Source: Candidatus Omnitrophota bacterium
GTDB lineage: Bacteria; Omnitrophota; Gorgyraeia; Duberdicusellales; 4484-171
DNA: 32,000 nt
Assembly (NCBI GenBank): GCA_021735045.1
Contig: JAIPHU010000004.1
Coordinates: 1-32,000, forward strand
Direction: 5' to 3'
Shown here: positions 1 to 32,000 of the stretch, in pieces
Numbering within the stretch: position 1 is the stretch's first letter
Layout: each line of letters starts with the position of its first letter
Position numbers and translations under genes: made by a program
The notes under the pieces: model-generated
The model's database searches: none
Told to the model about the DNA's origin: nothing
The model's input: the letters and a program-made list of their open reading frames with translations, nothing else

Positions 1-245
1 CGAGAGGACCGGAACAGGAGAACCACTGGTGTACCAGTTATCCCGCCAGGGGTAATGGCTGGGTAGCTATGTTCTTTCTGGATAAGCGCTGAAGGCATCT
101 AAGCGCGAAGCCTATCCCAAAACTAGAAATCCCTTTCCGTTTTTTCGGGATGAAGGCAGGTTGGAGACTACGACCTTGATAGGGTGCAGGTGCAAGCATA
201 GTAATATGTTCAGCCGAGCACTACTAATATGCCAATCGGCTTGGT
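1..245 (+). rRNA. rrl: 23S rRNA, 3'-terminal fragment (gene continues upstream of the window)
   Basis: Conserved 23S domain VI / 3'-end motifs read directly: GAGAGGACCGG, GCTGAAGGCATCTAAG, TTGATAGG, CTACTAATA, in the same order as the E. coli 23S 3' end. The 3' boundary (~245) is set by analogy and is uncertain by about 10 nt. Confidence 0.9.
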
Positions 246-250
246 GCCCA

Positions 251-400
251 ACTTTATTTAGTTAATAGTCCATAGTCCGTAGACCAAAGAGTGTCTATGG
301 ACTCTGGCTGTTAGCAATTGACTTTTATTTAGTTAATAGTTCACAGTCTGTAGATTAAAGAATATTTATGGACTACCGACTATTGACTATCGACTTTATT
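251..400. repeat. Tandem ~70-bp repeat in the 23S-5S spacer (unit 1 251-320, unit 2 321-392, partial third start 393-400)
   Basis: Both units begin ACTT(T)TATTTAGTTAATAGT and align over their full length at roughly three quarters identity by eye. Each unit holds ATAGTCN-type heptamer triplets (265-285, 336-356) and an inverted partner (291-302; 371-391 on the minus strand), so each can fold as a hairpin. Confidence 0.75.
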
Positions 401-404
401 ATTT

Positions 405-522
405 GTCCGGTGACCATACTGAAGGGGCCACACCCGTTCCCATTCCGAATACGGCCGTTAAGCTCTTCAAGGCCGATGGTACTGCCTTGGCGACGAGGTG
501 GGAGAGTAGGTAGTTGCCGGAC
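405..522 (+). rRNA. rrf: 5S rRNA
   Basis: GTCCGGTGACCATAC...CACCCGTTCCCATTCCGAATACGG..GTTAAGCTCTTCA..GCCGATGGTACTG...GGGAGAGTAGGT..TTGCCGGAC. Helix I termini pair (GTCCGG / CCGGAC) and the sequence is close to the B. subtilis 5S consensus. A T-run follows. Confidence 0.93.
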
Positions 523-548
523 TTTTTTTATTTTCTGGCCTTTAATCC

Positions 549-576
549 TTGCCCTTTTTTATATTTTTGTTATATT
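549..576 (+). promoter_or_regulatory. Candidate sigma70-type promoter with extended -10 (TTGCCC-N16-TATATT, with TGt directly upstream of the -10)
   Basis: -35 TTGCCC at 549-554, TG at 568-569, -10 TATATT at 571-576. It lies between the 5S gene and the next CDS. Confidence 0.4.
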
Positions 577-612
577 ATAGCTAATAATAATAAAGCAAAA
601 GGGGGTATTAGT

Positions 613-927
613 ATGGATAAAAAAGATTTAGGTAAAACTTCAATTGGCATGCAGCCGAACGTTGCGGGATTGCTTTGCTATCTTGCTGGTTGGGTTACTG
701 GATTTATTTTTTTCTTAATTGAAAAAGAAAATAAATTTGTTCGTTTTCATGCAATGCAGGCAATTATTCTTTCTGTGGCATTGATCATTTTAATGTTTAT
801 TCCTTTTGTTAATTTAATTGCTGCTTTAGTAGGTTTTGTGCTTTGGATCGTGATGATGGTTACAGCTTTTCAAGGAAAAAAAGTGAAAATACCTTTTGCT
901 GCGAATATCGCTGAAAAAAACGCATAA
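613..927 (+). CDS. Small integral membrane protein, DUF4870-like
   Basis: ATG at 613 is preceded by AAAGGGGG (597-604). The upstream part of ORF 514-927 overlaps the 5S terminator region. About three hydrophobic helices plus the FVRFHAMQA motif I associate with DUF4870 proteins. Confidence 0.72.
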   Translation: MDKKDLGKTSIGMQPNVAGLLCYLAGWVTGFIFFLIEKENKFVRFHAMQAIILSVALIILMFIPFVNLIAALVGFVLWIVMMVTAFQGKKVKIPFAANIAEKNA

Positions 928-937
928 GTTTAAGTAA

Positions 938-1010
938 GGGCCATTAGCTCAATCGGCAGAGCAGGGGCCTCTTAAGCCCAAGGTTGAAGGTTCGATTCCT
1001 TCATGGCCCA
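938..1010 (+). tRNA. tRNA-Lys (anticodon CTT)
   Basis: Manual cloverleaf: acceptor GGGCCAT/ATGGCCC, D stem GCTC/GAGC, anticodon stem GGGGC/GCCCA with loop CTCTTAA, T arm GAAGG-TTCGATT-CCTTC, discriminator A. 73 nt, no encoded CCA. Confidence 0.93.
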
Positions 1011-1109
1011 TGATATATTTTGTTTTAAAAATATGGTTGCAAATATAAAAACTTGGTTGAGATAAAAAAGTAATCGGAACAAATAGAATTATTTTTAGGA
1101 AGTAGTTAG

Positions 1110-1134
1110 CTTCGCCTGCGGCGAAGATTTGTTT
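1110..1134 (+). terminator. Candidate intrinsic terminator downstream of tRNA-Lys
   Basis: GC-rich 7-bp hairpin CTTCGCC-tgc-GGCGAAG (1110-1126) followed by ATTTGTTT. It is the only GC-rich element in an otherwise AT-rich spacer. Confidence 0.35.
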
Positions 1135-1153
1135 CGATTCCTTCATGGCCCAT
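1133..1153 (+). repeat. Exact 21-nt direct repeat of the tRNA-Lys 3' end (T-loop to discriminator +1)
   Basis: TTCGATTCCTTCATGGCCCAT at 991-1011 is identical to 1133-1153. Confidence 0.95.
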
Positions 1154-1172
1154 AATAAACAAAAACAATTAA

Positions 1173-2444
1173 ATGCTTGATATTAAGTTTGTACGCGAAA
1201 ATCCTCAAATTGTAAAAGAATCTCTCCGAAAAAGAAACTCTAATTTTGACTTGGATGATTTTCTAAAAATTGATCAAGCCAGAAGAAGCCTTTTGACTAA
1301 AATTGAAAGTCTGGCTGCAGAACAGAATAGAATAAGTAACAAGATTAAAGAGTTGATTAAAGACAAAAAAGACCCTCAAGAGACCATTAATAACAGTAAA
1401 AAACTAAAAGCAGAAATCGAATTGTTAAGAAATGAATTTAAAAATATTGATCAAGCCTGGATTGAAAAAAGTCTTCAAATTCCAAATATTCCAGATTCTT
1501 CTTTGCCCAAAGGGGATGCATCCGCAAACAAGGTTTTAAAAGAGGTAGGCAGAACTCCTAAATTTAAATTTGAACCTAAAGATCATCTTCAAATAGCTAA
1601 AAATTTGGACATAATTGATTTTAAACGCGCAACAAAGATTACCGGCTCTAATTTTGTTTGTTTTAAAGGGTTTGGTTCAAGGCTGGTGCGGGCATTAATC
1701 AATTTTATGTTGGATTTGCATACCGAAAGAAATGGTTATCAAGAAATTTGGCCACCAAAAATTGTCAATCAAGATTCAATGCAAACAACCGGCCAGTTAC
1801 CTAATTTAAAAGAAGATATGTACAGATTAGAAGATACTGATTTTTGGCTGATTCCTACCGCCGAAGTACCGGTTACTAATCTTTGTTCTAATGAGCTCTT
1901 AGAAGAAAAAGATTTACCTATTTCTTATGCAGCATATACACCTTGTTTCAGAAAGGAAGCCGGTTCTTATGGAAAAGATACTAAAGGCTTAATGAGAGTT
2001 CATGAGTTTGATAAGGTTGAACTAGTTAAAATTACAAAACCAAACCAATCATATAAAGCCTTAGATACAATAGTAGCTAATGCTTGCCAAGTCCTAGATT
2101 TACTTAAACTACCCTACCGTGTTTTGCTTTTATCAACTGAAGATATTAGTTTTGCATCAGCTAAATGCTATGATATTGAGCTTTTTGCGCCAGGTTTAGA
2201 TAAATGGCTTGAAGTTTCAAGTTGTTCTAATTTTGAAACCTTTCAAGCAAGACGAGGGAATATAAAGTATAAAGACTCTGAAACTAAGAAAAATCAATAT
2301 GTACATACTTTAAATGGTTCCGGAGTTGCTCTGGCTAGATTAATTGCGGCAATTTTAGAAAATTATCAACAAAAAGATGGTTCTGTGATCATCCCTAAAG
2401 TTTTGAGGTCTTATTTAAGTGGAAGAAAGAGAATTAAAAAATAA
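1173..2444 (+). CDS. serS: Seryl-tRNA synthetase
   Basis: 423 aa. N-terminal coiled-coil arm followed by a class II core (TAEVP, FRKEAGS, RVHEFDKVE, GSGVALAR). No Shine-Dalgarno sequence is visible upstream. Confidence 0.95.
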   Translation: MLDIKFVRENPQIVKESLRKRNSNFDLDDFLKIDQARRSLLTKIESLAAEQNRISNKIKELIKDKKDPQETINNSKKLKAEIELLRNEFKNIDQAWIEKSLQIPNIPDSSLPKGDASANKVLKEVGRTPKFKFEPKDHLQIAKNLDIIDFKRATKITGSNFVCFKGFGSRLVRALINFMLDLHTERNGYQEIWPPKIVNQDSMQTTGQLPNLKEDMYRLEDTDFWLIPTAEVPVTNLCSNELLEEKDLPISYAAYTPCFRKEAGSYGKDTKGLMRVHEFDKVELVKITKPNQSYKALDTIVANACQVLDLLKLPYRVLLLSTEDISFASAKCYDIELFAPGLDKWLEVSSCSNFETFQARRGNIKYKDSETKKNQYVHTLNGSGVALARLIAAILENYQQKDGSVIIPKVLRSYLSGRKRIKK

Positions 2445-3006
2445 TTATGTCTTTACATTAGTTAAGTTTTTTCTTTTTTTAATAATTTTTTGCTTTTTGG
2501 CAAAATTCATTCATTATTTTATAAAAGAAATTCACAGTGTAGCAGGTTTAGATTTTAATACATTTATAGGTGCAATAGTTGCTGTTTTTGCTTTTTATCT
2601 ATTCTTAACCGATTTAAATGGATTCTATAAAAAAATACAAAGATTTTTTTTTCGGTCAAAGTTTTTTTCCTGTTTATTTCCGTCAATTTTGATCATTCTT
2701 GCTTTAAGTTATTTTTTTATTCCGAAAATATTTAATATTTCCTTTGATAAAAATCTTTTTGTTTTTTTGGGGAGTTCTTCTTTGTTTATCCATTTAATTT
2801 ATGTGGCAAGAGCTACCAAAGGAAATTCATTTAATACTTTAGTTAACTATCTTTTTATCTTTAGTATACTCATCGTTTTGAATCTAATCTTTTTTGGCCT
2901 TTATCTAAAGATTAATTTTAATTTTGAGCTAGGCAAGGTTTTGCTTGACGGGGTACAGGCAGGTACAGCCTTAATTAGAGATGTTTTTGTTAAAGGGTTT
3001 AAATAG
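2419..3006 (+). CDS. Hypothetical polytopic membrane protein
   Basis: 195-aa ORF with about 5-6 hydrophobic segments and no recognisable motif. The start overlaps serS by 26 nt and is uncertain. Confidence 0.55.
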   Translation: MEERELKNNYVFTLVKFFLFLIIFCFLAKFIHYFIKEIHSVAGLDFNTFIGAIVAVFAFYLFLTDLNGFYKKIQRFFFRSKFFSCLFPSILIILALSYFFIPKIFNISFDKNLFVFLGSSSLFIHLIYVARATKGNSFNTLVNYLFIFSILIVLNLIFFGLYLKINFNFELGKVLLDGVQAGTALIRDVFVKGFK

Positions 3007-3070
3007 TATTGGAATTATTGATTAATCTTGTCCTTGTGTTATAATTTTTAAGCTATAGAAATATTAATAA

Positions 3071-3127
3071 GATCTCTCACCCGCTACGTGGGTTCGAGAT
3101 CCGAAAAATTATTTCATAATTTTTCGG
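3071..3127 (+). other. Two adjacent stem-loops directly upstream of tRNA-Ser, overlapping its 5' end
   Basis: H1 3071-3101: GATCTC/GAGATC outer stem plus ACCCGC/GTGGGT inner stem. H2 3101-3127: perfect 12-bp CCGAAAAATTAT-ttc-ATAATTTTTCGG, whose last two G residues are tRNA nt 1-2. Confidence 0.6.
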
Positions 3128-3214
3128 AGAGGTGGCAGAGTCCGGTTGAATGCGGCGGTCTTGAAAACCGTTGTGGGGTTAAACCCACCGGGGGTTCGAA
3201 TCCCTCCCTCTCCG
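3126..3214 (+). tRNA. tRNA-Ser (anticodon TGA), long variable arm
   Basis: Acceptor GGAGAGG/CCTCTCC, anticodon stem GCGGT/ACCGT with loop CTTGAAA, variable arm TGTGGGGTTAAACCCACC, T arm GGGGG-TTCGAAT-CCCTC, discriminator G. 89 nt, no CCA directly after it. Confidence 0.92.
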
Positions 3215-3286
3215 TTAAAAATTTTCTAATTTTTAACGGAGAAGTCTCACCGTCGAAACATTATTTCGACGGTGGACTCTCCGCCA
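3210..3286 (+). other. Structured tRNA-Ser trailer: two stem-loops, then a second copy of the acceptor 3' strand plus CCA
   Basis: H3 3210-3241: perfect 14-bp CTCCGTTAAAAATT-ttct-AATTTTTAACGGAG, which uses the last 5 nt of the tRNA. H4 3244-3277: 11-bp perfect core CACCGTCGAAA/TTTCGACGGTG, extended by 3 bp across a bulge. CTCTCCG at 3277-3283 repeats 3208-3214 and is followed by CCA at 3284-3286. Confidence 0.6.
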
Positions 3287-3329
3287 AAAATTAATTAATA
3301 AGTCAGAATTATTAAAAGAGAGGTTAAAA

Positions 3330-4748
3330 ATGAATAAATGTCACAAAAAAACAAAAGAAATTACCGAAATTATTTTAAAAGCAAAAAAGAAAGCAACTTC
3401 TGAGGTTGACACAAAAGCTGAATCAGAATTTGTAAAAAACATTAAATGGCCGGTAGATTGTGTTGTTGGGCCTGGCCTAGAAGGTGCGATTGCCTGTGAA
3501 AGCAAGGTAGGATATGTAAATGGTTCAAAGGGTTGGCTTGTTTATAGGGGGTACGATATCTTTGAACTTTGTGCTCATTCCAGCTTTGAAGAAGTATCTT
3601 ACCTTCTTCTTTACGGAAAATTACCTAGTGAAAATCAATTTAATAAATTTAAGGAAAAATTAATAGATTATCGGAATATCCCAAAAACTATCCGACTTTT
3701 ATCTAGTTTCCCGGTTCAAGAGATGAATGCGATGGGGGCGTTACGTTTGGGAACAAATTTGATGCGGCAAGAATGCACATTTGTTGACCGCGAAGAATAC
3801 AAACCAGGGGTAAAAACAACAATTAGTGCGGATGAAGATTCCATACCTATGGAAACTAGGCCTATGGGTGAAAGAAAAGCTATTTATTCTTTAAAAAGAG
3901 CCGAAGGCATTAAAAAACCCAGCGGTTTAAGTAAAGATCTGCATATGCCAGTAGGTTTTGAATCAGCCCTTCATCTTATCTCAGGAATTCCTACAATTGC
4001 GGGGGCTGTAGCCCGTTTAAGGGCTGGAGAGTTACCGCTTAATCCTGATCCAGAGCTTAGCCATGCTGCTAATTTAATTTATATGTTAACCGGCCGTAGG
4101 CCTAGTGCAATAGAGGAAAGAATCATGGATATAGCACTAATTCTTCATGCAGATCATGGAATGAATGCATCTACTTTTGCCACGATGGTTGTGGCATCTA
4201 CATTGTCTGACCTATATTTTGCAATTGGTTCTGGGGTTGCTGCCCTTAACGGGTCTTTGCACGGAGGGGCTAACGAGCGTGTAATAAATATGCTGGCGGA
4301 AATTGGAAGTTCAGATAATGTTAAAAAATGGTATAAGAAAAAAAGAGAAAAAAAAGAAAAAATTAGTGGTTTTGGCCATCGGGTTTATAAGGCATATGAT
4401 CCCCGAGCAAGAGTTTTAGGGCCTTTAGCTAATTTTTTAGTTAAATCGAAAAACGACTCAAAGATTAAGGATCTATTAAAAACTGCTAAAAACCTAGAAG
4501 GTGAGGTAGTCGCGAGCTTGGGTAAGGAAAAAAAGATCTTCCCTAACGTTGATTTTTATTCCGGCATTGTTTACTCTTGTCTAGATATACCAACTGAGCT
4601 TTTTACACCAATATTTGCGGTCAGTCGTGCTTCGGGTTGGACCGCAAGAGTTTTAGAATATCTTAAGAATAATCGCATTTTCCGACCCAGAGCTGTTTAT
4701 TCTGGGCCTTTAGATGAAAAATATACACCAATTAGTAAACGTAAATAA
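3330..4748 (+). CDS. gltA: Citrate synthase (long form, 472 aa)
   Basis: Motifs LILHADHGMNAST, SLHGGANE, GFGHRVYKAYDPRA and NVDFYSG (catalytic His/His/Asp context). RBS AGAGAGG lies upstream. Compared with the ~370-380-aa forms I remember, it has extra N-terminal and internal segments. Confidence 0.9.
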   Translation: MNKCHKKTKEITEIILKAKKKATSEVDTKAESEFVKNIKWPVDCVVGPGLEGAIACESKVGYVNGSKGWLVYRGYDIFELCAHSSFEEVSYLLLYGKLPSENQFNKFKEKLIDYRNIPKTIRLLSSFPVQEMNAMGALRLGTNLMRQECTFVDREEYKPGVKTTISADEDSIPMETRPMGERKAIYSLKRAEGIKKPSGLSKDLHMPVGFESALHLISGIPTIAGAVARLRAGELPLNPDPELSHAANLIYMLTGRRPSAIEERIMDIALILHADHGMNASTFATMVVASTLSDLYFAIGSGVAALNGSLHGGANERVINMLAEIGSSDNVKKWYKKKREKKEKISGFGHRVYKAYDPRARVLGPLANFLVKSKNDSKIKDLLKTAKNLEGEVVASLGKEKKIFPNVDFYSGIVYSCLDIPTELFTPIFAVSRASGWTARVLEYLKNNRIFRPRAVYSGPLDEKYTPISKRK

Positions 4749-4752
4749 TTTC

Positions 4753-4781
4753 TTGACTAACATTTAGGAAAAACTTATAAT
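4753..4781 (+). promoter_or_regulatory. Near-consensus sigma70 promoter (TTGACT-N17-TATAAT)
   Basis: -35 TTGACT at 4753-4758, 17-nt spacer, -10 TATAAT at 4776-4781. It sits about 65 nt upstream of the ATG at 4847. Confidence 0.6.
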
Positions 4782-4846
4782 TAAAAAAATCATCAAAATA
4801 AAGAGATAATATAGCCACGGTTAATATAGAGATACAGGGAGGCATA

Positions 4847-5032
4847 ATGGTTGAAAAAAGTTTTAAGGTTATTTCTAATTCAGAGACTCATCTTACTGCG
4901 GAACTAATTTCTGAGGCCCTTCTAAATTACTTTACTCTAGATCCAACAAAATCTGATGTAGTTTTTGGAGTAGTTGAAGAAAAAGCCGAAACTAAAAAAA
5001 GACAAGCTGAGAAGATAAGCCTAGAAATATAA
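4847..5032 (+). CDS. Small hypothetical protein (61 aa)
   Basis: Strong RBS AGGGAGG 5 nt upstream of the ATG, and a consensus promoter upstream. No recognisable domain. Confidence 0.55.
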   Translation: MVEKSFKVISNSETHLTAELISEALLNYFTLDPTKSDVVFGVVEEKAETKKRQAEKISLEI

Positions 5033-5063
5033 AAGGGGATATTGAGGCAGAAGGAAAAATGAA

Positions 5064-5492
5064 ATGAAACGAATAACTCTGATCTCTATTGTTTGCTTAC
5101 TGTTGTTTTCAATGGGTCTAGGAGCTCAAACAATTACCGACTCAGATTACTTAAAAAATACACTCAACTTAATTGCTGATAAAACTTTAAAGGCTTATAA
5201 TCATCAAGATTACATAGCTTTTTTTAACTATTACTCCAATTCATTAGCCCAGTTTAAAAATAAAAACTATTTTGATAATTTGTTTGTTGCAGTGTATAAA
5301 GATAATTTTGGTGATATTGTCTCTAAAAAAATTCTTTCCGAGAAGAGCTCCCTAGATCCAGATTACCCCAGACTCGTTTACAGAGCAATTTGCACAAAGT
5401 GTAAGAATGTTTTAATCACCGTAAATTTTCAAAAAGAGTCTAATACCTATCGCATTAAACGGATAACTTTTGACCGTATACCACAAATATAA
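5064..5492 (+). CDS. Hypothetical secreted protein (142 aa)
   Basis: N-terminal signal peptide MKRITLISIVCLLLFSMGLGA|Q, with no lipobox. GAAGGAAAAA lies upstream. No recognisable domain. Confidence 0.62.
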   Translation: MKRITLISIVCLLLFSMGLGAQTITDSDYLKNTLNLIADKTLKAYNHQDYIAFFNYYSNSLAQFKNKNYFDNLFVAVYKDNFGDIVSKKILSEKSSLDPDYPRLVYRAICTKCKNVLITVNFQKESNTYRIKRITFDRIPQI

Positions 5493-5515
5493 GTTTATTA
5501 GTAGTTTATTAGGTT

Positions 5516-5589
5516 GCGCCCGTAGATCAATTGGATAGATCGTTTGGCTACGGACCAGAAGGTTGCAGGTTCGACTCCTGCCGGGCGCA
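5516..5589 (+). tRNA. tRNA-Arg (anticodon ACG)
   Basis: Acceptor GCGCCCG/CGGGCGC, D stem GATC/GATC, anticodon stem TTTGG/CCAGA with loop CTACGGA, T arm GCAGG-TTCGACT-CCTGC, discriminator A. 74 nt, no CCA directly after it. Confidence 0.93.
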
Positions 5590-5591
5590 TT

Positions 5592-5684
5592 GTTCGACTC
5601 TTCCGACGCTTTGATTTTGAAAAAAATCAAAGGTCGGAATCCCGACCGAAACGAAGTGGAGCGTCGGGACTGCCGGGCGCACCA
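5592..5684 (+). repeat. Second copy of tRNA-Arg nt 53-73 split by a 69-nt structured insert, followed by encoded CCA
   Basis: GTTCGACTC at 5592-5600 repeats 5569-5577 (nt 53-61). CTGCCGGGCGCA at 5670-5681 repeats 5578-5589 (nt 62-73). CCA is at 5682-5684. The insert at 5601-5669 is closed by a 9-bp stem formed by its own first and last 9 nt. Confidence 0.9.
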
Positions 5685-5693
5685 ATAAAGTCG

Positions 5694-5721
5694 ATAGTCT
5701 ATAGTCCATAGTCAATAGTTT
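5694..5721 (+). repeat. Four tandem ATAGTCN heptamers directly upstream of the flavodoxin-like gene RBS
   Basis: ATAGTCT ATAGTCC ATAGTCA ATAGTTT at 5694-5721, then AAGGAGG at 5722-5728 and ATG at 5733. The same heptamer type occurs in the 23S-5S spacer. Confidence 0.8.
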
Positions 5722-5732
5722 AAGGAGGTTTT

Positions 5733-6206
5733 ATGAAGGTTATTGTTCTTTATTACTCACCAGGAGGAACTACCAAGAGAATAGCAGAATTAATTGCCGG
5801 GTTTCTTAAGAAGGAAAAAGTAGAGGTAGATATTGCCGATACCGGTAGCTTTGAGGCGAAAAAATTAGTTAATTATGATGGGATAATCGTTGGCTCCCCA
5901 ACCTATTACGGCACATTAGCAGCTTCGGTGAAAGAACTTTTTGATCAAAGCGTGGCTTTCCACGGAAAATTAGATGGAAAGGTTGGCGCAGCATTTTCTA
6001 CTTCTCGTAATTTAGCTGGCGGAAACGAAACTACTATCTTAAGTATTTTGGAAGCAATGCTTATCCACGGCATGGTCATTCAAGGTGATTTCAAGGGAGA
6101 TCATTATGGCCCGGTAGCTGTAGAAAAGGTTGATTATCGGGTTGAGCAAAATTGCCAAAGAGTTACGCAGCGATTTGTAAGGCTACTAAAATTAGTTTTA
6201 AGTTAA
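5733..6206 (+). CDS. Flavodoxin-fold protein (WrbA / NAD(P)H-quinone oxidoreductase-like)
   Basis: 157 aa. MKVIVLYYSPGGTTK FMN-binding-type N-terminus, then GSPTYYG and GGNETT motifs. Strong RBS. Confidence 0.8.
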   Translation: MKVIVLYYSPGGTTKRIAELIAGFLKKEKVEVDIADTGSFEAKKLVNYDGIIVGSPTYYGTLAASVKELFDQSVAFHGKLDGKVGAAFSTSRNLAGGNETTILSILEAMLIHGMVIQGDFKGDHYGPVAVEKVDYRVEQNCQRVTQRFVRLLKLVLS

Positions 6207-6230
6207 GAGTTTATATCATAGCTGTTAATT

Positions 6231-6944
6231 ATGTTAACCGATCTATTGATAAAATTAGAAGAACTATTTAGCGTATCTCCTTTGATTGGCTTAGGAGCTA
6301 GCTTTCTAGCCGGTATTTTAGTGAGTTTTTCTCCCTGTAGTTATCCTTTAATTGCTGTTACCCTCGGGGTTATTGGCGTTACTTCCCTAGAGTCACGAGT
6401 TAAAAGTTTTTTCCTGAGTCTTTTATTTGTCTCCGGAATCATTTTCGTCTATGTAATTCTGGGTATATTTGCTTCTTTTACCGGTATTTTACTGGAAAGA
6501 TTATATCTAAATCCTTTTACTTATCTGCTGCTTACACTATTTTTTCTTGTTTTTGGCTTAGCCCAATTAGATATAGTTAAATTAAAAATACCTTATTTTC
6601 ATTCAGTATCACCTTTAAATAAAGAAAAAAACAAGCTATCAATATTTTTATTTGGGGTGATTTCTGGATTAGCTATAATTCCCTGCAATTTTCCGGTTTT
6701 AGGGGCTATTTTTGGTTTAATTTCTCTTAAACAGGATCTGATTTATGGATTTTTTTCTTTATTTTTGTTTTCACTTGGTTATGGTATAATTTTTCTTGTC
6801 TTGGGAGTTTTTACAACCGCTATCAGCAATTTACCTAAATACAACCGTTGGTTTAAGATAATTAGAAAAATTTTAGGTGTTTTTTTGATCTTAATTGGCT
6901 TATTTTTCTTAACTAAAACAATATTTTTATTTAAAGGATTATGA
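6231..6944 (+). CDS. ccdA: CcdA/DsbD-family thiol-disulfide transporter (cytochrome c biogenesis-type membrane protein)
   Basis: 237 aa with about six TM helices. FSPCSYP in TM1 and a second IIPCNFP motif, which is the paired-Cys pattern of CcdA. Confidence 0.8.
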   Translation: MLTDLLIKLEELFSVSPLIGLGASFLAGILVSFSPCSYPLIAVTLGVIGVTSLESRVKSFFLSLLFVSGIIFVYVILGIFASFTGILLERLYLNPFTYLLLTLFFLVFGLAQLDIVKLKIPYFHSVSPLNKEKNKLSIFLFGVISGLAIIPCNFPVLGAIFGLISLKQDLIYGFFSLFLFSLGYGIIFLVLGVFTTAISNLPKYNRWFKIIRKILGVFLILIGLFFLTKTIFLFKGL

Positions 6945-7384
6945 TAAAAAGAAGTTTTTGGCTTTTAATTGTATTATTTTTTTTAACAACAGCCAGTGCA
7001 GAAACGGGTAGACTTGTTGATCTTGGGGGAAAGCTAGTTAGTTATCAAAAGATTACCTCTTCTCCTAAGACGATTCTTTTTGTTTGGACAAGTTGGTGTC
7101 CGTATTGTCAGATACAACTTGCTAAAATATCTAAAAGATGCTCTTATCCTGATATTAAGCTTCTCTTAGTAAACAGCGGAGAAAAGAAAAGTAGCGTCGA
7201 GCGTTTCGTAGAAAACAAAAAAGTCCCCAAGTGTGTAACCAAAAATATAATTTTAGATAAAAACTCGACTATCGCCAAAAAATTTTCTCTGTCTGGATTT
7301 CCAACTTTTATCTTTTTAAAAGATGGTAAATATTTAGCAAGATCTTATTACCTAAATAACGATTTAATTGATAAAATTTATTAA
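6941..7384 (+). CDS. Secreted thioredoxin-fold thiol-disulfide oxidoreductase (TlpA/ResA-like)
   Basis: Signal/anchor N-terminus and a WCPYC active site. ATGA overlap with the ccdA stop suggests translational coupling. Confidence 0.82.
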   Translation: MIKRSFWLLIVLFFLTTASAETGRLVDLGGKLVSYQKITSSPKTILFVWTSWCPYCQIQLAKISKRCSYPDIKLLLVNSGEKKSSVERFVENKKVPKCVTKNIILDKNSTIAKKFSLSGFPTFIFLKDGKYLARSYYLNNDLIDKIY

Positions 7385-7437
7385 CTAGAAAGTTATTTTA
7401 AAAAATTTTATTTTGGCTTACCAGATTTAAGTTTAGA

Positions 7438-7466
7438 TTGACACTATATTTTTTTTGTGATATTTT
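7438..7466 (+). promoter_or_regulatory. Candidate promoter with extended -10 (TTGACA-N17-TATTTT, preceded by TGa)
   Basis: -35 TTGACA at 7438-7443, TG at 7458-7459, -10 TATTTT at 7461-7466. It lies upstream of proC. Confidence 0.5.
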
Positions 7467-7502
7467 ACCCACCGTATTATAAAATAAAAAGATAGAGATA
7501 AA

Positions 7503-8321
7503 ATGATAAAAAAAGAAAAAACTATAGGTATAGTTGGGTTTGGCAATATGGGATCGGCCTGTGCTCAAGCTATCGCTTTATCTGATAGTTATAAAGTTTT
7601 AGTTTACGATAAAAGAAAAAGTATTAAATATTGTTATCCTAAAGTAACTAAGGCCAAAAATCTCCCAACACTTATTAAAGAGTCTCAATTGCTTATCTTA
7701 GCAATCAAACCCAGAGACCTAGATTTATTTTTAGAAAAAAATGCTGCTATTATCTTAGCGACTAAACCTTTATTGATTAGCATTTTAGCTGGAGTTAAGA
7801 TTAAAACCATTGAAAAAAAATTACCAAAAATAAAAGTAGTAAGGGCTATGCCTAACTTGGCCGTTAAAGTTAAAGAAGCAGTAACTTTTATTACAGCTGG
7901 AAAATTGGCAAAGCAGAAAGACCTAAAAGAAATAAAAAATATATTTTCCCTGATGGGCTATGTTCTTGAAGGTAAAGAACATACTGTCGATAAGATTACT
8001 GCGCTTTCGGGAAGCGGGCCGGGTTTTGTTTATTATTTTATGAAATCCTTTTATAAAACAGCTCTAAAGATGGGTTTTAAGAAAAAGGAGGCAAAAAAGA
8101 TAATAGTTCAGACCTTCCAAGGTGCTTCTAAGTTAGCTTTTGAATCTGATAAAGACTTTTCTGAGCTTCTTGATTTAGTTGCTTCACCAGGAGGAACGAC
8201 TGAAGCCGGAGTTTCTTCTTTTGATAAACTTAAGCTTTCTCAGAAAATATCTAAAGGTCTTTATGCGGCCTACAAAAAAGCAAAAAAGATATCTTTAGGT
8301 TCAACAAGGAGGAAGGGTTGA
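7503..8321 (+). CDS. proC: Pyrroline-5-carboxylate reductase
   Basis: GIVGFGNMGSA Rossmann N-terminus, RAMPN, and the C-terminal SPGGTTEAG motif. Confidence 0.9.
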   Translation: MIKKEKTIGIVGFGNMGSACAQAIALSDSYKVLVYDKRKSIKYCYPKVTKAKNLPTLIKESQLLILAIKPRDLDLFLEKNAAIILATKPLLISILAGVKIKTIEKKLPKIKVVRAMPNLAVKVKEAVTFITAGKLAKQKDLKEIKNIFSLMGYVLEGKEHTVDKITALSGSGPGFVYYFMKSFYKTALKMGFKKKEAKKIIVQTFQGASKLAFESDKDFSELLDLVASPGGTTEAGVSSFDKLKLSQKISKGLYAAYKKAKKISLGSTRRKG

Positions 8322-9175
8322 AAAGATTAGGAGTCATTGGTGGAACTGGAGTTTATGACTTAGAAGGGGTTGAAGAAAAAAAAGAGATAAAGCTAGATAC
8401 TCCTTTTGGTCGGCCATCATCACAGTATATTCTGGGTAAAATCTCCGGCAAGGAAGTTGTTTTTCTGCCTCGTCATGATCTTGGTCATAAAACTAGCCCT
8501 TCGTCTATAAACTATCAAGCTAACATATACGGAATGAAAAAACTGGATGTTAGCAAAATACTTTCTGTATCGGCTTGTGGCTCTCTAAATGAAAGAATAA
8601 AACCACTGGATCTTGTAATTCCAGATCAGTTTATCGACCGGACCACAAAACGCAAAAATACTTTTTTTGAAAATGGAATAGTTGCACACGTTGCCTTGGC
8701 TCATCCTATCTGTAATAGCTTGGCTAAAATTTTAGAAAAGGCTGTAAAAGCTACGGGCTTAAAAAGTCATTTTGGTGGTACCTATCTAAATATAGAGGGG
8801 CCCCAATTCTCTACTAAAGCCGAATCAAATCTTTATAGAAGTTGGGGGGCTGATATTATTGGTATGACTAATTTTAGCGAAGCTAGACTGGCTCGTGAAG
8901 CTGAAATTTGTTATGTTAGTTTATCGGCGGTTACTGATTTTGATTGTTGGCATCCAGATTTTGGCGAAGTTAGTATCGAAGTTATTATAAAATATCTGCA
9001 AAAAAATTGCACGAACTCTAAAAAAGTAATTAAACAGTTTGTCGCTTTAGAAGATCCCGAAGCAGACTGTGACTGTCACCATGCTCTAAAAAATACTATA
9101 GTTACAAAACCAGAGGTTATTTCAAAGCAAACAAAAGAAAAACTTAATATCTTAATCAAAAAATATATAAAATGA
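8318..9175 (+). CDS. mtnP: S-methyl-5'-thioadenosine phosphorylase
   Basis: TTG start at 8318 with AAGGAGG upstream, overlapping the proC stop by 4 nt. Motifs GVIGGTG, FLPRH, NYQANI, EGPQFSTKAES, GMTNFSEARLAREAE and VTDFDCWH are typical of MTAP. Confidence 0.88.
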   Translation: MKRLGVIGGTGVYDLEGVEEKKEIKLDTPFGRPSSQYILGKISGKEVVFLPRHDLGHKTSPSSINYQANIYGMKKLDVSKILSVSACGSLNERIKPLDLVIPDQFIDRTTKRKNTFFENGIVAHVALAHPICNSLAKILEKAVKATGLKSHFGGTYLNIEGPQFSTKAESNLYRSWGADIIGMTNFSEARLAREAEICYVSLSAVTDFDCWHPDFGEVSIEVIIKYLQKNCTNSKKVIKQFVALEDPEADCDCHHALKNTIVTKPEVISKQTKEKLNILIKKYIK

Positions 9176-10077
9176 GCATAATTGTTGTTGGTTCTGTTGG
9201 CCTAGATTCAGTAAAAACTCCATTTGGCACTGCAAAAAATGTGTTAGGTGGTTCAGCTAGTTATTTTTCTCATGCAGCTAGCTTATTTTCCCAGGTCAAT
9301 CTAATTGCAACTGTTGGTAATAATTTTCCTAAAAAATATATAAAACTGTTTAATCAAAGAAATATAAGGCTAGATGGTCTTAAGCAGGTCGCCGGTAAAA
9401 CTTTTAGCTGGTCTGGCCAGTATAGCTGGAATATGGCAGATCCTAAAACTATTTCGACTGAGCTGGGTGTCTTTGCTAACTTTCGCCCTAAGCTGCCAGC
9501 TCAATATAAGAAAAGTAAGCATATATTTTTAGCAAATATTGATCCTGAGCTGCAAAAAAATGTATTAGGACAAATCAAAGGCAGAGGATCGAAAATTATT
9601 GGTTGTGATACAATGGATTTTTGGATCCAAAACAAAAAAAAGAAATTATTGAACTTATTGAAAGATATCGATATATTTTTTATCAATGAATCTGAAGCCC
9701 GTCAATTAACCCAAGAGCCGAATCTGCTTAAAGCAGCTCGAGCCATATTAAAGTTTGGGCCAAAAAAAATATTTATAAAGCGCGGCGAGCATGGGGTTTT
9801 ATTGGTTTCAGGAAAACATTTATTTACTGCTCCAGCCTATTTGATGGAATCGGTAGTTGACCCTACTGGCGCTGGAGATACTTTTGCCGGCGGGGTTATG
9901 GGATATTTGGCAATGACAAAAAGTAAAAGCATAGATACTTTAAGAAAAGCAGCGATCTATGGTACAATTATGGCAACTTTTGCAGTAGAGGATTTTAGTC
10001 TAGAAGGTCTAAAAAAGGTTAGTTCAATTAAACTAAAAACGAGAATGAAAAAATTTAGAAAATTAGTTTCGTTTTAA
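9172..10077 (+). CDS. PfkB-family carbohydrate/nucleoside kinase
   Basis: N-terminal GSVGLD...GG and C-terminal DPTGAGDTFAGG ribokinase-family signatures. The substrate cannot be determined. Overlaps the mtnP stop by 4 nt. Confidence 0.85.
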   Translation: MSIIVVGSVGLDSVKTPFGTAKNVLGGSASYFSHAASLFSQVNLIATVGNNFPKKYIKLFNQRNIRLDGLKQVAGKTFSWSGQYSWNMADPKTISTELGVFANFRPKLPAQYKKSKHIFLANIDPELQKNVLGQIKGRGSKIIGCDTMDFWIQNKKKKLLNLLKDIDIFFINESEARQLTQEPNLLKAARAILKFGPKKIFIKRGEHGVLLVSGKHLFTAPAYLMESVVDPTGAGDTFAGGVMGYLAMTKSKSIDTLRKAAIYGTIMATFAVEDFSLEGLKKVSSIKLKTRMKKFRKLVSF

Positions 10078-10078
10078 T

Positions 10079-12862
10079 ATGAAATATAAAGATACTTTGA
10101 ATTTACCCAAAACTTCTTTTCCGATGCGGGCGCACTTGGCTAAACGTGAACCGGAAAGAATTGGTAGTTGGGAAAGATCTGATATTTATAATAATTTGCG
10201 CAAAGAAAGAGCCGGGCGTGATAAGTTTATTCTTCATGATGGGCCGCCTTATGCTAATGGGCCGATTCATATTGGCCATGCTTTAAATAAAATCTTAAAA
10301 GATATAATCGTAAAATTCAAGTTTCTAGATGGGTTTGATTGTCCATTTATAGTTGGATGGGATTGCCACGGTCTTCCTGTAGAACATCAGCTATTTAAGG
10401 AGCTTAAGCAAACCAAACATGATGTTGATATTATTGAGTTTCGCAAGAAAGCTTATGCTTATGCAGAAAAGTTTGTTCGCCTACAAACTCAAGACTTTAA
10501 GCGTCTGGGGATTTTTGCTGACTGGAAAAATCCTTATCTTACCTTCAACTCTAATTATGAATATTCAGTAATGAAACTTCTGGAAAGGTTAACTCAAGAT
10601 GGTTATATATATCGGGGAAGAAAACCAGTTAACTGGTGTTCGAGCTGTGAGACTGCTTTAGCAGAAGCAGAGGTTGAATATAAAGATAAAAAATCCGAGT
10701 CTATATATTTTCTTTTTAAGGCACAAGATTTTGGAGAAAAAATATCTGAAAATTTAAGCAAAGAGACTTATTTTTGTGTTTGGACTACAACTCCCTGGAC
10801 TGTTGTTTCCAATGTAGCAGTTGCCGTCTCTCCTTCTCTTACTTACAATTTAGTTTCTTATAAGGATAAATATATAATTATTGCTCAGAAGCTGCAAGCA
10901 ACTTTAGAAGAAAAACTAAGTTGTAAGCTCGAAGTTGTTAAGACTATTGCCGGCAAGGACCTCCAAGGAGTTAGATTAGTCCATCCTTTTATTGATCGAT
11001 CTTCTCCGGTTGTATTAGCAGATTTTATTTCATCAGAAGAAGGAACCGGCTGTGTGCATATTGCTCCGGGCCACGGACAAGAAGATTTTTCTTTGCAGAA
11101 AAAATATAATTTACAAATTATAATGCCGGTTAGAGAAGACGGAAAATTTATTGAACCAGAAGAGTTTAAAGAAAAAACCATTTATCAAGCCAATGATTTA
11201 GTTATAAGCAAATTAAAAGAAAAAGAAAGATTGGTTTGGCATGAAACCATAAATCATTCATATCCACATTGCTGGCGTTGTAAGAAGCCTATAATTTTTC
11301 GAGCTACATACCAGTGGTTTTTTGATGTTGATTATGATCAACTTCGGAAAAAACTTTTTGAAAAAATCGATACTGTAGAATGGATTCCCAGCAATGGCCA
11401 GGAAAGAATGAAATCAATGATTCGCCTCAGACCTGATTGGTGTCTTTCTCGACAGCGCCTTTGGGGTGCACCGATACCAGCCTTAAAATGTAACTCCTGT
11501 GGAAAAGTTTTTCTAGATTCAAAAATTATCGCAAAAACTGCTGATATATTTAGGGAAGAAGGTAGCAATTCTTGGTTTTTAAAACCTGTGGATGATTTTT
11601 TACCAGAGGGTTTCAGTTGTCCTAGTTGCCAAGCAGAAAGTTTTGCTAAAGAGTTTGATATCTTAGATGTTTGGTTTGAGTCAGGAGCAAGTTTTAATGC
11701 GGTTTTAGAGGATAGAGAAACATTGAGATGCCCGGCTGACTTGTATCTGGAGGGAAGCGACCAACATCGGGGTTGGTTCCAAGTATCATTAATTCCTGCT
11801 GTAGCAGCTAAATCTTTAGCGCCGTTTAAATCAATCCTAACTCACGGATTTGTTGTTGACGGAGAAGGAAAAAAGATGTCGAAATCTTTAGGTAACGTTA
11901 TCGCTCCTCAAAATATTTCGAAAAAGTATGGAGCTGAGATTTTACGCCTTTGGACAGCGTTTTCAGACTACCGAGAAGACGTAAAAATATCAGATGATAT
12001 TATAAAACAGTTAGCTGATCTTTATCGAAAGATTCGCAATACGATTCGTTATATCTTAGGCAATATCTGTGATTTTGATCCAAAAAAACATAAATTTGAC
12101 TTTTCTGAATTAACCGAAATAGACAGATATATGCTGTCGAAAACAATGCTGTTTTTTCAAGAAACTCACAAACTATATAATTCTTATAGTTTTTATAAGG
12201 TCTGTCAAACCATTTTTCGTTTTTGTAATCAAACCTTAAGTTCTTTTTATCTTGACATTTTAAAAGACCGCTTGTATACTCAGGCACCTGATTCATACCC
12301 ACGGCGTTCTTCGCAATTTGTTCTTTCAAAAATTTTGTTTATTCTGCTAAAACTTATTTCACCGATACTTTCATTTACTGCAGAAGAAGCGTACAGTTGT
12401 TGGGACATAAAAGATAAAGATTCATCTATCTTTGTTTCGGAACTCAAAGGCTTATATAAAAAAAATCAAGTTGACCATCAGCTTTTAAACAAATGGGAAA
12501 AACTAATATCTTTGCGGCAGAAGGTTTTAAAAGAGATAGAGAAAAAGCGAGAAGACAACTATATAGGCAGCTCTTTACAGGCTCATATTATTTTATCTTT
12601 TGAGCAAAAAGATTTAAACTTTTACCAAAAAAATAAAGATAACTTGGCAGAAATATTTATTGTTTCAGAAGTTACTATCCGAGAAGGAAAATTTAATATT
12701 GAAGTCAAAAAAGCTCAAGGAGAAAAGTGTATCCGTTGCTGGAACTGGAAAAAAGACATCGGAGAAGACAAGAATTTTCCCCAAATATGCAAAAAATGTA
12801 TTAAGGCAATTAAGGAGGCAGGTTATGAAAAAGAAAAGCAGTCAAAGGAAGAAGACAACTAA
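10079..12862 (+). CDS. ileS: Isoleucyl-tRNA synthetase
   Basis: 927 aa. PYANGPIHIGHALNK (HIGH), KMSKSLGN, an internal editing-domain region, and a C-terminal Cys cluster CIRCWNW...CKKC. Confidence 0.97.
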   Translation: MKYKDTLNLPKTSFPMRAHLAKREPERIGSWERSDIYNNLRKERAGRDKFILHDGPPYANGPIHIGHALNKILKDIIVKFKFLDGFDCPFIVGWDCHGLPVEHQLFKELKQTKHDVDIIEFRKKAYAYAEKFVRLQTQDFKRLGIFADWKNPYLTFNSNYEYSVMKLLERLTQDGYIYRGRKPVNWCSSCETALAEAEVEYKDKKSESIYFLFKAQDFGEKISENLSKETYFCVWTTTPWTVVSNVAVAVSPSLTYNLVSYKDKYIIIAQKLQATLEEKLSCKLEVVKTIAGKDLQGVRLVHPFIDRSSPVVLADFISSEEGTGCVHIAPGHGQEDFSLQKKYNLQIIMPVREDGKFIEPEEFKEKTIYQANDLVISKLKEKERLVWHETINHSYPHCWRCKKPIIFRATYQWFFDVDYDQLRKKLFEKIDTVEWIPSNGQERMKSMIRLRPDWCLSRQRLWGAPIPALKCNSCGKVFLDSKIIAKTADIFREEGSNSWFLKPVDDFLPEGFSCPSCQAESFAKEFDILDVWFESGASFNAVLEDRETLRCPADLYLEGSDQHRGWFQVSLIPAVAAKSLAPFKSILTHGFVVDGEGKKMSKSLGNVIAPQNISKKYGAEILRLWTAFSDYREDVKISDDIIKQLADLYRKIRNTIRYILGNICDFDPKKHKFDFSELTEIDRYMLSKTMLFFQETHKLYNSYSFYKVCQTIFRFCNQTLSSFYLDILKDRLYTQAPDSYPRRSSQFVLSKILFILLKLISPILSFTAEEAYSCWDIKDKDSSIFVSELKGLYKKNQVDHQLLNKWEKLISLRQKVLKEIEKKREDNYIGSSLQAHIILSFEQKDLNFYQKNKDNLAEIFIVSEVTIREGKFNIEVKKAQGEKCIRCWNWKKDIGEDKNFPQICKKCIKAIKEAGYEKEKQSKEEDN

Positions 12863-13319
12863 AAAAAAGGCTAGCAAAGCGAAAAAAACAACAGCAAAAA
12901 AGAAAACCATAAAGAAAAAATTTAAAAAAAAGAAAAAAAGATTTTTAAAAAAAGAGTTGAATGCTTATCGAGAAAAACTATTAAATCTTAAGGATGATCT
13001 TATGAAGCAAATCCAAGAGATTTCTGATGAATCTTTACGCAAATCACAACAGGAAGCCTCCGGTGATATCTCTGCCTACAGCTTGCATTTAGCAGATCGG
13101 GCTTCTGACAGTTATGAAAGGGACTTTAATTTAGGCTTAGTTTCTTCTGAAAGAAGAATAGTGATGGAGATAGACGAAGCCTTAAAAAGGATCGATGAAA
13201 AACAGTACGGTTTTTGCCAGATGTGTAAAAAACCGATTGCAAAAAGAAGGTTAGACGCTATACCTTATGCTCGATACGGAACAAAATGTCAGAAAAAAAT
13301 CGAAGAAGAAGAAAGATAG
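12825..13319 (+). CDS. DksA/TraR-family zinc-finger protein with a lysine-rich N-terminal extension
   Basis: ATG at 12825 with AAGGAGG at 12812-12818. The longer ORF-track start at 12660 lies inside ileS. ADRASDSYERDFNL...YGFCQMCKKPI...RRLDAIPYARYGTKC aligns with the DksA coiled-coil tip and zinc finger. The first ~44 aa are mostly Lys. Confidence 0.8.
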   Translation: MKKKSSQRKKTTKKKASKAKKTTAKKKTIKKKFKKKKKRFLKKELNAYREKLLNLKDDLMKQIQEISDESLRKSQQEASGDISAYSLHLADRASDSYERDFNLGLVSSERRIVMEIDEALKRIDEKQYGFCQMCKKPIAKRRLDAIPYARYGTKCQKKIEEEER

Positions 13320-13761
13320 GCTAAAACTTCTCCTTACTCCATCTATTGCTTTTTTTATTATTGGCCTGGATTTTTGGATAAAAACTTATCTTCGCCTTAA
13401 CTTTTCCTTCCAATCCTTCCCCTTAATCGATAAGTTAGTCTATATTACAGTTGTTTTTAATACCGGTACTGCTTTTGGCTTTTTGCAGGATAAGGCTAAC
13501 TTGTTGGTTTATCTTACCTTAATTTTAATATTAATATTTTTATTTGTTATTAAAAAAGAACAGCAAAAAAGAGTAATTTTTTTAATCGCCACCGGGCTTG
13601 TCCTTGGAGGTGCTTTTTCTAATTTAATTGATCGTTTGATGCTTGGTGCTGTAGTTGATTATATTGATCTAAAGTTTTGGCCTGTTTTCAATTTATCTGA
13701 TTCATGCATAACAATTGGGGCAATTCTTTTAATTATAGATTCATTTCGAAAAAGATCTTGA
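13267..13761 (+). CDS. lspA: Lipoprotein signal peptidase (signal peptidase II)
   Basis: FNTGTAFG, GGAFSNLIDR, VVDYID and FNLSD motifs, with four TM segments. ATG 13267 is the only in-frame ATG before TM1. It overlaps the dksA-like gene by 53 nt, so the start is uncertain. Confidence 0.85.
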   Translation: MLDTEQNVRKKSKKKKDRLKLLLTPSIAFFIIGLDFWIKTYLRLNFSFQSFPLIDKLVYITVVFNTGTAFGFLQDKANLLVYLTLILILIFLFVIKKEQQKRVIFLIATGLVLGGAFSNLIDRLMLGAVVDYIDLKFWPVFNLSDSCITIGAILLIIDSFRKRS

Positions 13762-14645
13762 TGAAAAAAGTTTTTATAGCTGGCCGAGATGAAGATAAAA
13801 AACGCCTTGATAAATTTTTATCTTCTCAACTTTCCGATATCTCTCGTTCAAAAATTGCCTCTTTAATCAAAAAAGGTTTTGTTAAAGTAAATCAACAATT
13901 TTTAAAAGGGAGTTACTTACTTTCAACTAACGATAAAGTTGAAATTAAAATACCTGAAGTCGATCAAAGGCTAAAACCTTATAACAAGCCGGTTACAGTA
14001 CTTTGGGAAGATGAATCTCTTTTGGCGGTCTATAAACCGCAAGGATTAGTTGTTCATCCTCATGGACAAAATAAAGATAAAACTTTAATTAATGCACTAT
14101 TGTATAAAGAAAAACAACTTTCTGATATTGATCCCGAGAGGCCGGGGGTTGTCCACCGTCTAGATAAAGAAACCAGTGGAGTAATAATTTTAGCTAAAAA
14201 CAACAAAGTTCATAAACTTTTGGTTGAACAATTTAAAAATCGTCAAGTCCAGAAAGAATACTATGCTTTAGTTTGGGGCCAACCTAAAAATGATCAGTTT
14301 GAGGTCAATCTTTCTCTGCGCAGAAATAAAAAAAACCGGCTGAAAATGGAAGTTGGCTTATCTAATTCGAAAAGTGCACATACCAAAATAAAAGTTTTAC
14401 AAAGATTGGATAATAAGACCAGCCTTTTGTCGGTATCTCCAAAAACCGGCCGGATGCACCAAATTAGAGTACATTTAAGTTTCCTGGGTTACCCTATAGC
14501 CGGGGATAAAAAATATGGTAAAAAAGATAACTATAAAAATCTATTTTTGCATGCCTACCGGATAAAGATCAAACACCCTATAGCCGGTAACTTCCTAGAG
14601 TTTAAGGCCGAACTTCCCGAGTATTTCAAAAAATTAATACAATAG
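13761..14645 (+). CDS. rluD: RluA-family 23S rRNA pseudouridine synthase (RluD-like)
   Basis: ATG 13761 overlaps the lspA TGA by 1 nt. S4-like N-terminal domain (RLDKFLS), catalytic HRLDKETSGV, and TGRMHQIRVH. Confidence 0.9.
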   Translation: MKKVFIAGRDEDKKRLDKFLSSQLSDISRSKIASLIKKGFVKVNQQFLKGSYLLSTNDKVEIKIPEVDQRLKPYNKPVTVLWEDESLLAVYKPQGLVVHPHGQNKDKTLINALLYKEKQLSDIDPERPGVVHRLDKETSGVIILAKNNKVHKLLVEQFKNRQVQKEYYALVWGQPKNDQFEVNLSLRRNKKNRLKMEVGLSNSKSAHTKIKVLQRLDNKTSLLSVSPKTGRMHQIRVHLSFLGYPIAGDKKYGKKDNYKNLFLHAYRIKIKHPIAGNFLEFKAELPEYFKKLIQ

Positions 14646-14688
14646 TAGTTGAGTGGACTTTGAGTTTATATATGCTAAAATATTCGTT

Positions 14689-16023
14689 ATGTATAATATA
14701 ACACCATCTTCAGGGATTAAGGCTGAACTAAATATACCCGCTGATAAGTCTATTTCACATCGAGCGGTATTTTTGTCGGCTCTTTGCCCGCAGAAAACAA
14801 AAATTTATCCGTTCTTAAGCAGTGATGACACCGAGGCAACTCTAGATTGCATGAAAAGATTAGGGGTTAGCTGTTATCGCGATAGTTCTTCTCAAGATAA
14901 CCTTTATGTCCAAGGAAAAAGTTTGTATTTTCCTAAAGAAGGGGAAGCTAAGCTTTTTGCCGGAGAGTCAGGGACTACAATCAGAATTCTAACTGGTTTA
15001 CTTGTGGGGCAAAAATTTAGTTCTCACTTTAGTGCAAGTACTTATTTAAGCCGTCGGCCGATGAGCAGAATTATTAATCCTTTATCAGAGATGAAAGCAA
15101 ATATCAGCGGAAATCGAAAAACTATCCAAGGTAAAGAAAATATATATCCACCCTTGATGATTGAGCCGGTTCCACAGCTAGTAGGAAAAGAACATAAAAA
15201 TAAAATTGCCAGTGCACAAGTAAAATCGGCACTGCTTTTAGCTGGCTTATATGCAAAGGGACAAACTATAGTGGAGGAGCCTCATAAATCTCGTGATCAT
15301 ACTGAAAAAATGCTTAAAAATTTTGGTGCTGATATCAAAATTAACAACACCACAATCACCTTAACTCCCGGCAACAAGCTAAGGCCTCCCAAAGAAATAT
15401 TTATTCCTTCGGATTTTTCTTCTGCTGCTTTTTTTATAGTTTTAGGCCTGATCTTAAAAAACAGTCAAATAACCATTAAAAATGTTAATCTTAATTCTAC
15501 TCGTTGCGGTTTACTAAAAGTCTTAAAAAGGATGAATGCAGACATAACTATTAAAAACCAAAAGAATGCTGTTGAACCTTATGGTGATCTGGTAGTAAAG
15601 AGCTCTAAACTAAAGCCAACTATTGTTGAACCAGAGGAGATTCCAGCAATGATCGATGAAGTGCCCATACTTTGTGTTGCAGCAGCTTTTGCTAATGGAA
15701 GAACTCAAATTAAAGGAGTAAAAGAGCTTACCGTAAAAGAAACCGATAGAGTCAACTCAATGCTTGTTAATTTAGGTAAAGCTGGTGTTGGTATAGCAAA
15801 AAAATACTACGGCCAAGATGACTTAAAGATAGAAATAAACGGCAGCCGAAACTATAAAGGCGGAGAGTTTGAAAGCTATGGCGATCACCGTACTGCCATG
15901 AGCATGGTGATATTTGCTTTAACTGCCAAAGGGCCCAGTTCTATTGATGATCTAAGATGCATTAATAAGTCATTTCCGGAGTTTATGAAAATAGTTGAAA
16001 AAATTAAAAAAGATGAAGATTGA
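14689..16023 (+). CDS. aroA: 3-phosphoshikimate 1-carboxyvinyltransferase (EPSP synthase)
   Basis: PADKSISHR, GESGTTIR, LSRRPM, KETDR and YGDHRTAMS motifs. ATG 14689 is preferred over the GTG at 14653 based on the usual N-terminal length. Confidence 0.92.
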   Translation: MYNITPSSGIKAELNIPADKSISHRAVFLSALCPQKTKIYPFLSSDDTEATLDCMKRLGVSCYRDSSSQDNLYVQGKSLYFPKEGEAKLFAGESGTTIRILTGLLVGQKFSSHFSASTYLSRRPMSRIINPLSEMKANISGNRKTIQGKENIYPPLMIEPVPQLVGKEHKNKIASAQVKSALLLAGLYAKGQTIVEEPHKSRDHTEKMLKNFGADIKINNTTITLTPGNKLRPPKEIFIPSDFSSAAFFIVLGLILKNSQITIKNVNLNSTRCGLLKVLKRMNADITIKNQKNAVEPYGDLVVKSSKLKPTIVEPEEIPAMIDEVPILCVAAAFANGRTQIKGVKELTVKETDRVNSMLVNLGKAGVGIAKKYYGQDDLKIEINGSRNYKGGEFESYGDHRTAMSMVIFALTAKGPSSIDDLRCINKSFPEFMKIVEKIKKDED

Positions 16024-16633
16024 TCTTCCCTGTTTACCAAAAAAGATAGTTTTAGTTGGCTTAAACTACAGAAAGCACGCTAAAGAACTCGGTATGGATA
16101 TTCCCTCTGAGCCGATTCTTTTTCTTAAACCTCCTTCTTCACTGATTAGATCAGGCCAGGATATTATTTATCCCCAAGGAGTTAAGCGCATTGATTATGA
16201 AGCAGAGTTAGCAGTAATCATTAAAAAGAGGGCTAAGTGCATTAAAGAAAGCCGGGCAAAGGATTATATTTTAGGCTATAGTTGCTTAAATGATGTTACT
16301 GCCCGTAATCTACAAAAAAAAGATGGCCAGTGGACCAGAGCTAAGTCTTTTGATACCTTTTGCCCTCTCGGGCCTTGTGTTGAGACCGACTTAAATCCTG
16401 ATTCGTTAAAGATTCAGACTTTTCTTAATGGTAAAATCAAACAAAGTTCCAATACATCAGATTTTATTTTTTCGGTTAACTATATACTCTCTTTTATCTC
16501 TAAAGTTATGACCCTGGAGGCTGGCGATATAGTTTCAACCGGTACACCTGAAGGGATAGGGCCAATGCAAAAAGGCGATAAGGTAGTTGTAGATATCGAA
16601 GGCATTGGGAGTTTAGAAAATCAAGTAGTTTAA
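16013..16633 (+). CDS. Fumarylacetoacetate hydrolase (FAH)-family protein
   Basis: [28 protein letters not shown] and TGTPEGIG motifs. The start may be ATG 16013 or TTG 15995. It overlaps the aroA 3' end. Confidence 0.85.
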
Positions 16634-16646
16634 AAAGGAGGCAAAA

Positions 16647-17063
16647 TTGAAAAGTTTAACTAAATATTTAACTTTTAACACCAAAAAAGAAGTAGAACTT
16701 ATTAACATTACCAATCAGATTGAATCTTTAGTTGCAGAAAGTAAGATTAAAGAAGGAATTTGTCTGGTTAATGCAATGCATATTACAGCTTCAGTTTTTA
16801 TAAATGATGAAGAAGAAGGCCTAAAACAAGATTTTAAAGATTGGCTCGAAAAGCTTGCTCCCAAAGATGTTTCTTTGTATCGACATAATTTAGGCGTAGA
16901 AGATAACGGGCACGCTCACCTAAAACGAACCATTATGGGCCGAGAGGTTGTAATCGCAATAACTCAGGGAAAACTTGATTTTGGTCCATGGGAACAAGTT
17001 TTTTATGGCGAATTTGATGGAAAACGCTCAAAAAGAGTAGCTGTTAAGTTAATTGGCGAATAA
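16647..17063 (+). CDS. YjbQ/UPF0047-family protein (secondary thiamine-phosphate synthase-like)
   Basis: TTG start with AAAGGAGG upstream. [22 protein letters not shown] and GPWEQVF..EFDG motifs. Confidence 0.85.
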
Positions 17064-17067
17064 TCAG

Positions 17068-17097
17068 TTGGAAATAGGTTTTAATTTATGTTATATT
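17068..17097 (+). promoter_or_regulatory. Candidate promoter with extended -10 (TTGGAA ... TGtTATATT)
   Basis: TTGGAA at 17068-17073, TG at 17089-17090, TATATT at 17092-17097. It sits about 60 nt upstream of the prepilin-like gene. Confidence 0.45.
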
Positions 17098-17158
17098 ATA
17101 ATGGTGGAGAAAATATTAAATGTATGGTTAAAATTGATCAATAACAGGAAGGTGTAAG

Positions 17159-18157
17159 ATGAAAAGCAGAAAAAATTTTACTTTGATTGAACTGTTGATT
17201 GTAGTTATTATTTTAGGTACTGTAGCTACTTTTGCAATTCCTGCTTATCGAAATGTGGTAGAAAACTCCAAAGCTAAAGTATGTCGGACAAATTTAAAAC
17301 TTTTGATCGGGGGAGTAAAATCATATGCTCTTGAAAACGATAAACTGCCTGGATCTTTGGGCCAGCTTAGAGATAGACACCTAGATAGAGCTTGGGCTCA
17401 AATTTTAGAAAAAGAAGATAGATGGAAGATAGATTTAGCTTATTTAATTGTTAATATCGACAAAGGAAAATTAGCTTTTGCACAAGGAAGCTGGGATGAT
17501 ATGATCTCTTTAACTTGTCCTGCCGATGATACACCGCCGCCACAAGGCCATTCCTATGGAATAAACAAAAATATTGCTAATATGAGCCTTGAAGATTTTA
17601 AAAAGTTACCAGAGGATACCATAATAGTTGCTGATAGTAATAATCCAACTTTTACAAAAGTTTTACACAGACATAAACATTATAATCTAACCGGCGCCAG
17701 TAAATACGGACAATCAGCTACAAAAGATAAACAGCTTAGAGTTCATGGGTTAAGCAGCTCTGTCAAAGTTCCTGGAGTAAGCAGAAAACCTAGTAAAATG
17801 AATCCTTCTGGAATAGAACAAAGAAATGGACGCCCTGTTTACTCACCTGGTCTTGGTAATAGCCCTGTTTCACCTGCAGCTTCTAACTCTCCTATAGATA
17901 GAACTATCGGAAATTTTGGTTCAGGGGAGTTAAGTGATGAAAATCCTGACCAGGGTGGATATGGTAGTGATGTAACCAGTTCTGCTGGTTTTAATCAACT
18001 TAATAGACCGGTTGAGTCAACAGCTCCTGCTGAAAGTAGCTCCGGAGGTCATTCGCGTCCTCAACCAAGCCAAACTGCAGAAGATGATCAAGAAGCAGAA
18101 GAGGAAGATGATGACGACGATTGTCCTTGGTATGACCCATTTTGTTGGTTTAGTTAA
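17159..18157 (+). CDS. Prepilin-type N-terminal domain protein (PulG / type IV pilin-like) with a long disordered acidic C-terminal extension
   Basis: N-terminus MKSRKN-FTLIELLIVVIILGTVATFAIPAY (class III signal-like, Glu at +5). RBS AGGAAGG. The C-terminal ~140 aa are rich in S, P, G, D and E and end in DDDDCPWYDPFCWFS. Confidence 0.85.
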   Translation: MKSRKNFTLIELLIVVIILGTVATFAIPAYRNVVENSKAKVCRTNLKLLIGGVKSYALENDKLPGSLGQLRDRHLDRAWAQILEKEDRWKIDLAYLIVNIDKGKLAFAQGSWDDMISLTCPADDTPPPQGHSYGINKNIANMSLEDFKKLPEDTIIVADSNNPTFTKVLHRHKHYNLTGASKYGQSATKDKQLRVHGLSSSVKVPGVSRKPSKMNPSGIEQRNGRPVYSPGLGNSPVSPAASNSPIDRTIGNFGSGELSDENPDQGGYGSDVTSSAGFNQLNRPVESTAPAESSSGGHSRPQPSQTAEDDQEAEEEDDDDDCPWYDPFCWFS

Positions 18158-18188
18158 ATAAAAGATATCTAGCAAAAAAAACAATAGA

Positions 18189-20450
18189 GTGCAAAACAAA
18201 AAATATTCATTTCTTGTAGTTTTTGCTTTCATATCTTTCCTTTTTTTTCTTTATTCCCCCGACTATACAGCTAAAATAGATGACCTTATAAGTAAAGTTT
18301 TCTACGCTATTCAAAAAGATCAACTCGATCCGTCTAATCTTGTCGTAGTCAAAATCGATGATAAAACGCTCAAAGAAGTTAATAGTAAATGGCCTTTTGA
18401 CCGTAGTTTATATGCAAAAGCACTCAAAATAATTGATAAATATAACCCAAAAGTAATAGGAATAGATATTGTTTTTGCCGGTGAAGGTAGCAAGGAAAAA
18501 GAAGATCAAGTTTTTGCATCCGCTTTAGAAAAAAATAAATCACCGGTAGTTTTAGCATATTTTTTGGGAAAAAAAGGTAAGCCCATATATCCTCAGAAAG
18601 AACTTAAGTTAAATGCAACCACAGCATTTATCAACGTTCCAGCTGGCGATGATCAGATTATCCGTTATGCACGCGGCTATTACAAAAAAAATAATTTTTC
18701 AGATTTTTCCTGGACAGTTAAAATTGCTTCTTATTTTTACAACACAACTCCTCAAAAAGAGTTAAATAAAATTGCAATTAATAAAACTGAAATTCCTCTT
18801 GAAGTAAATCAAATATTTTTAATAAACTACTTGTTGAAACCAAAAGATTTTCATAATATTTCTTTTTATCAAATATTTTCTAAGGATTTTTCGCCTAAAA
18901 TTTTTACCGGAAAAATAGTATTAATATCACCAACCTTAGAGATAATCCATGATATCTATTCTACTCCTTTAGGAAAGATGCCGGGTATCTATATACACGG
19001 CAATGCACTTTTTAATATTATTCACAAAAAAATAGTACAAAATACTCCGTTTATATTAAATTTTATTTTTTTACTAATAGCTTTGTTAGCTATTGGATAC
19101 TTTTTTATAACTTATACATTTTTGCGTTATATTATTCTTTCTACCGGTGTCTTGCTTTTATTACTTTGGGTCGATATTGGTTTAAGATTTAATGGATTTC
19201 AACTCCCTTACGGAAAGATAGCAGTTTCATGTTTTATGTTTATAAGTTTAGGGGCTGCCTATAGCTATCTAAATTATCTATTAGCTGTTGCTAAAATTAA
19301 AAATCGTGCCGTAGTTGACCCTCTAACCGGACTTTATAATATAAGATATTTTTTTGAACGTCTCTCTTTTGATACAAAAAAAATACCTAGACCGAAAATA
19401 TATGAGGTTATAGTACGAATAAAAGGGTTCAAGAAAGCTTTGAATGATTTAAGTTTTTCTGAAATTAAATCTTTCTGGAACGAACTAGACAGTCTTTTGC
19501 ATTCGATATCTAAACTTTGGTGTAGTTATTCTCAAGAAACGATTATTGGAAAAGTGACTACCATAAAAAAGCTTGATATCCTTAAGGAAAAAATCAAAAA
19601 TTTATTATCTAAATACCAAATTCAGATCAACGTTCAGCTAGGGGCTATAAAGTTAACCCCTAAACTACTACAAAAAGCAGCTTTATCTGAACTAATAAAT
19701 AAGATTGACCAAAGCGAAAAAGAAATAATTCTTTTCAACGAAAAAGAATTAACTGTTTCAAAACATAAAAAAAATAAAATTTCAGATTTTCTTTCTTCCC
19801 TTTATGCTGATACTGAAGAAAAAAATAGAGAGCTTCTTCTCCATATAAAAAAGATTAAAGAAGAAGAAAACAAAACAAAAAAAGCATATCTTCAGCTAGT
19901 AGCTTCTTTAATCTCTGCTTTAGAATCTAAAGATCCCTATACTGAAGGACATTCAAACCGAGTTTGTAAATATGCTTTGATGCTAGCTGATCAAATCGAT
20001 TTATCAAAAGAAGAGAAAGACAAAATAGAAAAAGCTGCTTTATTGCACGATTTAGGAAAAATCGGTATCTCTGATTACGTTCTTCATAAAAAAGGTAAGT
20101 TATCCGAAACAGAATTTAATATTATAAAGGAACATTCAACTACTAGTGCAAAAATTTTAAAACCCATTGATGAATTTAAGGAAATTATTCCTTATATATT
20201 ACATCACCACGAAAGCTTTGACGGAAGTGGATACCCCCATGGACTAGCTGGTAACTTCATCCCCCTTGGTGCCCGAATCTTAGCGGTAGCAGATATTTTT
20301 GATGCCTTAATTACCGGAAGAGACTACAAAAAGGCCTTCGAGCCTAAAAAAGCAACAGCTATACTTAAAGATATGAAAAATAAGAAACTAGACCCAAAGC
20401 TAGTAGATAGTTTTATTGCAGCTTTAAAGAAAAACCGAATTATTGATTAA
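18189..20450 (+). CDS. Membrane sensor: CHASE2 domain, degenerate GGDEF-like domain, HD-GYP phosphodiesterase domain
   Basis: GTG start. VVVKIDDKTL..WPFDRSLYAKAL..IGIDIVF is CHASE2-like and is followed by 3-4 TM helices. DPLTGLYNIRYF marks the GGDEF N-terminus, but the GGDEF position reads YSQETI. The C-terminus has HSNRV, LHDLGKI and HHHESFDGSGYPHGL. Confidence 0.85.
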   Translation: MQNKKYSFLVVFAFISFLFFLYSPDYTAKIDDLISKVFYAIQKDQLDPSNLVVVKIDDKTLKEVNSKWPFDRSLYAKALKIIDKYNPKVIGIDIVFAGEGSKEKEDQVFASALEKNKSPVVLAYFLGKKGKPIYPQKELKLNATTAFINVPAGDDQIIRYARGYYKKNNFSDFSWTVKIASYFYNTTPQKELNKIAINKTEIPLEVNQIFLINYLLKPKDFHNISFYQIFSKDFSPKIFTGKIVLISPTLEIIHDIYSTPLGKMPGIYIHGNALFNIIHKKIVQNTPFILNFIFLLIALLAIGYFFITYTFLRYIILSTGVLLLLLWVDIGLRFNGFQLPYGKIAVSCFMFISLGAAYSYLNYLLAVAKIKNRAVVDPLTGLYNIRYFFERLSFDTKKIPRPKIYEVIVRIKGFKKALNDLSFSEIKSFWNELDSLLHSISKLWCSYSQETIIGKVTTIKKLDILKEKIKNLLSKYQIQINVQLGAIKLTPKLLQKAALSELINKIDQSEKEIILFNEKELTVSKHKKNKISDFLSSLYADTEEKNRELLLHIKKIKEEENKTKKAYLQLVASLISALESKDPYTEGHSNRVCKYALMLADQIDLSKEEKDKIEKAALLHDLGKIGISDYVLHKKGKLSETEFNIIKEHSTTSAKILKPIDEFKEIIPYILHHHESFDGSGYPHGLAGNFIPLGARILAVADIFDALITGRDYKKAFEPKKATAILKDMKNKKLDPKLVDSFIAALKKNRIID

Positions 20451-20478
20451 TATCTATATCCATTCATCTAACTAACCC

Positions 20479-20507
20479 TTGACACAGAATCCTATCAACG
20501 GTAAATT
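20479..20507 (+). promoter_or_regulatory. Candidate sigma70 promoter (TTGACA-N17-TAAATT) placed for a leaderless valS transcript
   Basis: -35 TTGACA at 20479-20484, 17-nt spacer, -10 TAAATT at 20502-20507. The valS ATG at 20515 is 7 nt past the -10, and no SD is present. Confidence 0.5.
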
Positions 20508-20514
20508 AATCACC

Positions 20515-23202
20515 ATGGAAATACCAACTAGATACAATCCCAAGGAAACCGAAAAAAGGATTCTTCAGGAGTGGTTAAAAAGTTCAACGTTTCATGCAAC
20601 AAAAAAAACCAATAAAGATCCTTTCTCTATTGTAATACCTCCGCCTAATATTACTGGAATTCTCCATATGGGGCATGCTTTAAATAATACTATCCAAGAT
20701 GTATTAGTTCGTTATAAGCGTATGCGAGGCTATGAGGCGCTTTGGATGCCGGGGACTGACCATGCTGGAATTGCTACTCAAAATGTTGTTGAACGTGCAT
20801 TAGCCAAAGAAGGTAAAACCAAAGATGATGTAGGTAGAGAAGAATTTCAAAAGCGTCTTTGGTCCTGGAAAGATAACTATGGCTCTAGGATAATTGACCA
20901 GCTTAAAAAAATTGGGGCTAGCTGTGACTGGAAAAGATTAAGATTTACTATGGACCAAGCTTATAGCCGGGCTGTAGGTGAAGTCTTTCTTCAGCTTTTT
21001 AATCAAGATTTAATCTATCGCGGTAACTATATCATAAATTGGTGCCCGCGCTGTAAGACTGCTCTTAGCGATGAAGAGGCAGCCCACAAAGAAGTTGACG
21101 GTTGGTTATATTATTTACGTTATCCGGTTGAAACTAAAGAAGGTGATAAAAAGTATATTAGTGTAGCTACAACTCGGCCTGAGACTATGCTCGGTGATAC
21201 AGCAGTAGCTATAAATCCTAAAGATAAAAGATACAGTTGGCTTAAAGAAGCCAAAGTAATTTTACCAATTGCAGGAAGATCTTTAAAGATTATTGAAGAT
21301 AAAGCCGTTGATCCAGAGTTTGGAACCGGAGTTGTTAAAGTTACTCCGGCTCATGATCCAGTTGATTTTCAACTAGGCAAAAAGCACGATCTTGAGTTTA
21401 TAAATATAATGAATGAAGATGCAACATTAAATCAAAACGTACCGGAAAATTTCCAAGGCCTAGACCGTTTTGAAGCTAGGGCTGCGCTAGTTGAACTATT
21501 GGCCCAAAAGAAACTTATTGAAAAGAAAGAACCTTACAATCTCGGGGCTGGCCATTGCTATAGATGTAATACTATAGTTGAGCCGCGGATTTCTTTGCAG
21601 TGGTTTGTGAAGATGAAACCTCTTGCCCAGGAAGCAATAAAAGTTGTTCAACAAGACAAAATAAAATTTTACCCCCGGCGTTGGAAAAAAGTTTACCTTA
21701 ATTGGATGTTTAATATCCAGGATTGGTGTATTTCCCGTCAAATCTGGTGGGGGCACAGAATTCCGGTCTGGTATTGCCAAGATTGCTATAATCCAGATTC
21801 AGGCGATAAAAAAGGAATTATTGCTGCGAAGGAAAAACCAGAAAAATGCCCTGATTGCGGTAGCCAAAAGTTAAAACAAGACCCAGATGTATTAGATACT
21901 TGGTTTTCAAGCTGGCTTTGGCCTTTTGCGACTTTTGGCTGGCCGTTTGAAAAACGAGGGACGAGGGACGAGGGACGAGGGACGAAAGAGAAAAAAGAGG
22001 AGTTTGAGTATTTTTATCCGACCAATACCCTGGTAACTGCCTCAGAAATACTTTTTTTCTGGGTAGCACGAATGATTATGGCATCATTAAAGTTTACCGG
22101 AAAAATTCCTTTTTCTGATGTAATCATCCACGGAACAGTTAGAGACGATAAGGGGATAAAGATGTCAAAATCCTTAGGCAATGTTATCGATCCTCTGGAG
22201 ATCATCGACAAATATGGAGCTGATGCTCTCCGCTTTTCTTTGATGTTTTTAGCAGCCAGCGGTTCAGATGTTTTTCTATCTACAGATAAATTTTTAATGG
22301 GACGAAATTTTTCAAATAAAATTTGGAATGCTAACCGTTTTATTTTTTCAAAAATTCAAGATAAAAAAATCAACATCGATAAATTAGAATATAGTTTTGA
22401 AGATGAGTCAGATGCTTGGATTCTAGATAAGTTAAATAAAACAGTTGCGAATTGTTCTAAAGCTATAGAAAAGCACAGAATAGATGAAGCAATAAAAAAA
22501 GCTTATGATTTTTTCTGGCATTCTTTTTGCGACTGGTATCTTGAGATTATTAAAGATAATTTTAATCAAGAAAAGGCAAATAATTCAGTTTTTATTTTGA
22601 TTTCATCGCTTCAACTTCTGCATCCTTTTATTCCGTTTATTACCGAGGAGATTTTTTCTTTGATTAAGCAGAATAGTTCTTTGCCGGTAACTGAATCTAT
22701 ATCGAAATCGGGTTGGCCGAAGCAGCAGAAAATCGACATAAACCCTGAGAGCCTGGTTATTTTTACAAAAATAATCGATAGTGTAGATAAGATAAGAGAC
22801 CTGCGTGGAGATTTAGGTTTAGGCCAGGAAAAAATATCTTTAGAAGTTAAAACTAACCTCGGTCTAAGAGAGTTTTGGAATAGGCATAAGGGTTGGTTTA
22901 GTAAGCTGGTAGCCGCCAATAATGTTAATTTAGTTGACAATCTAGAAAGAGTTTTTTACCAAAATAAATATTGGTCAATTAACTTAAAAATTGATTCAGC
23001 AAACCTAGATAAATTTAGCCAGGCCCTGGATAAAAAGATTGATAACTTTAGTTCTTTAATTAAAAAAACAGAAGGCAAGTTAAAGAATGAAAATTTTATC
23101 AAAAATGCACCTAAAAATATTATAGCCAAAGAAAAAGCAAAACAAAGTGATTTTTCTAAACAACTTATGCGTCTAAAAAATTTAAAGGAGATAATCAGCT
23201 GA
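20515..23202 (+). CDS. valS: Valyl-tRNA synthetase
   Basis: PPPNITGILHMGHALN (HIGH), KMSKSLGN, editing domain, and a C-terminal coiled coil. MEIPTRYNPKETE matches typical ValRS N-termini. The ORF-track TTG at 20479 coincides with the -35 hexamer. Confidence 0.95.
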   Translation: MEIPTRYNPKETEKRILQEWLKSSTFHATKKTNKDPFSIVIPPPNITGILHMGHALNNTIQDVLVRYKRMRGYEALWMPGTDHAGIATQNVVERALAKEGKTKDDVGREEFQKRLWSWKDNYGSRIIDQLKKIGASCDWKRLRFTMDQAYSRAVGEVFLQLFNQDLIYRGNYIINWCPRCKTALSDEEAAHKEVDGWLYYLRYPVETKEGDKKYISVATTRPETMLGDTAVAINPKDKRYSWLKEAKVILPIAGRSLKIIEDKAVDPEFGTGVVKVTPAHDPVDFQLGKKHDLEFINIMNEDATLNQNVPENFQGLDRFEARAALVELLAQKKLIEKKEPYNLGAGHCYRCNTIVEPRISLQWFVKMKPLAQEAIKVVQQDKIKFYPRRWKKVYLNWMFNIQDWCISRQIWWGHRIPVWYCQDCYNPDSGDKKGIIAAKEKPEKCPDCGSQKLKQDPDVLDTWFSSWLWPFATFGWPFEKRGTRDEGRGTKEKKEEFEYFYPTNTLVTASEILFFWVARMIMASLKFTGKIPFSDVIIHGTVRDDKGIKMSKSLGNVIDPLEIIDKYGADALRFSLMFLAASGSDVFLSTDKFLMGRNFSNKIWNANRFIFSKIQDKKINIDKLEYSFEDESDAWILDKLNKTVANCSKAIEKHRIDEAIKKAYDFFWHSFCDWYLEIIKDNFNQEKANNSVFILISSLQLLHPFIPFITEEIFSLIKQNSSLPVTESISKSGWPKQQKIDINPESLVIFTKIIDSVDKIRDLRGDLGLGQEKISLEVKTNLGLREFWNRHKGWFSKLVAANNVNLVDNLERVFYQNKYWSINLKIDSANLDKFSQALDKKIDNFSSLIKKTEGKLKNENFIKNAPKNIIAKEKAKQSDFSKQLMRLKNLKEIIS
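21954..21988 (+). repeat. Heptanucleotide tandem repeat (ACGAGGG x4 plus degenerate ACGAAAG) inside valS
   Basis: Units at 21954-21960, 21961-21967, 21968-21974 and 21975-21981, with a degenerate unit at 21982-21988. It encodes KRGTRDEGRGTKE in a linker between the WPF and FYPT motifs. Confidence 0.92.
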
Positions 23203-23203
23203 A

Positions 23204-24070
23204 ATGATTTCAAATAAAACTAAACAAATTATCCAAAGAGCTTTATTAGAAGATAAAGTAAAACAAGATAAAACAACTCGCTTGGTTATTCCGGCTAAAA
23301 AGAAAGGCCAAGCTGTAATAACTGCTAAAGAAAAAGGAGTTCTTTGTGGAACAGATTTAGTTAAGTTCATCTTTAAAAAAATAGATAAAAAAATTAAGGT
23401 AGAATTTTTTGCTAAAGACGCAGATCTTATCAATAAGGAAGAAAAAGTAGCTACCATCTCAGGCAATTTACAAACCATATTAAAAGCCGAAAGAGTTGCC
23501 TTAAACTTTTTGTCTTTACTTTCAGGGGTAGCTACCACAGCTTGGTTGTTTGTGAATAAAGTAAAGAAGGCAAAGGTTGCTATAAAAGATACTCGTAAAA
23601 CTACACCTGGTTTACGCAAACTAGAAAAATATGCGGTTTTAGTTGGCGGGGGAAAGAATCACCGTTATAGCCTAGCTGAAGGAATTATTGTAAAAGACAA
23701 CCACCTTAAAGCAGCAGGTATAGTTAATAAAGAAAATAAAGTAAATCATAAAAGCTTAAAAGAGGCTATAAAAAAGTTAAGAAAAAAGACAAAATTTCCG
23801 ATTGAAATCGAAGTTGAAACCTTTCAAGAGTTTCTTGAAGTTGCTAAATATAGCCCGGATATAATTATGCTTGATAATTTTTCTAAAAAAGATTTAGTTA
23901 AAGCTGTAGGCTACCGGAATAAACATTTTCCGAAAATAGAGCTTGAGGCTTCCGGTGGAATTAGCTTAAGAAATATTGAAACAGTCGCCTCAACCGGAGT
24001 TGATTCTATATCGGTTGGGTCAATCACCCATTCTCCTAAAGCTCTTGATTTTTCCTTAGAACTTAATTAA
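23204..24070 (+). CDS. nadC: Nicotinate-nucleotide pyrophosphorylase (carboxylating)
   Basis: ERVALNFL..LSGVAT, DTRKTTPGLR, EKYAV..GGG.NHR, VKDNH and EASGGI motifs. It starts 1 nt after the valS stop. Confidence 0.9.
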   Translation: MISNKTKQIIQRALLEDKVKQDKTTRLVIPAKKKGQAVITAKEKGVLCGTDLVKFIFKKIDKKIKVEFFAKDADLINKEEKVATISGNLQTILKAERVALNFLSLLSGVATTAWLFVNKVKKAKVAIKDTRKTTPGLRKLEKYAVLVGGGKNHRYSLAEGIIVKDNHLKAAGIVNKENKVNHKSLKEAIKKLRKKTKFPIEIEVETFQEFLEVAKYSPDIIMLDNFSKKDLVKAVGYRNKHFPKIELEASGGISLRNIETVASTGVDSISVGSITHSPKALDFSLELN

Positions 24071-24080
24071 CTTTTCTAAA

Positions 24081-26057
24081 ATGCATAAGTTTAAACTAAA
24101 GAGTAAGTTTAAGCCTACCGGAGACCAACCTGAGGCAATTAAGGCACTTACCCGGCGAATAAAAAGTAATAAACCCTATTCGACTCTTTTAGGTGTTACC
24201 GGATCCGGCAAAACTTTTACCTTGGCATCCGCAATTGAAAAGATTAACCGGCCGATACTTTTGATTTCTCATAATAAAACACTCGCTAGCCAGCTTTATG
24301 CAGAACTTAAAAGCTTCTTTCCGCAAAATGCGGTTGAATATTTTGTTAGCTACTACGACTACTATCAACCGGAAAGCTATATTCCTCAAACTGATACCTA
24401 TATTGAAAAAGATGCGTCCATCAACGATCGGTTGGATAGATTAAGGCTTTCGGCAACCAGCTCTCTGCTTACCCGAAAGGATGTTATTGTAGTAGCGTCA
24501 GTTTCTTGCATCTATAATCTTGGTTCTCCAGAAGAATATCGTGATTTTGCTTTTTATATAAAGGCCGGTAACTATATTTCCCAAAATGATCTTTCTCATA
24601 AGTTAGTAGAACTGCAGTATCAAAGAAATGACTATGATTTTTCACGAGGCAGTTTTCGAATAAAAGGAGATGTTGTAGATATCTATCCTGCTTATAGTCA
24701 AAAAGCAAACCGAATCGAGTTTTTTGGCGAGACAATAGAAAAAATTTATCAGTTTGACCCGGCAAGCGGGAAAAAAATAACTGAACTAGATCAGGTGGCT
24801 ATCTATCCGGCTAAGCATTTTTTAATTGGAAAAGATAGAGTAAAAGCTGGAATAAAAACAATTAGAAAAGAACTAGAGCAAAGAATTGAATCTCTTACAA
24901 AAAAAAACAAGCTGCTGGAAGCACAGCGGCTGCGCCAGAGAACTCTATTTGATTTAGAGATGTTGGCTGAATGCGGCTGGTGTCACGGAATTGAAAACTA
25001 TTCCCGTCATCTAAGCGGAAGGCCGGCTGGTTCAAGGCCGTATTGCTTGATAGACTATTTCCCTAAAGATTTTATAACGATTATTGATGAAAGCCATGTA
25101 ACTATTCCCCAAATAAAGGGGATGTATCTCGGCGATAAATCCCGCAAGGAAACTCTTGTTCAGCATGGCTTTCGCCTCCCGTCTTGCTTAGATAATCGTC
25201 CGCTGCGTTATCCGGAGTTTAAGGATATTAGCCAGCAAACTGTTTTTGTCTCGGCTACACCTACTAACTATGAAGTTAAACTTTCGGAAGGAAAGGTAAT
25301 TGAACAAATTATTCGACCGACCGGCCTGCCTGACCCTAAAATTAAAGTAAGGCCAACTAAAAATCAAATCGATGATCTAACCGCAAGAATAAAAGAAAAG
25401 ACTGCTTTAGGAGAGCGGACTTTAATCACGACCTTAACTAAACGAATGGCTGAGGAGTTAACCGAATACCTAAAAGATGAATCTTTATCAGTTGCCTATA
25501 TCCACTCAGAAATAGATACCCTAGAGCGAACTAAGATCTTGCGCCAGCTAAGGCTAAAAGAGTTTGATAGTTTAGTAGGGGTCAATCTATTGCGGGAAGG
25601 GCTAGATCTACCGGAAGTATCTTCGGTGGTTATTCTTGATGCAGACAAAGAAGGGTTTTTGCGTTCAGCTACTTCTTTAATCCAGGTAGCCGGAAGGTGT
25701 GCCCGAAATATAAACGGTGAAGTTATAATGTATGCTGATACGATCACAAAGTCTATGCAGAAAGCAATCCAAGAAAGCAGCCGCCGCCGTAAGATCCAGA
25801 TTGAATATAATAAGAAGAACAATATCACGCCCCGCTCAATTGAATCAGCAGTAAAAGAAGGTATAGAAGTTTACCTCAAAGAAGAAGAAAAACTTTATCA
25901 GCAGCTGGGCCTAGACAACAAAGAGGTTGATCTGCATCAAGCCGTAGCTCAATTGGAGAAAGAGATGTATATTGCGGCAAAAAATCTCCATTTTGAAAAA
26001 GCAGCTCAACTACGCGATAAGATCAAAAACTTAAAAAAAGCTATTAGAAAAGCTTAA
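24081..26057 (+). CDS. uvrB: Excinuclease ABC subunit B
   Basis: GVTGSGKT Walker A, YYDYYQPE beta-hairpin region, DESH, and helicase motifs. The C-terminal UVR domain reads FEKAAQLRD. Confidence 0.96.
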   Translation: MHKFKLKSKFKPTGDQPEAIKALTRRIKSNKPYSTLLGVTGSGKTFTLASAIEKINRPILLISHNKTLASQLYAELKSFFPQNAVEYFVSYYDYYQPESYIPQTDTYIEKDASINDRLDRLRLSATSSLLTRKDVIVVASVSCIYNLGSPEEYRDFAFYIKAGNYISQNDLSHKLVELQYQRNDYDFSRGSFRIKGDVVDIYPAYSQKANRIEFFGETIEKIYQFDPASGKKITELDQVAIYPAKHFLIGKDRVKAGIKTIRKELEQRIESLTKKNKLLEAQRLRQRTLFDLEMLAECGWCHGIENYSRHLSGRPAGSRPYCLIDYFPKDFITIIDESHVTIPQIKGMYLGDKSRKETLVQHGFRLPSCLDNRPLRYPEFKDISQQTVFVSATPTNYEVKLSEGKVIEQIIRPTGLPDPKIKVRPTKNQIDDLTARIKEKTALGERTLITTLTKRMAEELTEYLKDESLSVAYIHSEIDTLERTKILRQLRLKEFDSLVGVNLLREGLDLPEVSSVVILDADKEGFLRSATSLIQVAGRCARNINGEVIMYADTITKSMQKAIQESSRRRKIQIEYNKKNNITPRSIESAVKEGIEVYLKEEEKLYQQLGLDNKEVDLHQAVAQLEKEMYIAAKNLHFEKAAQLRDKIKNLKKAIRKA

Positions 26058-26101
26058 AACTGATAAAATAGCTTAATCAATTAAATAAGGAGATTAATAA
26101 G

Positions 26102-26836
26102 ATGATTGGGATAGATGCAGGTAACACCAGCCTAAAATTTGGTATTTTTCATAAACATAAATTAAAAAAAGTTTATTTTCTTGATACAAACAAAGCAAAT
26201 AAAAGATCAATAAAAAAAATCATATCAAATTTTGATAAAAAAAATCCTTTAGTTCTTTGTTCGGTTGTACCCAAAGTCAATGATCTGTTTTTGAGTTTAA
26301 AGAGAAAAGTCTATCTTGTCGGCCAAGACCTAGATCTACCCATAAAGTGCTTGTATAATAAAGATAATGTGGGAGATGACCGCTTGCTGGCTGCTTATAC
26401 TGCAAAAAAGATTGAAAACTCTGTACGTTTAATTCTTGATTTTGGAACTGCAATAACCTTAGATTTTTTATCCAAAAAAGGAGATTATCAAGGCGGAATA
26501 ATTTTACCGGGTATAAACTCAACTTTAAAAACATTTAAAAGCTGCGCTCTTTTACCTAACAAGATTAAAATTACCAAAACAAAAAAAATAATCCCTAAAA
26601 ATACTTCTGAAAGCATCAACAAAGGCCTTCAGGATGGATTCAGCTTAATGATTAATGGATTAGTTGATAAATATCAGAAGAAATTAAAACTTTCCCAAAA
26701 AGATAAAGTGGTAGTAACTGGAGGAGATTTTTTGAGAGTTAAATCATACCTTAACTTTAATTTTCAATATGAAAAACACCTAGTTTTACAAGGATTATTT
26801 TATCTTTACCAAAATTTTTTAGCCCATAATTCATAA
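26102..26836 (+). CDS. coaX: Type III pantothenate kinase
   Basis: IGIDAGNTSLKFG, GDDRL, DFGTAITLD and VTGG motifs. RBS AAGGAG. Confidence 0.88.
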   Translation: MIGIDAGNTSLKFGIFHKHKLKKVYFLDTNKANKRSIKKIISNFDKKNPLVLCSVVPKVNDLFLSLKRKVYLVGQDLDLPIKCLYNKDNVGDDRLLAAYTAKKIENSVRLILDFGTAITLDFLSKKGDYQGGIILPGINSTLKTFKSCALLPNKIKITKTKKIIPKNTSESINKGLQDGFSLMINGLVDKYQKKLKLSQKDKVVVTGGDFLRVKSYLNFNFQYEKHLVLQGLFYLYQNFLAHNS

Positions 26837-26886
26837 CTATTTCTCTCCCAAATAGTTAAAAAATAAAAAAAATTCTTAGAAAAGAC

Positions 26887-26914
26887 TTGACAATTACCAA
26901 CAAATTAGTAAAAT
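26887..26914 (+). promoter_or_regulatory. groES-groEL promoter (TTGACA-N16-TAAAAT)
   Basis: -35 TTGACA at 26887-26892 and -10 TAAAAT at 26909-26914, directly upstream of the CIRCE element. Confidence 0.6.
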
Positions 26915-26916
26915 AA

Positions 26917-26943
26917 TTAGCACTCTTACCCATAGATTGCTAA
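26917..26943 (+). promoter_or_regulatory. CIRCE inverted repeat (HrcA operator)
   Basis: TTAGCACTC-N9-GATTGCTAA has one mismatch to the consensus TTAGCACTC-N9-GAGTGCTAA. It lies between the promoter and groES. Confidence 0.87.
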
Positions 26944-26987
26944 TTTAGACGATAATAAGTTTTACAAACGTGTTAAGGAGGTGTAAT

Positions 26988-27275
26988 ATGAAGGTTAAAC
27001 CTTTAGGTGACAGAATTTTGATCAAGCAGGTAGAAGCAGAGGAAAAGACTTCTGGAGGGATTGTAATCCCTGATACTGCTAAAGAAAAGCCACAGCAGGC
27101 TGAAGTAGTTGCTGTAGGTGAAGGCAAGAAGAAGGAAGATGGCTCGGCTATCCCCTTATCGGTAAAAGAGGGCGATCGTGTTCTTTATGGAAAATATGCC
27201 GGTACAGAAATTTCAATTCAAGGCCAAGACTATCTAATTGTTAAAGAAGAAGATATTCTGGGAATCGTAACATAA
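26988..27275 (+). CDS. groES: Co-chaperonin GroES
   Basis: [13 protein letters not shown]...GGIVIPD...GEG. ATG at 26988 with AAGGAGG at 26975-26981. Confidence 0.95.
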
Positions 27276-27288
27276 GTTAAGGAGGTAA

Positions 27289-28953
<1,665 letters not shown>

Positions 28954-28979
28954 GTTAAGGCTTAAAAAAGATTTTAAAA

Positions 28980-29015
28980 AGAGGCTGTCTGATTTTAGGC
29001 AGCCTCTTTTTTTTG
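28980..29015 (+). terminator. Rho-independent terminator after groEL
   Basis: AGAGGCTG...CAGCCTCT 8-bp GC-rich stem followed by a T8 run. Confidence 0.8.
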
Positions 29016-29034
29016 TTTATAATCTTTTGGTTTA

Positions 29035-29043
29035 TGTTATAAT
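29035..29043 (+). promoter_or_regulatory. Candidate extended -10 element (TGtTATAAT)
   Basis: TG at 29035-29036 and TATAAT at 29038-29043, about 23 nt upstream of the ATG at 29066. There is no clear -35 and no SD. Confidence 0.4.
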
Positions 29044-29065
29044 TCTATGAATAAAAAAATTTATT

Positions 29066-30406
29066 ATGAAAGTAAATAATCATTTCCAACTTACAAGCGT
29101 GGTTGCCGATAATCTAGAAGCAGGGCTATTTCGTTATTCATTGGCACCGGATAATAAGTTTATTTCTTTTAACAACTCTTTTTTAAAACTAGTAGGTTGT
29201 ACTGGAGTAGAGTTGTCTTTGAAAAAAATTGATATTTTATTTTCTTCCTTCAGCGATAAAAATATTTTTTTCAATCTTCTTAACCGGGGCGGACCGGTGA
29301 GATTATTCCACACCAAACCAAAAGATAAAGACGATTGGGTTGCTGTTTCAGCCGCAATTGTTTATACCCAAGATAAACAAAAAATTATCGAAGGCCTTGT
29401 TCAGGATATTTCCCATCAAAAAAAGATGCATGATCATATATTTGTCGAAAAACATTTTTTAGAAAATCTCTTAGACAATCTTCCTGATGCAGTTTATTTT
29501 AAAGATATCGAAAGCCGGATTATAAAGGCAAATAGATTTTATATCCAAGGAACCGGGCTTGCCAAAGAAGAAATAATGGGAAAAACTGATTTTGACTTTT
29601 TTTCTTTCGAACAAGCCCAAGAAATGTTTAAAGATGATCAACAAGTTATCTCCAGCGGTAAGCCGCTTGTTGGTAAAATTGAAAAAACCACTCTTTCCGA
29701 TGGCAGCAAAAATCAAGTTATAACTACAAAAATACCGATGCATGACAAGCAGGGAAAAATCATCGGAACAATGGGGATAACCAGGGATATAACTGCACAT
29801 GCAAATCTAGAAGAAGAAAAATTTTCGATGATGATCAACACTTTAGAGGTTTTAGGTAAAGCCTTAGAGCTAAGAGACCCTTACACCTTTAATCATACTC
29901 GTTTTGTTTCTAAAATAGCCCAAGATATTGCCTCAGAATTAAGGTGGGATGCACATCGACTTTTGGGAATAAAACTTGCCGGTGAACTTCATGATTTAGG
30001 TAAAATTGCTATTCCTATTGATATTTTAAATCGTCCGGGAAAACTTTCTGATCTTGAATACAGCCTAATAAAAGAACATTCACACAGTTGCTATGAGTTA
30101 ATGAAAGATTTTGCTTTCCCTTTTCCTTTGGCTAAAGCGGTTTATCAACACCATGAAAGAATTGATGGTTCCGGTTATCCGCAAGGTCTAACCTCAAAAG
30201 AAATTATTACCGAAGCCAAGGTTTTAGCAGTAAGCGATGTATTAGAAGCTATGACCAGCCATCGGCCTTACCGGGAAGCTTTGGGGATTGAAAACGCCAA
30301 GGCAGAGCTAAAATCAGGAAGAGGTTCTAAATATGATCCCGAAATTGTTGATATTGCAATAGATTTAATCGAGAAAAACGATAACAAGATTTTTTGGAAA
30401 AATTAA
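29066..30406 (+). CDS. PAS-domain / HD-GYP-domain signalling protein (putative c-di-GMP phosphodiesterase)
   Basis: PAS-like segment LLDNLPDAVYFKD...GKTDFDFF...TTKIPMHDKQGKIIGTMGITRDIT, with a possible second PAS N-terminal to it. The HD-GYP core has HTRFV, LHDLGKIAIP and HHERIDGSGYPQGL. Confidence 0.85.
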   Translation: MKVNNHFQLTSVVADNLEAGLFRYSLAPDNKFISFNNSFLKLVGCTGVELSLKKIDILFSSFSDKNIFFNLLNRGGPVRLFHTKPKDKDDWVAVSAAIVYTQDKQKIIEGLVQDISHQKKMHDHIFVEKHFLENLLDNLPDAVYFKDIESRIIKANRFYIQGTGLAKEEIMGKTDFDFFSFEQAQEMFKDDQQVISSGKPLVGKIEKTTLSDGSKNQVITTKIPMHDKQGKIIGTMGITRDITAHANLEEEKFSMMINTLEVLGKALELRDPYTFNHTRFVSKIAQDIASELRWDAHRLLGIKLAGELHDLGKIAIPIDILNRPGKLSDLEYSLIKEHSHSCYELMKDFAFPFPLAKAVYQHHERIDGSGYPQGLTSKEIITEAKVLAVSDVLEAMTSHRPYREALGIENAKAELKSGRGSKYDPEIVDIAIDLIEKNDNKIFWKN

Positions 30407-30416
30407 TAAAATTTAC

Positions 30417-30445
30417 TTGCACTTTTTTTAAATTCGTGATATAAA
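30417..30445 (+). promoter_or_regulatory. Candidate promoter with extended -10 upstream of the por operon (TTGCAC-N17-TATAAA, preceded by TGa)
   Basis: -35 TTGCAC at 30417-30422, TG at 30437-30438, -10 TATAAA at 30440-30445. Confidence 0.5.
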
Positions 30446-30501
30446 CTTTCCTTACATCGTACAGATAAAATAAACTATTGACTTAAATTAACTAAAACAA
30501 A

Positions 30502-31038
30502 ATGAAAGAAATAAAAATTTTTGCCAGAGCCGGACAAGGAGCGATCACTACAGCCGCAATATTGGGCGAGGCTCTTTTCTATGAAGATAAGTTTTCTTAT
30601 GCATTTCCGCATTTTGGTGCAGCCCGGATGGGGGCTCCGATGAATGCTTTTTTGCGTTTTGACCAAAAGCCAATCCGGCTGCGTTCTCAAATTTATAACC
30701 CAGACTATATTATTGTGATTGATCCAACTCTAATTGAATCAGAAAAATGTTTTAATAATCTAAAAGATCAAGGTAAAGCCGTGGTTGCAGTGCGTAAAAA
30801 CACACAAATTCCGGATAAAAAAGATATAACTATCTCCAGCTTGGAGGCAGAAAAAATTGCCAAAGATATCATCGGCCGGCCCTTTGCAAATACGGTCCTC
30901 TTAGGAGCATTCGCCAAGGCAACCGAGGAAGTAAAACTGGATTCAATTTTAAAATCAGTGGAAGCAAGATTTAAAAGCAAGCCGGCAGTTTTAGATAAAA
31001 ATTTAGCTGCAGTAAAAAAAGGATACGCCAGTGTTTAG
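30502..31038 (+). CDS. porG: Pyruvate/2-oxoacid:ferredoxin oxidoreductase, gamma subunit
   Basis: IFARAGQGAITTAAILGEA...FGAARMGAP...R motifs typical of the gamma subunit. It is followed by delta and alpha subunits. Confidence 0.88.
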   Translation: MKEIKIFARAGQGAITTAAILGEALFYEDKFSYAFPHFGAARMGAPMNAFLRFDQKPIRLRSQIYNPDYIIVIDPTLIESEKCFNNLKDQGKAVVAVRKNTQIPDKKDITISSLEAEKIAKDIIGRPFANTVLLGAFAKATEEVKLDSILKSVEARFKSKPAVLDKNLAAVKKGYASV

Positions 31039-31306
31039 TATATTAGCTGCAAAACCAAAATCATCACAGAGAAATAAAACCGGTTCTTGGCGTTCAACCA
31101 AGATGCCTCGTTTTAATGGTAAAGAATGTATAAACTGCGGGCTTTGTAAATTTATCTGTCCTGAAGGTTGTATTGTCGGAAAAGAAAAAAACCAATATTC
31201 AGTAGATTTTGATTATTGTAAGGGTTGCGGCCTTTGTGCTTATATTTGCCCTAAAAATGATATAGAAATGGTAGAAAACAAACAAGAGGAGAACAAAGAG
31301 AAATGA
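31031..31306 (+). CDS. porD: Pyruvate:ferredoxin oxidoreductase, delta subunit (2x[4Fe-4S] ferredoxin-like)
   Basis: GTG start. Two Cys clusters: CINCGLCKFICP and CKGCGLCAYICP. Overlaps the porG end by 8 nt. Confidence 0.85.
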   Translation: MFSILAAKPKSSQRNKTGSWRSTKMPRFNGKECINCGLCKFICPEGCIVGKEKNQYSVDFDYCKGCGLCAYICPKNDIEMVENKQEENKEK

Positions 31307-32000
31307 AAAAATTTCTTGAAGGTTCATTTGCAATGGCTCAGGCGGCAAAATTATGCCGGCCCGGAGTAATTGCTGCCTACCCGATTACTCCTCAAACTCA
31401 TATTGTAGAAAACTTAGCTCAATTTATTGCCGACGGAAAATTAGATGCTAAATCCGTCAATGTCGAAAGCGAACATTCGGCTGCATCTTGTGTGTTAGGC
31501 TCTCAAGCTGCCGGGGTAAGAAGTTTTACTTGTTCTAGCTCACAAGGTTTAATCTTGATGTCCGAGGTCTTATTTTGTATCGCCGGGATGCGTCTTCCGG
31601 TAATGTTGGTTTGTGCCAACCGGGCTCTTTCGGCGCCGATAAACATCTGGAACGACCAACAAGATTCGATTGCAGTAAGAGATGCCGGCTGGATGCAATT
31701 TTATGCCGAAAACAATCAAGAAGCAGTGGACTTAATCATTGCCAGCCATAAAATAGCCGAAAACTCTAAAGTAATGCTTCCGGCGATGGTTTGTGTTGAT
31801 GGTTTTATCTTAACTCACGGTATGGAAGTAGTAGATATTCCCGATCAAAAGGATGTCGATAATTTTCTTCCCTCATATAATCCGCCTTATAAGCTCGATC
31901 CTGAAAATCCAATGAGTTTTGGCTTGTTAGGTACTCCTGATGTATATCAAGAAACTCGTTATGCAATTCAAAAAACATTAGAAGATGTTTTAGGGATGGT
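31303..32000 (+). CDS. porA: Pyruvate:ferredoxin oxidoreductase, alpha subunit (5' part; runs off the window)
   Basis: It is absent from the ORF track because it has no stop in the window. My own translation from ATG 31303 (ATGA overlap with the porD stop) reads MKKFLEGSFAMAQAAKLCRPGVIAAYPITPQTHIVE...ESEHSAAS...SSQGL. The frame is open to nt 32000. Confidence 0.88.
   Translation, partial: MKKFLEGSFAMAQAAKLCRPGVIAAYPITPQTHIVENLAQFIADGKLDAKSVNVESEHSAASCVLGSQAAGVRSFTCSSSQGLILMSEVLFCIAGMRLPVMLVCANRALSAPINIWNDQQDSIAVRDAGWMQFYAENNQEAVDLIIASHKIAENSKVMLPAMVCVDGFILTHGMEVVDIPDQKDVDNFLPSYNPPYKLDPENPMSFGLLGTPDVYQETRYAIQKTLEDVLGM

Follow-up and report, generated by a model that had tools for sequence, protein, structure and literature searches.

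Integration into tRNA genes follows the principle of a regenerated target and a displaced fragment (PMC4383910), and the islands found in tRNA genes span 9-121 kb (PMC9897764). Cis-mobilizable elements (CIMEs) are decayed ICEs or IMEs that retain attL and attR (PMC5704250). In the window, the whole 32-kb stretch of DNA analyzed here, a similar arrangement of intact tRNA genes and repeated 3' ends is seen on a far smaller scale. We consider it probable, at roughly two chances in three, that the three repeats described below are small, non-autonomous, non-coding insertions that target tRNA genes, a miniature variant of tRNA-gene integration.

Repeated 3' ends of three tRNA genes

ARAGORN and Rfam identify intact genes for tRNA-Lys(CTT) (938-1010), tRNA-Ser(TGA) (3126-3214) and tRNA-Arg(ACG) (5516-5589); these and all features below lie on the + strand. 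CCA is encoded in 0/3, and the bases directly after the genes are TGA, TTA and TTG, respectively. Each gene is followed by another copy of its own 3' end. For tRNA-Lys, 1133-1153 is identical to 991-1011 (21 nt), and the extended repeat covers 25 nt at 96% identity (991-1015 and 1133-1157). For tRNA-Arg, CTGCCGGGCGCA (5578-5589) recurs at 5670-5681, followed by CCA, and a second repeat, GTTCGACTC (5569-5577), recurs at 5592-5600. For tRNA-Ser, CTCTCCG (3208-3214) recurs at 3277-3283, followed by CCA, and the full repeat extends over 23 nt at 78% identity (3208-3230 and 3277-3299), with a CC versus TT difference.

The repeats were assessed by randomizing the 250 nt downstream of each tRNA. A shared word of the observed length appeared in 0/5000 shuffles for both Lys and Arg. 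Taken by itself, the Ser 7-mer does not reach significance (458/5000 shuffles), and in a post-hoc test the terminal 7-mer plus CCA was found in 2/200000. Although weak by its 7-mer alone, the Ser repeat is confirmed at the sequence level by comparison with relatives. The preliminary description's report of duplicated 3' ends at all three tRNAs is thus upheld, for Lys and Arg beyond shuffled sequence and for Ser via relatives. Its statement that the Lys and Arg copies start at the T-loop stands for Lys (T54) and in part for Arg, where the distal copy is split into nt 53-61, a 69-nt insert and nt 62-73; the Ser repeat begins within the acceptor stem. The spacers are predicted to fold stably: Ser (3216-3290) at -34.2 kcal/mol with z = -8.8, Arg (5590-5690) with z = -3.9 and Lys (1011-1156) with z = -2.4.

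Empty sites in related genomes

Insertion is expected to leave empty sites in genomes that were not targeted, as had been predicted. The comparison set consisted of related Omnitrophota genomes with 71-80% nucleotide identity and identical or near-identical tRNAs. The tRNA-Lys is identical in L167-L177, with TAAT directly after it, and the Lys insertion is absent in L167, L168 and L170-L177. In L161, L167 and L170-L176, tRNA-Ser differs at two D-loop positions only and ends in CTCTCCG followed by CCA; the Ser insertion is absent from all of these and from the more distant L001, whose tRNA-Ser has further D-loop differences. An identical tRNA-Arg occurs in L161, L304, L162, L166, L167 and L170, and the Arg insertion is absent in L161, L304, L162, L163, L166 and L170-L174. 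In L161 (GCA_021735105.1) and L304, the tRNA-Arg end CTGCCGGGCGCA runs straight into CCAATAAAGTCC, with CTGCCGGGCGCACCAATAAAGTCCATAGTCC right after the tRNA body. The predicted empty sites were therefore found, with tRNA-Ser and tRNA-Arg of L161/L304 running into CCA plus the window's distal flank and tRNA-Lys of L167-L177 running into TAAT. Given these sites, the window carries insertions of 142 (Lys), 69 (Ser) and 92 (Arg) nt.

At all three window sites, the flank past the distal copy matches the empty sites, whereas the flank past the proximal copy does not. On alignment, the inserts are shown to be insertions or deletions relative to the sister genomes. The same alignments show that the native end is the distal copy, now displaced; the proximal end, which lacks CCA, arrived with the insert. 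Since the clade natively encodes CCA for tRNA-Ser and tRNA-Arg but not for tRNA-Lys, a distal CCA is seen in two of the three copies. The attL/attR-like geometry proposed earlier, with an element-borne CCA-less 3' end and a displaced CCA-bearing native end, fits these observations. The pattern is not systematic: in sister genomes whose tRNAs are identical, none or one of the three sites has it, and the tRNA-Ile and tRNA-Ala genes of relatives lack it. Distal copies have degenerated in L164 and in L305, the latter with 3-4 changes over 21 nt.

Structure of the inserts and the TLE family

At the Lys site, the proximal repeat copy is the last 20 nt of the tRNA (991-1010). The unique part (1011-1132), which is missing in relatives and scores 94.5 bits against covariance model R1, folds into an AU-rich left arm (1011-1071), the 5' strand of helix P1 (AATCGGAACAAAT, 1072-1084), a weak hairpin (1087-1107) and the P3 hairpin CTTCGCC-TGC-GGCGAAG (1110-1126), and terminates in the right end ATTTGT (1127-1132). 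The P1 3' strand is made up of this right end and the first bases of the distal copy (1133-1139). The distal copy itself (1133-1157), the displaced native 3' end, comprises tRNA-Lys nt 54-73 and the native flank TAATA, of which TAAT is found at the relatives' empty sites. P3 plus ATTTGTTTCG has a terminator-like score, and this hairpin sits between tRNA-Lys and its distal copy.

The unique part at the Ser site (3215-3276), missing in relatives and containing inverted repeats I8 and I13, consists of an AU hairpin (TTAAAAATT-ttct-AATTTTTAA, 3215-3236) followed by the 5' segment of a long GC hairpin; this hairpin begins with CGGAGAAGT, which nearly copies the 5' end of the tRNA. The distal copy (3277-3299), identified as the displaced native end, contains CTCTCCG, CCA and the native flank AAAAATTAATTAAT, homologous to the L161 flank CCAAAATTTAAACAAAAGAGAGG; it pairs with CGGAGA at 3237-3242, closing a 20-bp mini-helix that ends in CCA. 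At the Arg site, the unique part (5590-5669), likewise missing in relatives, comprises TT, the T-loop copy GTTCGACTC and a 69-nt three-helix module (5601-5669) with a closing helix (TTCCGACGC/GCGTCGGGA), an AU hairpin (5610-5631) and a GC hairpin (5632-5647). The distal copy of CTGCCGGGCGCA (nt 62-73) plus CCA (5670-5684), the displaced native end by comparison with L161 and L304, is directly followed by the native flank ATAAAGTCGATAGTC. The distal ends at both sites form acceptor-like mini-helices ending in N73-CCA.

The Lys insert belongs to a family, here named TLE. Three other lineages carry a member at tRNA-Arg, and the closest relative carries one at tRNA-Ser. The window Lys element and the Arg elements of L167/L168 and L164, with total lengths of 136-145 nt, have in common the motif GGAACAAAT...ATTTGTT together with a copy of the T-loop. 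A covariance model trained on these three detects two elements outside the training set, L165-Ser (48.7 bits) and L305-Arg (67.3 bits), and in 721 kb of Omnitrophota DNA it gave no matches beyond these two and the training members. Copies at three different tRNAs can be aligned end to end and have the right junction AAGATTTGT/T54 in common. They consist of an AU-rich arm of about 66 nt, the long-range helix P1, in which the 5' strand complements the right end and the first distal T-loop-copy bases, and the GC hairpin P3 followed by ATTTGTTT, with a complementary A-tract upstream; P3 plus ATTTGTTT looks like an intrinsic terminator. In the predicted helices, 95.7% of cells are paired and 7/19 pairs have changed on both sides, a pairing level reached by 0/500 shuffles and compared with 31-48% in slid controls, in an alignment that was itself fitted to the model. 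The tRNA-specific end of P1 tracks the host T-loop: TTCGATT with AATCGGAA at Lys, TTCGAC with GTCGGAA at Arg and CGAAT with ATTCGGA at Ser. L167 and L170, 95.7% identical over 11 kb, differ by the presence in one and absence in the other of a 145-nt element at tRNA-Arg, which could equally be due to precise deletion across the 23-nt repeat.

These alignments and predicted folds show that TLE is a structured family confined to the 3' flanks of tRNAs. The preliminary description's suggestion of a family of miniature elements, non-coding and directed at tRNA genes, is thus supported for the Lys insert by its homologues at tRNA-Arg and tRNA-Ser of relatives. The Ser and Arg elements resemble TLE in their general layout (a T after the tRNA, an AU hairpin and a GC-rich helix that pairs with the distal repeat). 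Because no homologue of either was found in any of the loci compared, we infer their mobility from one insertion each.

Origin of the insertions and comparison with known systems

In the mechanism we propose, a small, strongly structured non-coding element would insert at the DNA level within the 3' portion of a tRNA gene, carrying its own version of the tRNA sequence that runs from the point of insertion through the discriminator base; this version lacks CCA and has T next. The tRNA gene would stay intact because the element supplies a replacement 3' segment, and the native 3' end (the genomic CCA, where native, and the downstream flank) would be shifted 69-142 nt downstream as a dead relic. 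The logic would be that of tRNA-gene integration, target regenerated and fragment displaced, at a mini scale, with a unique sequence of 62-122 nt that contains no gene. Such elements would be non-autonomous, moved or excised in trans by a putative site-specific recombinase encoded elsewhere; no recombinase, transposase or reverse transcriptase was found in the window or beside any TLE. Persistence may be helped by the terminator-like module and by the downstream gene keeping its native upstream sequence. That the insertions are missing in sister genomes points to mobile-type DNA elements and no new tRNA-processing system.

Several observations count against this explanation, the negative recombinase result among them. 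A double-stranded circle of only ~140 bp makes a poor substrate for recombination, the repeats vary in length (7/23, 12 and 21-25 nt), and the acceptor-stem start of the Ser repeat is no classical integrase sublocation. In addition, the compensatory changes in conserved helices point to possible selection on nucleic-acid structure, such as a terminator or single-stranded DNA, which is not predicted for a purely selfish double-stranded att element.

The three sites are unlikely to be relics of ordinary integrase-bearing islands or prophages, each deleted down to a short attL-attR stretch. The clade's integrative elements do use such tRNAs: in L175 and L176, the gene for a large serine recombinase (490 aa), flanked by 31-bp inverted repeats, abuts and overlaps the tRNA-Ser 3' end, a recombinase at the same target that also favors our explanation, and viral contigs carry 3' fragments of tRNA-Lys and tRNA-Arg. 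CIMEs offer a precedent for decayed elements (PMC5704250), and the genomes are small and probably deletion-prone. However, trimming to about 100 nt would be needed at three sites within 5 kb, no pseudogene debris was seen, and independent deletions would not give the same length and architecture in TLEs that align throughout at three tRNAs.

We also doubt that there is no dedicated mobile element and that the repeats arose by homology-facilitated illegitimate recombination, in which the conserved tRNA anchors foreign DNA, or by replication template switching or slippage at quasi-palindromes. Homologous TLEs lie beside three different tRNAs and share one right junction, and a one-sided tRNA anchor would be insufficient unless TLE itself were a dispersed element. 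In an A-B-A arrangement of this kind, also doubtful, B would be a foreign tRNA-downstream spacer with its terminator, consistent with the terminator-like hairpins within the spacers. The proximal flanks are similar to the native ones yet different, as homologous DNA of a related genome would be (Lys, TGATA versus TAATA; Ser, TTAAAAATTTTCTAAT versus CCAAAAATTAATTAAT; L167 Arg, TATTGTTC versus TATGTTC), the Arg site has a simple 23-nt tandem-like duplication, and the Ser and Arg inserts are single-copy.

An RNA-level module (pre-tRNA processing, an alternative 3' exon or T-loop intervening sequence, a CCA mini-helix decoy or a tRNA-like signal for processing of the downstream mRNA), parts of which had been considered earlier, is very improbable despite the strong spacer structures, the helix conservation that includes compensatory changes and, on the transcribed strand, G-U pairs, the N73-CCA mini-helices, the location of all three in the next gene's 5' UTR region and the RtcB-archease genes adjoining tRNA clusters in other Omnitrophota, because the elements are dispensable (sister genomes without them have the same tRNAs, Lys and Arg identical and Ser with two D-loop differences), distal copies are decayed in L164 and L305, where the insertion looks older, a terminator-like hairpin separates tRNA-Lys from its distal copy, an Rfam search gave no ribozyme or intron match, and splicing is needless with the proximal tRNA intact.

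Split and multi-intron tRNA genes occur in archaea (Nanoarchaeum, Thermoproteales). Only the nested split tRNA-Arg genes of other Omnitrophota, which lie beside archease-RtcB and have 5' and 3' parts broken in the anticodon loop with complementary flanks, are like these; the window tRNAs are intact, and no bulge-helix-bulge motif could be drawn by hand at the junctions. With its A-tract upstream, P3 followed by ATTTGTTT resembles the intrinsic (Rho-independent) terminators behind tRNA genes, but a terminator does not account for the duplication of the tRNA end, the presence-absence variation among genomes or the tRNA-specific P1 extension.

Among mobile DNA, MITEs, REP/BIME and the PATE of IS200/IS605 are similarly small, non-coding, hairpin-rich, multi-copy and presumably trans-mobilized. 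Unlike them, the window-type elements lack terminal inverted repeats and a fixed-length target duplication, and the known copies are all at tRNA 3' ends, each with a tRNA-restoring segment. Like CIMEs, they are non-autonomous, lie between att-like repeats at the 3' end of a tRNA and lack recombination genes; however, CIMEs are decayed, kb-scale and traceable to a parent ICE or IME, whereas the window elements are ~10-100 times smaller and so far parentless, and one mini-architecture, TLE, recurs at different tRNAs. As in tRNA-gene islands and prophages (the Islander principle, PMC4383910), an intact regenerated tRNA is accompanied by a displaced 3' fragment in the same orientation, the window Lys fragment begins at the T-loop, the repeat extends to the tRNA 3' end or slightly beyond it, relatives have empty sites, and the element-borne end, without CCA, is unlike the native one. 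In contrast to these kb-sized, integrase-encoding islands, the unique sequence of the window elements measures 62-122 nt, contains no gene and has a conserved hairpin architecture in which an internal strand is complementary to the junction.

Repeated tRNA 3' ends in the window

The window comes from a genome of low GC content (about 35%) and carries, all on the + strand, the end of the 23S rRNA gene, 5S, a DUF4870-like ORF, tRNA-Lys(CTT), SerRS, ORF195, tRNA-Ser(TGA), citrate synthase, two small ORFs, tRNA-Arg(ACG) and flavodoxin, followed by housekeeping genes. No recombinase, transposase or reverse transcriptase gene is encoded in the 32 kb. All three tRNA genes are complete when scored against RF00005: tRNA-Lys(CTT) at 938-1010 (70.3 bits), tRNA-Ser(TGA) at 3126-3214 (57.4 bits) and tRNA-Arg(ACG) at 5516-5589 (64.9 bits).

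A preliminary description had reported a second copy of the 3' end downstream of each gene, and all of the repeats that it listed are present. At tRNA-Lys, the proximal copy (the 3' end of the intact gene) and the distal copy (its repeat farther downstream) are identical over 21 nt (991-1011 and 1133-1153) and 96% identical over 25 nt, and the repeat reaches 4-5 nt beyond the tRNA end. The tRNA-Arg repeat comprises 12 nt (nt 62-73; 5578-5589 and 5670-5681), with CCA after the distal copy. A T-loop 9-mer is repeated separately 2 nt past this tRNA (5592-5600), so that the distal layout reads nt 53-61, a 69-nt three-helix module, nt 62-73 and CCA. At tRNA-Ser, the repeat starts at nt 67, within the acceptor stem, and is exact over 7 nt (3208-3214 and 3277-3283), with 78% identity over 23 nt and distal CC where the proximal copy has TT. 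When the 250 nt downstream were shuffled, the Lys and Arg repeats were each matched in 0/5000 shuffles; the Ser 7-mer alone is unremarkable (458/5000), whereas the 7-mer followed by CCA was obtained in 2/200000. All three spacers fold far more strongly than shuffled sequence.

Two other features of the window were recorded. The 5' leader of tRNA-Ser (3071-3128) contains two strong hairpins (z = -5.0), the first with a T-arm-like stretch (CGTGGGTTCGAGATCC) similar to tRNA-Ser nt ~47-62 and the second (TCCGAAAAATTAT/ATAATTTTTCGGA) including the first bases of the tRNA; a promoter-like box (TGTGCTATAAT) upstream of tRNA-Ser is common to relatives, although the leaders themselves are quite different. 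Within the uvrB coding sequence, 25942-25957 is a 16-nt exact match to the tRNA-Arg D-arm region (CCGTAGCTCAATTGGA), most likely by chance given the number of queries.

Empty and filled sites in related genomes

Fully syntenic contigs were reached through homologues of citrate synthase, SerRS and flavodoxin (80-92% identity) and represent at least nine related lineages, with 71-80% nucleotide identity to the window. SerRS-anchored scans of genome and metagenome collections returned only relatives at <=64% identity, and the closer ones came from protein searches and contig look-ups. The relatives' tRNA-Lys and tRNA-Arg are identical to those of the window and their tRNA-Ser differs in the D-loop only, apart from the tRNA-Ser(TGA) of L166 (L-numbers denote loci fetched from other genomes), which is a different sequence.

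The tRNA-Lys site, with a 142-nt insertion in the window, is empty in L167 and L168 (TAAT...) and in L170-L174, and its 3' side is empty in L175-L177; L161-L166, L304 and L305 do not cover it. At tRNA-Ser, where the window has a 69-nt insertion, L161 (GCA_021735105.1) is empty, with CTCTCCG-CCA followed by AAATTTAAAC...AGAGAGG-ATG, and L167, L168 and L170-L174 are likewise empty with CCA. The contig of the closest relative, L165 (citrate synthase 92%), begins inside an insert at this site, which is of the type found at the window tRNA-Lys (TLE, described below). In L175-L177 the tRNA-Ser end, with CCA in L175 and L176, is followed by a serine-recombinase element, and the different tRNA-Ser(TGA) of L166 has a terminal CCA and an unrelated long spacer; L162-L164 have no tRNA-Ser at this position, and L304 and L305 do not reach it. 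The tRNA-Arg site, with a 92-nt insertion in the window, is empty in L161 (GCGCA-CCA-ATAAAGTCC), in L304 (with CCA), in L162 and L163 (TTT replacing CCA), in L166 (without CCA) and in L170-L174. It is filled by a 145-nt TLE in L167 and L168 and by a TLE with a decayed distal copy in L164 and L305; the L165 contig stops within the tRNA, and L175-L177 do not cover the site.

At all three window sites, the flank after the distal copy is the empty-site flank, whereas the flank after the proximal copy does not match. Because only the distal flanks match the empty sites, the distal copies are the native 3' ends and the proximal ends came with the insertions. This comparison, the decisive evidence, shows insertion at the DNA level that regenerates the tRNA target and displaces its native end. 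The preliminary description had offered an attL/attR-like reading, which largely holds for the geometry and for the displacement of the native, CCA-bearing end, and the empty sites that it anticipated do occur (L161, L304, L167-L177), with the flank of the displaced fragment. Contrary to what had been considered, the pattern is not systematic, since relatives mix empty and filled sites. L167 has the 145-nt element at tRNA-Arg and L170 lacks it, despite 95.7% identity across 11 kb, and gain or precise loss must therefore have been recent.

In this clade an encoded CCA is native to tRNA-Ser and tRNA-Arg and not to tRNA-Lys, which exactly accounts for which of the distal copies bear CCA. The bases after the tRNA-Arg discriminator vary between CCA (L161, L304), TTT (L162, L163) and TAT/ATA, with otherwise alignable flanks (L161 2742-2745, L162 11353-11356, L166 4925, L170 14428). 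Phylum-wide, the encoded CCA has a mosaic distribution, even inside a single isoacceptor.

The element at tRNA-Ser in L175 (11838-13540; the same in L176) occupies the same tRNA end as the window's 69-nt insert. It is ~1.6 kb long and consists of a large serine recombinase gene (490 aa, minus strand) between 31-bp inverted repeats (CCGCCATTTTTGAGAGCGGGCAATTTTGGCA and its complement), one of which begins within the tRNA-Ser 3' end; the last ~12 codons of the gene are the reverse complement of that end. This element and TLE have no sequence in common. A recombinase with the right target is present in the clade. L175 and L162 have the same sequence at their contig ends, suggesting that the flanks of tRNA-Ser and tRNA-Arg are linked by a rearrangement or a repeat in this population.

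A structured element family and its possible origins

The Lys insert belongs to a family, here termed TLE, in which (AATCG/GTCG)GAACAAAT ... hairpin ... AAGATTTGT precedes a T-loop copy. TLE copies lie downstream of tRNA-Lys in the window and of tRNA-Arg in L167/L168, L164 and L305, and the L165 copy downstream of tRNA-Ser is a variant. They are 136-145 nt long and alignable end to end, their repeats begin at T54-C56 (T54 in the Lys copy), and every known copy sits immediately 3' of a tRNA. A covariance model built from three copies recovers the two untrained ones (48.7 and 67.3 bits) and finds none further in 721 kb of Omnitrophota sequence. Over the five copies, 95.7% of cells in the long-range helix P1 and the GC hairpin P3 are paired, with both-side changes in 7/19 pairs, in an alignment that was itself fitted to the model; 0/500 shuffles match this pairing and slid controls reach 31-48%. 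Changes have built up in the distal tRNA copies of L305 and L164, where the TLE helices are kept. The distal copy is a relic, and the structured module is the conserved part. An element-supplied origin for the variant proximal T-loop of L164 (GAGTC) was rejected, as it rests on one base and is not backed by L305, where both copies read GAGTC.

At its outer end, P1 is specific to the tRNA: the 5' strand complements the host T-loop (Lys TTCGATT, Arg TTCGAC, Ser CGAAT), with an invariant G always opposite position 55. An analogy of this G with the G18-psi55 tertiary pair was rejected on strand polarity. The junction-complementary strand suggests three options. It could serve folded single-strand recognition, by analogy with integron attC or IS200/IS605 ends; it could have arisen by templated correction of a quasi-palindrome; or it could reflect selection for a bidirectional terminator. 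P3 of the Lys TLE (1110-1126) with the adjoining ATTTGTTTCG forms a GC-rich hairpin followed by a T-run on the transcribed strand, an arrangement conserved in all copies, and P3 followed by ATTTGTTT scores as a predicted intrinsic terminator.

No homologue of the Ser or Arg insert was found when the three spacers were compared with all fetched loci by blastn-short, and each is single-copy there. They share a common build: a T right after the discriminator, an AU-only 9-bp hairpin and a GC-rich helix in which the distal repeat forms the 3' strand or adjoins it. Because of this last feature, the displaced native end would fold into an acceptor-like mini-helix ending in N73-CCA. Terminator-like sites occur in both inserts on the minus strand only. 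The TTGTT before the Arg T-loop copy is similar to the TLE right end, and the Arg site may be a rearranged TLE site. A right-end motif shared by Ser and Arg, CGAAAC...CGNCGG(T)GGA, failed as a strict pattern.

The favoured mechanism is a defined mini-element moved in trans by an agent that we infer. The window inserts could alternatively be independent deletion remnants of large islands, with the bounding repeats left behind; that TLE keeps a consistent size and architecture at three different tRNAs speaks against this and favours the trans-moved element. RNA-level roles, with the downstream segment acting as an alternative 3' exon, decoy or processing signal, would make the pattern functional in tRNA maturation, as the preliminary description had entertained. 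They are disfavoured: the element is dispensable, distal copies decay, and a terminator-like hairpin stands between the tRNA and the distal copy. A tRNA intron, whether group I or of the archaeal bulge-helix-bulge type, was rejected, since the proximal tRNAs are complete and Rfam searches of the window region and L007, at gathering thresholds and at E<=10, returned tRNAs and noise only, with no ribozyme, intron or known sRNA.

tRNA fragments across the phylum and likeness to known systems

Collinear self-fragments flank tRNAs far more often than controls in 48 more distant Omnitrophota loci. Among 106 tRNAs, a 5' fragment lies upstream in 15 and a 3' fragment downstream in 6, with 0-1 for each of the six other strand and side combinations; the Islander survey found the opposite ratio (159 upstream 5' fragments vs 3760 downstream 3' fragments). 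By BLAST, tRNA fragments number 45 per 576 kb in Omnitrophota and 10 per 1354 kb in other phyla. The upstream copies reproduce the 5'-terminal 11-16 nt of tRNA-Lys or tRNA-Arg, 6-60 nt from the intact gene (L005 6731-6748, L007 7321-7335, L018 7900-7915, L025 ~7840, L084 ~9100, L175 9855-9886), followed by a variable hairpin and a complement (e.g. GCCATTAGC...GCTAATGGC) that together form a mini-helix.

In five loci, a tRNA-Arg(TCG) is split in the anticodon loop, and its outer 5' and 3' halves lie on either side of another tRNA-Arg that is intact and different (L007 5987-6502, L091 7731-7985, L018 3865-4081, L024 1866-2325, L021 4050-4386 and 15310-15683). The nesting in L007 has two levels, A containing B and B containing C. 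The junctions are conserved and mutually complementary (left AGTCCCTCG..hairpin..TCCCGAG, right CTCGGGA..hairpin..CGAGGGGC). When joined, the outer halves give a perfect cloverleaf in L007-B, L091 and L018 and a degenerate one in L007-A and L021, which is consistent with tRNA-carrying cassettes having been inserted one after another and then decaying. No bulge-helix-bulge could be drawn by hand at these junctions, and an intron-closing helix abuts both. These loci lie in a conserved cluster (radical-SAM gene, tRNA-Arg, tRNA-Lys, archease, RtcB, bPH-domain gene, SerRS, tRNA-Ser), with no integrase between its tRNAs. The operon for archease and RtcB, a tRNA-splicing ligase (L007 7491-9360), lies directly 3' of the fragment-bearing tRNA-Arg(TCG)/tRNA-Lys(CTT) pair and upstream of SerRS; this synteny recurs in L005, L012, L018 and L091, whereas neither the window nor its close relatives have the operon at this position.

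Another tRNA-Arg(TCG), in L002 (17590-17712), was missed by ARAGORN. It has an otherwise good cloverleaf, a 43-nt hairpin-containing insert after nt 12 (GCGCCCGTAGCT|tcccgtcagtagacggga...|GCTCAACAATTGG) and no intact copy nearby, and is either a pseudogene or a gene needing removal of an intervening sequence. Downstream of tRNA-Arg(ACG) in the same locus (17014-17180), a unit of 70 nt, made up of the final 10 nt of the tRNA and 60 nt of trailer, is doubled around a unique 45-nt hairpin segment, A-B-A as in the window, with a repeat extending far beyond the tRNA. Outside Omnitrophota (Thermodesulfobacteriota, Elusimicrobia, others), L063 (2352-2387), L073 (11694-11730), L115 (2342-2377) and L141 (1991-2033) each contain the 5' half of a tRNA-Ser(TGA), 36-39 nt long and stopping in the anticodon loop. 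On contigs that include an intact tRNA-Ser beside SerRS, the half precedes it by roughly 100 to 1700 nt; in L115 no tRNA was called. Split or duplicated halves therefore occur in more than one phylum.

The window inserts might belong to an undescribed phylum-wide Omnitrophota system of small, structured nucleic acids that find tRNA genes through base-pairing, with the junction-complementary strand as guide (ssDNA or RNA). Its extreme form would be tRNA-carrying cassettes in the anticodon loop of the resident tRNA-Arg, giving Russian-doll split genes beside the conserved archease-RtcB operon, and in the boldest version the halves would be joined as RNA; we consider this whole reading improbable. 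RNA-level joining of the nested halves, if true, would represent the first split tRNA genes in Bacteria. The wider pattern (upstream 5' fragments, nested split tRNA-Arg, adjacent RtcB-archease) offers a starting point for studying how tRNA genes turn over, or tRNAs are repaired, in this uncultivated phylum.

If trans-mobilised, the window inserts would be the smallest known tRNA-gene-targeting integrative elements and would define minimal cis requirements for targeting. They show a route for loss of encoded CCA by insertion, not point mutation, and can place terminators and new 5' UTRs before housekeeping genes in streamlined genomes. In metagenome-assembled genomes they also cause spurious tRNA-fragment hits and break assemblies at repeats, and they will be missed by island-finding tools that demand an integrase and a minimum length. 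We found no account in the literature of such mini-elements or of Omnitrophota tRNA introns. No parent ICE, IME or prophage was found; the 3' ends of tRNA-Lys and tRNA-Arg that viral contigs contain stand in ordinary att-like phage settings with unrelated GC content, and a gapped TLE-motif scan gave 120 chance matches, none followed by a T-loop.

Among known systems, MITEs have terminal inverted repeats and a fixed-length target duplication; the window inserts have neither, their ends not being inverted repeats of one another and their repeats measuring 7(23), 12 and 21-25 nt. The predicted intrinsic terminator of the Lys TLE P3 has the usual GC hairpin and T-run on the transcribed strand. In geometry the inserts resemble tDNA-integrating islands, which are recognised by a regenerated target and a displaced native end (PMC4383910): an intact tRNA with a same-orientation fragment of itself on the 3' side, and empty sites with matching flank, are both also present here. 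Island fragments start at the anticodon loop or the T-stem/loop, and here at T54 (Lys), at nt 62 with a separate T-loop copy (Arg) and at nt 67 (Ser). Typical islands span 9-121 kb (PMC9897764) and carry an integrase inside the element, whereas the window inserts measure 69-142 nt and lack an integrase gene. They share with CIMEs, decayed elements retaining attL/attR, att-like bounding repeats without integration genes, and are apparently a miniature, structured, non-autonomous variant of tRNA-gene integration.

Follow-up and report, generated by a model that had tools for sequence, protein, structure and literature searches.

A double-hairpin insert in a tRNA-Arg relic of an Omnitrophota bacterium: a probable gene-less copy of a selfish DNA element whose family is linked to a small GIY-YIG gene

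Introduction

Why should a bacterial genome carry, two nucleotides after a complete tRNA gene, a second copy of the end of that gene that is neatly split by a strongly folded insert of 69 nucleotides? This situation exists in a stretch of 32,000 nucleotides from a Candidatus Omnitrophota bacterium (GCA_021735045.1 JAIPHU010000004.1:1-32000), which is referred to as the window throughout. The G+C content of the window is 35%, and its flavodoxin gene has its best matches in Candidatus Omnitrophota. A first-pass annotation, made from the DNA sequence alone, described the insert as an RNA-like three-way junction closed by pairing of its termini, and suggested that it is an intron-like or mobile small structured RNA. 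The locus is examined here in relation to its empty counterparts in relatives, to similar inserts in other genomes and to the genes that accompany them.

Materials and methods

The family to which the insert was compared is defined by four 7-nt arms in the order a-x1-a'-a-x2-a', where a is YCCGAC plus one or two variable outer bases and the central a' and a directly abut. A pattern taken from the arms of the window, CCGAC-N10-40-GTCGGRATYCCGAC-N5-30-GTCGGRA, was used to scan one genome per prokaryotic species. Recurrent neighbours were sought by all-against-all clustering of 1884 ORFs from the listed family loci. Metagenomes were searched with an alignment of three GIY-YIG sequences, which returned 208 relatives, and the best 80 of the 208 were examined. 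A covariance model (R1) was built from 20 modules located upstream of GIY-YIG genes; these modules were found by the protein search and not by the pattern of the window. Individual loci are referred to by number (L001 and so on).

Results

The tRNA-Arg locus

The features of the locus are collected in Table 1. The tRNA-Arg(ACG) gene does not encode its CCA. GTTCGACTC and CTGCCGGGCGCA together are exactly the last 21 nt of this tRNA, split 9+12 by the insert. The first-pass annotation had reported a precise copy of G53-A73 in which the split neither removes nor repeats a nucleotide, and sequence comparison shows this to be correct. The element is bordered by ...GACTC on one side and CTGCC on the other; these bases join seamlessly in the tRNA, and there is no flanking direct repeat. 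Terminal inverted repeats, TTCCGACGC / GCGTCGGGA, are present in the element itself.

Table 1. Features of the tRNA-Arg locus, numbered from the first nucleotide of the window.
Feature	Position	Strand	Basis or remark
tRNA-Arg(ACG), complete	5516..5589	+	ARAGORN; Rfam tRNA 64.9 bits; comparison with empty sites L001, L007
TT filler, 2 nt, between regenerated tRNA end and relic	5590..5591		sequence
Relic piece 1, GTTCGACTC, exact copy of tRNA G53-C61	5592..5600	+	sequence comparison
Element, 69-nt dyad-symmetric double hairpin, YCCGAC...GTCGGR family	5601..5669		pattern scan, R1, fold
Hairpin 1	5601..5639		arms TTCCGAC (5601-5607), GTCGGAA (5633-5639); MFE and arm covariation
Hairpin 2	5640..5669		arms TCCCGAC (5640-5646), GTCGGGA (5663-5669); MFE
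Relic piece 2, CTGCCGGGCGCA plus encoded CCA (5682-5684), C62-A73	5670..5684	+	junction GCACCAATAAAGTC identical in L001
12-nt direct repeat, CTGCCGGGCGCA	5578..5589, again 5670-5681	+	bounds 92-nt net insertion relative to empty site

BLAST, arm motifs and the covariance model found no second copy of the element in the 32-kb window, and tblastn found no GIY-YIG homologue there; the copy in the window is therefore a gene-less member of its family. No Rfam family matched 5590-5684 at gathering thresholds, and a permissive scan likewise gave nothing for the insert. The only weak Rfam matches were YrlA, with 19.7 bits where the cut-off is 69, and mir-4880. Neither a group I or group II intron nor a known small ribozyme was recognized in the insert by the Rfam covariance models.

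Orthologous loci

Related Omnitrophota share the gene order citrate synthase, a 61-aa ORF, an ORF of ~142 aa, tRNA-Arg and flavodoxin. L001, the relative closest to the window, has a flavodoxin that is 85% identical and an empty site in which ...GTTCGACTCCTGCCGGGCGCA-CCA-ATAAAGTCC is uninterrupted. Nothing stands between tRNA-CCA and ATAAAGTC in this relative, which confirms that the insert is a discrete and clean insertion, and L007 is likewise empty at the tRNA-Arg 3' end. Comparison with these two sites shows that the 5' flank of the tRNA-Arg in the window is ancestral and that the last 12-21 nt of the gene are new, made when the tRNA was regenerated. The CCA-ATAAAGTC junction is kept in the window after the second copy of the tRNA end, so it is the downstream fragment that represents the ancestral 3' end of the tRNA; relic piece 2 is still attached to its ancestral downstream flank. 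The net gain is 92 nt, made up of the 69-nt element, the re-copied 21-nt tRNA end and TT.

L002/L003, L004, L005 and L006 contain a different insert of ~125 nt, after which the tRNA 3' end appears a second time. The inserts of L002, L004, L005 and L006 look decayed and carry a CGTCGGAA arm, and they too are located at the tRNA-Arg 3' end. About the last 20 nt of the tRNA are repeated ~120 nt downstream in L002 and L006 (exactly 20 nt in L002). These 'Type A' inserts gave no match to the covariance model of the family; it is possible that they are decayed relatives of it. Their presence at the tRNA-Arg end of relatives shows that this end has been struck more than once.

Fold and covariation

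The 69-mer has a folding energy of -32.7 kcal/mol (z = -6.05), and none of 200 dinucleotide shuffles was as stable, so the earlier judgement that it is no random spacer was well founded. The minimum free energy fold consists of two tandem hairpins, UUCCGAC...GUCGGAA and UCCCGAC...GUCGGGA. Inside hairpin 1 there is a bulged G, then a 10-bp extension, CTTTGATTTT/AAAATCAAAG, and a GAAA loop. Hairpin 2 encloses CGAAACGAAGTGGAGC, which on the opposite strand reads as the Omnitrophota subfamily motif GCTCACTTNCGTTCGG. All the helices named in the first-pass annotation can be drawn, including a 9-bp terminal helix (5601-5609 with 5661-5669, one G-U pair), but the three-way junction that they form has an energy of -30.2 kcal/mol, which is 2.5 kcal/mol worse, and a fold in which the closing helix is enforced reaches -31.0 kcal/mol at best.

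The outer two bases of the arms vary (CU, CC, UU, UC, AG) among the modules found by the protein search. At these outer positions the local partner is Watson-Crick at 79 of 80 and the distant partner at 17 of 80, so the arms pair locally and not with the opposite end of the element. Two side-by-side hairpins are favoured by the arm covariation in all 20 informative copies. The covarying structures are plain hairpins that start right at the element boundaries, and the flanks vary from copy to copy. The conserved fold is two hairpins, not a three-way junction closed by its termini. The 9-bp 'closing' helix in the window is a by-product, because all four arms are nearly identical in sequence.

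A family of double-hairpin elements

The insert belongs to the YCCGAC double-hairpin family. The family unit is YCCGAC-G-C..x..G-GTCGGR followed by its inverted copy, and the consensus is TCCCGAC-G-C..x1..G-GTCGGGA-TCCCGAC-C..x2..G-C-GTCGGGA, with a length of 43-81 nt among the matches listed. All four arms of the definition are found in the window, as TTCCGAC, GTCGGAA, TCCCGAC and GTCGGGA. The pattern scan returned at least 118 stretches, compared with ~1.7-2 expected by chance in an estimate that uses equal base frequencies. The chance rate is higher in high-GC genomes and probably explains the matches in Streptomyces, Saccharopolyspora and Natrinema. A hand count by record title gave ~63 Patescibacteria/CPR and 21 Omnitrophota among the matches listed, which also include 14 unclassified MAGs and a few MAGs labelled Planctomycetes, WOR-1/Saganbacteria and 'Gammaproteobacteria'. 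Many copies match the pattern on both strands because the element is a unit plus its reverse complement. A search for homologues elsewhere had been named as a check on the first-pass annotation. The at least 118 family loci that it found in species-representative genomes, with several copies in some of them (for example three loci in Ca. Velamenicoccus archaeovorus LiM, NZ_CP019384), bear out the impression that the sequence is mobile.

Support from outside the pattern comes from model R1, which matched exactly 5601-5669 on both strands and nothing else in the window; the plus-strand match scored 52.8 bits (E 1.2e-9), the minus-strand match 46.3 bits. In the Rfam/Infernal check that had been named alongside, no Rfam family covers the insert; a covariance model made from other copies recognizes it. 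The family is spread through Omnitrophota and Patescibacteria, and insertion is clean when compared with the empty site. A phage vector was considered and is a weak idea, as 2.9 million viral contigs contained three family matches, none with a GIY-YIG gene.

Copies within protein genes

Long ORFs contain 32 of the 115 listed copies, and in 21 of these 32 the length of the element is a multiple of three. Four hosts with in-frame copies were checked, namely LeuRS, GlyRS, GatB and an M17 peptidase (aminopeptidase); these proteins are lengthened by 15-23 residues that come from the element, e.g. VPTPEGVGIPTESVGK. The in-frame copies argue for a selfish element that acts at the DNA level and is translated through rather than spliced out.

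A small GIY-YIG gene as recurrent neighbour

The GIY-YIG gene is linked to the family and to tRNAs. The only recurrent neighbour of the listed family copies is a small ORF with the motif FVYIL...YIGST...RR..QH..G, which corresponds to a GIY-YIG catalytic domain of ~89 aa (Pfam PF01541, E 1e-13 to 1e-16). Its nearest solved structures are the UPF0213 proteins BH0048 and EF2693, followed by SLX1 and I-TevI. By tblastn the gene was found in 19 of 121 listed element loci, and it lies within 150 nt of the element in 13 of the 121. ORF clustering revealed no recurrent transposase (RAYT), integrase or tyrosine/serine recombinase near the listed family copies. No role for UPF0213/YhbQ proteins was found in the literature, and we know of no established function for the single-domain GIY-YIG proteins of this type. 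The connection of the gene-less copies with the nuclease is purely statistical.

The arrangement was examined in the best 80 of the 208 metagenomic relatives. A co-directional tRNA directly follows the GIY-YIG gene in 60 of the 76 with enough downstream sequence and starts within ~50 nt of the end of the gene. The tRNAs in this position include Ala, Lys, Thr, Val, His, Arg, Gly, Ile, Asp and Leu. The stop codon of the gene is provided by nt 8-10 of the tRNA (U8-A9-G10 = TAG) in 38 of 62. A YCCGAY...RTCGGR hairpin occurs within 200 nt upstream of the ATG in 62 of 74, compared with 2 of 107 control windows, and 40 of 58 have an upstream copy of the first 8-14 nt of the same tRNA that is split or trailed by the hairpin module. 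The gene-carrying form has the hairpin module 5-45 nt upstream of the gene, and the gene is located between the tRNA promoter and the tRNA. The Omnitrophota subtype of the window is also that of L135 and L136, in which CGAAACGAAGTGGAGC appears in reverse-complement form as the motif GCTCACTTTCGTTCGG.

Linkage to tRNA genes and geometry of the target

An intact tRNA lies within 160 nt of 29 of the 114 listed copies, compared with 2.1% of control positions in the same loci. For 28 of 115 listed copies an exact, unsplit copy of the split target is found within 400 nt, and in about 14 of those 28 the gap between target and copy is only -5 to 25 nt. In the usual layout the upstream flank and tRNA nt 1-10/12 precede the element; the tRNA sequence then continues for 4-9 nt, and a filler of 2-17 nt leads to the complete tRNA. 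Read on the minus strand, the window has 12 nt of target (X1), the element, a short target piece of 9 nt (X2', which is relic piece 1), a gap of 2 nt and the complete antisense tRNA, a geometry that it shares with L009, L016, L042, L065, L067, L071, L081 and L118. The TT of the window is the counterpart of the 2-17 nt 'gap' in other gene-less copies, and it marks the spot that is occupied by the GIY-YIG gene in full elements. Both the geometry and the polarity of the element are those of L009 and L135. A relic with its element downstream of the rebuilt tRNA, as in the window, is also found in L171, L174, L177 and L106, and the duplication in L009 takes in 13 nt of the tRNA leader. When the element of the window was excised in silico, ARAGORN found no tRNA across the junction.

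The placement of the window copy, antisense and on the 3' side, is atypical, as all ORF-linked copies are at tRNA 5' ends and co-directional. On the minus strand the tRNA-Arg 3' end reads T-GCGCCCG-GCAG/GAG and resembles a genuine tRNA 5' end, GCGCCCG-TAG/ (the slash marks the boundary with the element). The 3' end mimics such a 5' end because the acceptor stem is self-complementary. This mimicry may be the reason for the unusual placement. An initial rule that insertion always takes place 10-12 nt from the tRNA end was dropped, since ORF-linked modules are located at nt 8 to 26 and in the T-loop.

An allelic series at nfo/tRNA-Ala(GGC)

Three states of one site have been observed in Omnitrophota at the nfo/tRNA-Ala(GGC) locus. 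The empty state (L212, L213) consists of the promoter TTGACA-17-TATACT, a leader and tRNA-Ala. The full state (L135, L136, L097) has the same promoter and leader, then tRNA nt 1-12, a 63-nt element and CAGCTGG, and continues with a 35-nt leader, an 89-aa ORF and the complete tRNA, in which nt 1-10 double as the last codons and stop of the ORF. The decayed state (L209-L211) has lost a segment that extends from the second hairpin into the ORF and includes both the start codon and the N-terminal motif. Invasion, decay and loss form a pattern familiar from homing-endonuclease genes. The series shows that the relic is at the ancestral position and that the cassette must be driven by the tRNA promoter.

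Discussion

Origin of the insert

How did the element come to lie inside one copy of a duplicated tRNA end? We suggest, with a probability of about 0.6, that a selfish DNA element, a double hairpin of dyad symmetry, is represented at 5601-5669 by a gene-less (MITE-like) copy and that the tRNA was regenerated in the process. In the full form of such an element, a short split fragment of the tRNA end stays at the ancestral position and a complete tRNA is rebuilt after the gene. The same event on the antisense side of the tRNA-Arg 3' end would have left the window with a functional tRNA-Arg and an element-bearing relic of 21 nt. It may be that a GIY-YIG protein acts in trans: DNA in hairpin or cruciform form, or else the tRNA gene, would be recognized and broken by it. 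An element-bearing copy would then serve as template for the repair, which would install the element and re-synthesise the tRNA end in a homing-like manner. The hairpins could also be regulatory parts of the nuclease cassette rather than the DNA substrate of the nuclease. The element would have no host function beyond sitting in the trailer of tRNA-Arg; the copy in the window is probably neutral, and the tRNA-Arg stays intact.

To our knowledge, no known transposition chemistry puts an element inside one copy of a duplicated target instead of between the copies. Staggered-cut duplication, single crossover of a small circle, replication slippage, flap ligation and cruciform resolution were considered and set aside, as each needs extra assumptions. 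None of these schemes alone yields an element inside one target copy together with a short filler.

It has also been considered that a full cassette, with hairpins and GIY-YIG gene, was once present at this site and that the gene was later deleted, leaving the hairpins, the relic and 2 nt. Such decay by internal deletion is seen directly when L209-L211 are compared with L135, the polarity of the element relative to the intact target copy is that of full cassettes, and the longer (~125 nt), decayed-looking inserts with the CGTCGGAA arm in L002, L004, L005 and L006 are located at the same tRNA-Arg end. However, the two 21-nt copies are 100% identical and the four arms are perfect, which points to a young event, yet nothing remains of an ORF and only 2 nt form the gap. 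Random deletion should also give a broad spread of gaps, whereas in ~14 independent gene-less copies the gaps fall between -5 and 25 nt. A former cassette does not explain the 13 nt of tRNA leader in the duplication of L009, and no ORF-linked example in an antisense or 3' position was found among the best 80 of the 208 relatives. Decay of a cassette is thus an unlikely origin, though one that deserves some weight. Insertion of a gene-less copy in trans is favoured over it because there is no nuclease gene in 32 kb, the repeats are perfect and the gap is 2 nt.

Readings that place the insert at the RNA level fare much worse. The intron-like or mobile RNA of the first-pass annotation would be removed from the tRNA transcript or act in it. 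The break is clean, with nothing lost or duplicated at the junction, the fold is very stable, its termini are able to pair, and the joined ends of the element would recreate the central palindrome GTCGGGA/TCCCGAC. Yet what is interrupted is a 21-nt relic that has no 5' half or 5' exon, and an intact tRNA-Arg stands 2 nt upstream of it. Excision of the element restores a tRNA in only 1 of 114 other listed copies (L059). Copies occur in both orientations, and those in protein genes are in frame and open, which indicates translation rather than splicing and a selfish element of DNA. The closing helix is contradicted by the covariation, there is no Rfam family, and the first-pass annotation itself found no bulge-helix-bulge motif. 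The intron view is largely refuted already and retains a very small probability. Could the insert instead serve its host as a cis-acting RNA, such as a processing barrier, a terminator or a leader switch, for tRNA-Arg or the downstream flavodoxin, through two nearly iso-energetic folds? Two alternative folds within 2 kcal/mol of each other do exist, and the insert has a tRNA on one side and, on the other, a gene whose leader is unusual and contains repeats. This too is very improbable, if slightly less so than an intron: the insert is missing at the closest orthologous loci, L001 and L007, which retain the same genes, no T-run follows it on the plus strand, no promoter-like site was found, and family copies are present in unrelated contexts.

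An integrase might instead have left a scar at the tRNA 3' end, with attL/attR repeats around an island that was later deleted. Direct repeats of a tRNA 3' end are a hallmark of tRNA-targeting integrative elements. Such repeats are present in the window, and L002 and L006 have a second tRNA-end copy of ~20 nt some 120 nt downstream. Against this, the only recurrent neighbour of the listed copies is the GIY-YIG ORF and not an integrase, the repeat is split by the element and does not flank it, and the same architecture is usual at tRNA 5' ends, with the element occurring in protein genes as well. As an account of this locus, an integrase scar is as improbable as the intron.

For the gene-less copy preferred here, a wider and more tentative proposal can be made, to which we give somewhat less than even odds. 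The hairpin together with the ~89-aa GIY-YIG protein may constitute an unrecognised class of mobile element, in which a structure-specific nuclease, in place of a transposase or integrase, mobilises the hairpin module, an autonomous form invades and rebuilds tRNA genes, and gene-less copies spread. The autonomous form would borrow the tRNA promoter and take tRNA nt 8-10 as its stop codon, and the gene-less copies would spread to tRNA relics and, in frame, to essential protein genes of both Patescibacteria and Omnitrophota.

Relation to known systems

No earlier description of this double-hairpin element was found in the literature, of which the coverage was incomplete. Several known systems resemble it in part. 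Rickettsia palindromic elements (RPEs) are short selfish palindromes in the reduced genomes of host-dependent bacteria, located in frame in essential genes and also in RNA genes; we know of no enzyme for them. The in-frame copies in LeuRS, GlyRS, GatB and the M17 peptidase are a point of likeness, which holds for the family and not for the window copy. The two are unrelated in sequence. At 43-81 nt the YCCGAC element has half their length, and it differs further in its strict double-hairpin form, in which the YCCGAC/GTCGGR arms are 7 bp long, and in its linkage to a nuclease gene and to tRNA relics. RPEs were reportedly described by Ogata et al. in 2000.

REP/REPIN-RAYT systems share the inverted hairpin doublets, a GC content above that of the genome, the multi-copy state and, presumably, mobilisation in trans by a single small nuclease gene. 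They differ in that the partner here is a GIY-YIG protein (UPF0213/SLX1-like) and not a Y1 (HUH) transposase, and in that YCCGAC copies are few per genome and are located inside genes and tRNA relics, not only in intergenic regions. Other GIY-YIG homing enzymes are I-TevI and those of free-standing genes, such as phage T4 SegB, which is found in a tRNA gene cluster. A small GIY-YIG gene beside tRNA genes, alleles that record invasion, decay and loss, and a spread that presumably uses break repair are common to both. However, the protein described here is a catalytic domain of ~89 aa alone, which has no DNA-binding domain and is accompanied by a conserved hairpin module, and its gene is located inside a rebuilt tRNA gene of a cellular genome, with tRNA nt 8-10 as stop codon.

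Elements that target tRNA genes by integration also regenerate the tRNA and displace a duplicate of its end, but here there is no integrase, and the duplication of 12-35 nt lies beside the gene, contains the element and is mostly derived from the 5' end. The terminal inverted repeats are shared with the MITEs of DDE transposons; the short target-site duplication of fixed length is absent at the window element. Integron attC sites have the cores RYYYAAC / GTTRRRY, from which the arms TCCCGAC / GTCGGGA depart at 2-3 positions, and there is no cassette array or integrase nearby.

The rRNA genes of CPR bacteria have been reported to contain GIY-YIG-encoding insertions that are not introns, and short uncharacterised insertions as well (Tsurumaki et al., J Bacteriol 2024, PMC11270868). 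These insertions share with the present family the host group, the enzyme family, a location in genes for structured RNA and a nature that is neither group I nor group II intron, but they are found in rRNA genes, and neither tRNA nor a hairpin module is mentioned (PMC11270868). Archaeal bulge-helix-bulge tRNA introns, among them the transposing introns of Thermoproteales (Fujishima et al. 2010, cited in PMC10714607), are likewise short; they interrupt tRNAs at non-canonical positions (D-arm, T-arm) and have moved from one tRNA to another. The elements described here differ in having a bacterial host, in forming relics beside an intact gene and in restoring a tRNA on excision in only 1 of 114 other listed copies, and no bulge-helix-bulge motif was seen in the window by the first-pass annotation. 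None of RPEs, REP/REPIN-RAYT systems, T4 SegB-type genes or CPR rRNA insertions unites this hairpin module, this enzyme and this tRNA strategy.

Implications

For the window itself the consequence is modest, yet it serves as a pointer to a widespread, uncharacterised element. If the proposal is correct, ultra-small and genome-reduced bacteria (CPR/Patescibacteria, Omnitrophota) would share a selfish element that crosses phylum boundaries and tolerates residence in essential genes. Its strategy for the colonisation of tRNA genes, with a split relic, a rebuilt tRNA and a borrowed promoter and stop codon, would be one that has not been described. Annotation pipelines that come upon odd 'interrupted tRNA fragments' or short in-frame insertions in these genomes would have an explanation for them, and the element could serve as a marker of horizontal exchange between Patescibacteria and Omnitrophota. 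For the UPF0213/YhbQ-type GIY-YIG proteins, a testable substrate would be at hand, either the double hairpin with 7-bp arms or the DNA of a tRNA gene, and a subgroup of the UPF0213 family would gain its first biological role.

Overlap of the GIY-YIG gene with tRNA genes

Among the loci drawn from the best 80 of 208 metagenomic relatives of the GIY-YIG gene (L129-L208), the TAG at tRNA nucleotides 8-10 is the stop codon of the GIY-YIG ORF in 38 of 62. In these loci, L135 being one example, the ORF thus shares 10 nt with the tRNA, and the acceptor stem encodes the final residues of the protein.

Cassettes of a second type have, as their upstream relic, a near-full tRNA copy in which an 18-nt hairpin, GTCCGAYGGACATCGGAC, takes the place of the anticodon arm; the ORF start codon lies within the T-loop region. 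L171, L174 and L177 carry the element in the D-loop of a relic located 3' of an intact tRNA-Arg(GCG) gene, and the displaced 5' tRNA piece is found upstream of the GIY-YIG ORF. The L171 relic has an additional, second element within the anticodon.

Copies in protein genes, in other elements and in other contigs

Family copies also occur in frame within essential genes, where they insert 15-23 extra residues, for example VPTPEGVGIPTESVGK. The host proteins LeuRS, GlyRS, GatB and M17 aminopeptidase were confirmed with Pfam; SMC, DnaG and PurL were identified by eye. Nesting suggests that element units insert into each other: at L012 an extra nest of CCGAC/GTCGG hairpins separates the element from the GIY-YIG ORF, and nested units are also present within the interior of the first hairpin in L020, L027, L028, L030, L035 and L102.

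The element pattern was also matched on three viral contigs, two of them about 75 kb, and no GIY-YIG gene was found in the examined stretches of these contigs. They may be genuine copies carried by phages that infect these hosts, or they may have arisen by chance. On a Streptomyces contig, L008, the pattern matched a tandem array of GGTCGGAATYCCGACC palindromes within open frames, which is probably an unrelated high-GC repeat.

Locations of the features discussed
Feature	Location
ORF and tRNA overlap	L135: ORF region 1501-1770, tRNA 1761-1836
Second cassette type	70-20 nt upstream of ORF start in L147, L153, L176, L190, L193, L199, L205, L207
Intact tRNA-Arg(GCG), then element-bearing tRNA-Arg relic	L171 1767-1990; L174 1767-1950; L177 1768-1970
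In-frame copies	L114 5306-5365; L112 6553-6597; L076 1635-1691; L047 777-821; L019 3037-3081; L023 2215-2268; L095 2316-2375; L109 4348-4413
Extra hairpin nest	L012 2532-2612
Viral contig matches	L126 6048-6114; L127 1098-1170; L128 5591-5663
Streptomyces array	L008 3000-3100
Insert of about 125 nt, 3' of the same tRNA-Arg	L002 2258-2399; L004 2122-2260; L005 30-172; L006 46-188
GTCNATA run, window	5689-5722
GTCNATA run, relatives	L001 1729-1770; L002 about 2400-2470; L005 178-215; L006 190-225
tRNA ends without CCA, window	tRNA-Lys 1006-1012; tRNA-Ser 3212-3218; rebuilt tRNA-Arg 5587-5592
Ancestral tRNA-Arg end with CCA, window	5679-5684

The tRNA-Arg locus and its relatives

Related Omnitrophota (L002, L004, L005 and L006) have a different insert at this tRNA-Arg. 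It contains a T-run, an AT-rich stretch, TCGTCGGAACAAAT, a hairpin and ATTTGTTNCGAC, which leads into another copy of the tRNA 3' end. A compensatory change is present in the inner hairpin (CTTTGG/CCAAAG versus CTTCGG/CCGAAG). These inserts, which were not detected by the family model, may descend from an older version of the element that has since decayed.

At this locus the flavodoxin gene has a leader made up of 7-nt GTCNATA repeats, so that UAG triplets recur at 7-nt intervals as far as the ribosome-binding site (gaUAGucuaUAGuccaUAGucaaUAGuuuaaggagg). The run is kept among relatives and is enlarged to about 9 repeats in L002. HutP is an example of an RNA-binding regulator with UAG-repeat binding sites, and the run resembles the sites bound by such regulators.

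The tRNA-Lys, tRNA-Ser and rebuilt tRNA-Arg of the window all lack an encoded CCA; in contrast, CCA is encoded only at the ancestral tRNA-Arg end and in L001, the closest relative, whose site is empty. The insertion therefore switched tRNA-Arg from a CCA-encoded tRNA to one that is dependent on CCA addition.
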